Source: Selaginella moellendorffii (lineage: Eukaryota > Plantae > Lycopodiophyta). From it: 64,000 nt of DNA. Shown here piece by piece: positions 1 to 64,000 of the stretch. Where the stretch lies: the NCBI RefSeq assembly GCF_000143415.4, contig NW_003314271.1:1718806-1782805 (forward strand), written 5' to 3'. The translations under genes and the position numbers were made by a program. Positions within the stretch are counted from its first letter, which is position 1, and every line of letters begins with the position of its first letter. The notes under the pieces are model-generated. The model was not told the origin of the DNA. It did no database searches and saw only the letters and a program-made list of their open reading frames with translations.

Positions 1-165
1 GCTTTCTCTTTCGCTGTTTGATTCCTTGCCCAGGAGATCTCGAAACAAACAAGTATAAACTAAAAACTTTCCCATGAAATTTATTTCTTCGATCCCGTGA
101 TCAACAACCAGACAACCAGACAAATATCGTCAGAGATATAAAAACATCACAGGACAGGCAGGATT

Positions 166-651
166 TTACGAGATCTTCGTCGCCGCTCTCTCGAGGCTCC
201 GGATTCCCAGCCTGAGGTAAAGCTCTTGCTGCTCCTTTGTTTTCTCACTCATGATGCTCATTCCAAAAGACCAGCGGACAATCGTTTTGCTCCCATCGCA
301 GCTCTTGGCGAGCTTGAGAGTGGCGGAGTAGTCTTGGAGGCCAAAGTTCCCTGCAATTATCTTGTAGCTCATGCTGTACCTGGCGGCGGAGAAGGCCGTG
401 AGTTCCTCCTCCACCCACCGGAACTTACCATTGCTGCTTGGAACAGACTCAGCGTAGCGGACTCCCGGTTTGATCTCGTAACACTTTCGAATCGTTGGCA
501 CCCAGGACGCGAGGTCGTAAAAATCCGACACGATCTTCCAGGCTTTGTGGAGTGGGACTGAGATCGTCGCGGCTGCCAATCCGTGAACTCTCTTGTGGTG
601 ATGCTTGCGATTCCTGGGAGAATGGCTAGCATTGCGATTCGCGAGCTCCAT
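166..651 (-). CDS. SRPBCC/polyketide cyclase-dehydrase (Bet v1 fold), lachrymatory-factor-synthase-like protein
   Basis: Intronless ORF from ATG 651 (MELANRN...). Family-typical segments AWKIVSDFYDLASWVPTI, GVRYA, WVEEEL, YSMSYKIIAGNFGLQDYSATLKL, IVRWSF. Confidence 0.85.
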   Translation of the reverse strand: MELANRNASHSPRNRKHHHKRVHGLAAATISVPLHKAWKIVSDFYDLASWVPTIRKCYEIKPGVRYAESVPSSNGKFRWVEEELTAFSAARYSMSYKIIAGNFGLQDYSATLKLAKSCDGSKTIVRWSFGMSIMSEKTKEQQELYLRLGIRSLERAATKIS

Positions 652-882
652 GCGAAGAACAAGTCTCTGGAGGAAAAAGTCCTGGAAGAACAAAATTTGG
701 AAGAAACTTGGAAGAAGTTGGGATGAACACGGAAGATCCGGCGAGCGCTTTGGCCGCCGCGACCTCTGGGGTAATTGCGCTGTCGCTATTAAAATTTGTG
801 TTCCACTGCCACTAGAATACGCACATTGTTTGGCTGGATCTTGCTTTCACACTAAGCAGTGACGCAAGAACTTCTCTATCAT

Positions 883-1130
883 CCGCGTGGCACAAGTGGA
901 TTGGTGACCACTGGCCACGTGTGTCATGCGATACACGATCTGGCCCCGCCGGACGGCCCAGATGTGTCAAAACGGCCAGCGATGCAACGAAGGTGATTGT
1001 ACCACGTGGCTGGCGTTGTGGATGGCTGGAATGTGGCCACGTTGCTAGTATCTGGTACCGTAGGATCTGGTTTAAATGCGCCGAGGTGTTTGTCTCATAA
1101 ACAGTTATCTATCCATCTGTCTCTATAAAC
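883..1130. promoter_or_regulatory. G-box/ABRE cluster in the shared promoter of the divergent SRPBCC genes
   Basis: CCGCGTGGC 883-891, GCCACGTGTGTC 914-925, CCACGTGG 1002-1009, GCCACGT 1036-1042; TATA-like CTATAAA about 1123-1129. Confidence 0.55.
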
Positions 1131-1241
1131 TCTGCGTTTCTCCGAGTTGCTGGAGTTTTCTCGCGATCAAGATCTCTGGATTTCTCTTTAGCTCGCTCGC
1201 TCGCTCGCTCGATTTCTTTTTTCTCATCCATTCTTCATACC

Positions 1242-1685
1242 ATGGACTGCCAGAGTGGAGCATATAGAACGCAAGGAATGGTGCTTGGAAGCATTGCGGC
1301 GCCGGTGGAGAGGGTGTGGCGGATCGCGGCGAACTTCTACGAGCTTGGGCGATGGGTTCCGACGGTGGAGGAGTGCCTCCGGATCGAAGAGGGCGTGAGG
1401 CTCGTGAGATCGTTTCCGCGGCCCGATGGGCAAGTGACCTGGGTCAAGGAGAGGATGGTGAGGCTGGATGATGAGAATCACTGCCTGTCCTACGAGATGG
1501 TGGAAGGAAACATGGGACTGGAGGAGTACGATGCCACGCTCGAGCTCTCGCGAGCCGGAACCACGACCACTCTGGTGCGCTGGTCGTTCCAGATGAGCTC
1601 CAGGAGCGCCAAGAACCGGCAGGAGCAAGAGGAGTTCTTGCGGTGGGGGATCAAAAGACTTGGGGAAGCTGCTGCGAGCTACTAG
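1242..1685 (+). CDS. SRPBCC/polyketide cyclase-dehydrase, lachrymatory-factor-synthase-like protein (paralog of 166-651)
   Basis: Intronless 147-aa ORF: VWRIAANFYELGRWVPTV, GVRLV, WVKERM, LSYEMVEGNMGLEEYDATLEL, LVRWSF. Colinear with the upstream paralog. Confidence 0.88.
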   Translation: MDCQSGAYRTQGMVLGSIAAPVERVWRIAANFYELGRWVPTVEECLRIEEGVRLVRSFPRPDGQVTWVKERMVRLDDENHCLSYEMVEGNMGLEEYDATLELSRAGTTTTLVRWSFQMSSRSAKNRQEQEEFLRWGIKRLGEAAASY

Positions 1686-2057
1686 CGCTAGCTTCGATAT
1701 GGAAGAAAAGTTCAAGATAGAAATCTATAAACTACTGGAAACCAGCATTGAACAAAGAGAACGTGGGAGAGGGATTTGCTTGGAGTGCCCGGGACCGAAA
1801 GCGTCAAGATTCGCCTTTTTGGAAGCATTGACAATTCTATCTAGTTGCCGAAGATGTGAATCTTAAATCAACTTTAAAAGTTTGAAAGCGTAAAACTAAA
1901 AGTTTTAAACTAACTAAAGAAACCCTAATATCTTGTTGGCTCTCAGCCGTCGATGCACCGTATCCGACGCTCCAGATTGAGTCTGTCATGTGTCTAAATC
2001 CACGGTTATAAATTCAACCCTTTTCCTATAAACTTTTTAGGTTTTAAAGTTTGTGTC

Positions 2058-3158
2058 ATGGCTCAAAAGGTGACTATGAGGTACTTGCAATCGAAGTACG
2101 CAAGAAAGGAACCAATCACTATGGTTACAGCATATGATTATCCTAGTGCAGTTCACGTAAATCAAGCAGGCATAGATATGTGTTTAGTTGGGGATTCTGC
2201 AGGTAAGGTCACAGTATTTTCTGAAGTGTACTCCTCTTTTTTTTCCATAGGAATGGTTGTCCATGGCTATGATACAACACTACCAGTAACCATGACAGAG
2301 ATGCTGTCACACTGTAAGGCTGTTAAACGAGGAGCCAACAAATCTTTCCTTGTTGGGGATCTTCCTTTTGGGAGCTACGAACAGGCACCCCAGCAGGTTT
2401 GCTTTGATTCCATGCTATATACAAAATGTTGTTTTGCCTTATGGTTTGTTTGATCTATCAGGCCGTAGAAAGCGCAGTGAGCCTTGTCAAGGAAGGAGGA
2501 ATGGATGCAATTAAGCTAGAGGGTGGTAATGCATCTCGAATCACGGCAGTGAAGGCAATTCACGATGCTGGAATTGCTGTCATAGGACACATTGGTCTCA
2601 CTCCACAGTCAATCGGTGTTCTTGGTGGCTTCCGACCACAAGGGCTGACTTCTGAAGATGCTACGAAGGTAAATGAAACCTCTTCTCAACTATATTCTGA
2701 TTGAGTTTCTGTGACTTTAGTTGCTGGAGCAAGCATTACTCTTGGAAGCTGCTGGGTGCTTCGCTATTGTTCTCGAGTGTGTACCTTCGCCCGTTGGCGC
2801 TGCGATAACTTCATCACTGAAAATACCAACAATTGGAATAGGAGCCGGACCCTTTTGCAGTGGCCAGGTAAACTTATGGTTTATTTACAAGTCTTATATT
2901 AAAAGCATACAATACCAGGTCCTAGTTTATCACGATCTTCTAGGAATGATGCATCCTCAGCACACAAAGGTAAAACAAAATCTCATATTTTCTTTTGGCT
3001 TAATTGCATTCTTGTGATAGGTTGCACCCAAGTTTTGTAAACAATTTGCAAAAGTGGGAGATGTTATTCAAGAAGGCCTGGCCAAATATCGCGCAGAGGT
3101 CTCTAGCGGTGCTTTTCCTTGTCATGCATACTCTCCATACCGAATCAATCCTGGCTAA
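2058..3158 (+). CDS. panB: Ketopantoate hydroxymethyltransferase (KPHMT), multi-exon; homology continues past the TAA to 3257
   Basis: Motifs [64 protein letters not shown] joined by GT-AG introns of about 50-65 nt. Possible extra 5' exon from ATG 1953. Confidence 0.93.
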
Positions 3159-3723
3159 ACAGACTTGTTCCTGAAGGGGCTTGAAAGTAAGGGTTCTCTT
3201 GATGCAGCACAAGCTGCTGCTAGCGCTAGAGGATGGGAAGAAACTGGTGAAAGATGATGTTACAACAGCGATTTATAAGGAAAAAGAAATTATTTAGTGA
3301 TATTACGTAGTCACAACAGCAGTCCCGAGTGCCTTCTCAAGATAGTTTTTATTGTTTTCGCCTTTCAAACAAACCTTGGCTATGAGAGGTGCAAATTAAA
3401 AGAATTTGAGAATGCTGCTGTGTAGTTTTCTCTATCACAACCAATAGCTAGAAAAACCATTGACGATTTGGAAACATCAGGGCTTGCCAACGCAATAATG
3501 ATATTTGCATTTGCTGATCCAACCATGAGAACTTATTCATAATTCATTCATGGGATGTTAGCAGGACAATAAAAAATCATATTACTTGGGGTTAGAGTTT
3601 TCCTTAGCATTTTCAAATTGGCGCCAAATGCTTTTCAAAACTAACGGAATCTGCCTACGCCCTAACAGAATGTGCTTCCTTAAAAAAGGAGGCGACGGAA
3701 TATTTGTTTCTTGGCCTTCTGCC

Positions 3724-6101
3724 ATGGGCGGGGACGAGAGCTGTGACGACGACTTCCAGCCAACCCTGATTCTTGGCAACGACACCCAGCAGGACGCGCA
3801 CGGCGATGGCGGCGGCGGCGGCAGCGGCGATTGCGTTGCCGATGCCCGGGGCGATGGCGTCGAGAAGGCGCTGTCCGATGGCACCACTGTGGATGACGAA
3901 GAAGCCGGAGCTGGAGGCGTCCAGGACACGGCCTCGTCCAAGATTCAGGAGCGCGACGATGAAGGTATGGCTGTGCTTCTCGCGGCATGCGATTGAGAGA
4001 GATTCTTGGTTTCTTGGCAGTCCAACCGACCCTGATTCTTGGGACGCAGCTGCTGGAGAGTCCCCAGTACGAGAGCACCCAGATTTTTGGCCTGGAGCAC
4101 GCAGGGCTGGAAAATCCGGTGGAAGAGAAAAAAGCAAAGAGCTTGGCGTCGATACGTGTGCAGTCGCTGCGTGGATCAGCCATGGCGGCTTACGAGAGGT
4201 TGGTATCCAAGCTAGAGCCAGAGAAGGACCCACAGGGAAAAGTTGAAGTGGACGATTCGGCCAAGTTTGTCTTGCAATGGGGTATGAAGCAGGCCAAGAC
4301 TTCCACGATTGCTTTCGACGTCTTCAAGCCAGCGCCATCGCTTGTGGAAGAGAATCTGGTGACTTCGAACGGTGGAGCCAGTTGCTCAGCGTCAACTCCC
4401 GTCTCTCAAACTCTCAAGAACATCAGCCTTGTCCCGGCATTGTGCTCGAACAACAAGAAGTCGACAGAGAACCGGGACAAAAAGTCGGACTCGGCTAGTC
4501 CTCGGCAGCAGGAGAATTCTCTGGACAAAATTCGAAAGGTCTTATTCGATGGGAAGAGTGTTCCAGGCGAAGATTGCTGTCACCCTGTGCAACCTCTGAG
4601 TGCGATCGTAGCTCCCGTGAGGGAGCTCAGCTATCTTAATTCTCAGGATCCGGGAGAGGAGTCGCAGGCCATTGCTCTTGAGGCGCTGGAACGGTTGGTT
4701 TCCACAAACGGCGATTTCTCTCAAGAGGCTCAACTCGGTGACTTTGACGTGGAAAACAAGAAGATGAACGTGCTCGCCTCTCGCATCGTACAGCTCCAGC
4801 GGGACGACCCTTCTTCAGTATATGATTTCGTAACGAGCCAGGAGGATCCGCTCATGAAAGCCGGGGGAGTGCCAGCAGCAGAAGGTGACCAGCCAGCGCA
4901 GGTTTTGGATGAAGAAAAAGTCTCTGAGGCGCTTGAAGAACAGGGTAAAACGCCTCTTTCGGTGGCGATGGGAAGTAAGCCGAGCACGAACAAACGGAAA
5001 ACCGCGCCTCCACGTAGTACCGCTAGAGGTAAAAGGCGTAGAAAGGCTTCCCCAAGGCGCGCTGATCAGGTAGTTTTTAGAGCACCGCAAGTAGATCCAC
5101 AGACTCCTAAAAGCACGAGTAACGATGCCGTTTCTGCTGAAGCTGTAACGAAGGGCAGCAAGTCGACGGCTAGGAAGCGAAAGAGTGAGGCGGAGAAGCT
5201 GATCATAGCCGACGACACACCGAGAAGGAGCAGACGACGGCCAGTTAAAGTTCTGTTTAGTCACTCCCTCGGCAAGGATACGATCGAGGAGCAGAAGAAA
5301 GTAAGCATGTTTGTAGCTGGTCCTGTCAAGTTTTTGTAACCGGTTACGTTCTGCTAGGTGCTGAAGAAGCTCAAGTTCCAGGTCGTGGAAAAAGCTGCGG
5401 AATGCACACACTTCATCACGGACAGGTTCTTGAGAACAGCCAATATGCTGGAAGTCCTGGCTGCGGGAAAGCCCGTTGTGGATTTGGCGTGGCTAGAGAG
5501 CTGCAGCGTGGCAGGGTGCGCGGTGGACGAGAAGAAATTCATCGTGGATGACTCTAAAAAGGAGAAGGAGCTCGGGTTTTCTATGCATTCAACGTATATT
5601 TCTGCTCAGCAAAGGCTACTGTTGGAGGTATAGTCACACGTCTTTTTCTCTCAGAACCGATGAAGCTTGACAAAATCAACAGGGAATCCCAATGCACATA
5701 ACTCCAAATACGAAGCCACTGGACATGGTGGAGTCCGTTGTAAAAGCTGCGGGAGGAAAGGTGTGTGTATGTGTGTGAATTGGAAGTATTGACTGCTGTT
5801 ACGCAGATTGTCAAGAAGAACGAAGCCACTGGGGGTTGTCTAGTGATCTCTTGCGAGGAGGATCGAAAGCATTGCTTACCACTTATCAAGAAGGGTACGA
5901 TTATATAGTAAGATTTGTTTTGAGAGTGTAGTTATACCTGGTGGTACTTCAGGGATTAAGATTTATTCGACGGAGTTCCTGTTCAGCGGCGTGGTGAGCT
6001 ATCACCTCGATTACTCGAAGTGAGTTTGGCACACTTCTTTTCTAGAGCCTTCTAACCGCGTGGGTGACTGCCTTGGCAGAAACCTCTTGTTTGCTGCTTA
6101 G
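3724..6101 (+). CDS. Tandem-BRCT DNA-damage protein (MDC1/PTIP-like, plant BCP-type)
   Basis: Seven exons (3724-3964, 4021-5300, 5358-5627, 5683-5760, then three more ending TAG 6099-6101). Long disordered N-terminus; C-terminal BRCT pair VKVLFSHSL...CTHFITDRFLRTANMLEVLAAGKPVVDLAWLESC...IYSTEFLFSGVV. Confidence 0.8.
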
Positions 6102-6273
6102 CACGTCCTTGGAAGTGTACAGACGCGGTGCGAAGTTTTGGAATGAGTTTGAAGTTTTCTCAAAATGTCTAGGGGAGCATTTGTTCATTCACGGCAACGA
6201 TTGCTAGAGCTACGAGAACTGGAACGTTATCTGCAAAACGTTGATACTCCAAAGCTAAAGCTGGAGAAAATCA

Positions 6274-7074
6274 CTAGGGGCATATAAGGAACTCTTCACT
6301 TGGTGCCACTCGATTGCATATCCTGCAGGTTTTCATCGCCTTTGTCCTTCGGTTGTGCTCCTTTTTGCCATGCACCCGGACCACGCAACCAGACGACTCA
6401 AACACCTGCAACTGCAAAAAAAATAAAATAACAAGTAAGCAAACATTGCCGAGAGTTTTTTCTTTTTTTTTTTCACCTGCTTCATGAATCCACTGTTTGG
6501 CTTCACAGTCGGGCTGCACTTCCTGAGCGACGCCAACGCCTCTACAAACAGCATAGATCTCAAAACTGAAGTATGGGCTCACGAGAGCTCAAAACTAACC
6601 ACTGGCCGAGAGCTTCTCTTTCCACATAAGGTACGCAATCACCACGGACGCACTGCAAGAGCCGAAAGCACAAAAGTTATAAAAACTGAGAGGGAGAGAG
6701 AGAGAAGTTTGGAGTTACCTGCGGGAGATGCCACCACCACAGTGTACCAGCACTATGCCCTTGTTCACACCCTCGTCGATGAACTTGAGCGCGTCCTCGA
6801 GGTGTTCCAGCAGGTTTTCGTCGTGGCTATCCTCCACTGGGATCACTTTCCTGACGATAGCTCCATCAAAATCGGCGCACTTGGTGTCAAGCTCAGCGGC
6901 GATCTTGTAGACGATGGCGTTATCCCTTGGAGGCCCCAGGGGCGTCGAGAATTCGTGGCCTGGGCATAGGGGCACCACCGAAAGGATGTGAGTGACGCCC
7001 CTGTGCTTACCAGTAAGGAAGTAGAATGCGTCGAACTGGTTGCCAATGTAGAGACCCGGTCGTACCTTCTTCAT
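6274..7074 (-). CDS. Dual-specificity protein phosphatase, DUSP12/YVH1-like, short C-terminus
   Basis: Four exons: GLYIG, VTHILSV, PVEDSHDENLLEHL, VLVHCGGGISR|SASVVIAYLM, PNSGFMKQ|LQVFE; catalytic HCX5R motif intact. Confidence 0.85.
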
Positions 7075-8047
7075 CGGCTGCCAAGAACCCTAAAACTCTT
7101 TTCACCTTTACTCAAAATAGGGTTAACTTGGAAAAGTTTTTCTCCATAACAGTCCAATTTCTTCTCCCAGCTAGCTACGGGAAAAAGATTTGACCACGAT
7201 TTAATCAGTGATGATCCATTTGGTGCCAAAAATCAAGCCTTGCAAGCCCCGCATGAATTTCTACGTTCCAGGACTGGCGTACATTTCCTCTTTAGAGAGG
7301 AGCAACGATACCATTTTGTGTGCGCTATTCTAAACAACGGAGATTGGAAGATTTAGAACCAGAAGAGCGAATTACTCAAAGGTATAAAGCATTTGACATG
7401 TAGCTCTAAAACACCCGATCGTTAAAACCCAAAGGCCTTCTGGGTGGCCTCTATGACTGAATTGGCTAGACGCTGGTTTTCTCGCCCAGCAAGAAGAAAC
7501 CCGGACTTGAAACCCTCCCATAAAGTCCCTCCGAGCGGCAAAACCCATTTTCTGATTGGTGATCGCATTTACCATGGCAAGATTGCTGCCATCGTGAGGA
7601 GCAACGAGATCCAAATCGATCACTCGCAACCCCTGGCTTGTCACAAAAAACTCAGTCTTTACCGTTCAGGCCCAGGCTGAGCAGCAAGACGCCGTAGAAG
7701 CCGATCTCGGTACAGATCGCGTGCATGTTGTGCCCCTGGCCTTCGAGTCGACGGAATCCCTTGTCCGTCATGCGCACTTTGATGAGGCAAGGAGACGGCT
7801 TGGGCGGGTGGAGAAGCTCGATCACGAACGCCGGTTTGGCAGCCAGCTAACAATAACACCACCCAGAAATACAATGTTAATGCAATTATGCTGTGGGAGA
7901 GAGGCCACTACTTTCCAAAGATCATCGTTGTCTGGTATGTAGCGTAAACAAACAACGATTTAAAAAAAAGAGCATAAAAGATTGAATATTCTCAAAGCCC
8001 TTTGGAAACATCTATATATAGACATTAGTGAGCTAGGTATCTTTAGG

Positions 8048-9156
8048 ATGGATATGTTTGGGGATGTACTGAAGCAGATAGTTTCAAAGCTTTCGGGTAA
8101 AGATTTGATTGCAGCTAATCTGGTTTCAAAAGAATGGGCTGCATGTGTACGTGTAATTCTAAGAGAAAGGCATGAATCTCTTAAAAAAGGGTTGTGCCAG
8201 ATCCAAGGGAGCCTCACATACTCTGAAATGTATTATGATCTCCGCATCTCAAAGCCAGAACTCAAAAATTCCATTCATCTTTGTCTTGTTACATCAGATC
8301 ATGGGAATTTATCTCAAAAGAATATATCACTAGAGTTTGTGGTGGATTTTGCATCAAGACAAAGCGCTGACCCAGAACATCAAACTTCCATCATACTTAA
8401 GCAGAATCGTTTTACTTTTGAAAACTGTGCTGCATACGATCACGATATTAATCTGGGTTGCTTCATATTTGCAAGATGGGAAGGATCCGAGGCAGAGTGG
8501 ATGGTAGTCTTATGTGATCCCATAGTAGAGCACATAAAGGCCTTGCCAACTTTTGAAACTTGGAAGCAATGTCCGGGAGGGATCTCCATACTGATTGATA
8601 GGGATGACTTACGGCATTACAGAATTGTTGTACCAATGATTTCAACAGCTGGGTTTTGTATATGTAATTCCGTTTTTGTGTTTGACTTACAAATGGGAGG
8701 AGGTTGATTTTGCTGAAAATTATTACATTAACAGTTCAATTTCCCATGGAGGGGAATGCTATGCATTGAAGTCTGGATCAGGAGTGGTCATGTATAAAGA
8801 TGATGGACGTTTCAAGGGTCTGCAATGAAATTATCCATTGTGCACCAGAACATGTTAAGCTTGAGAGCTGGCATGATGGCTTTGTAGTTGCTAGGTATGA
8901 TCCTGGGCTTCTCAGGCTTTACAAAGTGATGGGGGATGGAGAGGAAGAGATTGCATGCATGGGAGGAATAGATGATATTACTAACTCTAGTAAATTGAAG
9001 TACTCTATTAAAGCCTGGGATGACAAACTATACATAGGATTGTTAAAGCCAATGAGGTGGTATAAACTCATGGAATGGATTAACAGGCAGTGGAAGCAAA
9101 TTTGGTTTGAAGATTTGAGCTCAAATAAAACATTTATGAATATACAACTTGTTTAA
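8048..9156 (+). pseudogene. F-box protein, frameshifted (probable pseudogene)
   Basis: N-terminal F-box motif DVLKQIVSKLSGKDLIAANLVSKEW. Protein-like reading continues only by frame changes near 8690 (VFDL/KWEEVDF) and about 8820; no splice signals that would rescue the frame. Confidence 0.6.
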
Positions 9157-9325
9157 AGGAGGTGTTAAAGAATAGAATAGAATACTGTAATTGCATAACT
9201 ACATATACCACAGATAGAGAGAGAGAGGATTAATTTTAAACACTTTGAATACAATGTGCTATGGGAATTAATTTAGTAGCCAATCTAGATATGAGTTTAT
9301 ACTAATTTTAGATACTTATTTATAT

Positions 9326-9608
9326 GCTTTATTTCGTTAAAGTGGAACTTTTCATTATCCCACTTATGGTGTGTGGCCACATGCCATTTTTATAACAACA
9401 ATAAAAAATTGAATTTTTAGCTTTATAATTTATAAATTAAAAACTTTTCATATGATTTTGTGTTATAATATTGTGAAATATAAAAAAAAAATTAAAAAAC
9501 TGATAGAAATATTAATAAATATTAATTAAGTACTAGGAAATGGCATGTGGACACATGCTAATTAATGTCCCACTTTACTGAATAAATTCCACTTTAACGA
9601 AATAAAGC
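9326..9608. mobile_element. MITE with terminal inverted repeats and probable 8-bp TSD
   Basis: Perfect 24-bp inverted repeat ATGCTTTATTTCGTTAAAGTGGAA (9324-9347 / 9587-9610); inner inverted repeat CCACATGCCATTT; flanks ATTTATAT / ATTTATGT. Confidence 0.75.
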
Positions 9609-11208
9609 ATTTATGTGTATAGCAAGTTTTGATAAGTAGAGGTTTAAAGTTCAATTCCTATTGTAGCCAGTAATAATGAATATACTCCTTAATAAATATA
9701 GAGAGATGACAAATATATAACATCATCCCACCTACTATCAAACATTTGCAACTTACTTAAAAGTATAAGCAAGATGAGAAGCAAGTTCTCAAGTATAATC
9801 AAGCCAGTTAATTAAATAATGGTTAATGTTAGTACTAATACTTTGAGTTAAGGATGACAACAACCTCAAATTCCTACTTGCCATGAATAACCTTTGGAGA
9901 AATTGGTGGTGGAATATGAGTAGGATTAAAAAGGGTGTAATAAAGTTTCAATAAAGAAATAAAAAACACTAGATACAAACCTATAAATGTTGGAAGATCA
10001 AGTTGATAAACAACCCCTATTGTCACTAGTTGGTGAAGTCTAAGATGTTTTGTCCAAATTAAATGATAAAGTGAATGAGATTAAATATTTTCCTCAATAT
10101 CTTCTAATAAATTAAATAATAAGCATAAGAACTTAAGAAATCAAAAGCTCAAAAATTTAATAGCCAAGTATTATTAAATAATGATCACAAGTCTCACATT
10201 AACTTAACTTTAATGATAAAATAAATTGATGGTATAACCTATAAGCCAAAATTTTAAATGAAATGTATATCTAGATCAACCTAAAAGCAATAAATAATCA
10301 TCATATCAATAATTTCTAAATCCATCTATATCTGTTTCACAACAAAAATTAGTCAGTTCAAGAAGGATTGGCATACTTGCTTGCTACAAAGGCTTGTAGC
10401 TAGTGTTCATGCAAGGACTCAAAGCTTGGAATGTAAAATATATGTACCAATTATAGACATAGCAACTAATTATGAGCCACTAGTGCACTAATACAACCTT
10501 TTATTTCAAGCTAAACTTTACATTAAAAGAAAGCATTGATCTATGTAAGGAATAATGCAAACTTCTAAATCTTATAATGGTACCTCAGCAAAATAACACT
10601 TTAATGCCAATTCTTGGTTCTCCTTTCTCCTTAATTCAACCCAGTACTTAAGTTTAACAAAAATGATCTAGAAAAGGGAAAGAAAAAATCCTACTCAAGG
10701 AAGATCTTATCTTCTAAGATCAAAGCACCTAAATGACAAGAAAAGAATAAAAATCAAAACCCTAGAACTCAATTGTTTTTGAAACTTAAAGTTTTGGCAT
10801 TGTTAGGAAATGAGGGAAGAAAAAAAGGTAAAGGCATATCAAAATTAAAGGCAACTTTTATTGTTCTTAATTGAGAAGTGTTTGAATTTGAGTTTTTTGT
10901 TATTTTTTGACGTGTGTTTTATATTATCTTTATCTCTTTTGATTTTTATAGCTTTTTTATTTCTTTTTTCTTTTTTTCATTCATCTTCATGATATTCTTT
11001 TATTACAATAGCCTCCTTCTCCTTTAACTCTGATGCAGTTGTTTGATACTATATAGCTGGAGTTGAATAATTATATTTAGTTGATAGTGGCATTGATGGT
11101 GTGTAATAAACTCTTCTTACTCATATTATGAATCCTTGTGTCCAACAAAACATTTTATAAAAGTCCTAAAGATGATGTTATTATTGATTAGATCACTTTA
11201 TAGCGGGC

Positions 11209-11236
11209 TGTGTGTGTGTGTGTGTGTATGTGTGTG
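11209..11236. repeat. (TG)n microsatellite
   Basis: Near-perfect TG dinucleotide run with one interruption. Confidence 0.85.
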
Positions 11237-13465
11237 TTGTGTTATTATTGTTGTTATTATAGCCATTGATCAACTAGTTTTCTTTTAATTGTATTATATA
11301 AAAGACTTTCCCAATATCTCATAGTGTAAGTATTAGTATTTGAGACCAAATATGAACTTGTAAATTATAATATAGAACAGGGTTTTATTTACTTTCTAGA
11401 ATAAGAGAGCATCCATTTCCTTTATTTTTTGTATTTATTTCCTAAATAATTTCTTAAATTGTAAAAGAATAAATTACAATTTATTTCTACTGTTAATTTT
11501 TATGTTCATTTTGGAGGAATAAGAAAATTAATTGATAGAGGTTAAGATCCTAAATGATTTTGTTTTCCATTTACTAAAGATGATCTAAAAATCCAACAAT
11601 AATTTTCATTTGTATATACCTAGTAATTTCATATTTTATAATTTACTTATGTTAATAAATTTATCCTTACCTGAATATTTAGTAGAGTATAATATTCATT
11701 ATTATATAATATTGAGCTTTGATCTAAAACCAGTGCTATAAGCAATACTTTTAAGTTCTTACCACTGACTAAAATTTTTATTCCAAATGCAGTACATAAT
11801 CTATCATGTACACCATGTTTATTAGGTGGATTGAATGCATAAATAAAACTTTTAAGTACTCCTTGATATGCAAAATATACAACATGATATATTAATTGTT
11901 GTAGCTCCTCCAAAGGGATTAAAGGTAAGGTTTCCACTATAATAAATATCATCATTTGTAAGACCATTAATAAAAAAAATAATTATTTGAAATTGTGGGT
12001 ATATATTAGGTAAAGAAATCCTATTGGGAAATTGTTTTATTGGAAAAGATACTATATTTAGATCTATAAAATCAAAGCCAAAGAAATAAGAAAAATTTTA
12101 AATTTCATATTTTAGAGGTGAAAACACACTAAATATATAAATCCATTTACAACTTAAATATCTATCTTGGTCTTTGCAGAAAATAATGAATTTTTTTAAA
12201 ATTTTTTTTTCACCTTTTTCTAATCTCTATATTAACTTATACCTCATCCTTTCAAGTTAAACAACCTTTACAAGAATTATGACTTAAAGGTGAAGAGAAT
12301 AAAGAAGATTAAAAAGTAGCTATTAATTTTTTTCTTTTATGTTTTTTATAATTTTAATATTTGTTTAAGATTGGCCAACAATATAGTCATTAAGGCTAGG
12401 CACTACCAATCACAATGTTCTCATATAAGCAAAATATTTGATTTAGGAGCTCAACTACACTTCTGTTTACACTTAATAAGTTTATAGTTAGTAGCATTTG
12501 TATTGTGCAACTATTATTAAGGAGCTCCTTTTTGTAATACAAAAATGTATATATCTTATAAAGAAGTGGGTTCGAATTGCTTTGAGTGCTTTATGGTCAA
12601 GTAGTTGATGATGCCTTTTGATAATGATGCTGTCTACAAAAGACTACTGTTAAATATGTTGAGAAGTAAGGATGTTAGGGTCAAAGTTTTAGATGGAATT
12701 TTGAACACTTAGTAGTGTTGTATCAGCTTTGCTTTTCTTTCATCATCAATAACATTGCTAAGACTTGGTCTATATCCCAAAAGCTATTATCTCCTTACAT
12801 GAGCTTATTTTACTACTTGATGCAAAAGTGTTTAGTACTCCTTGAGCTCATTGAATGCCAACTTGATCACCACAGACATCTTCTTCTCAACAACATAAGT
12901 TGGTTAAGTGACTTAGAAACTTAGCTAGAAATGAATGTTGTGATGCATACCAAGCTTGAAAAATATGTTATTCTCCACCTCCAATATGGTTGAATACTAC
13001 TTTATATAAAGTTTTGTGACATTGTACAAATACTATATATTTATATTTATATAAATTTTATATAACAATACTAATAAATGATTAATAATGTGATTAGAAT
13101 TTTTAATCAAAATTAGGCACAAGACAACACCAACATGCTTTAGGGTAAGGTTTTGGGAATGACTATTTGATTGAGTTCTAATTGCTAGCATTTTCATTTC
13201 CCTTTTTGGCCTTTTGTATGTGTGTTGCAAGCCACTCCTCCCATTCATATAGCCATTCCTCTTCCAAACACAGCTACTCCTCTCCATTTACAATGGCCAT
13301 CTCCTCTCTCTTTTGCAGCCACTCCTCTCCCACTTCAACATCCATCTTCTTTCCTTCTTTCACTATTGTGTAGCATATGGGCAACCATCTCCTCTCTCAC
13401 TTGTGGCCACTCCTCTCCTTTGTGGCCATCTCCTCTCCTTCTGAAGAGGTGTGAAAACTCCTTTT

Positions 13466-13744
13466 TGCTGGATATCTACGGCAAACCCAAGGCTGCATTG
13501 AAGCTATAAATTGGATCATGCATAGCATATACCATTCATTAGCATATGCTAGCAGTTAGAATTGCCAGCCTTTCAAAGGGAGGAATCTGAATTGTGGATC
13601 CCCATCTCCATTCATCATTTTCATATCAATACACAACATTCATTCACTTGTCTTTCTTCTTAGCCCCTGGAAATTGGGGCTTTTCTCTTTTGTTTTTCTC
13701 ACTAAGGGTCAGAGTCCCTTGAGCTTGGGTTTTTGGTTGATACA
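13466..13744 (-). repeat. 3' LTR (279 bp)
   Basis: Starts TGTATCAAC right after the purine tract AGGGGAGTATAG on the minus strand; ends CCAGCA next to the target duplication. Confidence 0.8.
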
Positions 13745-16700
13745 CTATACTCCCCTGACAGAACTAGACATCGTCCTTGGTGTGAATGTAGTCTCTCGAT
13801 TTACCTTGATGATTTGCTGTGGAACTTCTCCTAAGAATTGGAGCAAACCCTTGTTGGAGATTTTGAAAACAGAAGCGATTCTTGCTGGGCTGAGGGTGAT
13901 CTTGTTTGTGACGCTGGTTATGGTGCTGTTCTTAGGGTTGAAGGAGGCAGCCAACTTCCTCGCCAGCTTTTGGTCAGGGTGTGTTGAAAAGGCCTTGTGG
14001 AAGAGCTCGAATCCATAGTCCTGTGACGGTAGGGTGGATAAGCTTGCATCTTTCTCTTCATTTTCTATGATCGAAGTGTTTTCCTTGTTAGGTTGGTTGG
14101 CTAATTGTGTGGTGCTCGATTGCTGGTGATGAATGGTATAGATTTTTTGATTGAATCGAGCTTGTTTGACTTGTCTTAATGAAAGATCAATGGTGGAGAT
14201 TGGTGATGAAGTTAACTTAAGTTCAACTGTTGAGATCTGATGAGGTGGCGTTGATCCGACAATAGCTTTGGACTTAGAGATTTTTGCTGTGGTTTGTTGC
14301 TGAAGTTAGTGGGCAAGTTCATGTTCAGTCAAGTTGAGGTGTGTTGAATTGAGTTGAGTTGAAGTTTGTCTGTTGGGGTGATTGTCTACTGTTGGTTTTG
14401 GGGTGTTTGTTGGTTCGGGTCAGAAACTTGCTGAGGTGGTGATGCTGAACATGTGGACGTGATATGGTCGAAGCTTGTTGAGGTTTACTATCTCAATGAA
14501 GTCTTCGGCAAGCGTGCTGACTTTGGCGGTGCTGGTGGGGTAGTGTAATGATTTTGAAAGGTCCTTGCCAGTTGGTGTGGAGTTTTCAGCCAAGTTTGCC
14601 AATGGGTCCCCGGTACCAAAGAACATGATCATCAATGCTGTCTTTCGGAATGTTGTTTTGGGATGCTTGTCATTCGTGCCGAGCTTTTCTCTGTTTTTGG
14701 ATGGCGTGAAGTGTCCAGAGGGCGTTGAGTCAAAGTTCGTTGAGACATTTGAGTTGCCTCGCATGCTTGGGACGATGAATTTGATTGGCGTGATGGCTTC
14801 TGTTCCAAAGGTGAGTTTGAATGGCATCATGTCGGTGGTGACTTTATACACAGTTCGATAGGGCCAAAGTACGTCAAGAAGTTTTTTGTCCCAGTCTTTG
14901 TCTAAATCGTTGATGACTTTTTTGAGGATGCTTCAGTGTTTTGTTCATTACTTTTGCTTGACTGTTACCTTGAGGATAGTATGGTGTCGACGTTTTGTGT
15001 TGGATTTTGAACTCAGTGGCGTGTTTTGTTGATGAAGTGGTACCTCTGTTGGTGACGAGTTTGAGTGGTGTGCTGAAATGAGTGATGATAGTTTTGTAGA
15101 TGAAGGTTGTTGCTTTTATTGTGGTGTATTGGAGAGGTATTGCTTCAGCCCACTTGGTAGTGGTGGCAATGACGATGTACTGGTTCGTTGACGGGTACTG
15201 ACTTGGGGTCCAACAAAGTCGGGTCCCCATTTCTGAAATGGTGCCATCGGGAATGTTGAGTTGAGTTGTTGAGTCTGAGTTTTCAGCGGTAATCAATGTC
15301 ATTGACATGTGTCACAGCGTTTGCAGAATTCTTTGGTGTCGTGCCAGAGTGTCGGCCACCAAAGGTCGACTTGAAGAATCTTCTGAGTTGTGGTGTCGGT
15401 GGCAAAGTGTCTGCCAAAAGGTCCAGCATGAGCTTCCTTGATGATTTGAGTTGTGCTTGGCAACTGGATGCATCAGCGAAGAATGTTATCGATGCTGAGT
15501 TTGTAGAGACTGCCCCTAATGACTAAGTATCGATGGGTCTTAGTGACAAAAGCTTCTTTTGGTCGGATGTGGTGTACTGAACTGGAACTTTTGCTAAGTT
15601 CAGGTAACTAAAGACATTGTTGAGCTAGGTTGCTGGTATTGAAATTCGGAATAGGTTTGAGTCGGGTAAGTCATTGGTGAGTCTTTTAGGTTTGTCGCCA
15701 GTGGTGATCCGGCTGAGATAGTCTGCTTGCTCGTGATTTTTTCTGGGTTTGTGGATGATTTCGAAGTTGTATTCTTGTAGTAAAAGGAACCATCTTGATA
15801 TTTGACCAGATAGTATCGGCTTGTTGATGAGGTAAAGGAGTGCCTTGTGGTCGACAAAAAGGAGAACTTTGGTTGATAGTATGTAGTGTCGGAACTTCTG
15901 AAGTGAGTAGACCATGCTGAGAGCTTCTTTCTCAGTGGTGGTGTAGTTTCGTTCAGCTGGGTTGAGTAGTTGGCTGGTGTAGTAGATTGGTTGATCTTGG
16001 TTGTCATGCTGAGTTTGGCTAAGAATTGCACTAGTGGCAACATCGGAAGTGTCGACATGAATGTGGAACTCTTGTGTCCAGTCGGGTTTGGTGAGGATCG
16101 GTGCTGTTGTGAGTTTGAGTTGGAGATTGTTGAATGCTTGTTGCTGTTCAATTGTCCATGTCCATTGGGTATCTTGCTTCAGTTTGTCGGTGAGTGGTTG
16201 GCAAAATGAGCGTACCTGTGGATGAAGCGTCAGTGATATCTGACTTTGCCGAGGAAGCATAGAAGTTCTTTCTGATTCTTCGGCGGTTCAAGGTTGGAGA
16301 TGACGTCGACTTTGTCCTTGTCGATGAGAATGCCGTCTTTGCAGACAACATGGCCGAGAAGTACTCCAGATTTGACAAAGAAAGCACATTTGTCGGGGTT
16401 GAGTGCTATGTTATGCTCCTCACACTTGTCAAGGCATTTCTCGAGGCATTCAAGATGTCAATCTTCTAAACTGAAGACGCTAAAGTCATCCATGAAGACT
16501 CTCATGAAGTCGGTGAGGTAGTCTCGGAACATGTTGGTGACAAGCCATTGGAGTCCAAAAGGCATTTGTCAGTAAGCATAGGCTCCCCATGGACTGATAA
16601 ATGCTGTCTTGTGCTGATCTTCTTCAGCAATGTTGATTTTGTTGTAGCCGGAGGAAGGAGTACATCTCGTGTCCGGTCATTGCATCAAGAACTTTGTTGG

Positions 16701-19700
16701 TAAATGGTATCGGGAAGACATCTTTTTTGGTGGCATCATTGAGATGTTTATAGTTGACACAGATTTGAAGTTTGCCGTTTTTCTTCGGCACAACCACCAG
16801 TGGTGAAAGCCAAATTGGATTCTGAATTGGGTAGATGTACTTAACTTGGAGAAGCTTGTTGAGTTCTTTCTTGACTTGTTCCATCAAATTCAGATTCATC
16901 TGGTAGGCTGCTTGTCTTCTCGGTTTTGAGTCCGGAAGAAGGTTAATGATGTGAAGGCTGAGTTTCGGTGAAACTCCCTTAAGGTCTTGGTAACTCTAAG
17001 TGAACAAGTGTTTCTTCTTTTGGAGAAGTTTGATGCCTTTGTCTCAAAAACTTGCTGAGATGTCAGTGGCAAGTACAAAGTGTTAGTTGCCATCATCAGC
17101 AAGGCTGACTTTTTCGAGTTTTTGATTGGCTGGAATTGTCAGAATGTAGGTGACTTTGTTTTGGTTGTCGACTATGAATGCTAGTGGCACTTTGAGTTTT
17201 GTATTTCGAGTGACTGGATCTAATGTTGATAAGTCTGTTGTGACTGGACAGCAATTTGGTTGCTTTTGTCGACATGGTTGTCGGTCCATCTGCTCCTCGA
17301 AGGATAAGATTGTTGTTGGGCCAGTCTTGATAAACTTGGGCACTTTGGAGCCAAGGTCGACTGAGGAGAATCGAGTATCCATCGCTTTGCTCTGGTAGTT
17401 TGAGGACAACATAGTTAACTAGTATTTCAACACCTTGAATGCTGGTGTTGACTTTTCGGATGGTGCCTTTGGGTTGAACAGATTGGTGGTCGGCCATTCG
17501 GATGTTGAAAGGTGCTGGGTGGACTAGGCTGATGTTGAGTTGGTGAACAAGACTTTCTTCAATAATATTGACACTGGAGCTGCCATCAATTATGGCTTTG
17601 CAAACAAGGTGTTTGTCAAGTCGTAGGTTGATTGTCGGAACATCATTGTTGCAATCGCCTAGTTGAATCTTGGTTCGAAATGTGTCAACAGCTGTCCATG
17701 TCAGGTTGAGTTTGGGTGAGTCTGTTAGAGTATTGTTCAGTGCAGATATCAGATCAGTGAGTTGTTTAGTGAGGTAGGGTGCAATCTTCAGCAGTTGGCC
17801 AATGGTGATATGAATATTTTGGTGAAGGATAGTCTCTGCTACTTCTTGTATTTCCTTGAAGTTTGTTGAATTTTGTGCCAGTGTCGGTGTTAGTGTCAAT
17901 GTCAAACAATTTGTTTGTCGGTTTTTGAGTCTTGGCATTGTTGTTTAGCTAGTGATGGTTGAGCTTCATTGTCAGAGTGTAAAATCACTAATTCGGGTGG
18001 TTGTAGAGTGAGTTGCCATTGTATCTTGGCGGCTATGTTCTGCTTCTTTTTCCATTCCCAGAGTTTTTTGGGCCCTTCTCTTCACTATCTTTAGAATCTC
18101 TGTCCGGTTGTTGTTTTTTTTTTTGCTCGAATTTGTGCTTGAGTTTGTACTGCCATGACTTGAGGATCGGAGTCATCATTATCAGCATAAGGTAGTTCAT
18201 CAGTCTTGACCATCCTTGTTGTTGGTGGTCGCTGCTGGTTTTGATTTTGTTGTCGAGGAGGCGGTGGACCAAGTCTCGATAGACCTCCTTGGTTTTGAAG
18301 TCGAGGTTGCCATGGCTGGTTGTTGTAGTTGCCTTGGTAGCCCTGGTTTTGATAACCTTGACCTTGGTATTGTCGGTTCTGGTATCTTGAGTATTGTTGG
18401 TATCCTGGGTTGTAGTTGTCTTAGTTTGCTGCGTGGTTTCGGTTTGGCGGGTATTATCGATCATTGTAGTTGTTATTGTAGTCATTGTTGTAATTGTTGT
18501 TGTAGTTGTTGTAGCAAGGTTGATCTTTCCATTGTTGGCTCTGCTATTGGAAGTTGTTTCTTGGTGGTCTTCAATTTATCGAAGGTGGTGTTAGGTAGTT
18601 GTCAAAGTATTGATTTGGATATGGTTATCGAAATTGCTGTCAGGGATAGTTCGAGATTTATCAAACTTCCGGAGAATTTTGAAATCTGCAAGTCTTGGCG
18701 TCATGACCACCTTTGGCACAGATCTGGCATTTGGAGATTTGGAGTTTGCAGTCACTTGCCAGATGTCCTTCATTCTTGCTAGTACACCAAATTCCAGATT
18801 GAAATTCTTTGATGTCGGCCTTGGCTTTTCCCTTGATCTTGTCGATTGTTTTCCTGAGTTTCTGAAGTTTTGACTTGGCACTCTCTCCGAGTTCATCATT
18901 GGAGTCATCGTCGGAACTGCTGTCAGAATCTGAGTTGTCCATATCGTCGACTTGTGCTGTCATTTGTCGAGCTTGAACATCTTGAAGAGCTCTTGTGAGT
19001 TCGAGGTAAGTGGTGACATTGATGTGTATTGTGGCTTCTTGGAAGGATCGTCGGAGACCTTGCATGTACCATTGGTAAAGTAAAGTTTCAGTGGCACTGT
19101 TGCTACATTTGCTGGCATGTCAAGCGAAGGTTTGAGTGTAGTCCTCGATGGATTGACCAGACTTCTGCTTGAGTTTTGGGATCTTGTGAAGTCGTTGGCT
19201 TTGAGTGAGGGAAGACTTGAATCGGTCAATGAGCTTGAGTGTGAGGTCATCGAAACTTGTATTTTGAGGAAGCATTTGAGCCCATTCATTGGCTCGCTTT
19301 CGAAGGGTACATCAGAAGTAGTATGGGAGTTCGGTTGTGTGGCCGTTGATATGGATTGCTTCTCAAAACTGTTCAACATGTGTCTCGGTGTCTTCCAACT
19401 TCAGACCATGAAATAGTGGATAGGAGACATGTCTTCTGACGGGTATGTTGGCTACGGCGGTAGTGACTACCATTTGCTGTTGGTAGTAATGTCGGTATTG
19501 TCAAGGTTGTTTTGTCGGGTTCTCACCATGGAGTCCGAAGGTGATTTGGAGCAAGGGGTTGTTAGGGTTGACAACAAAGTTGGTGTAGGAGGGAGCTGGT
19601 GAATTGTTGTTGTTGTTTAGTGGACTCTCCTCTATTTTTTCTTCTTTCTTGGGACTTTTATCGGTGTGTCGTCGGTGTTTGGTTGCTTGCCAGTGTTGAT

Positions 19701-19804
19701 TTTCAGAAGATGCTTGTTGAACTTGTTGTCAAAGTACTTGTCAGAGTTATGTTGTGTTGGTTGTGGTGGTTCTTCTGGATTGTCGAAGAGTTCTTCGAAT
19801 GTAT

Positions 19805-20710
19805 AATTGTGTGATGATTGTGGTTGCTGTTGAAGATTATTGTCGTCGATGATTGGTTCGTCAACCTCATTGTTGTTGGACGATTATAGTTGTTCGTCAG
19901 CTCGGTGTGAGTGGTTGACTTCTTCGTCGAGTGCTTGACTATTGGATGATTCAGGTTGTTCGTCTTTACCGCTATTGACTAGGTATATCGGAGTGCAACT
20001 ATAGTGGGTGAAGTCAAGTTGTTGTCTTGTCAGTGTGTTAAAGTTGAAAGCATGTTTGAAAGGTCTGGCTGATAGCGGGCTTCAGTAGAAGTTGGATGCA
20101 AATATGAGATATATCGGCGTTGTTGAAGATTGGTTGGTATGGTGAAAATGGTACTAGTCTAGTGAAGTCTGTAAAGCTGGGCAGGAAACTCAGTCATTCA
20201 TTGTCACTGTAGATGGGGTTGGTGAATGTACCTTTGAAGTGGTTGTATGCTTTGAAGTGGTTGAATTGTGTGATGATTGTGGTTGCTGTTGAAGATTATT
20301 ATCGTCGACGATTGGTTCGTCAACCTCATTGTTGTTGGATGATTATAGTTGTTCGTCAGCTCAGTGTGAGTGGTTGACTTCTTCGTCAAGTGCTTGACTA
20401 TTGGATGATTCAGGTTGTTCGTCTTTACCGCTATTGACTAAGTATATCGGAGTGCGACTATAGTGGGTGAAGTCAAGTTGTTGTCTTGTCAGTGTGTTAA
20501 AGTTGAAAGCGTGTTCGAAAGGTTTGGCTGATAGCGGGCTTCAGTAGAAGTTGGATGCAAATATGGGATATATCGGTGTTGTTGAAGATTGGTTGGTATG
20601 GTGAAAATGGTATTAGTCTAGTGAAGTCTGTAAAGCTGGGCAGGAAACTTAGTCATTTGTTGTCACTGTAGATGGGGTTGGTGAATGTACCTTTGGAGTG
20701 GTTGTATGCT
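19805..20710. repeat. Tandem duplication, period 459 bp, inside the gypsy 5' region
   Basis: 19805-20251 closely matches 20264-20710, with a 12-bp junction TTGAAGTGGTTG. Confidence 0.9.
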
Positions 20711-20883
20711 GCTTGAAAAATGTTTTGTTGCTCGAGCGTAGTTTGTGTCAACTGCTCAAATGTTTGGTCAGGCTCAGGCACTTCGGTGGGTGCTGTTGAG
20801 GGTGCTACCGGTGGTGTGTCTGGTGGTGTTGTGTAGTTGTCATATTCTTCATGAATGTCCGAGACTAGTTTGTTAGAGTTAAA

Positions 20884-21091
20884 CGAGTGAATGAATGCTG
20901 TGTATTGATATGAAAATGATGAGTGGAGATGGGGATCCACAATTCGGATTCCCCCCTTTGAAAGGCTGGCAGTTTTAACTGCTAGCATATGTTAATAAAT
21001 GGTATATGTTGTGCATGATCCAATCTATGGCTCTGATGCAACCTTGGGTTCAGGGTTGGAGTCCCTTAAGCTTGGGTTTTTTGTTGATACA
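20884..21091 (-). repeat. Rearranged 5' LTR: 40-bp direct segment plus 167-bp inverted segment
   Basis: 21052-21091 is a direct copy of 13705-13744; 20884-21050 is the reverse complement of 13484-13650. Confidence 0.88.
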
Positions 21092-24000
21092 CCTTTTTCC
21101 ACCATTGGGCAACATGTGGATAACCATCTCCTCTCCCAATCATAGCCATTTCTTTCACACTTTGTAACCATCTCCTTTCCCTCACAATCTCATTATACTT
21201 GGCCTACCATCTCTTTTGCTTCTTTCACCATCTCCTTATACTTGGGCTGCCACTACATCTCTCCCTCTTCAAGCCATCATTATTAATCTTTTCTTTTGCT
21301 AAGATGTTAGTTATGCTTTGACTTTGGGCTATTTGGGACTTTTGTTTCCTTCTTCTTTTGTGCATGGTTTTTATTTGATCTTTGCATTGCAAGGATCTTA
21401 GAAAAATAAAGTCTCAAAGTTCCTAAATCTTTAAACAATCTCTAAATCTTTAGGTTTGTGGAGTTCCAAGATCTTGTTTGAAATCCTTAAGGGTCTCTAA
21501 AATTCTTAAATCTATAAAGTGCTTTAAGATTTTATTTCATTTCTAGCTTTTATTTAGAAGTTTAATGTTTTGAAACATCTATGATTGGCTGAGTTCAAAG
21601 TGCCTATGATTGAATGATCTTGAAATGCCTTAGTTTAACATAGTAAACGTTAGAAGTAAATATTAGTTTTAAATGTTTTTACTTTTAACTTGATGATTGA
21701 TTCATTTCTTTTGTTTGGTTTTGCAGGTTCTTGTGTTTGAGTAGGAATATAGATTTCATTATTGTCTATATTGTGATTCTCTCTCTAGCCTCCTCATGTA
21801 GATCTTACAACTTCTTGTAGCTTGAGATTGAAGTTTGCTTAACTCATTTTTTGGAGGTGGTGGTGATCTTTATTCATTCTTTCCAAGTATATAAAAGATG
21901 TGTCTTAATTAAGTTGTAAATTCCAACATGTATTTCTCCCCTTTTTTTTTCTTCTTTGTCTTTTTTTATTTTAGCTTTGTTTTGTTTGTGAGCCTTTTAT
22001 TTGAGTTGTTGTTTCTTAGCATTCTTTCTTTACTTTTTCTCTTCGTCCATATGTGCCTTCTTTTCAATTTTTTTTGTAAGCTCAACATAAAATTTCTTTA
22101 AATTAATTGCAATGCTTATTATAATAAGCAAGCTTAGAAGTCTTGATGATGAAACATTGCTAGTTTTGAATACTAATTTTGCTAATTTTGTTTTGTTATC
22201 TTGATTTTCTTTATGGTTTTTTTTGCTATTTCTTTCATTGTTATAGCCTTCAGTCATCATCATTAAGTCCTTTACTACTTGAATATAAGCCATAAATTTG
22301 AGCTTCCCAAAAAGTCATCTAGCCTAATAATATTCAAACTTAAGGATATTTAACTCTAAATATTTTAAAATCATTAATTGATTGAAAAAAAGGATGCACT
22401 TTTGTTCATAAGCCTTTTTCTTCTATATTTGAACCCTTATAAAGTGTCTCTTGAGTTATTCTCTTTAATTGCTTACATTGAATTTCCTCTAAGGTGGTTA
22501 TGTATAATGCATTCACTCTATATTCATTATCCATTCTCACGTTGTTTAATAGATAATGTATGAACTTAGCTTTGATGTTACTCTTTAAATGCAATAAGTG
22601 ACACTTTTGAAACCAATTAAGCAATATTCTTCTTTGTAGGTATTATATTCATCATCCATCTTTATTGATTAACAAAATTCTTAAAAACTAGTTTTGAATG
22701 ACCTAAAAACATATAATTTTTGTGATGTATAGGTGGGATTAGTGTTATGTTAATGCCTAGGGATACTATTTTCACCAAAGCCACAAGGTTGCAATAGCTC
22801 TTATGACCATCTACTATAAAAATGTGTAAGTGTACAGTTTATAAAGTAATCAAGACAACTAAGATATAAAAGATTATTGATCCATGCTTTTTCACTAATA
22901 GTTAATACACTTGACTAACAACCTATTATCTAGTTAGCCATTCTTTAATCTGTTTGGAAGATATATATATTTAGAATTATTTATCTCCTGCATTGCAATA
23001 TGTCAGTGTAGTGAGATACTCAATGTTATTTAGAGTGATTATGTAAAACAATTTAAAACTTTATAGAACTAACACCTTCATACCTTGAGTTTGACTAATA
23101 AATATTACAACTTTATCATAGTTCTATATTCTCTTTAGTGTGTATCTTTTAATGGTGTATATACTCTCTAAGTTTTGGTAGGTTACATCTATAACAGACT
23201 TGTTTATAAACTTTATGCAATTAATTCCTAATGATTTTGCAATTCTATATATGAGTTTTAGATGGTGTTTTAAAAATCTACTTTACTACAATCTTTCAAG
23301 TGTTCTATGAGAGAATGGATTTGGTTCTTTGTGGGAGCTAAAAAAAATATTACTTTTATAACACTGATTTTCTACATTAGTTACTCAATTTTTTGGCAAA
23401 TTATAAGGAATTTTTCAAGAATTGCATTTTCAAGTATAAGCATAATTTTTAATTTTTTAATTTTTTATCTTTTGAATTCCATCTCTCTAAGCTGATAACA
23501 ATGACTTTAAAATGTTATATTTTTTAAATGTAACCTTTTTATTTAGCCCATCATTTAATGGCCTTTTTGAAATCTTCTTCTTTTATTCATATGCATTGTT
23601 GTTATTTTCTAACGGGGTGAATTATAAAAAAATAATAAGTTCTATAATGTTTCCTCTTTTAACATTATTTACTTATATAAACCCTAGGTGAAAGTATTGA
23701 TGAAGAAGTAACAATTATAAGCATTTTGCTATTTAATAATAGAGATGTACTTCATTAATGTGAGTGCATAAGATACAGAAATATAATTAACTTAAAAACT
23801 TTAGCTTATATAAAGCAAATGGTCCTCACACACTTAATCATTTAATTTTGCAATCACAAATCTCCTTATCACACATCTTTATATTTAAATTATGAAATAG
23901 ATTTTTAAATATTTAAACTCTTTTATATCATTAAAATACTTACAAATTCTTAATTTCTATCAAATAAAACTAATAATCTTTAATTTTTTAGTTTTACATA

Positions 24001-24127
24001 AAATAACCTAAAAGTTCTCAATTACTCACGCTTTTTTATTGAACTTTTATTTTTTATCTTCGAGTCTAGGGTTTTTGGGGAGCTAGGTAGGGCATCAAAG
24101 GCTCCGCCTGGGCGTGGAAGGGCAGCG

Positions 24128-27100
24128 ATGAGCGTCTGGAACTACGTCGTCACTGCGCACAAGCCGACCAATGTGACGCACTCGTGCGTTGGAAATTTCA
24201 CGAGCCCCCACGAGCTCAATCTCATCATCGCGTAAGTCCCTGTTTAGCTCCTCTTGCGCTTCTCCTCTCACTCAATCATTTCCTCCAGAAAATGTACACG
24301 GATTGAATTTCACTTGCTCACAGCTCAAGGTCTCCAGGTACTCTTTCACGCCTGCTCTTTGTTTTTCGTTTAGTTCTAAGTGTCTCTCGTTCTCCTCCAG
24401 CCTCTTTTGGACGTGCCAATCTATGGCCGGATTGCAACCTTGGAGCTCTTCAGGCCTCCGGTATGAATCCTTCTCGTCTCGAATCTTTTCTCATTTTCTC
24501 GCACCACAGGGAGAGACCCAGGATGTCCTGTTCGTCTCCACGGAGAGATACAAGTTTTGTGTCTTACAATGGGATTCGGAGACGACGGAACTTGTCACGA
24601 GGTTACCTTGAGTTTTTCAAGAGCAGGTCTCATTTTTGTTTCCTGTTTGGACAGGGCAATGGGTGACGTTTCAGATCGAATTGGTCGGCCGACGGATAAT
24701 GGACAGGTTGCAGTGTAACTCTCTGAGTTCTATATGACGCATCATGTTTTGTTTTTGTCTTTCAGATTGGCATTGTTGATCCAGAGTGTAGGCTGATTGG
24801 TCTTCACCTCTACGATGGCTTGTTCAAAGTACGAACTTGCTCAGCGCTACTTCTTATAACTGACCGTGGCTGTGGTTGCCTGAATGAAGGTAATACCAAT
24901 CGACAACAAAGGACAGCTGAAAGAGGCGTTTAACATCAGGTAAGAATGTTTTTCCTGTGTGCAACGCGTAGTATTGTCAATCTTAGGCTGGAAGAACTGC
25001 AAGTGCTGGACATAAAGTTCCTGTATGGCTGCTCGAAACCAACAATTGCTGTCCTTTACCAGGTTCGGTTTCCTTCAATATCCTTTTAGGAAAAAACTTG
25101 GCGAATGTTTGCTTCATTTGACAGGACAACAAAGATGCTCGTCACGTCAAAACATACGAGATACAACTGAAAGAGAAGGACTTTGGTGAGGGGCCATGGT
25201 CGCAGAATAACCTCGACAATGGAGCCGGTATGCTTATTCCCGTGCCAACACCCCTTGGTGGCGTTATAATAATTGGTGAGCAAACCATCGTTTACTACAG
25301 CGGTTCAGCATTCAAGGCTATTCCCATCCGGCCTGTAAGTTGTAAAGCGAGCAAGGTTTACAGCAACTGATATTGTATGTTGCAGTCAATCACGAAAGCA
25401 TATGGGAAAGTGGATGCTGATGGATCACGGTATTTGCTCAGTGATCATACTGGATCGCTACATTTGCTTGTGATCACTCACGAGAGGGACAGGTTTGAAG
25501 ACGAGCTAGATTTTCTTATGGTATCAAATTTCTTGATACAGGGTACTGGGTTTGAAAGTTGAACTCCTCGGGGAGACCTCCGCTGCATCAAGTCTTTCCT
25601 ACCTTGACAACGGGGTTGTTTATGTTGGCTCCAGCTACGGGGATTCACAGGTGAGTCGACAGGATTTTTCTCCTTTTAAAGGTTCTGAAGTGGTTGTGGT
25701 GCTGCAGCTCATAAAACTGAACGCGCAAGTAGACTCTAGAAACTCTTATGTGGAGGTTCTAGAGAGTTTTGTCAATCTTGGGCCAATTGTCGATCTCTGC
25801 GTAGTGGACCTGGAGAGGCAAGGTCAAGGGCAAGTAGTGACGTGCTCTGGTGCATACAAGGATGGATCCTTGCGTATTGTCCGAAATGGTATCGGCATCA
25901 ACGAGCAGGTAATACTTTCCTTCTATGCTATGATATTCCTGTTCTAACTTTGCTGATATCACAGGCCTCTGCTGAGCTTCAAGGTATTAAAGGCATGTGG
26001 TCTTTACGAGCCACGTCCAAGGACGTCTTTGACATATTCCTGGTGGTCAGTTTCATCAGCGAGACAAGAATCCTGGCCATGAATATGGATGATGAACTCG
26101 AGGAAACTGAGATTGAAGGTTTTGATTCCGAAGCACAAACTCTTTTCTGCCATAACGCTATTCACGACCAGATTATTCAGGTACGAGATTCTAGACACCG
26201 CTGGATGGAATTTACTGGGATTTTTTATGCAGGTAACTTCGACTTCTTTGAGGCTGGTTGATGCCACTTCTCGACGGCAATTGACGGAGTGGAGAACTCC
26301 GTCTGCAGTTGCGATAAACGTGGCCACAGCCAATGCTTCGCAGGTATGGTGCAGTTAATCCATGTATGTACAACCAGCTTTGTTTAATAGGTTCTTCTCG
26401 CGACTGGTGGTGGAAATCTTGTTTATATTGAAATCGGTCGCGGGTCTCTGACGGAAGTGAAGCACGTACAACTCCAGAATGAGATATCGTGTCTGGATAT
26501 AAATCCGATTGGTACCGATCCCGATCGTAGCAATATAGCAGCGGTGGGAATGTGGACGGATATCAGTGTGCAAGTATTTTCTTTACCCAACCTTGAGGTT
26601 TTGGCGAAAGAAAGTCTCGGCGGTGAAATTATACCACGCTCGGTTTTAATATGTGCATTTGAAGGAGTAAGTTCACAAGACTTTTCTTGCCAACCGGGCA
26701 CTAATTTTCTCTGGCAGGTCTCATATTTGCTTTGCGCTTTAGGAGACGGCCATCTTTTCAATTTTCTGATCGACACCAGTAACGGTCAGCTTTCCGACAG
26801 AAAAAAGATTTCCTTGGGCACACAGCCGATCATGCTCCGGACTTTCAGATCTAAGAATGCAACTCATGTGTTTGCGGCGTCGGATCGGCCTACGGTCATT
26901 TACAGTAGCAACAAGAAGCTGCTTTACAGCAACGTGAATCTGAAGGAGGTGAATCATATGTGTCCTTTCAACTCTGCATCTTTTCCCGACAGGTCTGTTT
27001 CTAGTTCTCTTTTGTGAGCTCTATTAACAAGCTTTTGTTTGTCGTAATCAGCCTGGCAATTGGAAAGGAGGGAGAGCTCACAATCGGAACGATTGATGAT

Positions 27101-28383
27101 ATCCAGAAGCTACATATACGCACGGTGGCACTTGGGGAACACCCTCGCAGGATCTGTCACCAGGAGCAGACTCGGACGTTTGGCCTTTGCACCGCAAGGT
27201 TTTATAGCAACCCAAACGGGGAGGATCACGAAAGCCATTTCGTAAAGTTGCTGGACGACCAGACCTTCGAAGTTTTAGGCTCGTATAACCTGGACACATT
27301 CGAGAACGGCTGCACGATCATTACGTGCAGCTTCACTGATGACCCGGCTACGTATTATTGCGTTGGAACGGCCTATGCTCTACCCGAGGAAAACGAACCA
27401 AGCAAGGTACGAAGCAAATACTTTTCCTTAAGGTCTCTGCTGAGCTTCTTCTTTGTTTCTCTAGGGACGTATATTGATCTTCACTGTAGAAGATGGCAAG
27501 TTCCAGCTCGTTACTGAGAAGGAAACGAAAGGAGCTGTTTACAATCTAAACGCCTTCAACGGGAAGCTGCTAGCGGGCATCAACCAGAAAATCCAGCTCT
27601 ACAAATGGACACAGCGGGATAGCACTCGGGAGCTTCAGTCGGAGTGCGGTCACCACGGCCACATCCTAGCGCTTTACGTGCAATCTCGCGGAGATTTCAT
27701 CGTCGTGGGCGATCTCATGAAGAGCATATCGCTACTTCTCTACAAGGTATGCTCTTCGTAGAGAGTGTTTTCTTGCTTATGAACTGTTTACTACTTCACA
27801 GCCGGAGGAAGGAGCGATCGAAGAACGCGCGCGGGATTACAACGCAAACTGGATGACTGCTGTGGAGATCCTGGACGACGACATCTACCTCGGAGCCGAG
27901 AACAGCTTCAACCTCTTCACGGTGAGGAAGAACAGCGACGCTGCGACGGACGAGGAGAGAGGCCGGCTGGAAGTGGTGGGAGAGTACCACCTTGGCGAGT
28001 TTGTCAACCGGTTCCGGCATGGCTCGCTGGTGATGCGCTTGCCGGACAACGAGACGAGCCAGATCCCGACTGTGATCTTCGGCACCGTCAACGGAGTGAT
28101 CGGAGTGGTGGCCTCGCTCCAGCAAGAACAGTTCAACTTCCTCCAGCGGCTCCAGCACTGCCTGGCCAAGGTGATCAAAGGCGTCGGGGGGCTGAGCCAC
28201 GAGCAGTGGCGATCGTTTAGCAGCGAGAGGAAGAACGCCGACGCCAAGAACTTCCTCGACGGCGATCTCATCGAGTCGTTCCTGGATTTAAACCGGGCCA
28301 AGATGGACGAAGTCTCGGCAGCCATGAGCGTGTCCGTGGAAGAGCTTTGCAAGCGTGTAGAGGAGATGACGAGGTTACACTGA
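24128..28383 (+). CDS. DDB1: DNA damage-binding protein 1 (CUL4 adaptor), 19 exons
   Basis: [25 protein letters not shown]...; [26 protein letters not shown]; [14 protein letters not shown]; [12 protein letters not shown]; [14 protein letters not shown]. All introns traced as GT-AG. Confidence 0.98.
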
Positions 28384-28733
28384 GAAGTGTGTTGTGAGAG
28401 AGGAGTTTTATACTGTTGTAAAAATTCAAGTAATTTATTTACCTAAGAGAGAAGAAGATGATTTTTGTTCTTCTTCCTTTTAGGGTTTCTGGCTAGAGGA
28501 CGAGAAATGGAGAGCGAGCAATGCTTGGCTTGTCCGATTGCGTGCTTCGGCAGCGACCGCTGCGGCGATGTAGCTGAGGTAATCTTTGCATCGCATTTCA
28601 TTATCCAGCTATGCAATCCATATTTCCTAGGCGCTGGTATTTTGTCCTCATTCCTTCTTGCGTGGCCGGTGCATTCTCTAGGAATTTCTAGGCTTTGGAT
28701 TTCTTTCGCCAGGATTTCTTCCTTCAGAGGAGA

Positions 28734-32570
<3,837 letters not shown>

Positions 32571-33053
32571 TAAGCTTTTCAAGTTGATAGCTTCTTTCAG
32601 CTCACGCTCCAACGGCTTTTCAGGTGATAAATTGGAATAATCTCTCATACGGAAGTTTTGTACTTTGCACTGCATGAAGTAAGATGCGACAAAATGGCTG
32701 ATTTGTCCAGAATCTTCTGGCTAAATACTGTTTTGGCTACAGTTCTTTCTTTCTGCCTTTAGCCTTTTTCGCAGAAAATCTTTGGGCTCGGGAGGTCCCG
32801 GAAAAGAAACCGACTGTTCTGACAATTTCTAACAGGATCTTATCCCGCATATTCACTGGTGAAGTCAAGCACTAGGCCGCAAGGGCGCCAGGCGGTATGG
32901 AAGAGCTCAAAGACGCGCCTACAGGTATGCCTTCAGCATCAAATTTGCAATTCACAGTTTACTCTTCTCAAAGAAAATTATGTCTTGGCAGCTGAGATTT
33001 TGCTCCTACTTCCTCAATTGAAGCTCAAGCACGGCAAGAACTAGTTCGACGTC

Positions 33054-36000
33054 ATGGCAGCTGAAACGTTCTTCAAGATTTTCCTGCTGCCCTTTGCTCT
33101 TGCGGCATTACTGCCCTCTGCCGCTGCAGCTAATACAGATCCAGGAGATGGTAAGCAGATTACGATTGACGCTATAGTAATTTGCTGACTGTTCTCGCTT
33201 TTCTGTGTCCAAGTCCGAGCGTTAAACGCGTTGCATAAGAGTCTTAAAGACACCGCTGGAAGGCTGCAGTCCTGGAATAATGGAGACCCTTGCAATGACT
33301 ACTGGGAAGGCATCATATGCAGCGATTCGGATCTCTCAAACAGGACGAGTCGATCGGTGCTTGAAATGTAAAAAGTGCTTTGCTTTCTTGTTAAAAGTTT
33401 TAACTTTTTCTCTTTTACATTTCTTCTGCGTCAGTCACTTGATGAACTGTAATCTAACGGGAACTATAGCTCCGGAAGTCGGCGACATGGCCAACCTTCA
33501 AATCTTGTATGCTTGCTGTTACGTTTCTTAATTATAATCTGGTTGTTTTCTCGAGCAGAAACCTCATGTGGAACGGTATAACTGGAACCATACCCGCCAA
33601 TCTTGGCAATGCTGGAAACCTCGAGTTGTTGTAAGCTTAGCGGTTGAATCATCACTCTTCTCTCTTGAACATGTTTGCTGGACAGATTGTTGAATGGCAA
33701 CAAGTTAACCGGGACAATTCCTGAAGAAATTGGCAATCTGATGAACTTGAACCGGTTCCAGATTGACGAGAACCAAATCTCAGGGAGTATACCCTCTACG
33801 TTTGGCAATCTTGTTTCCATAAAGCACCTGTAAGGGAGTCTCTTGTGCTTCTAAGTTCTGAAAAGATCATCTTTACCAGGCATATGAACAATAACTCTTT
33901 GACCGGTATCATTCCTCCTGAACTAGGCCGGCTTCCAACTCTCTTCCACATGTAATTCTTGTTTTCTTTTGTGTGTGTGTATTCATCTTGTATATTGTTC
34001 TCTCTCCAGTCTCGCAGAGAATAACAATCTGAGCGGACCGCTGCCTGCGGAACTGTCAAACGTCGCGAGCATGCAAATCATGTGAGTTTCTCGATGTTTT
34101 ATCGGAGCTGATGCCTTGTTCTCGACTCAGTCAGCTTGACAACAACAATTTTGGCAATGCATCAGTTCCTTCATCATATGTCCAGATGAAACATCTTTTG
34201 AAATTGTATGTCTCGTGATTTTTATTGCTTCAGTTACCCGGCCACGCATTTTGCAGGAGTATGAGAAATTGCAACCTTGGAGGAATGCTTCCTGACATCC
34301 GTGGATTTGAAAATTTGGAATATCTGTCAGTTTCTCTTTTATCTCTGTAAGGAGCTCACCATGTTTTCTCTTTTATTCTGCAGTGACGTGAGTGGTAACA
34401 GCATGGGGGGCAATATTTCACAGTGGGTTCTACCTCCGAATGTAACAACGATGTACGTTCTCTAATCTCCTTGCTTATCCTTGATTGCTTTTTTTTTTCC
34501 TTGGTTAGAAACCTGGCAAACAACAATTTTGGCGGACAGCTTCCTTCGTCGCTAGCTCACGGTTCCAAGCTCCAAGCCTTGTAAGCCACAGTAGTCCCTT
34601 ACATTTTAATTCTTAAACTTTTTGACGGTCTTTAGGCTGCTGCAAAACAATCAGCTGAGCGGTTTAATTCCTATTGACTTCGTCAATCGTAACGTTACTT
34701 CTCAAAAGTTTATCTTGTCAGTATTGGGCTTACAAGATATCTTTGCGTCTCACACTTCCTTGCGCGGTTCTTTCGCAGAGATCTCAGGAACAACTTGCTT
34801 ACTGGGTTTGACGGGGATTTTGATGGCAACGTCGATGCTAATATGTCTATCAGGTCAATATCTCCGCACAAAACGCTTATATCTAAAATGCTAGCTTTCC
34901 TTCTTTCTCAGCCTGAGCGGAAACTCGCGAGTTTGTACTCGAAACAGCCTGCCAACGCTCTGTTCCCCAGAACCTCCTGCTCTGCAGCAGATTGACACGG
35001 TTCGAGACAATGTTACGAACGTTTGCACATCGCAGATTTGTAATACCGGAAGCGAGATGATTCCGGCCTTGGCTTATGACGGCAAGTGCAGGTGTGCTGC
35101 TCCAATTCAGGTGCAATGCCGCTTGAAGAGTCCTGGCTTCACTTTCTTCTCTTTGTACCGTCAACAATTCTCGGATTACTTGGCAAGGAATCTAAGTTTG
35201 CTACCGAGCCAGGTGTTCGTCGACCAATCTCTATGGGAACCCGGCCCGAGGCTCTTCATTCTCGTGAAAATATTTCCTCCGGCGACCACCGATGCACCTA
35301 GAGACAGGGAGTTAAACTCTTCGGAAGTTCTACGAGTTTATGAGAGGTTCGCCGGGTGGAAGATCAAAGACAGTCCGATTTTTGGCCCTCGCGAGCTGAT
35401 TGCTTTCATTGCCCCTGGCAACATAGGTACGAACCATTTATTAAAGTGTTCTCCTGCTAAAGCCTGGGTGTTTCCGATCAGACATTTTTGGATCTGGCTC
35501 GGGAGGCAAAAAGAAACACTTTTCCAAGGCTGTCTTGGCTGGAATTTTGGTTGGTGCTGTCCTAGCCACTGCACTAGTCGTGGGATTCACTGCCTTTAAG
35601 TATGCTTCGGGGCGTCGGTTCCTGGTATCACCATCGAAGAAAAGCCTTCGTAAGCGTGAGTTTGATTTAAATCCTCGAGTAATTTCGACTGATGGTGCTT
35701 CTCCCCCTCTTTTGTTTTTGGCACAGTTAGCAGAGGCACAACATCTGTCAAGATTGACAATGTGAAGGACTTTACTTTTCATGAGATGGGAGTGGCAACG
35801 GATTCATTCAGTGAAGCACGACAAATTGGCAAAGGTGGCTACGGCAAAGTTTACAAGGGAATTTTGGACGACAAGCAAGTGGTTGCTATAAAACGGGCGG
35901 ACGAGGAGTCTCATCAGGGGGAGACAGAGTTCTTCACGGAAATCGAGCTTTTATCGCGCATCCACCATCGAAACCTCGTCTCTCTCGTCGGCTTCTGTGT

Positions 36001-37028
36001 CGATGGCCAAGAACAGGTTCGTTCTAGTAGTTTTTCATACTTAGTTTCTCTTTATACAGATGCTTGTGTACGAGTATATCGGAGGAGGGAATCTTTCTTC
36101 TCGCCTCGTTGGTAAGTTTGACGTGTTTGTTTGCCGCGATTAACTTCTTCTTGCTTCTTTCAGAAAAACCTCCATTGAACTTCAAAAGGCGTGTGTACAT
36201 AGCGCTGGGAGCTGCGAGGGGCATCATGTATTTGCACACTGAAGCTGAGCCCCGGATAATTCACAGGGACATCAAAGGCACAAACATTCTCATCGGAGAC
36301 AGGGACAATGCGAAAGTGGCCGACTTTGGCTTGTCAAAGCTTGCTCCGGACGAGGACGGCGATGGCGTTTTTGGCCAGCTCTCAACCGTAGTGAAGGGAA
36401 CTCCGGTAGGTTGTGCTTCTTCGCGTGAGAAAGGAGGAAAGACAGTTCTCTTTTTGTTTCATGCATGCAGGGGTACCTGGATCCTGAATACTTCCTGACA
36501 CGGAAACTGAGCGACAAGAGTGACATCTACAGCTTTGGAGTTGTCATGCTGGAGCTGGTCACGGGAAGGCAAGCAATCTCGCACGGGAAAAACTTAGTCA
36601 GAGAGGTAAGCCAAGATCTCTCTTTGGTTTCCTTGTTGCATTGAGCCGGCTTGCATTTCTTTTCTTTTCGTCAGGTTCGAGCTGCTTATGAAGCTGGAGT
36701 AGCCTTGTCAATCGTGGATCCGCTCATGGGACCATATCCGTCGGAAGCCATGGAGCCATTCGTGAGGCTAGCGCTGACATGCTGCGCGGACAATCCAGAC
36801 GAGCGGTCTTCCATCCGGGGGGTGGTCCGAGACTTGGAAGACATATGGAAGGCAATGGCGAGCTGGGCTTACTCGTTCGACGACGATCACAGCCAGCCAC
36901 TGGGGACCAAGTCGGGCGGGTTTGATGTGTCCGAGGGCGATGCCGTGGCTGGATCGTCGTCGTCCGCCCAGGTGGACGAGCTCGACGTACTCTCGACGAA
37001 CAACATCGAGCTCGTGGCTCCAAGATAA
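33054..37028 (+). CDS. LRR receptor-like Ser/Thr kinase, LRR-VIII-1 type (copy 2)
   Basis: Signal peptide [32 protein letters not shown] exons, [27 protein letters not shown] segment, kinase GKGGYGKVY / HRDIKGTN / DFG; ends VAPR. Confidence 0.92.
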
Positions 37029-37405
37029 GCTGATGGAATACTTATACTTGACATCATGGCTACGAAATTAAATCCTGGCCATTGAAGGCGATCACATTAG
37101 AATCATACGACTTAGAGAAGAACATAAGATCCACAAAAAAAAAATTTAAAAATGACATAAGGTTTATTCATAAGTTTTTTTCAATCAATCCTATGAAGAT
37201 CGGGCCTAAATTATCTCTGATTCAAGCAAGAAATACATATGAGGAAAGTTTACACATTTATTTACGTGAACATGGGTGGCAGGATTCCCTGATGTAGTAC
37301 AGACAAATCCATGGTACCGTGATACATGTGGGACTCCCTCCATGAATTTTGATCGCTGGAAAAATCATCACATTGTTTATGATTGTAAGAAACCATGTGA
37401 AATTT

Positions 37406-38542
37406 CTAGGCGCGAAACAATGGGCACAGCAGAGCTCCATCGCCATAGCGCGGCCCGATCTTCCCCGGCTTGAGCGCTCCCAGCTCCGCGAGCTTGTACC
37501 CCTTCTCGAAGCTCGGCGGGCGATACACATTGACGTTGAGCGGGCGGAGCTCCTCCGGGCGAGCTTCCGGGTTGGGGCTCCAGTCCACGTCGATGCTCCC
37601 CTTGGCCCCCGCGACGCTCCTGGGCGGCATGAAGATCGACACCATCGTGCCCGACAGGAGCTTGAGCGCCGACAGCACCGCCCACTCGACGATCGCGCGT
37701 GGCTTTGGCAGCCCGGTGGCGATCCGGATGCGCTCGCCGATGAGCGCGCAGATGCCCGTCTCCACCACCGGCTGGACGCGGCGCGGGAAGGAGTCGAGCA
37801 CCAGGTGCTTGAGCTCCTGGACGATGGACTTGTTCTTCTCGTCGAATTTGGCGTACTTCTCCTCGAATTCGTCGATGTAGTCGCGCATCGCCTGGATGTT
37901 CTCCGGGATGTCTTTCAGTCCCATCCGGAGCCCAATGTCGTGCCAGAGCGTGTAGGACGCGAGCTCCTCGCGGGGCGTCCACGCCCGGAATCCAAACCTG
38001 CATTGATCAAACAATGTATACATGCATTGTGTGAGATCTATTCCAAGAACACCGGAAGAACACATCGAAAGAACCACTAACACTTACTCGCGGCAAAAAT
38101 CCATGGGCTTGACGACGTTCAAGCAGAGCACATAGACAAACTCGTGATTTGGGATCTTGAATTGGGCGTGGATGCCATTCAATCTCCTCAGCGCGTAGGA
38201 TCCACGGTCGCTATCGACGTGGTGGTGGAGGAACTCGCTCACCAAGATGTTGGTCTCGGCGGCGCGCTTCTGGGGATCCTTGAGCCCATACTTGGTCTTG
38301 TACAGGAGCTTGGTGATGGAGGGAATGCCCAGCGTTTGGATGGTGCCAAACTCGAGAGCTTTCTGGGAGAGAAATGGGAACTCCACCGCATAGAGATACC
38401 ACACGATCTTGTGCGCATCTCTTACGGGATCTAGAGATGCTATAAACTCTGCTCGCTGGCGCCTCAGATGGATGCAAATTCCCTTGTATACAACCAAGAC
38501 CAGTAGAGCAACACACCACAGCAGGGATCCTAGTTCCACCAT
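37406..38542 (-). CDS. MpaB'/rubber-oxygenase (Lcp)-like ER-bound heme oxygenase (DUF2236 family)
   Basis: Two exons (38542-38088, 37997-37406). N-terminal TM, EFPFLSQKALEF, GIPSITKLL, KRAAET, ALRRLNGIHAQF, FVYVL, WHDIGLRMGLKDIP, GYKLAELG. Confidence 0.82.
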
Positions 38543-41489
38543 AGCTTTGGATTTCCAATCTCTCTCTCTCTCTCCCAAGCTATGGGGATCTAAACTGAAC
38601 CTCTATCCTCTCTCAAAACAAATTACCAAGGGCCAGCATTTATATCTCCCAGTCGGAGAGAATCTGCAATCCCACGGCCAAGATCAATACCACCATAAAG
38701 ACCATCCTGAAAAGTTATAAATGCGATGCGCTAGGGTTTTATAAGACAAAAAGATGACGATGGAGGAATGCGAGCCGCTCGCTTGACCCTTTCTGGCGTA
38801 TATGTTTTAAATCGCCCTTCCCTTGTCAATATTGATCGGCGAGATACTATAAAGAATAAATCACGAATATTCAAATATAATCTAGGATATACCTCAATCT
38901 AACCTTTATTATGGTTTAAACTTTCTCTATCTTAAACCAGCAGCCAAGTTCAAAACTCGATGACCTCCAAAGTAATGTAACTAAGCTAATACATAAAATA
39001 TAATCATATTAACATAAGATTAACTTTGTATACTTATCATAATCTATTTGTATATATCTCACAATTATGATAAGCTAAATACCATAGGTTTCTATCCCCA
39101 ATGCACAAGTTGCTATCAAGTGGGATTTAAAGCACATTTATCCCATCTAAATTTCTTTATACATTTCTTCATCGGACGACAAACAATCATGGTAATTGTC
39201 ACTGTGGCATAATTGAACCCATCTGTCTCATGTTTCTTCAGAGTTGTTGCAAGACCTTGTAAGTAATATATAAATGAATGAATAAATAAATATTTTGCAA
39301 TAGACTAAGTAGTGAAAGCTTACAAATAAATAATTAAAATAAGCTTTAAAATTTTTACTTTCAATGCCATTGGCACTACCACTATTACTAATCTTTATAC
39401 CTTCAATATTCAACCATATCAGCTTGCTACATGTATCATGATTGTTAAATACATAACATTCAAAAACAAAATTTTATTTAGGAATAAAGAATAATTTTTG
39501 CTTAAAATAACATATCTTAAAGTAAACTTAGAAATCTATAAATTACCTCATATGGATAGAGTGGTGTTAATGTTAAGCTTATCCATAAAAGCCATGGTCT
39601 TTCTTAACTAAATTAGATGAAAAATTAACATATTTATAAGAGTAAAATAAAGAAAAATAAAGTCACCTGAAAATGATCATGAAATAAGTTTAGCTAATAA
39701 ATTTTATAATGTTTCTAACATGAAACAACATGAATCTTAGCTGAAAGCATGTTATAACTTTGAAATTCATATCAATTAGAAATAAAATATACTAATAAAA
39801 AATGTTAAAATTAATAATTAACTATGGATCTATAACAAATATTGATTTTCTCAAAAAAATAAAAATAATAATCAATTTATGTATAAAAATAAACAAAAAA
39901 ACATTACTCGATATAGATCATATATCACATTTTGCAAATGAATATAATAATGTCTCCAACTTAAATCAATTTAAATCACAAACATTCAGTAATTTGATTA
40001 AATATATTATAAAAACACATACATATATAGTCAATTAATTAGTAGGCAATGTATGTTATAAATTAATATATTTATGCACTTCAATATTAACAACAAAACA
40101 TAAGTGTATTATCATACAGTTTATTTTAAGATTTTTACTATTATATTTAGAAATTATGGACTACACTATCACTAAACATTTAGTGTAATAATTATGATAT
40201 TCACCAAAGTAAAAAATAGTATGATAATTATCAGAATACTAACACTTTATCATCATGAATTCAAGGAGTGTAAACTATTGCATTTAAACTTCATAGACTA
40301 ACACTATTTAAACCTAAAAATATTTTAATTCATATATTTTAAAACCTTTAACCAATAAAAAAAGTACATTAATTATTTCTGAGATTTTAAATATATATAT
40401 AAAATCTAATAGACTATCTTTCAAGCTCTTCAATTTAATTATTTAAAATGAGTTATAACAGTGGATACAATATAATTGTAATTAATTAATTAATTAATAT
40501 TTAAATTTTTATAAAAATATATAGATAGGTGTGGGACATGAAAGTGCCTCCTTTTATAATCATACTTGGCAATTAATGTATATATAAAACGAAAATGTAA
40601 TTATGTGATTAAATTTTTCTTTAAATCATAATCATAATATAATTATCTATCAAGTGATTAACTATAAGATGACTATATCCCTATTATATAAATGTTATGA
40701 GTAACATTAAAAGGAAAAAAGTCAACTCTTTGACTTAAATAAACCTTTATATACACCACAAATGGTATTGAACAAATATGGATTATAAATTTTGACTAAT
40801 GAATAATGCAAGTGTGGAGCTAAAGTTTATGAAGTATTCATCCCAAGATCTTTTATTCCACTTACTTCTGGAAGAAACCCAAATAATAATCTAGACATGA
40901 GAAGGTAAAGTTTTTTTTTATAATGAAAAATATTACTCATTAAAAATAAAATACTTTTTAAGAAAACTGAAAATAAATAGTAATTAATTTATATAAATAA
41001 AGTGGTGCTAAAGTTGTGTTTATGAAAATAAAAATCATAACATTTCTCATCTCAAAAAGAAGAAGAACTAAGATATTTATATGAGTAAAATTAAATAATG
41101 AAGTTAATAATATTTCCAATATTTAGCAATTTCAATTTTATGAAATAGATAATATTATAAATAAATAACAATTTGAGATATCACACCAATTTGAAATAAA
41201 ATATTATAGCATAAAATAAAAGTAATTAATAATTAATTAAAATCTTTTGTCCTTATGGATTAACACTATAACCTTTTTTAACAGAATAAAAATATTAATG
41301 TATTTATAAAACTAAACATGAAAATATAAAATAATTACTTTAATAAATCATGTTTATCATTAATACATGAACCCAAAAATATTTATATTATGCACTACAA
41401 ATATCAAATTATTTTTGGTAATGGTTTAGAAATAATAATATTATTCTTGATTTCAACTATAATATCACTAATATATAGTAATTTGAATT

Positions 41490-44400
41490 TTTGAGGGCCA
41501 AGTGTATAGCTATGATATTGTATATTAATATTAGCATAGTAGGATATTAATAGCCATCAAATTGATTTTAATTTGGACCACTCACTCTTGTATATAAGCT
41601 AGGGTTTCTGGGCTAATTGATATGCATATTTTCTATATTCCCTTTCCATATTCCATGCACTCACATTAGTTGAGATGAAGGGCATTTTTTTATTGTCCCT
41701 GAGGAGTGCTTGGATTTGGGATTTTGGTTTAGATCTAGCTTTTGCATCGTTTAGATCTAATTTTTTCCATTTCCTTTCTTTTGTTCTTTCCTTTCAGGAT
41801 TTTGGTTTCGATCTAGCTTTTTGCATTGTCTAGATCTCCCTTTTTTTCTAGCTTTTTGTTATTTCTCTTCTTTTGCTTTTTCCTTTTCGTTCATCTTCAT
41901 GGCAAATCAGCAATCTCCTCCTTTGACTTTGGAGTAGCAATTAGTATAATTGCCGGATACTATGCGTTTGCAATTGAACAACTGAACTCAGTTGATGGCA
42001 ACAATCACAACACGTGACCCAACTTCTCTTGCTTTTGGTGTTAATCCTCGCATTCAGCCGGAGTTCTTTCGTGGGAATCCTAGGGATGACGTGTACCATT
42101 GGTTTGATCACTTCACGATAATTGCCACATATCATTCTTAGGATGATGCTCGACGTTTATGTGAGTTTCGCATGTGTCTCAAAGCCATGGCACTGCAGTG
42201 GTACAATGGTTTGAATGCAACCACTCGTGGGGATTGGAGTGTTCTCCTAAACTTCCTCAAATGCGCATTCGGACATACTGATGATTGTGATGATGCCTTC
42301 CAGCAATTGCATCATCTTCGTCAAAGGCCATCTAAGTCAATGATGCAATTTGGTGATCATTTCCAAAGCCTCTTGTTTCGTGTGGAGCCAAATATGTCAA
42401 AGCGAATCAAGCTAGGCATGTTGTGGCCAACACTTCGTCAAAATCTTGTCGCACTTGTGCATGCATTTGCTCCAGCCACCTTTGACGGTGCTCTTTGCTT
42501 GGCACAACATTATGAGACGTTGCCTCTTCTAGTTTTTGTTGCTTGTCCTTTTGCTCCACTTCCAGTGGGTGATGGCCATGTTCCAATGGAGGTTGATGCT
42601 ACTCCTACTCAAGTCCAAGGACAAGGCCAAGGGCATGGTCGTGGCCGTGACATTCATTGTTGGGCATGTGATGAAGTTGGTCACACTTATCAACGTTGTC
42701 AGCATTTTTCGGATTGGCAACCTCCATTTCCTGGGTGGAGACCTTGGCGTCAACAATGTTCTGTTAGTGCTGCTGCAATGGAAAGTCTGGACACTGAGAT
42801 GCATCTGGGAAACAAGGAGTCACACAAGAAACAGAGGGACCTTGCGTGAATAAGTTAGTGACCCCTCTATCTTTCTTTCAGGTGTATCATCAAGGGGTTC
42901 ACTTGGCACCAATTTATCTAGTATTTACTTTCCAAGTTCATTTTTATAATAAGCACCCTCCTATTATTCTCTCTTTGTTGGTTGATATAGATTTGAGTTT
43001 ATCTTCTGTTGTTCGACATATTGCCACATGTTGCCATCTACATTTGTGTCGTGTGGTAGAACTAGTTTTCATTTTTTATGGCAAGAGCCATACACATGCA
43101 TGTGTATGAGATGAGGCAAACTTGGTTGTGCATGTGGGCGATTTCGAGCTTGGGTTGTAGTCATAGCGGGTGGTGCCAAATCAAGCTTTTGACCTCATCC
43201 TTGGTATGGATTGGTTGTAGTGCAATTATGCCAAGTGTGACTTTGAGACTTCTCCCCCTTGTCTCATATTTTCTTATGTTTCATCTATTCCTCTCACTTC
43301 TGTACCTCTTCATCCCTTTATTTCTACCTCTGCTTCCATTACTTTTTTCCCCCCACTATTTCCTCCTATGTTTCCATTTGGTTCTACTATTTCCTTTTCT
43401 AATCCCTTTGAAAATCTTTATGCTACAGCGGTTGACTGGCTCATGAAAGAGTATTTTGATCTCTTTGAATTTGACTTATCGTCTAGGGCCAAGATTGCAA
43501 CACATCATCTGATTCCAACCGGGGATGCTCGTCCAATCAAGGTTCATGTTCATCATCAGTCTCATGAGCTCAACCTCTTAGAGTCGTAAAATTTATTATC
43601 CACTCTCTTGATTACCTGTGTTGAGAGTGGCTTACAATCAAGAACACCCAAAGAGATCAAGATTTTACATGCAAACGTCAAAGAGATGTTGGAGAAGGGT
43701 GTTATTCGGAAGTCGCAGAGTTTTTGGGCATTTAAACCTCATCTTGTGACAAAGTCTTATGAGAGTATTCGTTTGTGCATTGACTATTGTTCGTTAAACA
43801 AAGTGACCATCCCGGATGTGTACCCTCTTCCTCACACTGCTGATCTTTTGGATCGTCTAGAGCGAAATCCTTGGTTCACCAAGCTAGATCTTGCTTTTAG
43901 ATATTGGCAAGTACCGATGGCTAAAGAAGATATTTCTAAGACTACTTTTTGTACACTGTTTGATTTGTATGAGTTCTTAGTGATGCCATTTGGTTTAAAT
44001 AATGGTTTTGCAACTTTTTAGCGGATGATGGACAAGATTCTTTGCAATATGCCAGAAGTGATTGCTGACTTCATTAATGATATCTTGATCCACTTAGTGG
44101 GGACATGGAAGAAGCATGTTTGTGATGTTTGTAAAGTGTTGGATGGGCTATGGGACGTTAGTTTAAAGCTGAAGCGGTCAAAGTGCATGTTTAGGTTTAA
44201 GGACACAACTTATCTTGGGTATTGTATTTCTCGTGAGGGTTTGCAAATTGATCTTGAAAAACTTGTGGCTATTCTAAAGTTCCCTACTCCGAAAAGTGTG
44301 AATGATGTGCAATGCTTCTTGGGCAAGGTGTAGTATCTTAATCGTTTTGTGGATCATCTTTTTAATCCCACTGCACCGTTGCAAGTGTTGCTGAAGTCAT

Positions 44401-46458
44401 TAACGTCATTTTTCATCTGGTCTCTGGATTGTGAGTGGGCATTCATGGATCTCAAAGAGCTCTTGACAACTCCTCTGGTTTTGGCATATCTTGACCACAC
44501 TCGACCTTTTATTTTGTGCATGGATGCTTCTGATATTGGTCTTGGAGGTGTGTTGATGCAAAAGAGCCTGAGTGTGCCTGGTCAGTGCCATCCCATTGCG
44601 TCTATAAGCTGTATATTACAACCAGCAGAGGTGAATTACTCCACAATAGAGGAGTGTTTAGCAGCAATCTAGGGTTTCGAGAAACTTCATGCATATCTAC
44701 ATGGTTCTCGGACATTGAAAGTGATCATGCTACCGTTACTTCATTATTGAAGCGAAAGAATCTGATTGGTCATACTACTCGATAGGTTTTGAAGCTTCAG
44801 ATATATGATTTTGATGTTGTTCATCGCCCTGGGAGTGCTATGGCTGATGCTGATGCCCTTTCTCAAGCTCTTTTTCCTTCTCTACTCTCTTTTCATATTT
44901 TTGGCAAGCCTATTGTTCTGGCATCTATGGATTTTCTAGATGAGGATTTTGTACCATCGATGGTTACTGTACTTGATGTTTAGTATCCACAAAGTGCAAA
45001 GCAATATCTACCTTTTCTTGATGAGGTTCTCGAGGCTCAAAAGCTTGAGCCATGGATTTTAAGGTTTCGAAATGGGTTTGAGAATTTTGTATCACTTGCT
45101 GATGACTTGCCATTCCAACATTTATATTCTCAATATTGCTTTGAAGATGGCCTTCTTTATTTTGTGGGGACGAATCTTAATGATCCTTTACAGCTGGTGG
45201 TGCCTTCCACCTTTATTTCACGGTTTCTCCATACTTACCATGATTCTCCTGTTCTAGGTGGGCATATGGGACATCGTCACATGTGACCGAGAAGCTACAC
45301 AGATCTTTCTATTGGCCGGAAATGCAACGTGATGTTATCCAGTATGTGCATAGTTGCATTTGGTGCCAAGCTCATAATACTCCCCCTCATGCTGCGGAAG
45401 GACAGTTGGAGTCAATTACAGTTTCCCATCCATTTGAGTTTGTAGCATTTGGTTTTATAGGACCTTTTCCACTGACTGTTGGTAATGAATATGTTGTTAT
45501 TGCTTCTAACTATTTGACTCGTTGGGTGGAAGTTAAAGCTCTTGCTAGTGCCTCTACAATTGCTATTGGATACTTCCTCCTTAATCGAGTGGTGTTCCAG
45601 CATTCTTGTCCAAAGTGGATTCTTTCGGATAATGGTCCCGCATTTATGGTTGAGGCATTTCATGTTTTGATGTCTCGGTTGGGGATACGCCACACTTTCA
45701 CGAGTGCTTATCATCCACAATCAAATAGTCTGGTGAAACAGCTTGTTCAGACGTTCAAAGAAATGATCACGAAGTATGTGAACTTTCAACATTCAGGTTT
45801 ACTTTCGCGATTGCCACGAGCTGCCGATGCTAGGTCGTGGGATCAATATTTGACGAGCATTTTTCCACATATCCAAGCAGAGTTTGCCAAACACTTAGAC
45901 CACGTACAAGTGGGACAACAACGGTGCTACAACTTCTATCATCGTCCACTTACGGAGTACAAAGTGGATGACTTAGTGTTAGTCTGTTTTCCCCATCTTA
46001 CGGTATGTGGTTTATCTAAGGGGCTCCTTGCTTAGTGGAAAAACCGTATCGGGTGTTGTAACAAGTTGGACCACAAGTTTATGAAGTTCAGCATAACATC
46101 CAACAAGCCGATCCTCTAGAGATTGTGCATGTGTAGTGGTTGAAACGTTTCATACCAAGGGATCAAGAATAGTTAATACCACCTACAGATCTAGTAATGC
46201 CTCCTCCTGATGTTCTTCCCGATCCCAGCCCATTTATAAAAGAACCCTGATGGTCTTCCATTATTTTGAGAGGAGGGGATGATGTGAGGGCCAAGTGTAT
46301 GGCTATGATGCCATATACTAATATTAGTATAGTAGGGTTTTGGTAGTCATTTGATTGATTTCAATTTGGGCCGCTTGTTCCTGTATATAAAGTAGGGTTT
46401 TTGGGCTAATTGATATGCACATTTTCTGTATTCCCTTTCCATATTCCATGCACTCACA
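41490..46458 (+). mobile_element. Decayed Ty3/gypsy LTR retrotransposon with 176-bp LTRs and 4-bp TSD
   Basis: LTRs 41490-41665 and 46283-46458; PPT GAGAGGAGGGGATGA 46268-46282; AATT on both flanks. gag VPMEVD and CWACDEVGHTYQRC; RT RLCIDY...KLDLAFRYWQV...MPFGLNN; RNase H DASDIGLGGVL; integrase SDNGPAF...AYHPQSN; many stops. Confidence 0.93.
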
Positions 46459-46861
46459 AATTAAATATATTATAAATATATAAACAGTGATATATATATC
46501 TGTGTGTGTATATGTATATACATATGTATATATCTGTCTCTATCAAGCACTGCAAATCCTCTCTTCATAATTTTTACCACTTGACAAATTAATTAATTTA
46601 GCATCCCACTACTTTTATATGACAAATTTAAAAGGATATCAAGTTATAATTAAATCAAAATATTAAATTACAGTATCTAATAGTCCATTATCTCTAGAGA
46701 AAATAATAATACCTTGGTAATAAATCAATAAATCTTTAGCCTTAGTTTCCGGTTAGTCGCTAATTTCCACCTAATTAATCTACACCGCTCCAAATGTACA
46801 TATAAGTAAAACGCCGGTGCTGGAGAAGAGTGGAAGCTCGCCGCCCCGCCACTTCGCTGCC

Positions 46862-48260
46862 ATGGAGGAGGCGACAATCACTCTCGCCGCCCTTTCCACC
46901 TCGCTCCTTCTCTTGTTTCTCGCGTCCCTCGAGACCATCCGCGCAGCCGAAGCTCCTCAAGTCCCAGCATTCTTCGTCTTTGGCGATTCCCTGGTCGACT
47001 CTGGCAATAACAAGTTCCTCCAGTCGCTCTCCCAGGCCAATCACTCCCACAACGGCATCGACTTCCAGGGCAGCGTTGCAACCGGACGCTTCTGCAATGG
47101 CCTCACCGTGACCGACGTTGTTGGTAAGCGCCGAGTAGCACTAAATAGTATCGTCAGCGCTACCATCCTCCTAACTTCCACCCTGTGCTGCCTTGTCTCC
47201 TTTCCCAACAGCCCAGGAGCTTGGACTTCCATTGGCACCGCCGTATCTGGATCCAAGCACCAACGGGACTGCCATCCTCAAAGGTGTCAACTACGCGTCC
47301 GGCGGAGCTGGTGTTCTCGACGAGACCGGCCTCTACTTCGTAAGATTTCTTCGATCGCTTTTGCTGCTCAACCTGTTTGGTCCTTTGCCTGGCTTTCGCA
47401 GCTGCAGAGGCTGCCCCTTGGAAAGCAGATTGAGTACTACGGCAACACCCGGTCCCAGATCATCGGCTTGCTCGGACAAAAGGCGGCGTCCCAGATGCTC
47501 TCCAAGTCTATTTTCTGCTTTGTCATCGGCTCCAATGACTACCTCAACAATTACGTTGCGCCTGTCACTGCCACGCCTCTTATGTACACCCCCCAGCAGT
47601 TCCAAGTCCGCCTAGTCTCCACGTACAAAAAGCTCCTGACTGTAAGAAGCTTCTGCCTCCTTGTTGGATTTTTCGAGAGTTCTCGCTCATCTCGGTCTCC
47701 CCGCTTCTTTACCAGGATGCGTACAAGCTGGACGCCCGCAAGTTCATCATCGCAGGAGCGGGTCCAATAGGCTGCATTCCATATCAGCTCACGGTCAACT
47801 TCCAAAGAAACAGTACCTGTGCTCCCCAACCCAACGAACTGGTTCTTAACTTCAACAAGGCGCTGAGGCAGACTGTTTTCGATCTCAACAGGCAGTTTCC
47901 GGATGCCAAGTTCGTCTATGTCAACACTTATGACACCGTCACCACCGTCATAAAAAACCCGGGGAAATACGGTAGGAGCTTCGCCATGCTTGTGAAGTTT
48001 TGAAGTTTCTGAGCTGAATGTTCCTCCCCCTTGCAGGATTTGCAAACAGCGACACGGCCTGCTGTGGCACTGGTGGCCCGTACAGAGGTCTGATCTCATG
48101 CATCCCTTCCGTCTCGGTTTGCTCCAACAGGACGGAACATTTTTTCTGGGATCCATACCATACTTCGGAGGCCGCAAATTACGTGCTTGGAAAAGGAATC
48201 CTGGAAGGGGATCAGTCTGTAGTTGAGCCCATAAACGTTCGGCAGCTAGCTCGTTTGTAA
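46862..48260 (+). CDS. GDSL esterase/lipase, 5 exons
   Basis: Signal peptide; FVFGDSLVDSGNN, TGRFCNG, GVNYASGGAG, IGSNDY, GPIGCIP, FFWDPYHTSE. Confidence 0.95.
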
Positions 48261-48356
48261 CTGAGCTCTGCTGGAAACTCCTCTTGCATTTTCAAACTGT
48301 ACACAATCTCCTAGCAATTCATTTTAATTCTTGAATCATAAGATTACCTCGAATGA

Positions 48357-50259
48357 TTACTTCTTCTGTACAGACTCCTTCGCTTGTTTTATGAGTTGGT
48401 CGACAAAACTGTCTATAGTATTGTACCACTGACCCAAGGCCTCCTCTAATCGGGCCTTACCCTTCTCATTTGTCAGCGCGTTTCCGTCAACAGCGCAACC
48501 TGGAATTGCGGAAGTAAAGTCAGTCGTTGCTAGTGAAAGAATAAACATACCTGCTTCATTGAAGACTTTGCCAACTCGTTTTTTCATCTCGTTTATAATA
48601 AGTATGTACTCTTCATCTTCAAAATCTAGCTCTTTCAAAAGGCTAGATATCTTGTCCATTATTGCCTCCATGCCAACTTTCTTTTTTGCGTCTGGATCGA
48701 TTGGAGCACTTTCGATATTTAGGTCAAAAGGCTTAGGCGAGGCTTTGATGGTGTCCATTTCCTGAAAATGTGAATTGTCCCAAATCTGCCCAAAAGGAAC
48801 TGTAAGACAACTTACATTGACAAGCTCGTTCATCCTGGCAATAATTGCAACATTCTTTTGCTGCAACTCCTTGACTGCTTGTACCATCCCGTAAACACTA
48901 TCAATCCCCAAGATGTCTTGAATGTTTGAGATCGACTTCACATCAATCCACTGCCTAAAATACTCGCTGCAATCCATAGGCTCTTTACGTTCTTCCGTCT
49001 GTAGAACATGACAGAAATGCATAAGTTTCAAGTCATAAGTCATGAATCCCATACCGATCTCGGTTGAACGTGCAAGAAGTTTTCTACAGGCTCTGGTTCC
49101 ATGACAGCCCAACCCTTCGAAGCTTCCCACATTTTGTAAGCCTCCATGTCTCCGTGCATCTCCAAGACATCTGGAAAGGTCATAACGTTAGGAGCGTGAG
49201 TTTAGAAACTTGACAATGGCTGAAGTTGCAACATAAGTGAAATACTCAACGGGGTTATAAACCTGTGAAACGCTCCTCAATGTCATTTCTCTCGTCGTAT
49301 AACAAGCTGCTAAGCTCGATGCATTTCTCCATCTCCTTCTCCTTCCACTGAAGCTCCTTCTCGAGCTTCAAACGGATGTCGTCGAAAAGTTCGCGCTCCT
49401 CCCTGATTTCCTCCATCTTTCTCTTCAGATTCCTATTTTGCCTTTCCACAATATTCAGATCAACGAGTACCTGAAACCAAAATAATGTAAGACTACCATG
49501 GTGTCACTAGATACCTTGTGAATCCGGTTCTCCGTTATCTGTATATGGATCAAAGCATTGCGATGCCTGTCACGAGCTGCATGTACTCCTCCTTGTGTTC
49601 TTTTGTAATCCAGTTTGTCGGCTTTGGATTTTTCAACCGCAAGTTCCAGCTCCTCGAGCCTCTTTGCTTCGTGCTCAACGAGTTCGCCAAACTTAGCTGC
49701 GTCCTCGTGGAGCTGAGCCATTTGAAGCTCATAGTTCTGCAAAGACGAGCAAATACGATTGATAAACCAACGAGGAAAGCATACTTACTGGTATGAAGTA
49801 ACTATCGACATTCTCTCGCAACGACTGATTATCAGTCCTGATATTCGCAAGCGTGGCCTCTTGCCGTCTGAGAATCCCCTCGCTCTCGCCATGATAGATG
49901 CGACGAGTTCCTTCGATGATCCGATATTTCTTGTGGACGTCTTTAAGCTGCGTATACTCAAACGAATCATTCATTGCGAAATTTTTTCCAAGAGTACCCG
50001 CTGCTGATTTGAGAACTCCCCATTGGAGCTTCCAGACGATCCAGGCACTGGCGATGGCACCGGCGACGGTGTAAACCGCGCCGGCGAAGGAGTTTGTCCT
50101 CGCATTCCTCCTATAACGATCCCTTCCTGCGAAGGCTCATCAAAGAATGTCGAATTCTGGACAAGATCGTAGAATCGAGAAGAGTTATCTAAACGGCGCT
50201 TACAGTATCATCACCTACAGGCACTTTGAAGGCGGTCGACCGAGCGCCAGTGAGCTCAT
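48357..50259 (-). CDS. Outer dynein arm docking complex subunit-like coiled-coil protein (ODA-DC2/ODA5; CCDC114/CCDC63 family); start uncertain (alternative ATG 50105)
   Basis: Spliced exons give LKDVHKKYRIIEGTRRIYHGESEGILRRQEATLANIRTDNQSLRE and QGGVHAA...IQITENRIHK|VLVDLN...NRNLKRKMEEIREERELFDDIRLKLEKEL, matching the recalled family pattern MGGVNAA...IRILENRLDKA...FN...N..LR..ID.LRRER..FD.IYKKLEREL. Confidence 0.75.
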
Positions 50260-50756
50260 GGGCGCGCGCCCTAGCTGGAAGGGAAGAACCCTATTTTCAC
50301 AGGTTGTTCGCTGACGTGCTTGCGCGCCAAAAGCTGACTGTGTATTATTTCAAACATAACAACGATTAGCGATGGTCGATTAAGAGTAATCCGTTTCTTT
50401 TATTTCTAAAACCCTCGCCTCTGGCCATTTCCATTACTCCCGTCTTCCTTCTCTTGGCGGAGCGGCGCGGCTTCCTTGGATTCCTGGTACGCACCGCATT
50501 CTCCAAGCTCTGTGTGGATTCTCGATCGCGATAGGAATGCGATCGTCTTCCGCCGCGCGCTGGAAATCTTCTTTGCATGCGAGATTTCTCCTCTCTTTTC
50601 TTCGCGATCTTGCCGACCGAGGCCGGGAAACGCCATAGCATCGGCGCCTTGTGCTCGGATCGATCGCTCTGTCTCTCCGGATGAAGATCCTCTCTTTCTC
50701 GCGAAATATCGAAATATGGAGCTAATCTTTGGGAATTTCCAGGTCGTTCGATCGCA

Positions 50757-51752
50757 ATGAACGCGCTCTTCCTCCCGGGGATTGTCCTCATGTGGTCGCT
50801 GCTGCCGCCTTGCTCCAGCAAGCAAGTGCTCAAGGTAGGGGGCGAGATCGGCTGGACGCAATTCAACATCTTTAGCGGCCAGACTCCCGACTACGCTGCC
50901 TGGGCATCCAAGACCACTCTCGTCCCAGGGGATGACATCGGTATGTGAAACTTAACTCTCGCAACAAAACGATTCATCGATACGAAGTTTCTAAAAGACC
51001 TAGCAGTCTTCCTGTTTTTTCCACAGCTCCACAACATTCACATGTTCCGGAACCATAGCGAGTACGTGAATTGCAACTTCACCGAGAGCACGCTCCTCGA
51101 CGAAGGGCTTTCCGGCGTGTATACTGTAAGTTCTTTCGATTTGGAGTTCTTTTTGTCGCAGGACTTAAGTATACGTGATTGATCGGGAACTGATTTTTCG
51201 TTTTTCTTCTTGTTGATAGTGGACTGCTCCAGCGCCTGGAACTTACTACTTCGGATGCAGCAAGGACTACTACTCACACTGCCAGCTGGGCCAGAAGTTC
51301 GCGATCACAGTGGTGGAGCAGTCATCCTTGATCCATCTTCCTCCGGCCGGAAGCCCAGCAGCTGCCGCGGCATCTCCCTCGGACGATTCAAGTCCAGCTG
51401 ACAATGGTTGCGCCACCGCTTCCAGCGACGATGACGACGACGACACTTCCCATGACTCCGACAGTTCGTGCTCGCCATGGGTGGACAGTCCACCAGATGA
51501 CACCCCAGTTCTCTCGCCGGTGAGCGCTCGCCACCATCCGGACGCGTCCGTGAATCCTCGACGAGTCCCGGATTTCGGCACGAACACCAAGCGTCGTCCT
51601 CCGCCCCGCTCGTCTTCGGTAAGCTTCCAAAGTTTTTTGCGATCGATGGATCGATCATCAAGATTTTTCGTTTCTTCCAGGCTCGCGAGTTTCACGCCCG
51701 CGCTTATGCCATTCGAGGCTTGATCGTCTTCGTCCTCAACCTCGTCCTCTAG
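50757..51752 (+). CDS. Phytocyanin (stellacyanin-type) with Pro/Ser/Asp-rich tail and hydrophobic, GPI-like C-terminus
   Basis: Four exons: VGGEIGW...DYAAWAS...GDDI|VF, HNI, YYFGCSKDYYSHCQLGQKF (Cu ligands H, C, H, Q); ends GLIVFVLNLVL*. Confidence 0.85.
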
Positions 51753-52149
51753 GAAGTCCGCGCTAAAGAAAAACTGGGAAGAATTTTGACCGTCTGTTCG
51801 TATGGAGAATATGCGTCAACGTGTTAGAGGATATGCTCCACGTAGAATATACTATGTAGATTCGCGGGAGGTCACTTTGATCCTCGTCCCATGACAGGAA
51901 CCAACGAACCTGTCTAATAACGAACAATTTGCTTTATTCCATTCTTAACAGGGACCATTCGTTTCCTTTCCTTTGCGCAAGAGCTCACATTTTCTCCCCG
52001 GGAGGAAATTTTTTAGGCTTTGGCGCTCTGGTTCTTTTGGGGCAAGAAAGAAAGAGATTGAGAGCGATCGAATGCGGCAGGGAGGATCGGCCTTCTTGAT
52101 CTTGGAGCAAGAAAGGAGGAGGATCATCCGGCCGGGGCCGCGCGATCAA

Positions 52150-54058
52150 ATGCCGGGGAGATCGAGGTCAGCGCCAAGAAGAGCTTGCAGCTCTTCGTAC
52201 CCCCCTTTTTCTCCTCTGGTGCTCTCGATCGCGCTCACGCTTGTCACGGCGATGAGACTTGGATCGTCGTCGGCGGTGGGATTTGGGGTGAACTGGGGAA
52301 ATATGGCATCGCACAGGCTCCCCGCGGAGGTTGTGCTGCGAATGCTCAGCTCCAGCAATATCACCAAGCTCAAGCTCTTCGATGCCGACTCGAAGATCGT
52401 CGGTATGTTTGCCAACAGCGATGTGGAGCTCATGGTCGGGATTCCAAACGAAATGCTGGACAAGATCGCGAACAGCCCCCGGGCGGCGCTGGATTGGGTC
52501 AAGGAGAATGTGACCCAGCATCTCCCCGAGGTGAAAATCAGGTACTCTTTTCTTCCAAGATCAAAGTAGCGGTTATTTTTCTTTCTTTCTTTTTTCCTTC
52601 TTCGTTGCATGCTGGGGTTTGTTCCTATATTTTTTCGTGGTTTTGATGTTTCCTTACTGCATGGTCGCGGTTTGATCGTAGACACGAGTGATGGATATTA
52701 AATTTTAGTTTTTTTCTCTCTCTTCACCGATCGATCAATCGATCGAAAACTTGCTAACTTCTTTGCTCTTTTTTTTCTTTCGTTCCAGATATGTGGCAGT
52801 CGGGAACGAGCCCTTTCTCAAGGCATACAACGCAACTTATGAATCCGTCACCCTCCCAGCGCTCAGAAACATCCAAGGAGCGCTGGACAAGCTCAACTCA
52901 GCGGAGCCGATCAAGGCGGTGGTTCCTCTTAACGCCGACGTTCTCAGCGATGGCGGCTCCCCCTTACCATCGGCGGGACTGTTCCGGCCCGACATCCAGC
53001 CGCTCATGGACACGCTCGTCTTAACTCTCGCCAAGCACCAAGCTCCCTTCGTCGTCAACATATACCCGTTCCTCAGCCTCCACCAGGATCCACACTTCCC
53101 GCAAGAGTTCGCGTTCTTCGACGGCAGCAACACCGGCGCTGCCGCCATCCACGACTTCAATGGCAACACCTACACAAACGTCTTTGACGCGAGCTACGAT
53201 CTCCTGGTTGCAGCGCTCAACAGGAACGGCTTCCCGGACATGAAGATCATCGTTGGAGAGGTCGGGTGGCCGACGGACGGGGACGTGAACGCGAATCCAG
53301 CCAACGCGCAGCGCTTCAATCAGGGGCTTCTCGCGCACATCACCAGCGGCAGGGGGACGCCGCTCCGGCCCAACCAGGAGCTCGACGTTTACCTCTTCGC
53401 GCTCATCGACGAAGATCAAAAGAGCATCCTTCCCGGCAACTTTGAGCGGCACTGGGGGATATACACTTACGACGGCCGAGCAAAGTACGAGCTGGACGTG
53501 CTGGGAACAGGCCTCGCCAACTTTTCCAGCGACGTCCAGTACTTGCCGTGGCGGTGGTGCGTGCTCAATCCCGAGGGCGACATGACCAAGCTCGCCAAGA
53601 GCGTCGACTACGCTTGCTCGCACGGTGACTGCACAGCGCTCGTCTATGGCGGCTCTTGCAACCACATTGGCGATCAAGGCAACGCCTCGTACGCTTTCAA
53701 CAGCTACTACCAGATCAATAACCAGGAGGAGGAGAGCTGCGTCTTTGACGGGCTGGGGATGATCACCACTGCGAATCCATCCACCGGGGGCTGCGAGTTT
53801 CCCGTCCAGCTCAATCCGCTCGCCTCGTCCTCGACGTCTTCCACCGCGACGCTCATGTCCTCCGAGAGCAGCAGCGTCGGGCAGTCGATGCTCCTGGCGC
53901 TGCTCCTGGCAATCGCGCAGCTGGTGCTGGATTTCGACAAGCTTGCGTCGGGATGGATTTCATCGAGGAGGAAGAAATCCAAGCTTTCGAAGTTGACGAC
54001 TAACGGGCAGACTACGATCACGAAGACGAAGAAGCCCGGCATTTGCAGGATATACTAG
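52150..54058 (+). CDS. Glucan endo-1,3-beta-glucosidase (GH17) with X8/CBM43 domain
   Basis: Two exons: GVNWG, KLKLFDAD, YVAVGNEPFL, VNIYPF, IVGEVGWPTDG, GNFERHWGI; X8 WCV...YACSHGDC...NASYAFNSYYQ. Confidence 0.95.
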
Positions 54059-54713
54059 GTATCTTCTATAGAGAAGATTGTCATGCTAAACAAATGGAAG
54101 ATGACACTTGACATGATTATCACGCAAAAGTTTTGATGAGATTTTCGAATCTTCTAAAGGTAAATGTTAGCTCAAACACAATGGAAGATTTTTTAACCTT
54201 CTAAAGGTATCTTTAAGCTCATGGATTATATAGTTAAGTTTGATCAAGACTAATATTAACTCAAACGATTGATTGGTGGTCACTGGATAAGAGTAACATC
54301 CACGCAAGGCGGGACCATTTCCACGTAGCGTGCCGCCAGCGTACGGTACAAATTGCTACGTCACTAACGTGTCGAGACTCCGCTACTGTACGCGCACGTG
54401 TCGCCACATATATGGCCAGAATTTATTTCTCTGCTATCTTTAACTAATAAACGTTGGCCCGCGTTACGAGAATCCCCCTAATTTTAGCGGCTTCGGCTTA
54501 TCCACAGGAATATGCCTTCGAGCTTATCCAGTTTTACCCCAGTTTGTGGGCGTTTGGGTAAACTCAAACCCTTTTCGGCCCTTTTTCTTGGCAGAGTATA
54601 TAAGCACGAGAGGAGTGATGCCTTTCTAGGGCAACGATTTCCTTGCGTTGTGTCGATCGAGAGAGGGAAAGCGAAGCGAGCGAATTTGCGTGAGAAGAAA
54701 GAGGGCAAGGCGA

Positions 54714-55166
54714 ATGGCGACGGCGGCGGTGGGTTCTTCCCAATTCTCGGGGATGGATGTCTCTCGGACGATCCAAACCCCGCAACAGCAGCAGCCCCGG
54801 CAGGGATGGAGGAATGGGCGGTCGAATTTGCGGCTGCGGGCGTCGGCGGCGGCGAGCGCGAGGTATGGATCATCGCCGGTGGCCCCCTGCGAGTCCTACT
54901 CGATGCTGGGCATCCGGCCGGGCGATTCCAAGCAGGATCTCAAGCGCGCCTACCGGAGGCTCGCGCTCCAGTATCATCCGGATGTTTGCAAGGGCGATCA
55001 CTGCGCGCCCAAGTTCCAGGAGATCAACGCGGCGTACGAGCTCCTCCAGAAGATCATGGACGGGAGCGCCGTGGCCGCCCCGGTGGACGATCGCTACTAC
55101 TACAGCGACGACGAGGAGGATTTGGAGGAGTACAAGTCGGGGTGGGAGGGCGCGTGGGTGTTTTGA
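54714..55166 (+). CDS. Small plastid-type J-domain protein, J8/DJC22-like, intronless
   Basis: Transit-peptide-like N-terminus; LKRAYRRLALQYHPDVCKGDHCAPKFQEINAAYE; C-terminal GWEGA. Confidence 0.85.
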   Translation: MATAAVGSSQFSGMDVSRTIQTPQQQQPRQGWRNGRSNLRLRASAAASARYGSSPVAPCESYSMLGIRPGDSKQDLKRAYRRLALQYHPDVCKGDHCAPKFQEINAAYELLQKIMDGSAVAAPVDDRYYYSDDEEDLEEYKSGWEGAWVF

Positions 55167-55881
55167 TCCCGGCGACTTTCCCCCTTTATTCTTCTTCTCG
55201 ATCGATCGTCTCGTGTAAATAGGGAGGGACGGGAAGATCTCTGTACAGTGGGGGCTATCGGAATTTTTTAGGCAGCCAGGAAGAACAACTTTGCTTGTAT
55301 AGAAACACACCAAAAAGACTTGGAATCGAAGGAAGGAAACCAAGAAAGAAATTTCTTTCTCTTATTAGGTTATCTGTCTAGAACACTTCGATTGAATGAC
55401 GAGAACTCTTTGATTGATTGAAAGGTCGCTATCTTTCTTTTTCTCTTTTGGTTTAAGTTATCCCTTGGGATGGGGACAAAAGATCCACGTATATGAAAGA
55501 CTGGGTTCCCACGCTGCCGTGTGTTTAGACCACACGGAATAAAGACTTGATCAACAGAGGAAAACGTGGACAACGTTTAGCACTTCCAAATATTCTGTTT
55601 GTAGCGTTATGTTCTATCTGTTAAAAAAGACACGAGAAAAAAGCAAACAAAAACGGAAAAAGATAATATATATAGTGGAATTAGCTGTATCCTGCTTTGA
55701 AAGGACCAAGCAAACTATTGGAACTTAGCAAAGTTTAACTGGCCAGAAATCAAAGAGATAATTTACACTATATTTTTAAAATATTGGACTCACTTAATCT
55801 CGAGCCACATTTTTCTTAAGAATGATAGACATGAGCAAAGTAAAAGTTTTACTATATTCTTGTAATCATTTTGAAGGTCAT

Positions 55882-56403
55882 TTACTGGTTGCAAACCTTA
55901 ATATTTGCAGTGACCTGATAGTTCATGCCACCCAGTGAAGCCTCAGTCACGGTTCCAGTTGCTCCAACATAAATCCCAGTGCCGCCAAGAATCGCATATG
56001 TGGTGGAAGAACCTGGTGCAGAACCTCCGGCATCTCCCATGAACTCCACCCGGTTGTTCCCACACTTGATCTGGGAAACCAGGAATTCCAGAGCTCCAGT
56101 GTCGGCGATCACACCTTGGTAGATGCATCTGGAGTTTCCACTAAGAGGAGCAGCAAATGTTTGGACGGAGCCATCGCGATCCATCACACCAGTGGTTGGA
56201 ACACCATCGGTTGGAACAACTTGGAACTCGTTTTGGCCAAGAACAAACTGGGCAGAACCTTGGATGGTGTAGCTCTTGCACTGGAATAGAAGATTTAGAA
56301 TCTATTGCAATTTGGACTTTACAATACTTACCAAGTTTGCGGATGCATAAGAAGCAAAGAGAGCAACAGCGAGGGCCAAAACAAGCGCAACCTGGGATGC
56401 CAT
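55882..56403 (-). CDS. Secreted dirigent/allene-oxide-cyclase-barrel-like protein
   Basis: Exon 1 signal peptide MASQVALVLALAVALFASYASANL|GTAAGT; exon 2 from about 56280 (CKSYTIQG...) with TYAILGGTGIYVGATGTV. Confidence 0.7.
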
Positions 56404-56837
56404 TACAACTGAAAAAGCAACCTTTAAACTTGGGTATGTATATTAGTGTGGGAAGAAAATAAAATCTTTACATTGGTGAAGCTAACCTTACCAAGTTGAT
56501 TGACAAAAAGAAACTTCTGATTGCCAATCAGAACCAATCATAGGAAAATGATACATTGAATGTCTGAAGATATTCTTTTAGCATATTCTGTTAAGTTTTA
56601 AAGCTACTGTGAAATGTCTGGCCTTTGCTCCGATTCCGGGACTTCCTCGACACGGATAAAGACCCGGTAACTACTTTGAACTTTTTTCTTTCTTCTATTT
56701 TTCTAGTAATTCTATGCAGTGCTCGCCTCAGAAATGAATCTCGAACGTACACGATTGTCGTATTGGTGCAATCGGATGGTTTTCCCACGCTCTTGTTTTT
56801 TCCCGCTAACAAGAAGAGCTTGACCCGGTAAGCAGCG

Positions 56838-57470
56838 ATGAAACTGGAGAATGAGATTCCGGAACTGCCTGATGCGATCAGTCCAGTCTTTCCAGATGAC
56901 GAGGAAGAGTCTTGAACTGATGCAAATCAAACTCTGGAGGAACGTGTTTTGTTTCTAGTTAACTGTCTTCTCATTCATGAAGACTTCTGAGCAGGACGAT
57001 GAGATGAGCTTAGTCAGGGAGATTGTCAATTCTCTTTCGGCTCCTGCTCTACCTGGTATGCATTGTTTCTCTGCATTCATTCACCAACAGCACACTTTCA
57101 ACTGCAGGGTTACTGACTACGACCTTGTCTGGTACTTTCAGCTCCTTTCTTTCTTCTGTTTTTCTAGTTATTTTTATGCAGTGATCGAGGAAATGAAACT
57201 CGAGTGCGAGAATTGAACTGCCTGATTTGTTCAGTCCCATGTTCCCAGATGACGAGGAAGAGGAGTTAGAACCTGCACCCGATGCAAATCAAACTCTGGA
57301 GGTGCTTTTATTCTTTCAATTCTCATTCATGAACAGGACAATGAGATGAACTTAGTAGTGAGGGAGATTGTGAGTTCTTTCCAGGCTCCTGCTAGACCCT
57401 GGTACATATGCATTGTTGCTCAGCATTCATTTGCCAGCACTCTTTTCAACTGCAGGTTTACTGACTAGAC
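56838..57470 (+). repeat. Imperfect tandem duplication of an exon-intron unit (period about 355 bp)
   Basis: GAACTGCCTGAT...CCAGATGACGAGGAAGAG...GATGCAAATCAAACTCTGGAGG...AGGGAGATTGT...TTTCAACTGCAGG occurs twice (about 56838-57122 and 57193-57470). Confidence 0.8.
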
Positions 57471-57522
57471 ATTGTTCAACTTCCAAACTGATGAGTCTCA
57501 GATAATCAGATTGCTCTTACAG

Positions 57523-58440
57523 GCTCTTTGGTGTGCACTCGGATTTTGGAGCGGCCGTGCTACACTGATCTTCGTAAGAGGAGGAGAAGTAAGAACAGAT
57601 TGGTTTTGCTGTTGAGGGTGCCTGGGATTGGCAAGAGCGCCTTTCTCATTACAACTCTACCCCCATCTGAAGTAGGTCAGGAAGGCGGTGGCGTTTCAGA
57701 ATAAGAGTGGTCATCTCTATCTCTTTGAACCGCAGCACACTGAGAAGATGGCATGTATTGGTGCATGTATTGGCGCGAGGGCTACAGATGTTTCGCCCTT
57801 GAGCAGCATCCACACCAGAAGCTGGTCGATCCTCCAGCATTCAAATGCAAAGGTTCTATTGGCAGCCAGCCCAAAGTTGACGGACTTTCAGGAGTTTGAT
57901 AAGGATGGCCGCACTCAGCACGTGTTTCTACCGATTTGGTCTGCTGCCGAGATTGCTCTGGCTTGGCAGGAAGTATTTGATCCTGTCCATTTCATGGCTG
58001 AGTTATCCCACTCCCAGGATGAAGTCGGAAAGCTCGAGTTTGAAGCAATAAAAGAGTTTGACACTCGAGGTGGTGAAGGAAAGGCACCAGAAATGGGGGA
58101 AGGCTCGGCCCGGTTTGTGTTGGAGAGGCCGCACATTGACCTGGATTCCTTGGTCGCTGGCTTGATTTCTGTTCAGCAGACAGTAGAGGCAATAGGGAAG
58201 CGGATCATAGACGGTGATCACCCGTCTCACAAGATGGTGCATGTTTGCGTCTCCATACCTCGTTGATGCAACGGCGAAGAAACTCAACGAGTCTAGGGAG
58301 CTGAGTACGTTCCTGAGCTTCAAGACCATGGATGCAAGTGCCACATTTTCCAGAACGAGCTAAAGATCAAGTGAGCCCAAGCTGTGAACAAGTGTAGCGG
58401 AATGTTTGAAAGTGATGGAGCACAGAAGTATAGCTACCTC
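57523..58440 (+). pseudogene. Crinkler/RHS-type P-loop NTPase remnant
   Basis: ERPCY, Walker A-like RVPGIGKS (57615-57638), LAASPK, FLPIWSAAEI, GSARFV, PSHKMVH, GMFE, interrupted by frameshifts and stops. Confidence 0.65.
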
Positions 58441-58688
58441 GTTGGAACTTTATCAGGAAGTATTGGCTAGAAGCAAATTGTCAATGAAAGTCAATGAAAA
58501 ATCTTTGATTGCTATTTTATGGTCAATGAATGTCAATGGTCCTCTTATTATTCTCTTGCATATTCTGTTAAGGCTATCTTAAATCTAGCAAATTCGGCTA
58601 CAGTTAGTTAGGTCTAGGGTTGAGGGTTTTGTGCCGCGATTTCTAGGGCTCGAGAGGGCGAGGGGCGAGCGGCGAGAGAGAGACAGCC

Positions 58689-59399
58689 ATGGCGACGCCG
58701 GATCACGCGCGCGAGCCGTGCCCGGACCGCATCCTCGACGACATTGGCGGCGCATTCAGCATGGGCGCCATCGGCGGCTCGGTCTACCACTTCATCCGCG
58801 GCGTCTACAACTCCCCGCGAGGTGAGCGCCTGCTGGGCGGCGCGCAGGGCGTGCGCATGAACGCGCCTCGCGTCGGCGGTAGCTTCGCCGTCTGGGGCGG
58901 CCTCTTCTCCACCTTCGATTGCACCATGGTCTACTTGCGCCAGAAGGAGGACCCCTGGAACTCCATCGCCGCGGGTGCCGCCACCGGCGGCTTCCTCCAG
59001 CTGCGAGCCGGGATGAAGAGCGCCACCAGGTCGGCGATCTTTGGCGGCGTGCTGCTCGCGCTCATCGAGGGCGCGGGGCTGATGCTCAACCGGATGATGA
59101 CGCCGCCGCCGCCACCCATGGAGGAGCCAATTCCACAGACCGGGCCGCCCTCCTCCGGTATCTTCCCATTTCCAGCTCCGAACACTGCGGGGATGGGTGG
59201 CCAGTTTCCTTCTTCTCCAGGTGGTGGTAGCGGTGGTGGTGGTGGCGCCAGCGATGGTTCTTCGTCTTCCTCGGGCTCTAGTTCTTGGTACTCGGGATGG
59301 TTTGGAGGGACGAAGGAGGAACCCAAGCCTTACAACGAGAAGCTGGACAGTTTTGAGGCGAATCCACCCCCGCCGATGCCCGGCTTCGAGGTGAAGTGA
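58689..59399 (+). CDS. TIM17: Mitochondrial inner membrane translocase subunit Tim17 with plant C-terminal extension
   Basis: DHAREPCPDRILDDIGGAF, GGSFAVWGGLFS, RQKEDPWNSIAAGAATGG, GGVLLALIEG; Pro/Gly/Ser-rich tail with WFGG. Confidence 0.97.
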   Translation: MATPDHAREPCPDRILDDIGGAFSMGAIGGSVYHFIRGVYNSPRGERLLGGAQGVRMNAPRVGGSFAVWGGLFSTFDCTMVYLRQKEDPWNSIAAGAATGGFLQLRAGMKSATRSAIFGGVLLALIEGAGLMLNRMMTPPPPPMEEPIPQTGPPSSGIFPFPAPNTAGMGGQFPSSPGGGSGGGGGASDGSSSSSGSSSWYSGWFGGTKEEPKPYNEKLDSFEANPPPPMPGFEVK

Positions 59400-60241
59400 G
59401 CGAGGGAGATCTGGCGTGGACGTGTACATGCAAGGACTTCGCGAGGTACTTCTCTTTTGTTCTTGTTTAGAAGTGAGATTTGCTTCCAAGTTTTGCCTTG
59501 AGAGTTTCTCGAGGTTGCAAGGACTTGATCTTCGTGAGATTTCCTTCCATAGAGATTTTCTCAAGTTTGCGAGGACTTGATCTTTGGAAGTGTGGCTTTC
59601 CTCTCTATCTTTGTTTACTCAGAGTTAGTTACACTGTAGACTAAAAGTTTTTTTTTTTTGTTCTCCTTCGTACACTGTAGATTAAACGTCTCGAGTGTTT
59701 CCAGTTTTTTTTTTAATTCAAGAGGACTGTTCCTTTGTGTTACTCTTGCACGGTACTGACTGTGATTCGTTTACAGATGGCTCGTGGTCCGGTCAGCTTG
59801 GCCTCGTGAGTGATGCGGTCTCAAGTCGTGTGTTCTCTTATTTCATTTTTACTTCCATCGTGGAATACTTTAAACTCTGTTCTTGCTCTTCCTCCTCTCT
59901 TTCTCTCCCCTCTGTTCTTTAGTGTCGGCTTTGTATGCTTCGACTGTCGTGTTGTTGCAGGCGCGCCATGCTACGCGATAGCGAAAGCCCAGCAGCAGGT
60001 TTTGTATATCATTCTACCATGGTTTTGATCGGTTTTTCTAACTGAAGCATGTTTTCCGCGTGCTTTTCCAGGAGAAGAAAAGGACGAAACTTCTGGTGGC
60101 CGGGTCAGTGCTGGTGGGTCTCGGTCGTACTGCCCACGTTTTTGAACAGGCAACGGGTGCTACAAAAGGCAGCGGAGCCCCCTTTTCTTCCTCAGCAGCC
60201 AAAGCTGCAAATCTTTCGGAGGGAAGACTCGACTCTCTGAT

Positions 60242-60916
60242 ATGGCAATCTCGTCGCCAGCTCTAGCAGGGATTGAGTATAGCCGCTCCAGCTTCATCAT
60301 GGGTGACAAGCTTCAAGCCTCCTCTTCTGGTTCCTCGAGCAGGCGGAATTCTGGGAGGAGGATGGTGGTCGCTGCACAGTCGGCTGCGATCGATAGCCAC
60401 TTTGTTTTGGGATTGGATTACAGTGCCTCCAAGCAAGAGATCAAGCGGGCTTACAGGAACCTTGCGCTCCAGGTGTGTAGGATCTTTGTCAATTATGTTT
60501 GCTGGTGTTCTGATCTCGTTATTCCTTGCGTTGTTTCCAGTACCATCCGGATGTTTGCAAGGGGACTGGGAACGAGCACGTTTTCACTCAGATCAATCTT
60601 GCCTACGAGGTTAGCAGTTTAACTTCTTTGGTGGTTTTGTTTCTTTGTGCTTAGCTCTTTTGTTTCCTTGTTGCAGTGCTTGATGAGCGAATCTCAAAGC
60701 CAGCAAAAGCTCCAGGAAAACTCGAGAGTGGATCCAAACTCCAAAGCTAGAAGCGCTGGATCCATGGAAGACGAGTGGCTATCCGAGGGCTACACGTTTG
60801 AGGAGATTTTTGGAAAGAGCCCGTGCTACCAGACTGTCGATGAATCTTTGTTCCGCGAGGTGGAAGAGAGGCCGAGAAGAAAGGTCAAGAAGGGCAGCTC
60901 TCGCGAGGATTGGTAG
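60242..60916 (+). CDS. Second J8-like J-domain protein, 3 exons
   Basis: EIKRAYRNLALQ|YHPDVCKGTGNEHVFTQINLAYE|CLMSE joined across GT-AG introns. Confidence 0.8.
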
Positions 60917-61176
60917 GTTTGCTATATAGTCAACATGCTGACCCGTAGACTGGCGCTGACTGGCAGGCGAAACAGATAAGAGGGTGTTACATTGAAAAAA
61001 ACACCGATTTTTTTGTGTAGAAAGTAAAAACTACTTTCTACTTTCTAGTAAAAAGAAAGTAAAATAAAAAGTGGCGCTATGGCGAGCTGCCACGTCTGGA
61101 GCGAAGTGTCAGTATTTGATTGGCTCACTCTTTGTTGATAACACATGAACGATTTCTTCCATTTTATCACCGAGTC

Positions 61177-61461
61177 ATGGCTTCAACACAGGTATGATCA
61201 CTCCGTGTTCTTCAATCCCGATCGATTCATTGTTTCTCTTTGGTTTTCTAGAATCCTTCTTCCACTGGTACCACCAAGTTGGCCGAGGAGCACGCCAAGA
61301 ATCTATCAGCCGAGAATGAGAAAAAGGAGAGCGCGGAGGTAGTACCGTCAGTGGATCATCGATCCGGTCCAGGCCAGCACCAGCAAAAGGATGCGATCCC
61401 GACTGTGGTGGTGCACGAGAACGCGGATGATCCTGCAAAGAAATCTGGAACGAAGAGTTGA
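61177..61461 (+). CDS. Hypothetical 74-aa hydrophilic protein (two exons)
   Basis: ATG in a good context (TCATGG), exon MASTQ|GTATGA, 60-nt pyrimidine-rich intron 61192-61251, in-frame exon NPSSTGTTKLAEEHAK...KSGTKS*. Confidence 0.55.
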
Positions 61462-61564
61462 GAGTTCCACAGCACAGCTGCTGCTCATAGTTTTTGATTG
61501 TGATCCAAAAATGTGGACAGCGAATAGAAGATGTTAGTAGTATACATACAGAGACAATGGTGCC

Positions 61565-63630
61565 TTAGATGAGCCCCTGTCGTTGCAAGTCGGTGTAAGT
61601 TTTCTTGTTGTAGACGTTCCCGTCCCTGTCCTCGTACTCCTCTTCCAGGTCCGGGCGCCACTTGTTCATGCCCGACCGCTCCTGGATGATCTCGTACAGC
61701 GCCTTTGCGTCCTGGTACAAGATTGTCATTAGCTGTAAGCATAAAAAATGAAAGTAAGTACCTTGATGGAAGTAATCTCATGAAAGTTTTTCGTGTTTGG
61801 TATTCCTAAGCAGCGCATGCCGTGCTGATGCCTCCATTCTTTGAAGTGTCGTTCGAAGGCCCTTCGCCCCCAGTAGCTAGAGTTTCCACATATCTCGCAT
61901 TTGAACTCCTGCAAAACAAAGGAGAGGAGATGACGGCCAGCAAAAGAAGGAGAATAACTTTTTACCTGGCCCAAGCCGTGAAGCTTGTACAACCAATATG
62001 GAATCGGCTTCCCGTCCCACCCCATCGGCAGCTTCAACGGATTGTAAAACTGCTGCTCCTCTTCCTCGCTCTCACTTTCCGGTTGTACTTCCACTTGCTG
62101 TGAAAGATAATGTTAGCCAAAGGCTCAAACGCAAAGAACACAAACTTACTTCTTCCCGCTCTTCTTCCATTTCCTCGTAGGTGAATGCCTGCTTCTTCTC
62201 CACGTGGCCCTTCGTCTCCTCGATGGCCTGTACCAAAGCGTCAACGAAAGAATAAGGGTGCTAAACTCATACCTCATGAAGTAGCTCAGTCAAGCGACGT
62301 ATCCGACATTCGTTCAATGCAATGTCCTTGATATTTGGAAGAGACTCGTCACCATTCTTTTTCGGTTTCATTCCTTTAGCGAAGTGCTTACTGTCAAGTT
62401 GGTCCAGTGGTTGGAGCTTTGTAAGCCAGAGCCGCTCCGCGCGTTGCTGGACAGTTCCTCCGCTTTTCAGGCCCAAAAATGCCAGTGACTGCAAAGAGTT
62501 GATGCTTAGTTAAGTCACAGAGAAGAAGAAACTTACATACCTGTTTTAGCCTCTCTCCCCCAAGCTGCACAAGCTCTTCAGGAGAGTGATAGTTATCAAT
62601 ATTGATCGGATTCAAATTCTTCACTCCTTTGTTTTCCCAGCCTTCTACCTTCCCGGCGAGCCATCGCTCCTCAAACTCTGCCTCGACCTGAAAAAACGCG
62701 AAATCAAAGGATGAACAGACAACGCAATCAATGATGTTGTACCTTTGTGAGTTTTTTCTCAATGTCCTGTAGGGGCTGAGTTCTCTGGTAAAAAGACACA
62801 AGATAATGCATCAGATCCTCCACGTATTCAGTGTACTGTCTGCATGATCGCTAAAAGTGTAAGATGCACAGAATAAAAGAAAAAAACTTGCCTTGAGAGC
62901 TTGTGCATCTGAGGAATTTTGTGCAGTTGAAAGAAGGTCTCGATGTAGGCCGAGTACTCCAGCTGCTGCTCTTTATCCTTCTTCTTCACGAAGCTCAAAT
63001 TCACGTAGCGTTGATGCAACTCGTGCAGGTCGAGAAACCGCCCATACCCTTCCTGCAGAAAAGGTAGAGAGGATTCACCGCGAGAAAACAAAGAAAATAA
63101 AACTTTACCTCTCCACTGAACTCGATGTAAGGTTCTTCCTGGAAAACTTGTTCCAGATCATCGACTTCCATGGCTTGGAGTGATGGGTGTCGTCGATGGT
63201 ACTCGCGAATCTAAATAGAAAGAACACAATCGCGAAAGATGAGCTCAAAGAAAACAATCCATTTATCTTTCCTACGCACTACTCACCTCCTTGAGCCGAT
63301 CGTAGAAAGCGCTAAAGACATTATTCTGGCCGGGAGCGGTTTGGCCTCCAAGCGCAGCAATCTCATCACTCCTGGCACCATCAGCGTCTTCGTAGATATC
63401 CACCTACGATCAAAATCCACCCATGAAGAAACCGAAGAAATGGAGCTCACGCTTACCAGCTTAGAAGTCGCCAGCGTCATCGCTTCCAGCATCATCTTGA
63501 CGCGATGACTCTGGTACAATCGATCCTTGTGTGACTTGACCTCCTTCTGGAGCTCCTTGACCACCATTCGCTCCAAACGCTCGATGTCGTCATGCGCAGA
63601 TCGAGCTTGCTCCAGCAGCGTGGCCGACAT
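61565..63630 (-). CDS. SF3A3: Splicing factor 3a subunit 3 (PRP9/SF3a60/ATROPOS)
   Basis: [77 protein letters not shown]...[29 protein letters not shown]. Confidence 0.97.
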
Positions 63631-63809
63631 CGTCTCCTTCCTCCTGCTCAAAACCCTAACCCTAGGAGCCCAATATCCTGCCACGTACGCCTTTTTGTTT
63701 CCCTTTGCCAAAAACCCTAAGCCTCTGTTTCAAAATTTCCTAACCCTAAAAATCCCGCCACGTAAGCCTCTTTTGTTTCAAAATTTCCCCTTCGAGTGAG
63801 GTTTTTGCT
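63631..63809. promoter_or_regulatory. Compact bidirectional promoter with telo-boxes and duplicated GCCACGTA elements
   Basis: 179 bp between divergent ATGs; AACCCTA repeated at about 63652-63665, 63714-63720 and 63742-63748; GCCACGTA at 63680 and 63757. Confidence 0.6.
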
Positions 63810-64000
63810 ATGGCGGCGCCGGTGTGCGTCCAGCATGCCTTCTCCAGCTCGCCACAGCAATGCGACATCCAAATGCGGGCTACCGGCGGCCAAGGCAGCG
63901 CTGGATTCTTGGCCGCGAGGAGCGCCAATCCAATCCACGATAGGGTTCGTCATCAGCAGCATCGCCAGGCCAGAGTCGCGCTGCTTGTCAAGGCGTCATC
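63810..64000 (+). CDS. 5' end of a probable plastid-targeted protein (runs off the window)
   Basis: Open frame MAAPVCVQHAFSSS...RVALLVKAS, Ala/Ser/Arg-rich with a VKA-S cleavage-like motif; no domain visible. Confidence 0.5.
   Translation, partial: MAAPVCVQHAFSSSPQQCDIQMRATGGQGSAGFLAARSANPIHDRVRHQQHRQARVALLVKAS

Follow-up and report, generated by a model that had tools for sequence, protein, structure and literature searches.

Latex clearing protein (Lcp) is a b-type heme dioxygenase that cleaves C=C bonds and has a 3/3 globin fold resembling that of the globin-coupled sensors (PMC5522427). Arg164, Thr168, and His198 of the K30 Lcp, which are conserved in DUF2236, are located at the heme, and His198 is its proximal ligand (PMC5522427). 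A second described system is MpaB', a membrane-associated oxygenase of the ER; its reaction splits a C=C bond in a farnesyl side chain (bioRxiv 10.1101/524025). The third is the trans-anethole oxygenase (TAO) of Stenotrophomonas maltophilia (PDB 8s1j), a bacterial protein of ~300 residues with a phenylpropene, rather than an isoprenoid, as substrate. We report a plant relative of these proteins found in a 64,000-nucleotide stretch of the Selaginella moellendorffii genome (the window; contig NW_003314271.1, positions 1,718,806 to 1,782,805), and all coordinates below are those of the window unless another record is named. A literature search covering the family, MpaB in Selaginella, and surveys of horizontal gene transfer in plants found no description of plant members. 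The Selaginella protein has already been named by similarity in public databases, and the plant clade to which it belongs is uncharacterized.

The gene is on the minus strand, its coding sequence running from 38542 to 37406 (ATG at 38542-38540 and stop codon at 37408-37406), and encodes a protein of 348 residues. Exon 1 (38088..38542) contains the first 151 codons and the opening two bases of codon 152 and encodes the predicted membrane anchor together with Arg93, Thr97, and His125. Exon 2 (37406..37997) extends from the last base of codon 152 to the stop codon and encodes the second half of the catalytic domain plus a C-terminal extension of the eukaryote type. When translated, the exons give 152 and 196 codons, respectively. 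Between them lies a 90-nt phase 2 intron (37998..38087) of the GT..AG class (GTAAGT..TGCAG), with the donor CGCGA/GTAAGT at 38088/38087 and the acceptor TGCAG at 37998. Note that the split codon 152 reads GAG (Glu152) in both spliced and unspliced RNA and that, without splicing, a stop codon would follow it directly in frame. The exon junction (CRE/FGFRAW) is identical in the database protein P0001, which is also 348 residues long, is 99% identical to the window exons (two residues differ), and is labeled by NCBI 'mycophenolic acid synthesis protein B-like [Selaginella moellendorffii]'. The window thus comes from a different S. moellendorffii haplotype or assembly than the database protein. 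This database protein was used as a stand-in for the window gene product in the full-length searches, the fold prediction, and the trees, whereas the hydropathy profile was taken from the joined exon translations.

Exactly the 90 nt of the intron were missing from contigs assembled from four sequencing runs (X1, X2, X4, and X7) of four different studies, and the gap has CT..AC ends on the plus strand, which are GT..AG on the gene strand. These runs were taken to be mRNA because the assemblies are small, the contigs are of 1.0-1.3 kb, and the intron is skipped exactly. The assembled contigs cover 37256..38692 (minus strand), their 3' ends reaching 37256-37309 and their 5' ends 38545-38692. Contigs having an exact intron skip indicate that the gene is transcribed and spliced as modeled; this nuclear gene of S. 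moellendorffii is intact as well as transcribed and correctly spliced.

The gene surroundings are those of ordinary plant nuclear DNA. Past its 3' end lie a receptor-like kinase gene, a second kinase gene, and a DDB1/CPSF_A-type gene. On the other flank, ~3 kb beyond the 5' end, is an LTR retroelement (41492-46458) having 174-nt direct repeats at 41492 and 46285 (84% identical and 4793 nt apart) and an integrase ORF at 45283-46032, in agreement with the adjoining island of transposable elements proposed in an earlier note made from the DNA letters alone. The 38.6-41.5 kb segment between gene and retroelement is very AT-rich, with GC content as low as 0.23. The last exon of the receptor-like kinase gene (the 36651-37076 region, ending at 37028) is convergent with the oxygenase gene; ~380 nt separate the two stop codons, and the transcript contigs of the two genes end ~200 nt from each other. 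Five base differences from the transcript contigs were seen at 36938-36974, which fit allelic or haplotype variation.

Assignment to the family rests on Pfam PF09995 (MPAB_Lcp_cat, DUF2236), for which the gathering threshold is 23 bits. Exon 2 alone scored 25.6 bits, the database protein 34 bits, and a second Selaginella protein (the 347-residue paralogue P0002) 47.4 bits. Exon 1 alone matched nothing in Pfam or NCBIfam and exon 2 nothing in NCBIfam. The KRAAET motif (Lys92-Thr97; 38252..38269, minus strand) and the RLNGIH motif (Arg120-His125; 38168..38185, minus strand) are both encoded by exon 1. In an alignment of 28 homologues (A1) Arg93, Asn122, and His125 are invariant and Thr97 is at least 90% conserved. 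By motif register Arg93, Thr97, and His125 correspond to Lcp Arg164, Thr168, and His198. The Arg-x3-Thr...His active-site triad of PF09995 is present, with His125 being the presumed proximal heme ligand. The threonine follows the arginine by four residues and the histidine follows the threonine by 28 in both the Selaginella protein and 8s1j, the latter interval being 30 in Lcp K30.

The only hydrophobic stretch of the protein is at residues ~1-27 (Kyte-Doolittle windows >1.6). A membrane helix is predicted at residues ~3-27 (38462..38536, minus strand) from the hydropathy profile, the AlphaFold model, in which residues 2-36 form a long N-terminal helix, and the aligned hydrophobic N-termini of the eukaryote-type homologues in A1. 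The model (built from the database protein and a 28-sequence alignment) is confident and all-helical, with a pLDDT of 89.6 and a pTM of 0.87. Its top Foldseek match in the PDB was 8s1j (E 6.6e-8, TM 0.65/0.74, rmsd 2.5 Å over ~266 columns), and the next matches were the Lcp structures 5o1m and 5o1l (E ~0.02, TM 0.36-0.49, 13-16% identity). A search of PDB sequences with the single sequence returned only noise, and a search with the family profile returned 8s1j as the sole match (E 3.4e-14) with the KR..DT and N.IH elements aligned: KRAAET with KRADDT, and the RLNGIH region with NKIH. The fold search also gave weak globin matches. The model has the all-helical globin-like fold common to solved PF09995 members.

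In the ESM Atlas a cluster of bacterial MpaB proteins matched the model at TM 0.77, and a feature search returned only fungal PF09995 clusters. A 959-residue Ascomycota cluster annotated as MCRA (oleate-hydratase family) matched the whole 348-residue model at TM 0.87. This suggests that in fungi an MpaB-like domain occurs fused to a fatty-acid hydratase, and such fusions would hint at unsaturated-lipid substrates in part of the family.

These data uphold the two-exon gene, the two motifs, the N-terminal anchor (as a single predicted hydrophobic helix), and the MpaB/Lcp family membership put forward in the earlier note, the gene model through its open frame, database junction, and transcript contigs, and the family through the PF09995 score, the Arg..Thr...His motif, and the fold matches to TAO and Lcp. 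The product is probably a membrane-anchored, heme-dependent oxygenase of the MpaB/Lcp type.

How does this protein compare with the named systems? TAO is the best structural match and the nearest solved structure, and has the same KR..DT plus N.IH pattern and spacing, although the two proteins are only ~18% identical. TAO also lacks both the N-terminal membrane helix and the C-terminal PPR...GY..LG extension of the plant protein. Lcp K30 of Streptomyces (5o1l/5o1m) shares the Pfam family and the globin-like core. However, Lcp is a secreted bacterial enzyme that acts on a polymer, whereas the Selaginella protein is eukaryotic and has a predicted membrane anchor rather than a secretion signal. 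Moreover, by motif register the position of the Lcp distal heme ligand, Lys167 (conserved in 59% of Lcps), is occupied by Glu96. Given the anchored eukaryotic protein, the glutamate at the lysine position, and the weak fold match, we rejected the possibility that the protein is an Lcp proper.

The Penicillium brevicompactum MpaB' also belongs to the same Pfam family, and it is after MpaB' that NCBI named the Selaginella protein. However, a scan of the larger ORFs around the gene found no mpa-type cluster of mycophenolate genes (PKS, prenyltransferase, P450-hydrolase, O-methyltransferase, and IMPDH), the neighbors being the kinases, the DDB1/CPSF_A-type gene, and the retroelement. As there is no such cluster, the NCBI name is a label of similarity only and not of function. 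The protein was also rejected as a true MpaB' orthologue, given the lack of a cluster among the larger ORFs and the fact that the plant proteins form a clade of their own (below).

An exhaustive search of representative proteins with the database protein gave 1178 proteins at E<=1e-3, and the closest relatives were named through cluster look-ups and a profile word search. In plants these showed identities of 36-38% (the ferns Adiantum nelumboides and Ceratopteris richardii), 41% (Sphagnum species), and 36% (Pinus taeda). The earlier note had the family as one not known from seed plants, which is wrong for conifers, because the P. taeda proteins fall within the plant clade. Other eukaryotes having the ~350-residue architecture were the chytrids Batrachochytrium, Polyrhizophydium, Spizellomyces, and Fimicolochytrium plus Basidiobolus, Phalansterium, Pharyngomonas, and Hemiselmis. 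The bacterial relatives (Chloroflexota, myxobacteria, Crossiella, and Nitrococcus) are shorter (~280-300 residues). One of the chytrid proteins, the 976-residue P0011 of Polyrhizophydium stewartii, has two matched domain stretches and may be either a tandem fusion or the result of merged gene models. No angiosperm member was seen among the labeled matches, and because the best 150 of the 1178 matches also omitted the ~40%-identical Sphagnum and Pinus proteins, absence from angiosperms is not claimed. Likewise, non-exhaustive searches turned up none in liverworts, hornworts, or streptophyte algae.

Trees were built with FastTree (152 rows) and with IQ-TREE under a site-heterogeneous model (57 rows, in a quick and a careful run). 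In all of these the plant sequences formed one clade, with support of 100 in FastTree, 99 in the quick IQ-TREE run, and 100/99 (bootstrap/SH-aLRT) in the careful run. The bacteria grouped as a separate clade in the quick IQ-TREE run (97 SH-aLRT) and the named fungi, including the chytrids, were placed elsewhere. The nearest outgroups of the plant clade (96/87) were three sequences, which include one of TARA ocean metagenome origin and one taken from transcript contigs. Branching order within the plant clade was weakly supported (77/68, 82/91) and is not a plain reflection of the species tree.

The intron provided a further character. Two genomic contigs carry plant-type, intron-bearing homologues, one pine-like (L011, homologue at 47-1180) and the other fern-like (L012, homologue at 2893-4293); both came to notice as fragmentary matches that stop or start at the exon boundary of the window gene. 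In the pine-like contig the intron borders are GCCAA/GTAAGT and TTTCAG/G TTC GGT (protein junction SAK/FGYRDW) and in the fern-like contig they are GCGCG/GTAAGT and TATAG/G TAC GGG (protein junction AAR/YGYREW). Both introns are in phase 2 and interrupt the codon homologous to Glu152, just before the conserved (F/Y)G(F/Y)R motif. Since position and phase are common to the Selaginella gene and both contigs, the intron predates the divergence of these lineages. Note that the pine-like protein is only 53-60% identical to the P. taeda protein, and thus comes from either a different plant lineage or a paralogue. The gene spans of Adiantum (by ~85 nt) and of Ceratopteris exceed their coding sequences. 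The phase 2 intron is missing from the Sphagnum copy, which is intronless, and from a set of tandem Selaginella copies. An 18.9-Mb chromosome record carries the Sphagnum copy, which has as neighbor a gene of the eIF3a type (PCI plus eIF3a domains, seen on a second Sphagnum assembly).

Within a small Selaginella family the window gene is the one that bears an intron, the other copies being intronless and tandemly duplicated. The 347-residue paralogue P0002 is 67-70% identical to the window protein, and three near-identical intronless PF09995 genes are arranged in tandem on GL377605.1 (L007:8001-16907). The paralogues (LOC112349549 and the tandem copies on GL377605.1) are 68-70% identical to the window protein and have the same length and motifs. 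In contrast to these intronless, tandem genes, the window copy is solitary and retains the old intron, and its 3' half is much higher in GC3. The intronless tandem paralogues are probably derived copies. In the same record (L007) they have two other genes as neighbors, one for an alpha/beta-hydrolase (5752-6840) and one strictosidine-synthase-like (738-2033); these surroundings could be a small metabolic gene neighborhood.

The second exon is strongly GC-rich, as the earlier note had pointed out: 65.2% GC (GC3 0.90) versus 52.7% (GC3 0.70) in exon 1, the intron being 38.9% GC. Along the window gene GC3 climbs from ~0.5 over the initial 100 codons to values of 0.9-1.0 all along exon 2, and the three intronless paralogues on GL377605.1 have a flat GC3 of ~0.73. 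Possible causes of the 5'-to-3' rise are GC-biased gene conversion and selection on codon usage.

The plant clade and the intron common to plant-like contigs bear directly on origin, for which the earlier note had offered either horizontal acquisition or ancient retention. A recent transfer into the Selaginella lineage, with a fungus or bacterium as donor, would draw on the facts that most knowledge of the family comes from fungi and bacteria, that GC3 is high in exon 2, that a transposable element is nearby, and that the paralogues lack introns. However, the closest relatives outside Selaginella are those of ferns, moss, and pine (36-41% identity), which join it in one clade at 100/99. Moreover, the intron has the same position and phase in other plant-like genomic contigs and ordinary plant genes flank the locus, leaving recent transfer very improbable. 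That the fern, moss, and pine sequences are themselves contaminants is unlikely, because the Sphagnum copy lies on a chromosome-sized record. Even less credence is due to the notion that the window gene is an assembly contaminant or a dead gene. Nothing beyond the microbial flavor of the family speaks for this, and spliced transcripts in four studies, an intact frame, plant neighbors on both sides, and a difference of only two amino acids from the database protein speak against it. We therefore rejected the contaminant, pseudogene, and recent transfer readings on the basis of the transcripts, frame, neighbors, tree, and common intron.

An older event, in which a single donation by a microbe (bacterium, early-diverging fungus, or protist) to an ancestor of land plants was followed by vertical descent with loss in many lineages, deserves more consideration, although we think it unlikely. 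Consistent with it are the patchy known distribution in plants (Sphagnum, Selaginella, ferns, and Pinus), the very large size of the family in bacteria, the scatter of eukaryote-type relatives over chytrids, Basidiobolus, Phalansterium, Pharyngomonas, and Hemiselmis, the intronless Sphagnum copy, and the environmental and transcript sequences (one from the TARA ocean metagenome) that are the nearest outgroups of the plant clade. However, that clade is nested neither in the bacterial clade nor among the named fungi, and no donor can be named. The plant proteins also carry the N-terminal anchor and C-terminal extension of the eukaryote type, which fit equally well a eukaryotic gene of old age with many losses. 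Of the two origins offered earlier, horizontal acquisition by the Selaginella lineage is not supported, given the single moss, lycophyte, fern, and pine clade and the intron common to plant-like contigs, whereas ancient retention is. As the clade takes in Sphagnum, ferns, and Pinus, the gene has been inherited vertically from the ancestor shared by mosses and vascular plants, if not from an earlier one.

By analogy with the described enzymes, the Selaginella protein would act as follows. The single N-terminal helix would anchor the all-helical globin-like domain to the membrane, presumably that of the ER. His125 would ligate a b-type heme and Arg93 and Thr97 would line the pocket. Heme-bound O2 would then serve to split a C=C bond in a lipophilic small molecule, giving carbonyl products, the candidate substrates being a prenyl/isoprenoid chain or a propenyl-aromatic compound. 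O2-dependent C=C cleavage at the ER by a b-type heme enzyme is likely on these grounds, and an isoprenoid-cleaving activity, as the earlier note had envisaged, is plausible. Note that we infer heme binding and C=C cleavage by extrapolation from Lcp, MpaB', and TAO, which are only 13-18% identical to the Selaginella protein. As the TAO fit is much better than the Lcp fit and the Lcp lysine is missing, there is a weak suggestion of a small-molecule enzyme with an open, five-coordinate heme.

The protein might instead bind heme without cleaving C=C bonds, serving as a globin-like sensor or carrier or catalyzing hydroxylation or epoxidation. The resemblance of the Lcp 3/3 fold to globin-coupled sensors (PMC5522427) and the weak globin matches of our fold search would fit such a role, as would the plant members having no known substrate. 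However, every characterized member (Lcp, MpaB', and TAO) cleaves a C=C bond with the use of heme and O2 and the active-site motif is conserved, and thus we regard a non-cleaving protein as distinctly improbable. We hold with fair confidence the combined reading that this is a real, expressed gene of the MpaB/Lcp/TAO family that belongs to a vertically inherited land-plant clade and encodes a membrane-anchored, heme-dependent C=C-cleaving enzyme. A more tentative proposal, and one that we consider possible rather than probable, is that an old ER-bound heme dioxygenase has been kept in mosses, lycophytes, ferns, and conifers and lost in flowering plants, and that it makes or degrades an unrecognized metabolite derived from an alkene, such as a prenylated phenolic with a shortened chain, a product resembling the apocarotenoids, or an aromatic aldehyde.

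With these results an inviting but mistaken example of gene transfer from microbe to plant is set aside. Non-angiosperm plants carry, and Selaginella expresses, an uncharacterized clade of MpaB/Lcp/TAO-type oxygenases, and in Selaginella the MpaB-type family has multiplied. If the proposed activity is correct, these plants would have a route of C=C cleavage that is independent of the carotenoid cleavage dioxygenases. A plant enzyme of the MpaB/Lcp/TAO kind would thereby add a second, unrelated alkene-cleaving chemistry to that of the carotenoid cleavage dioxygenases.
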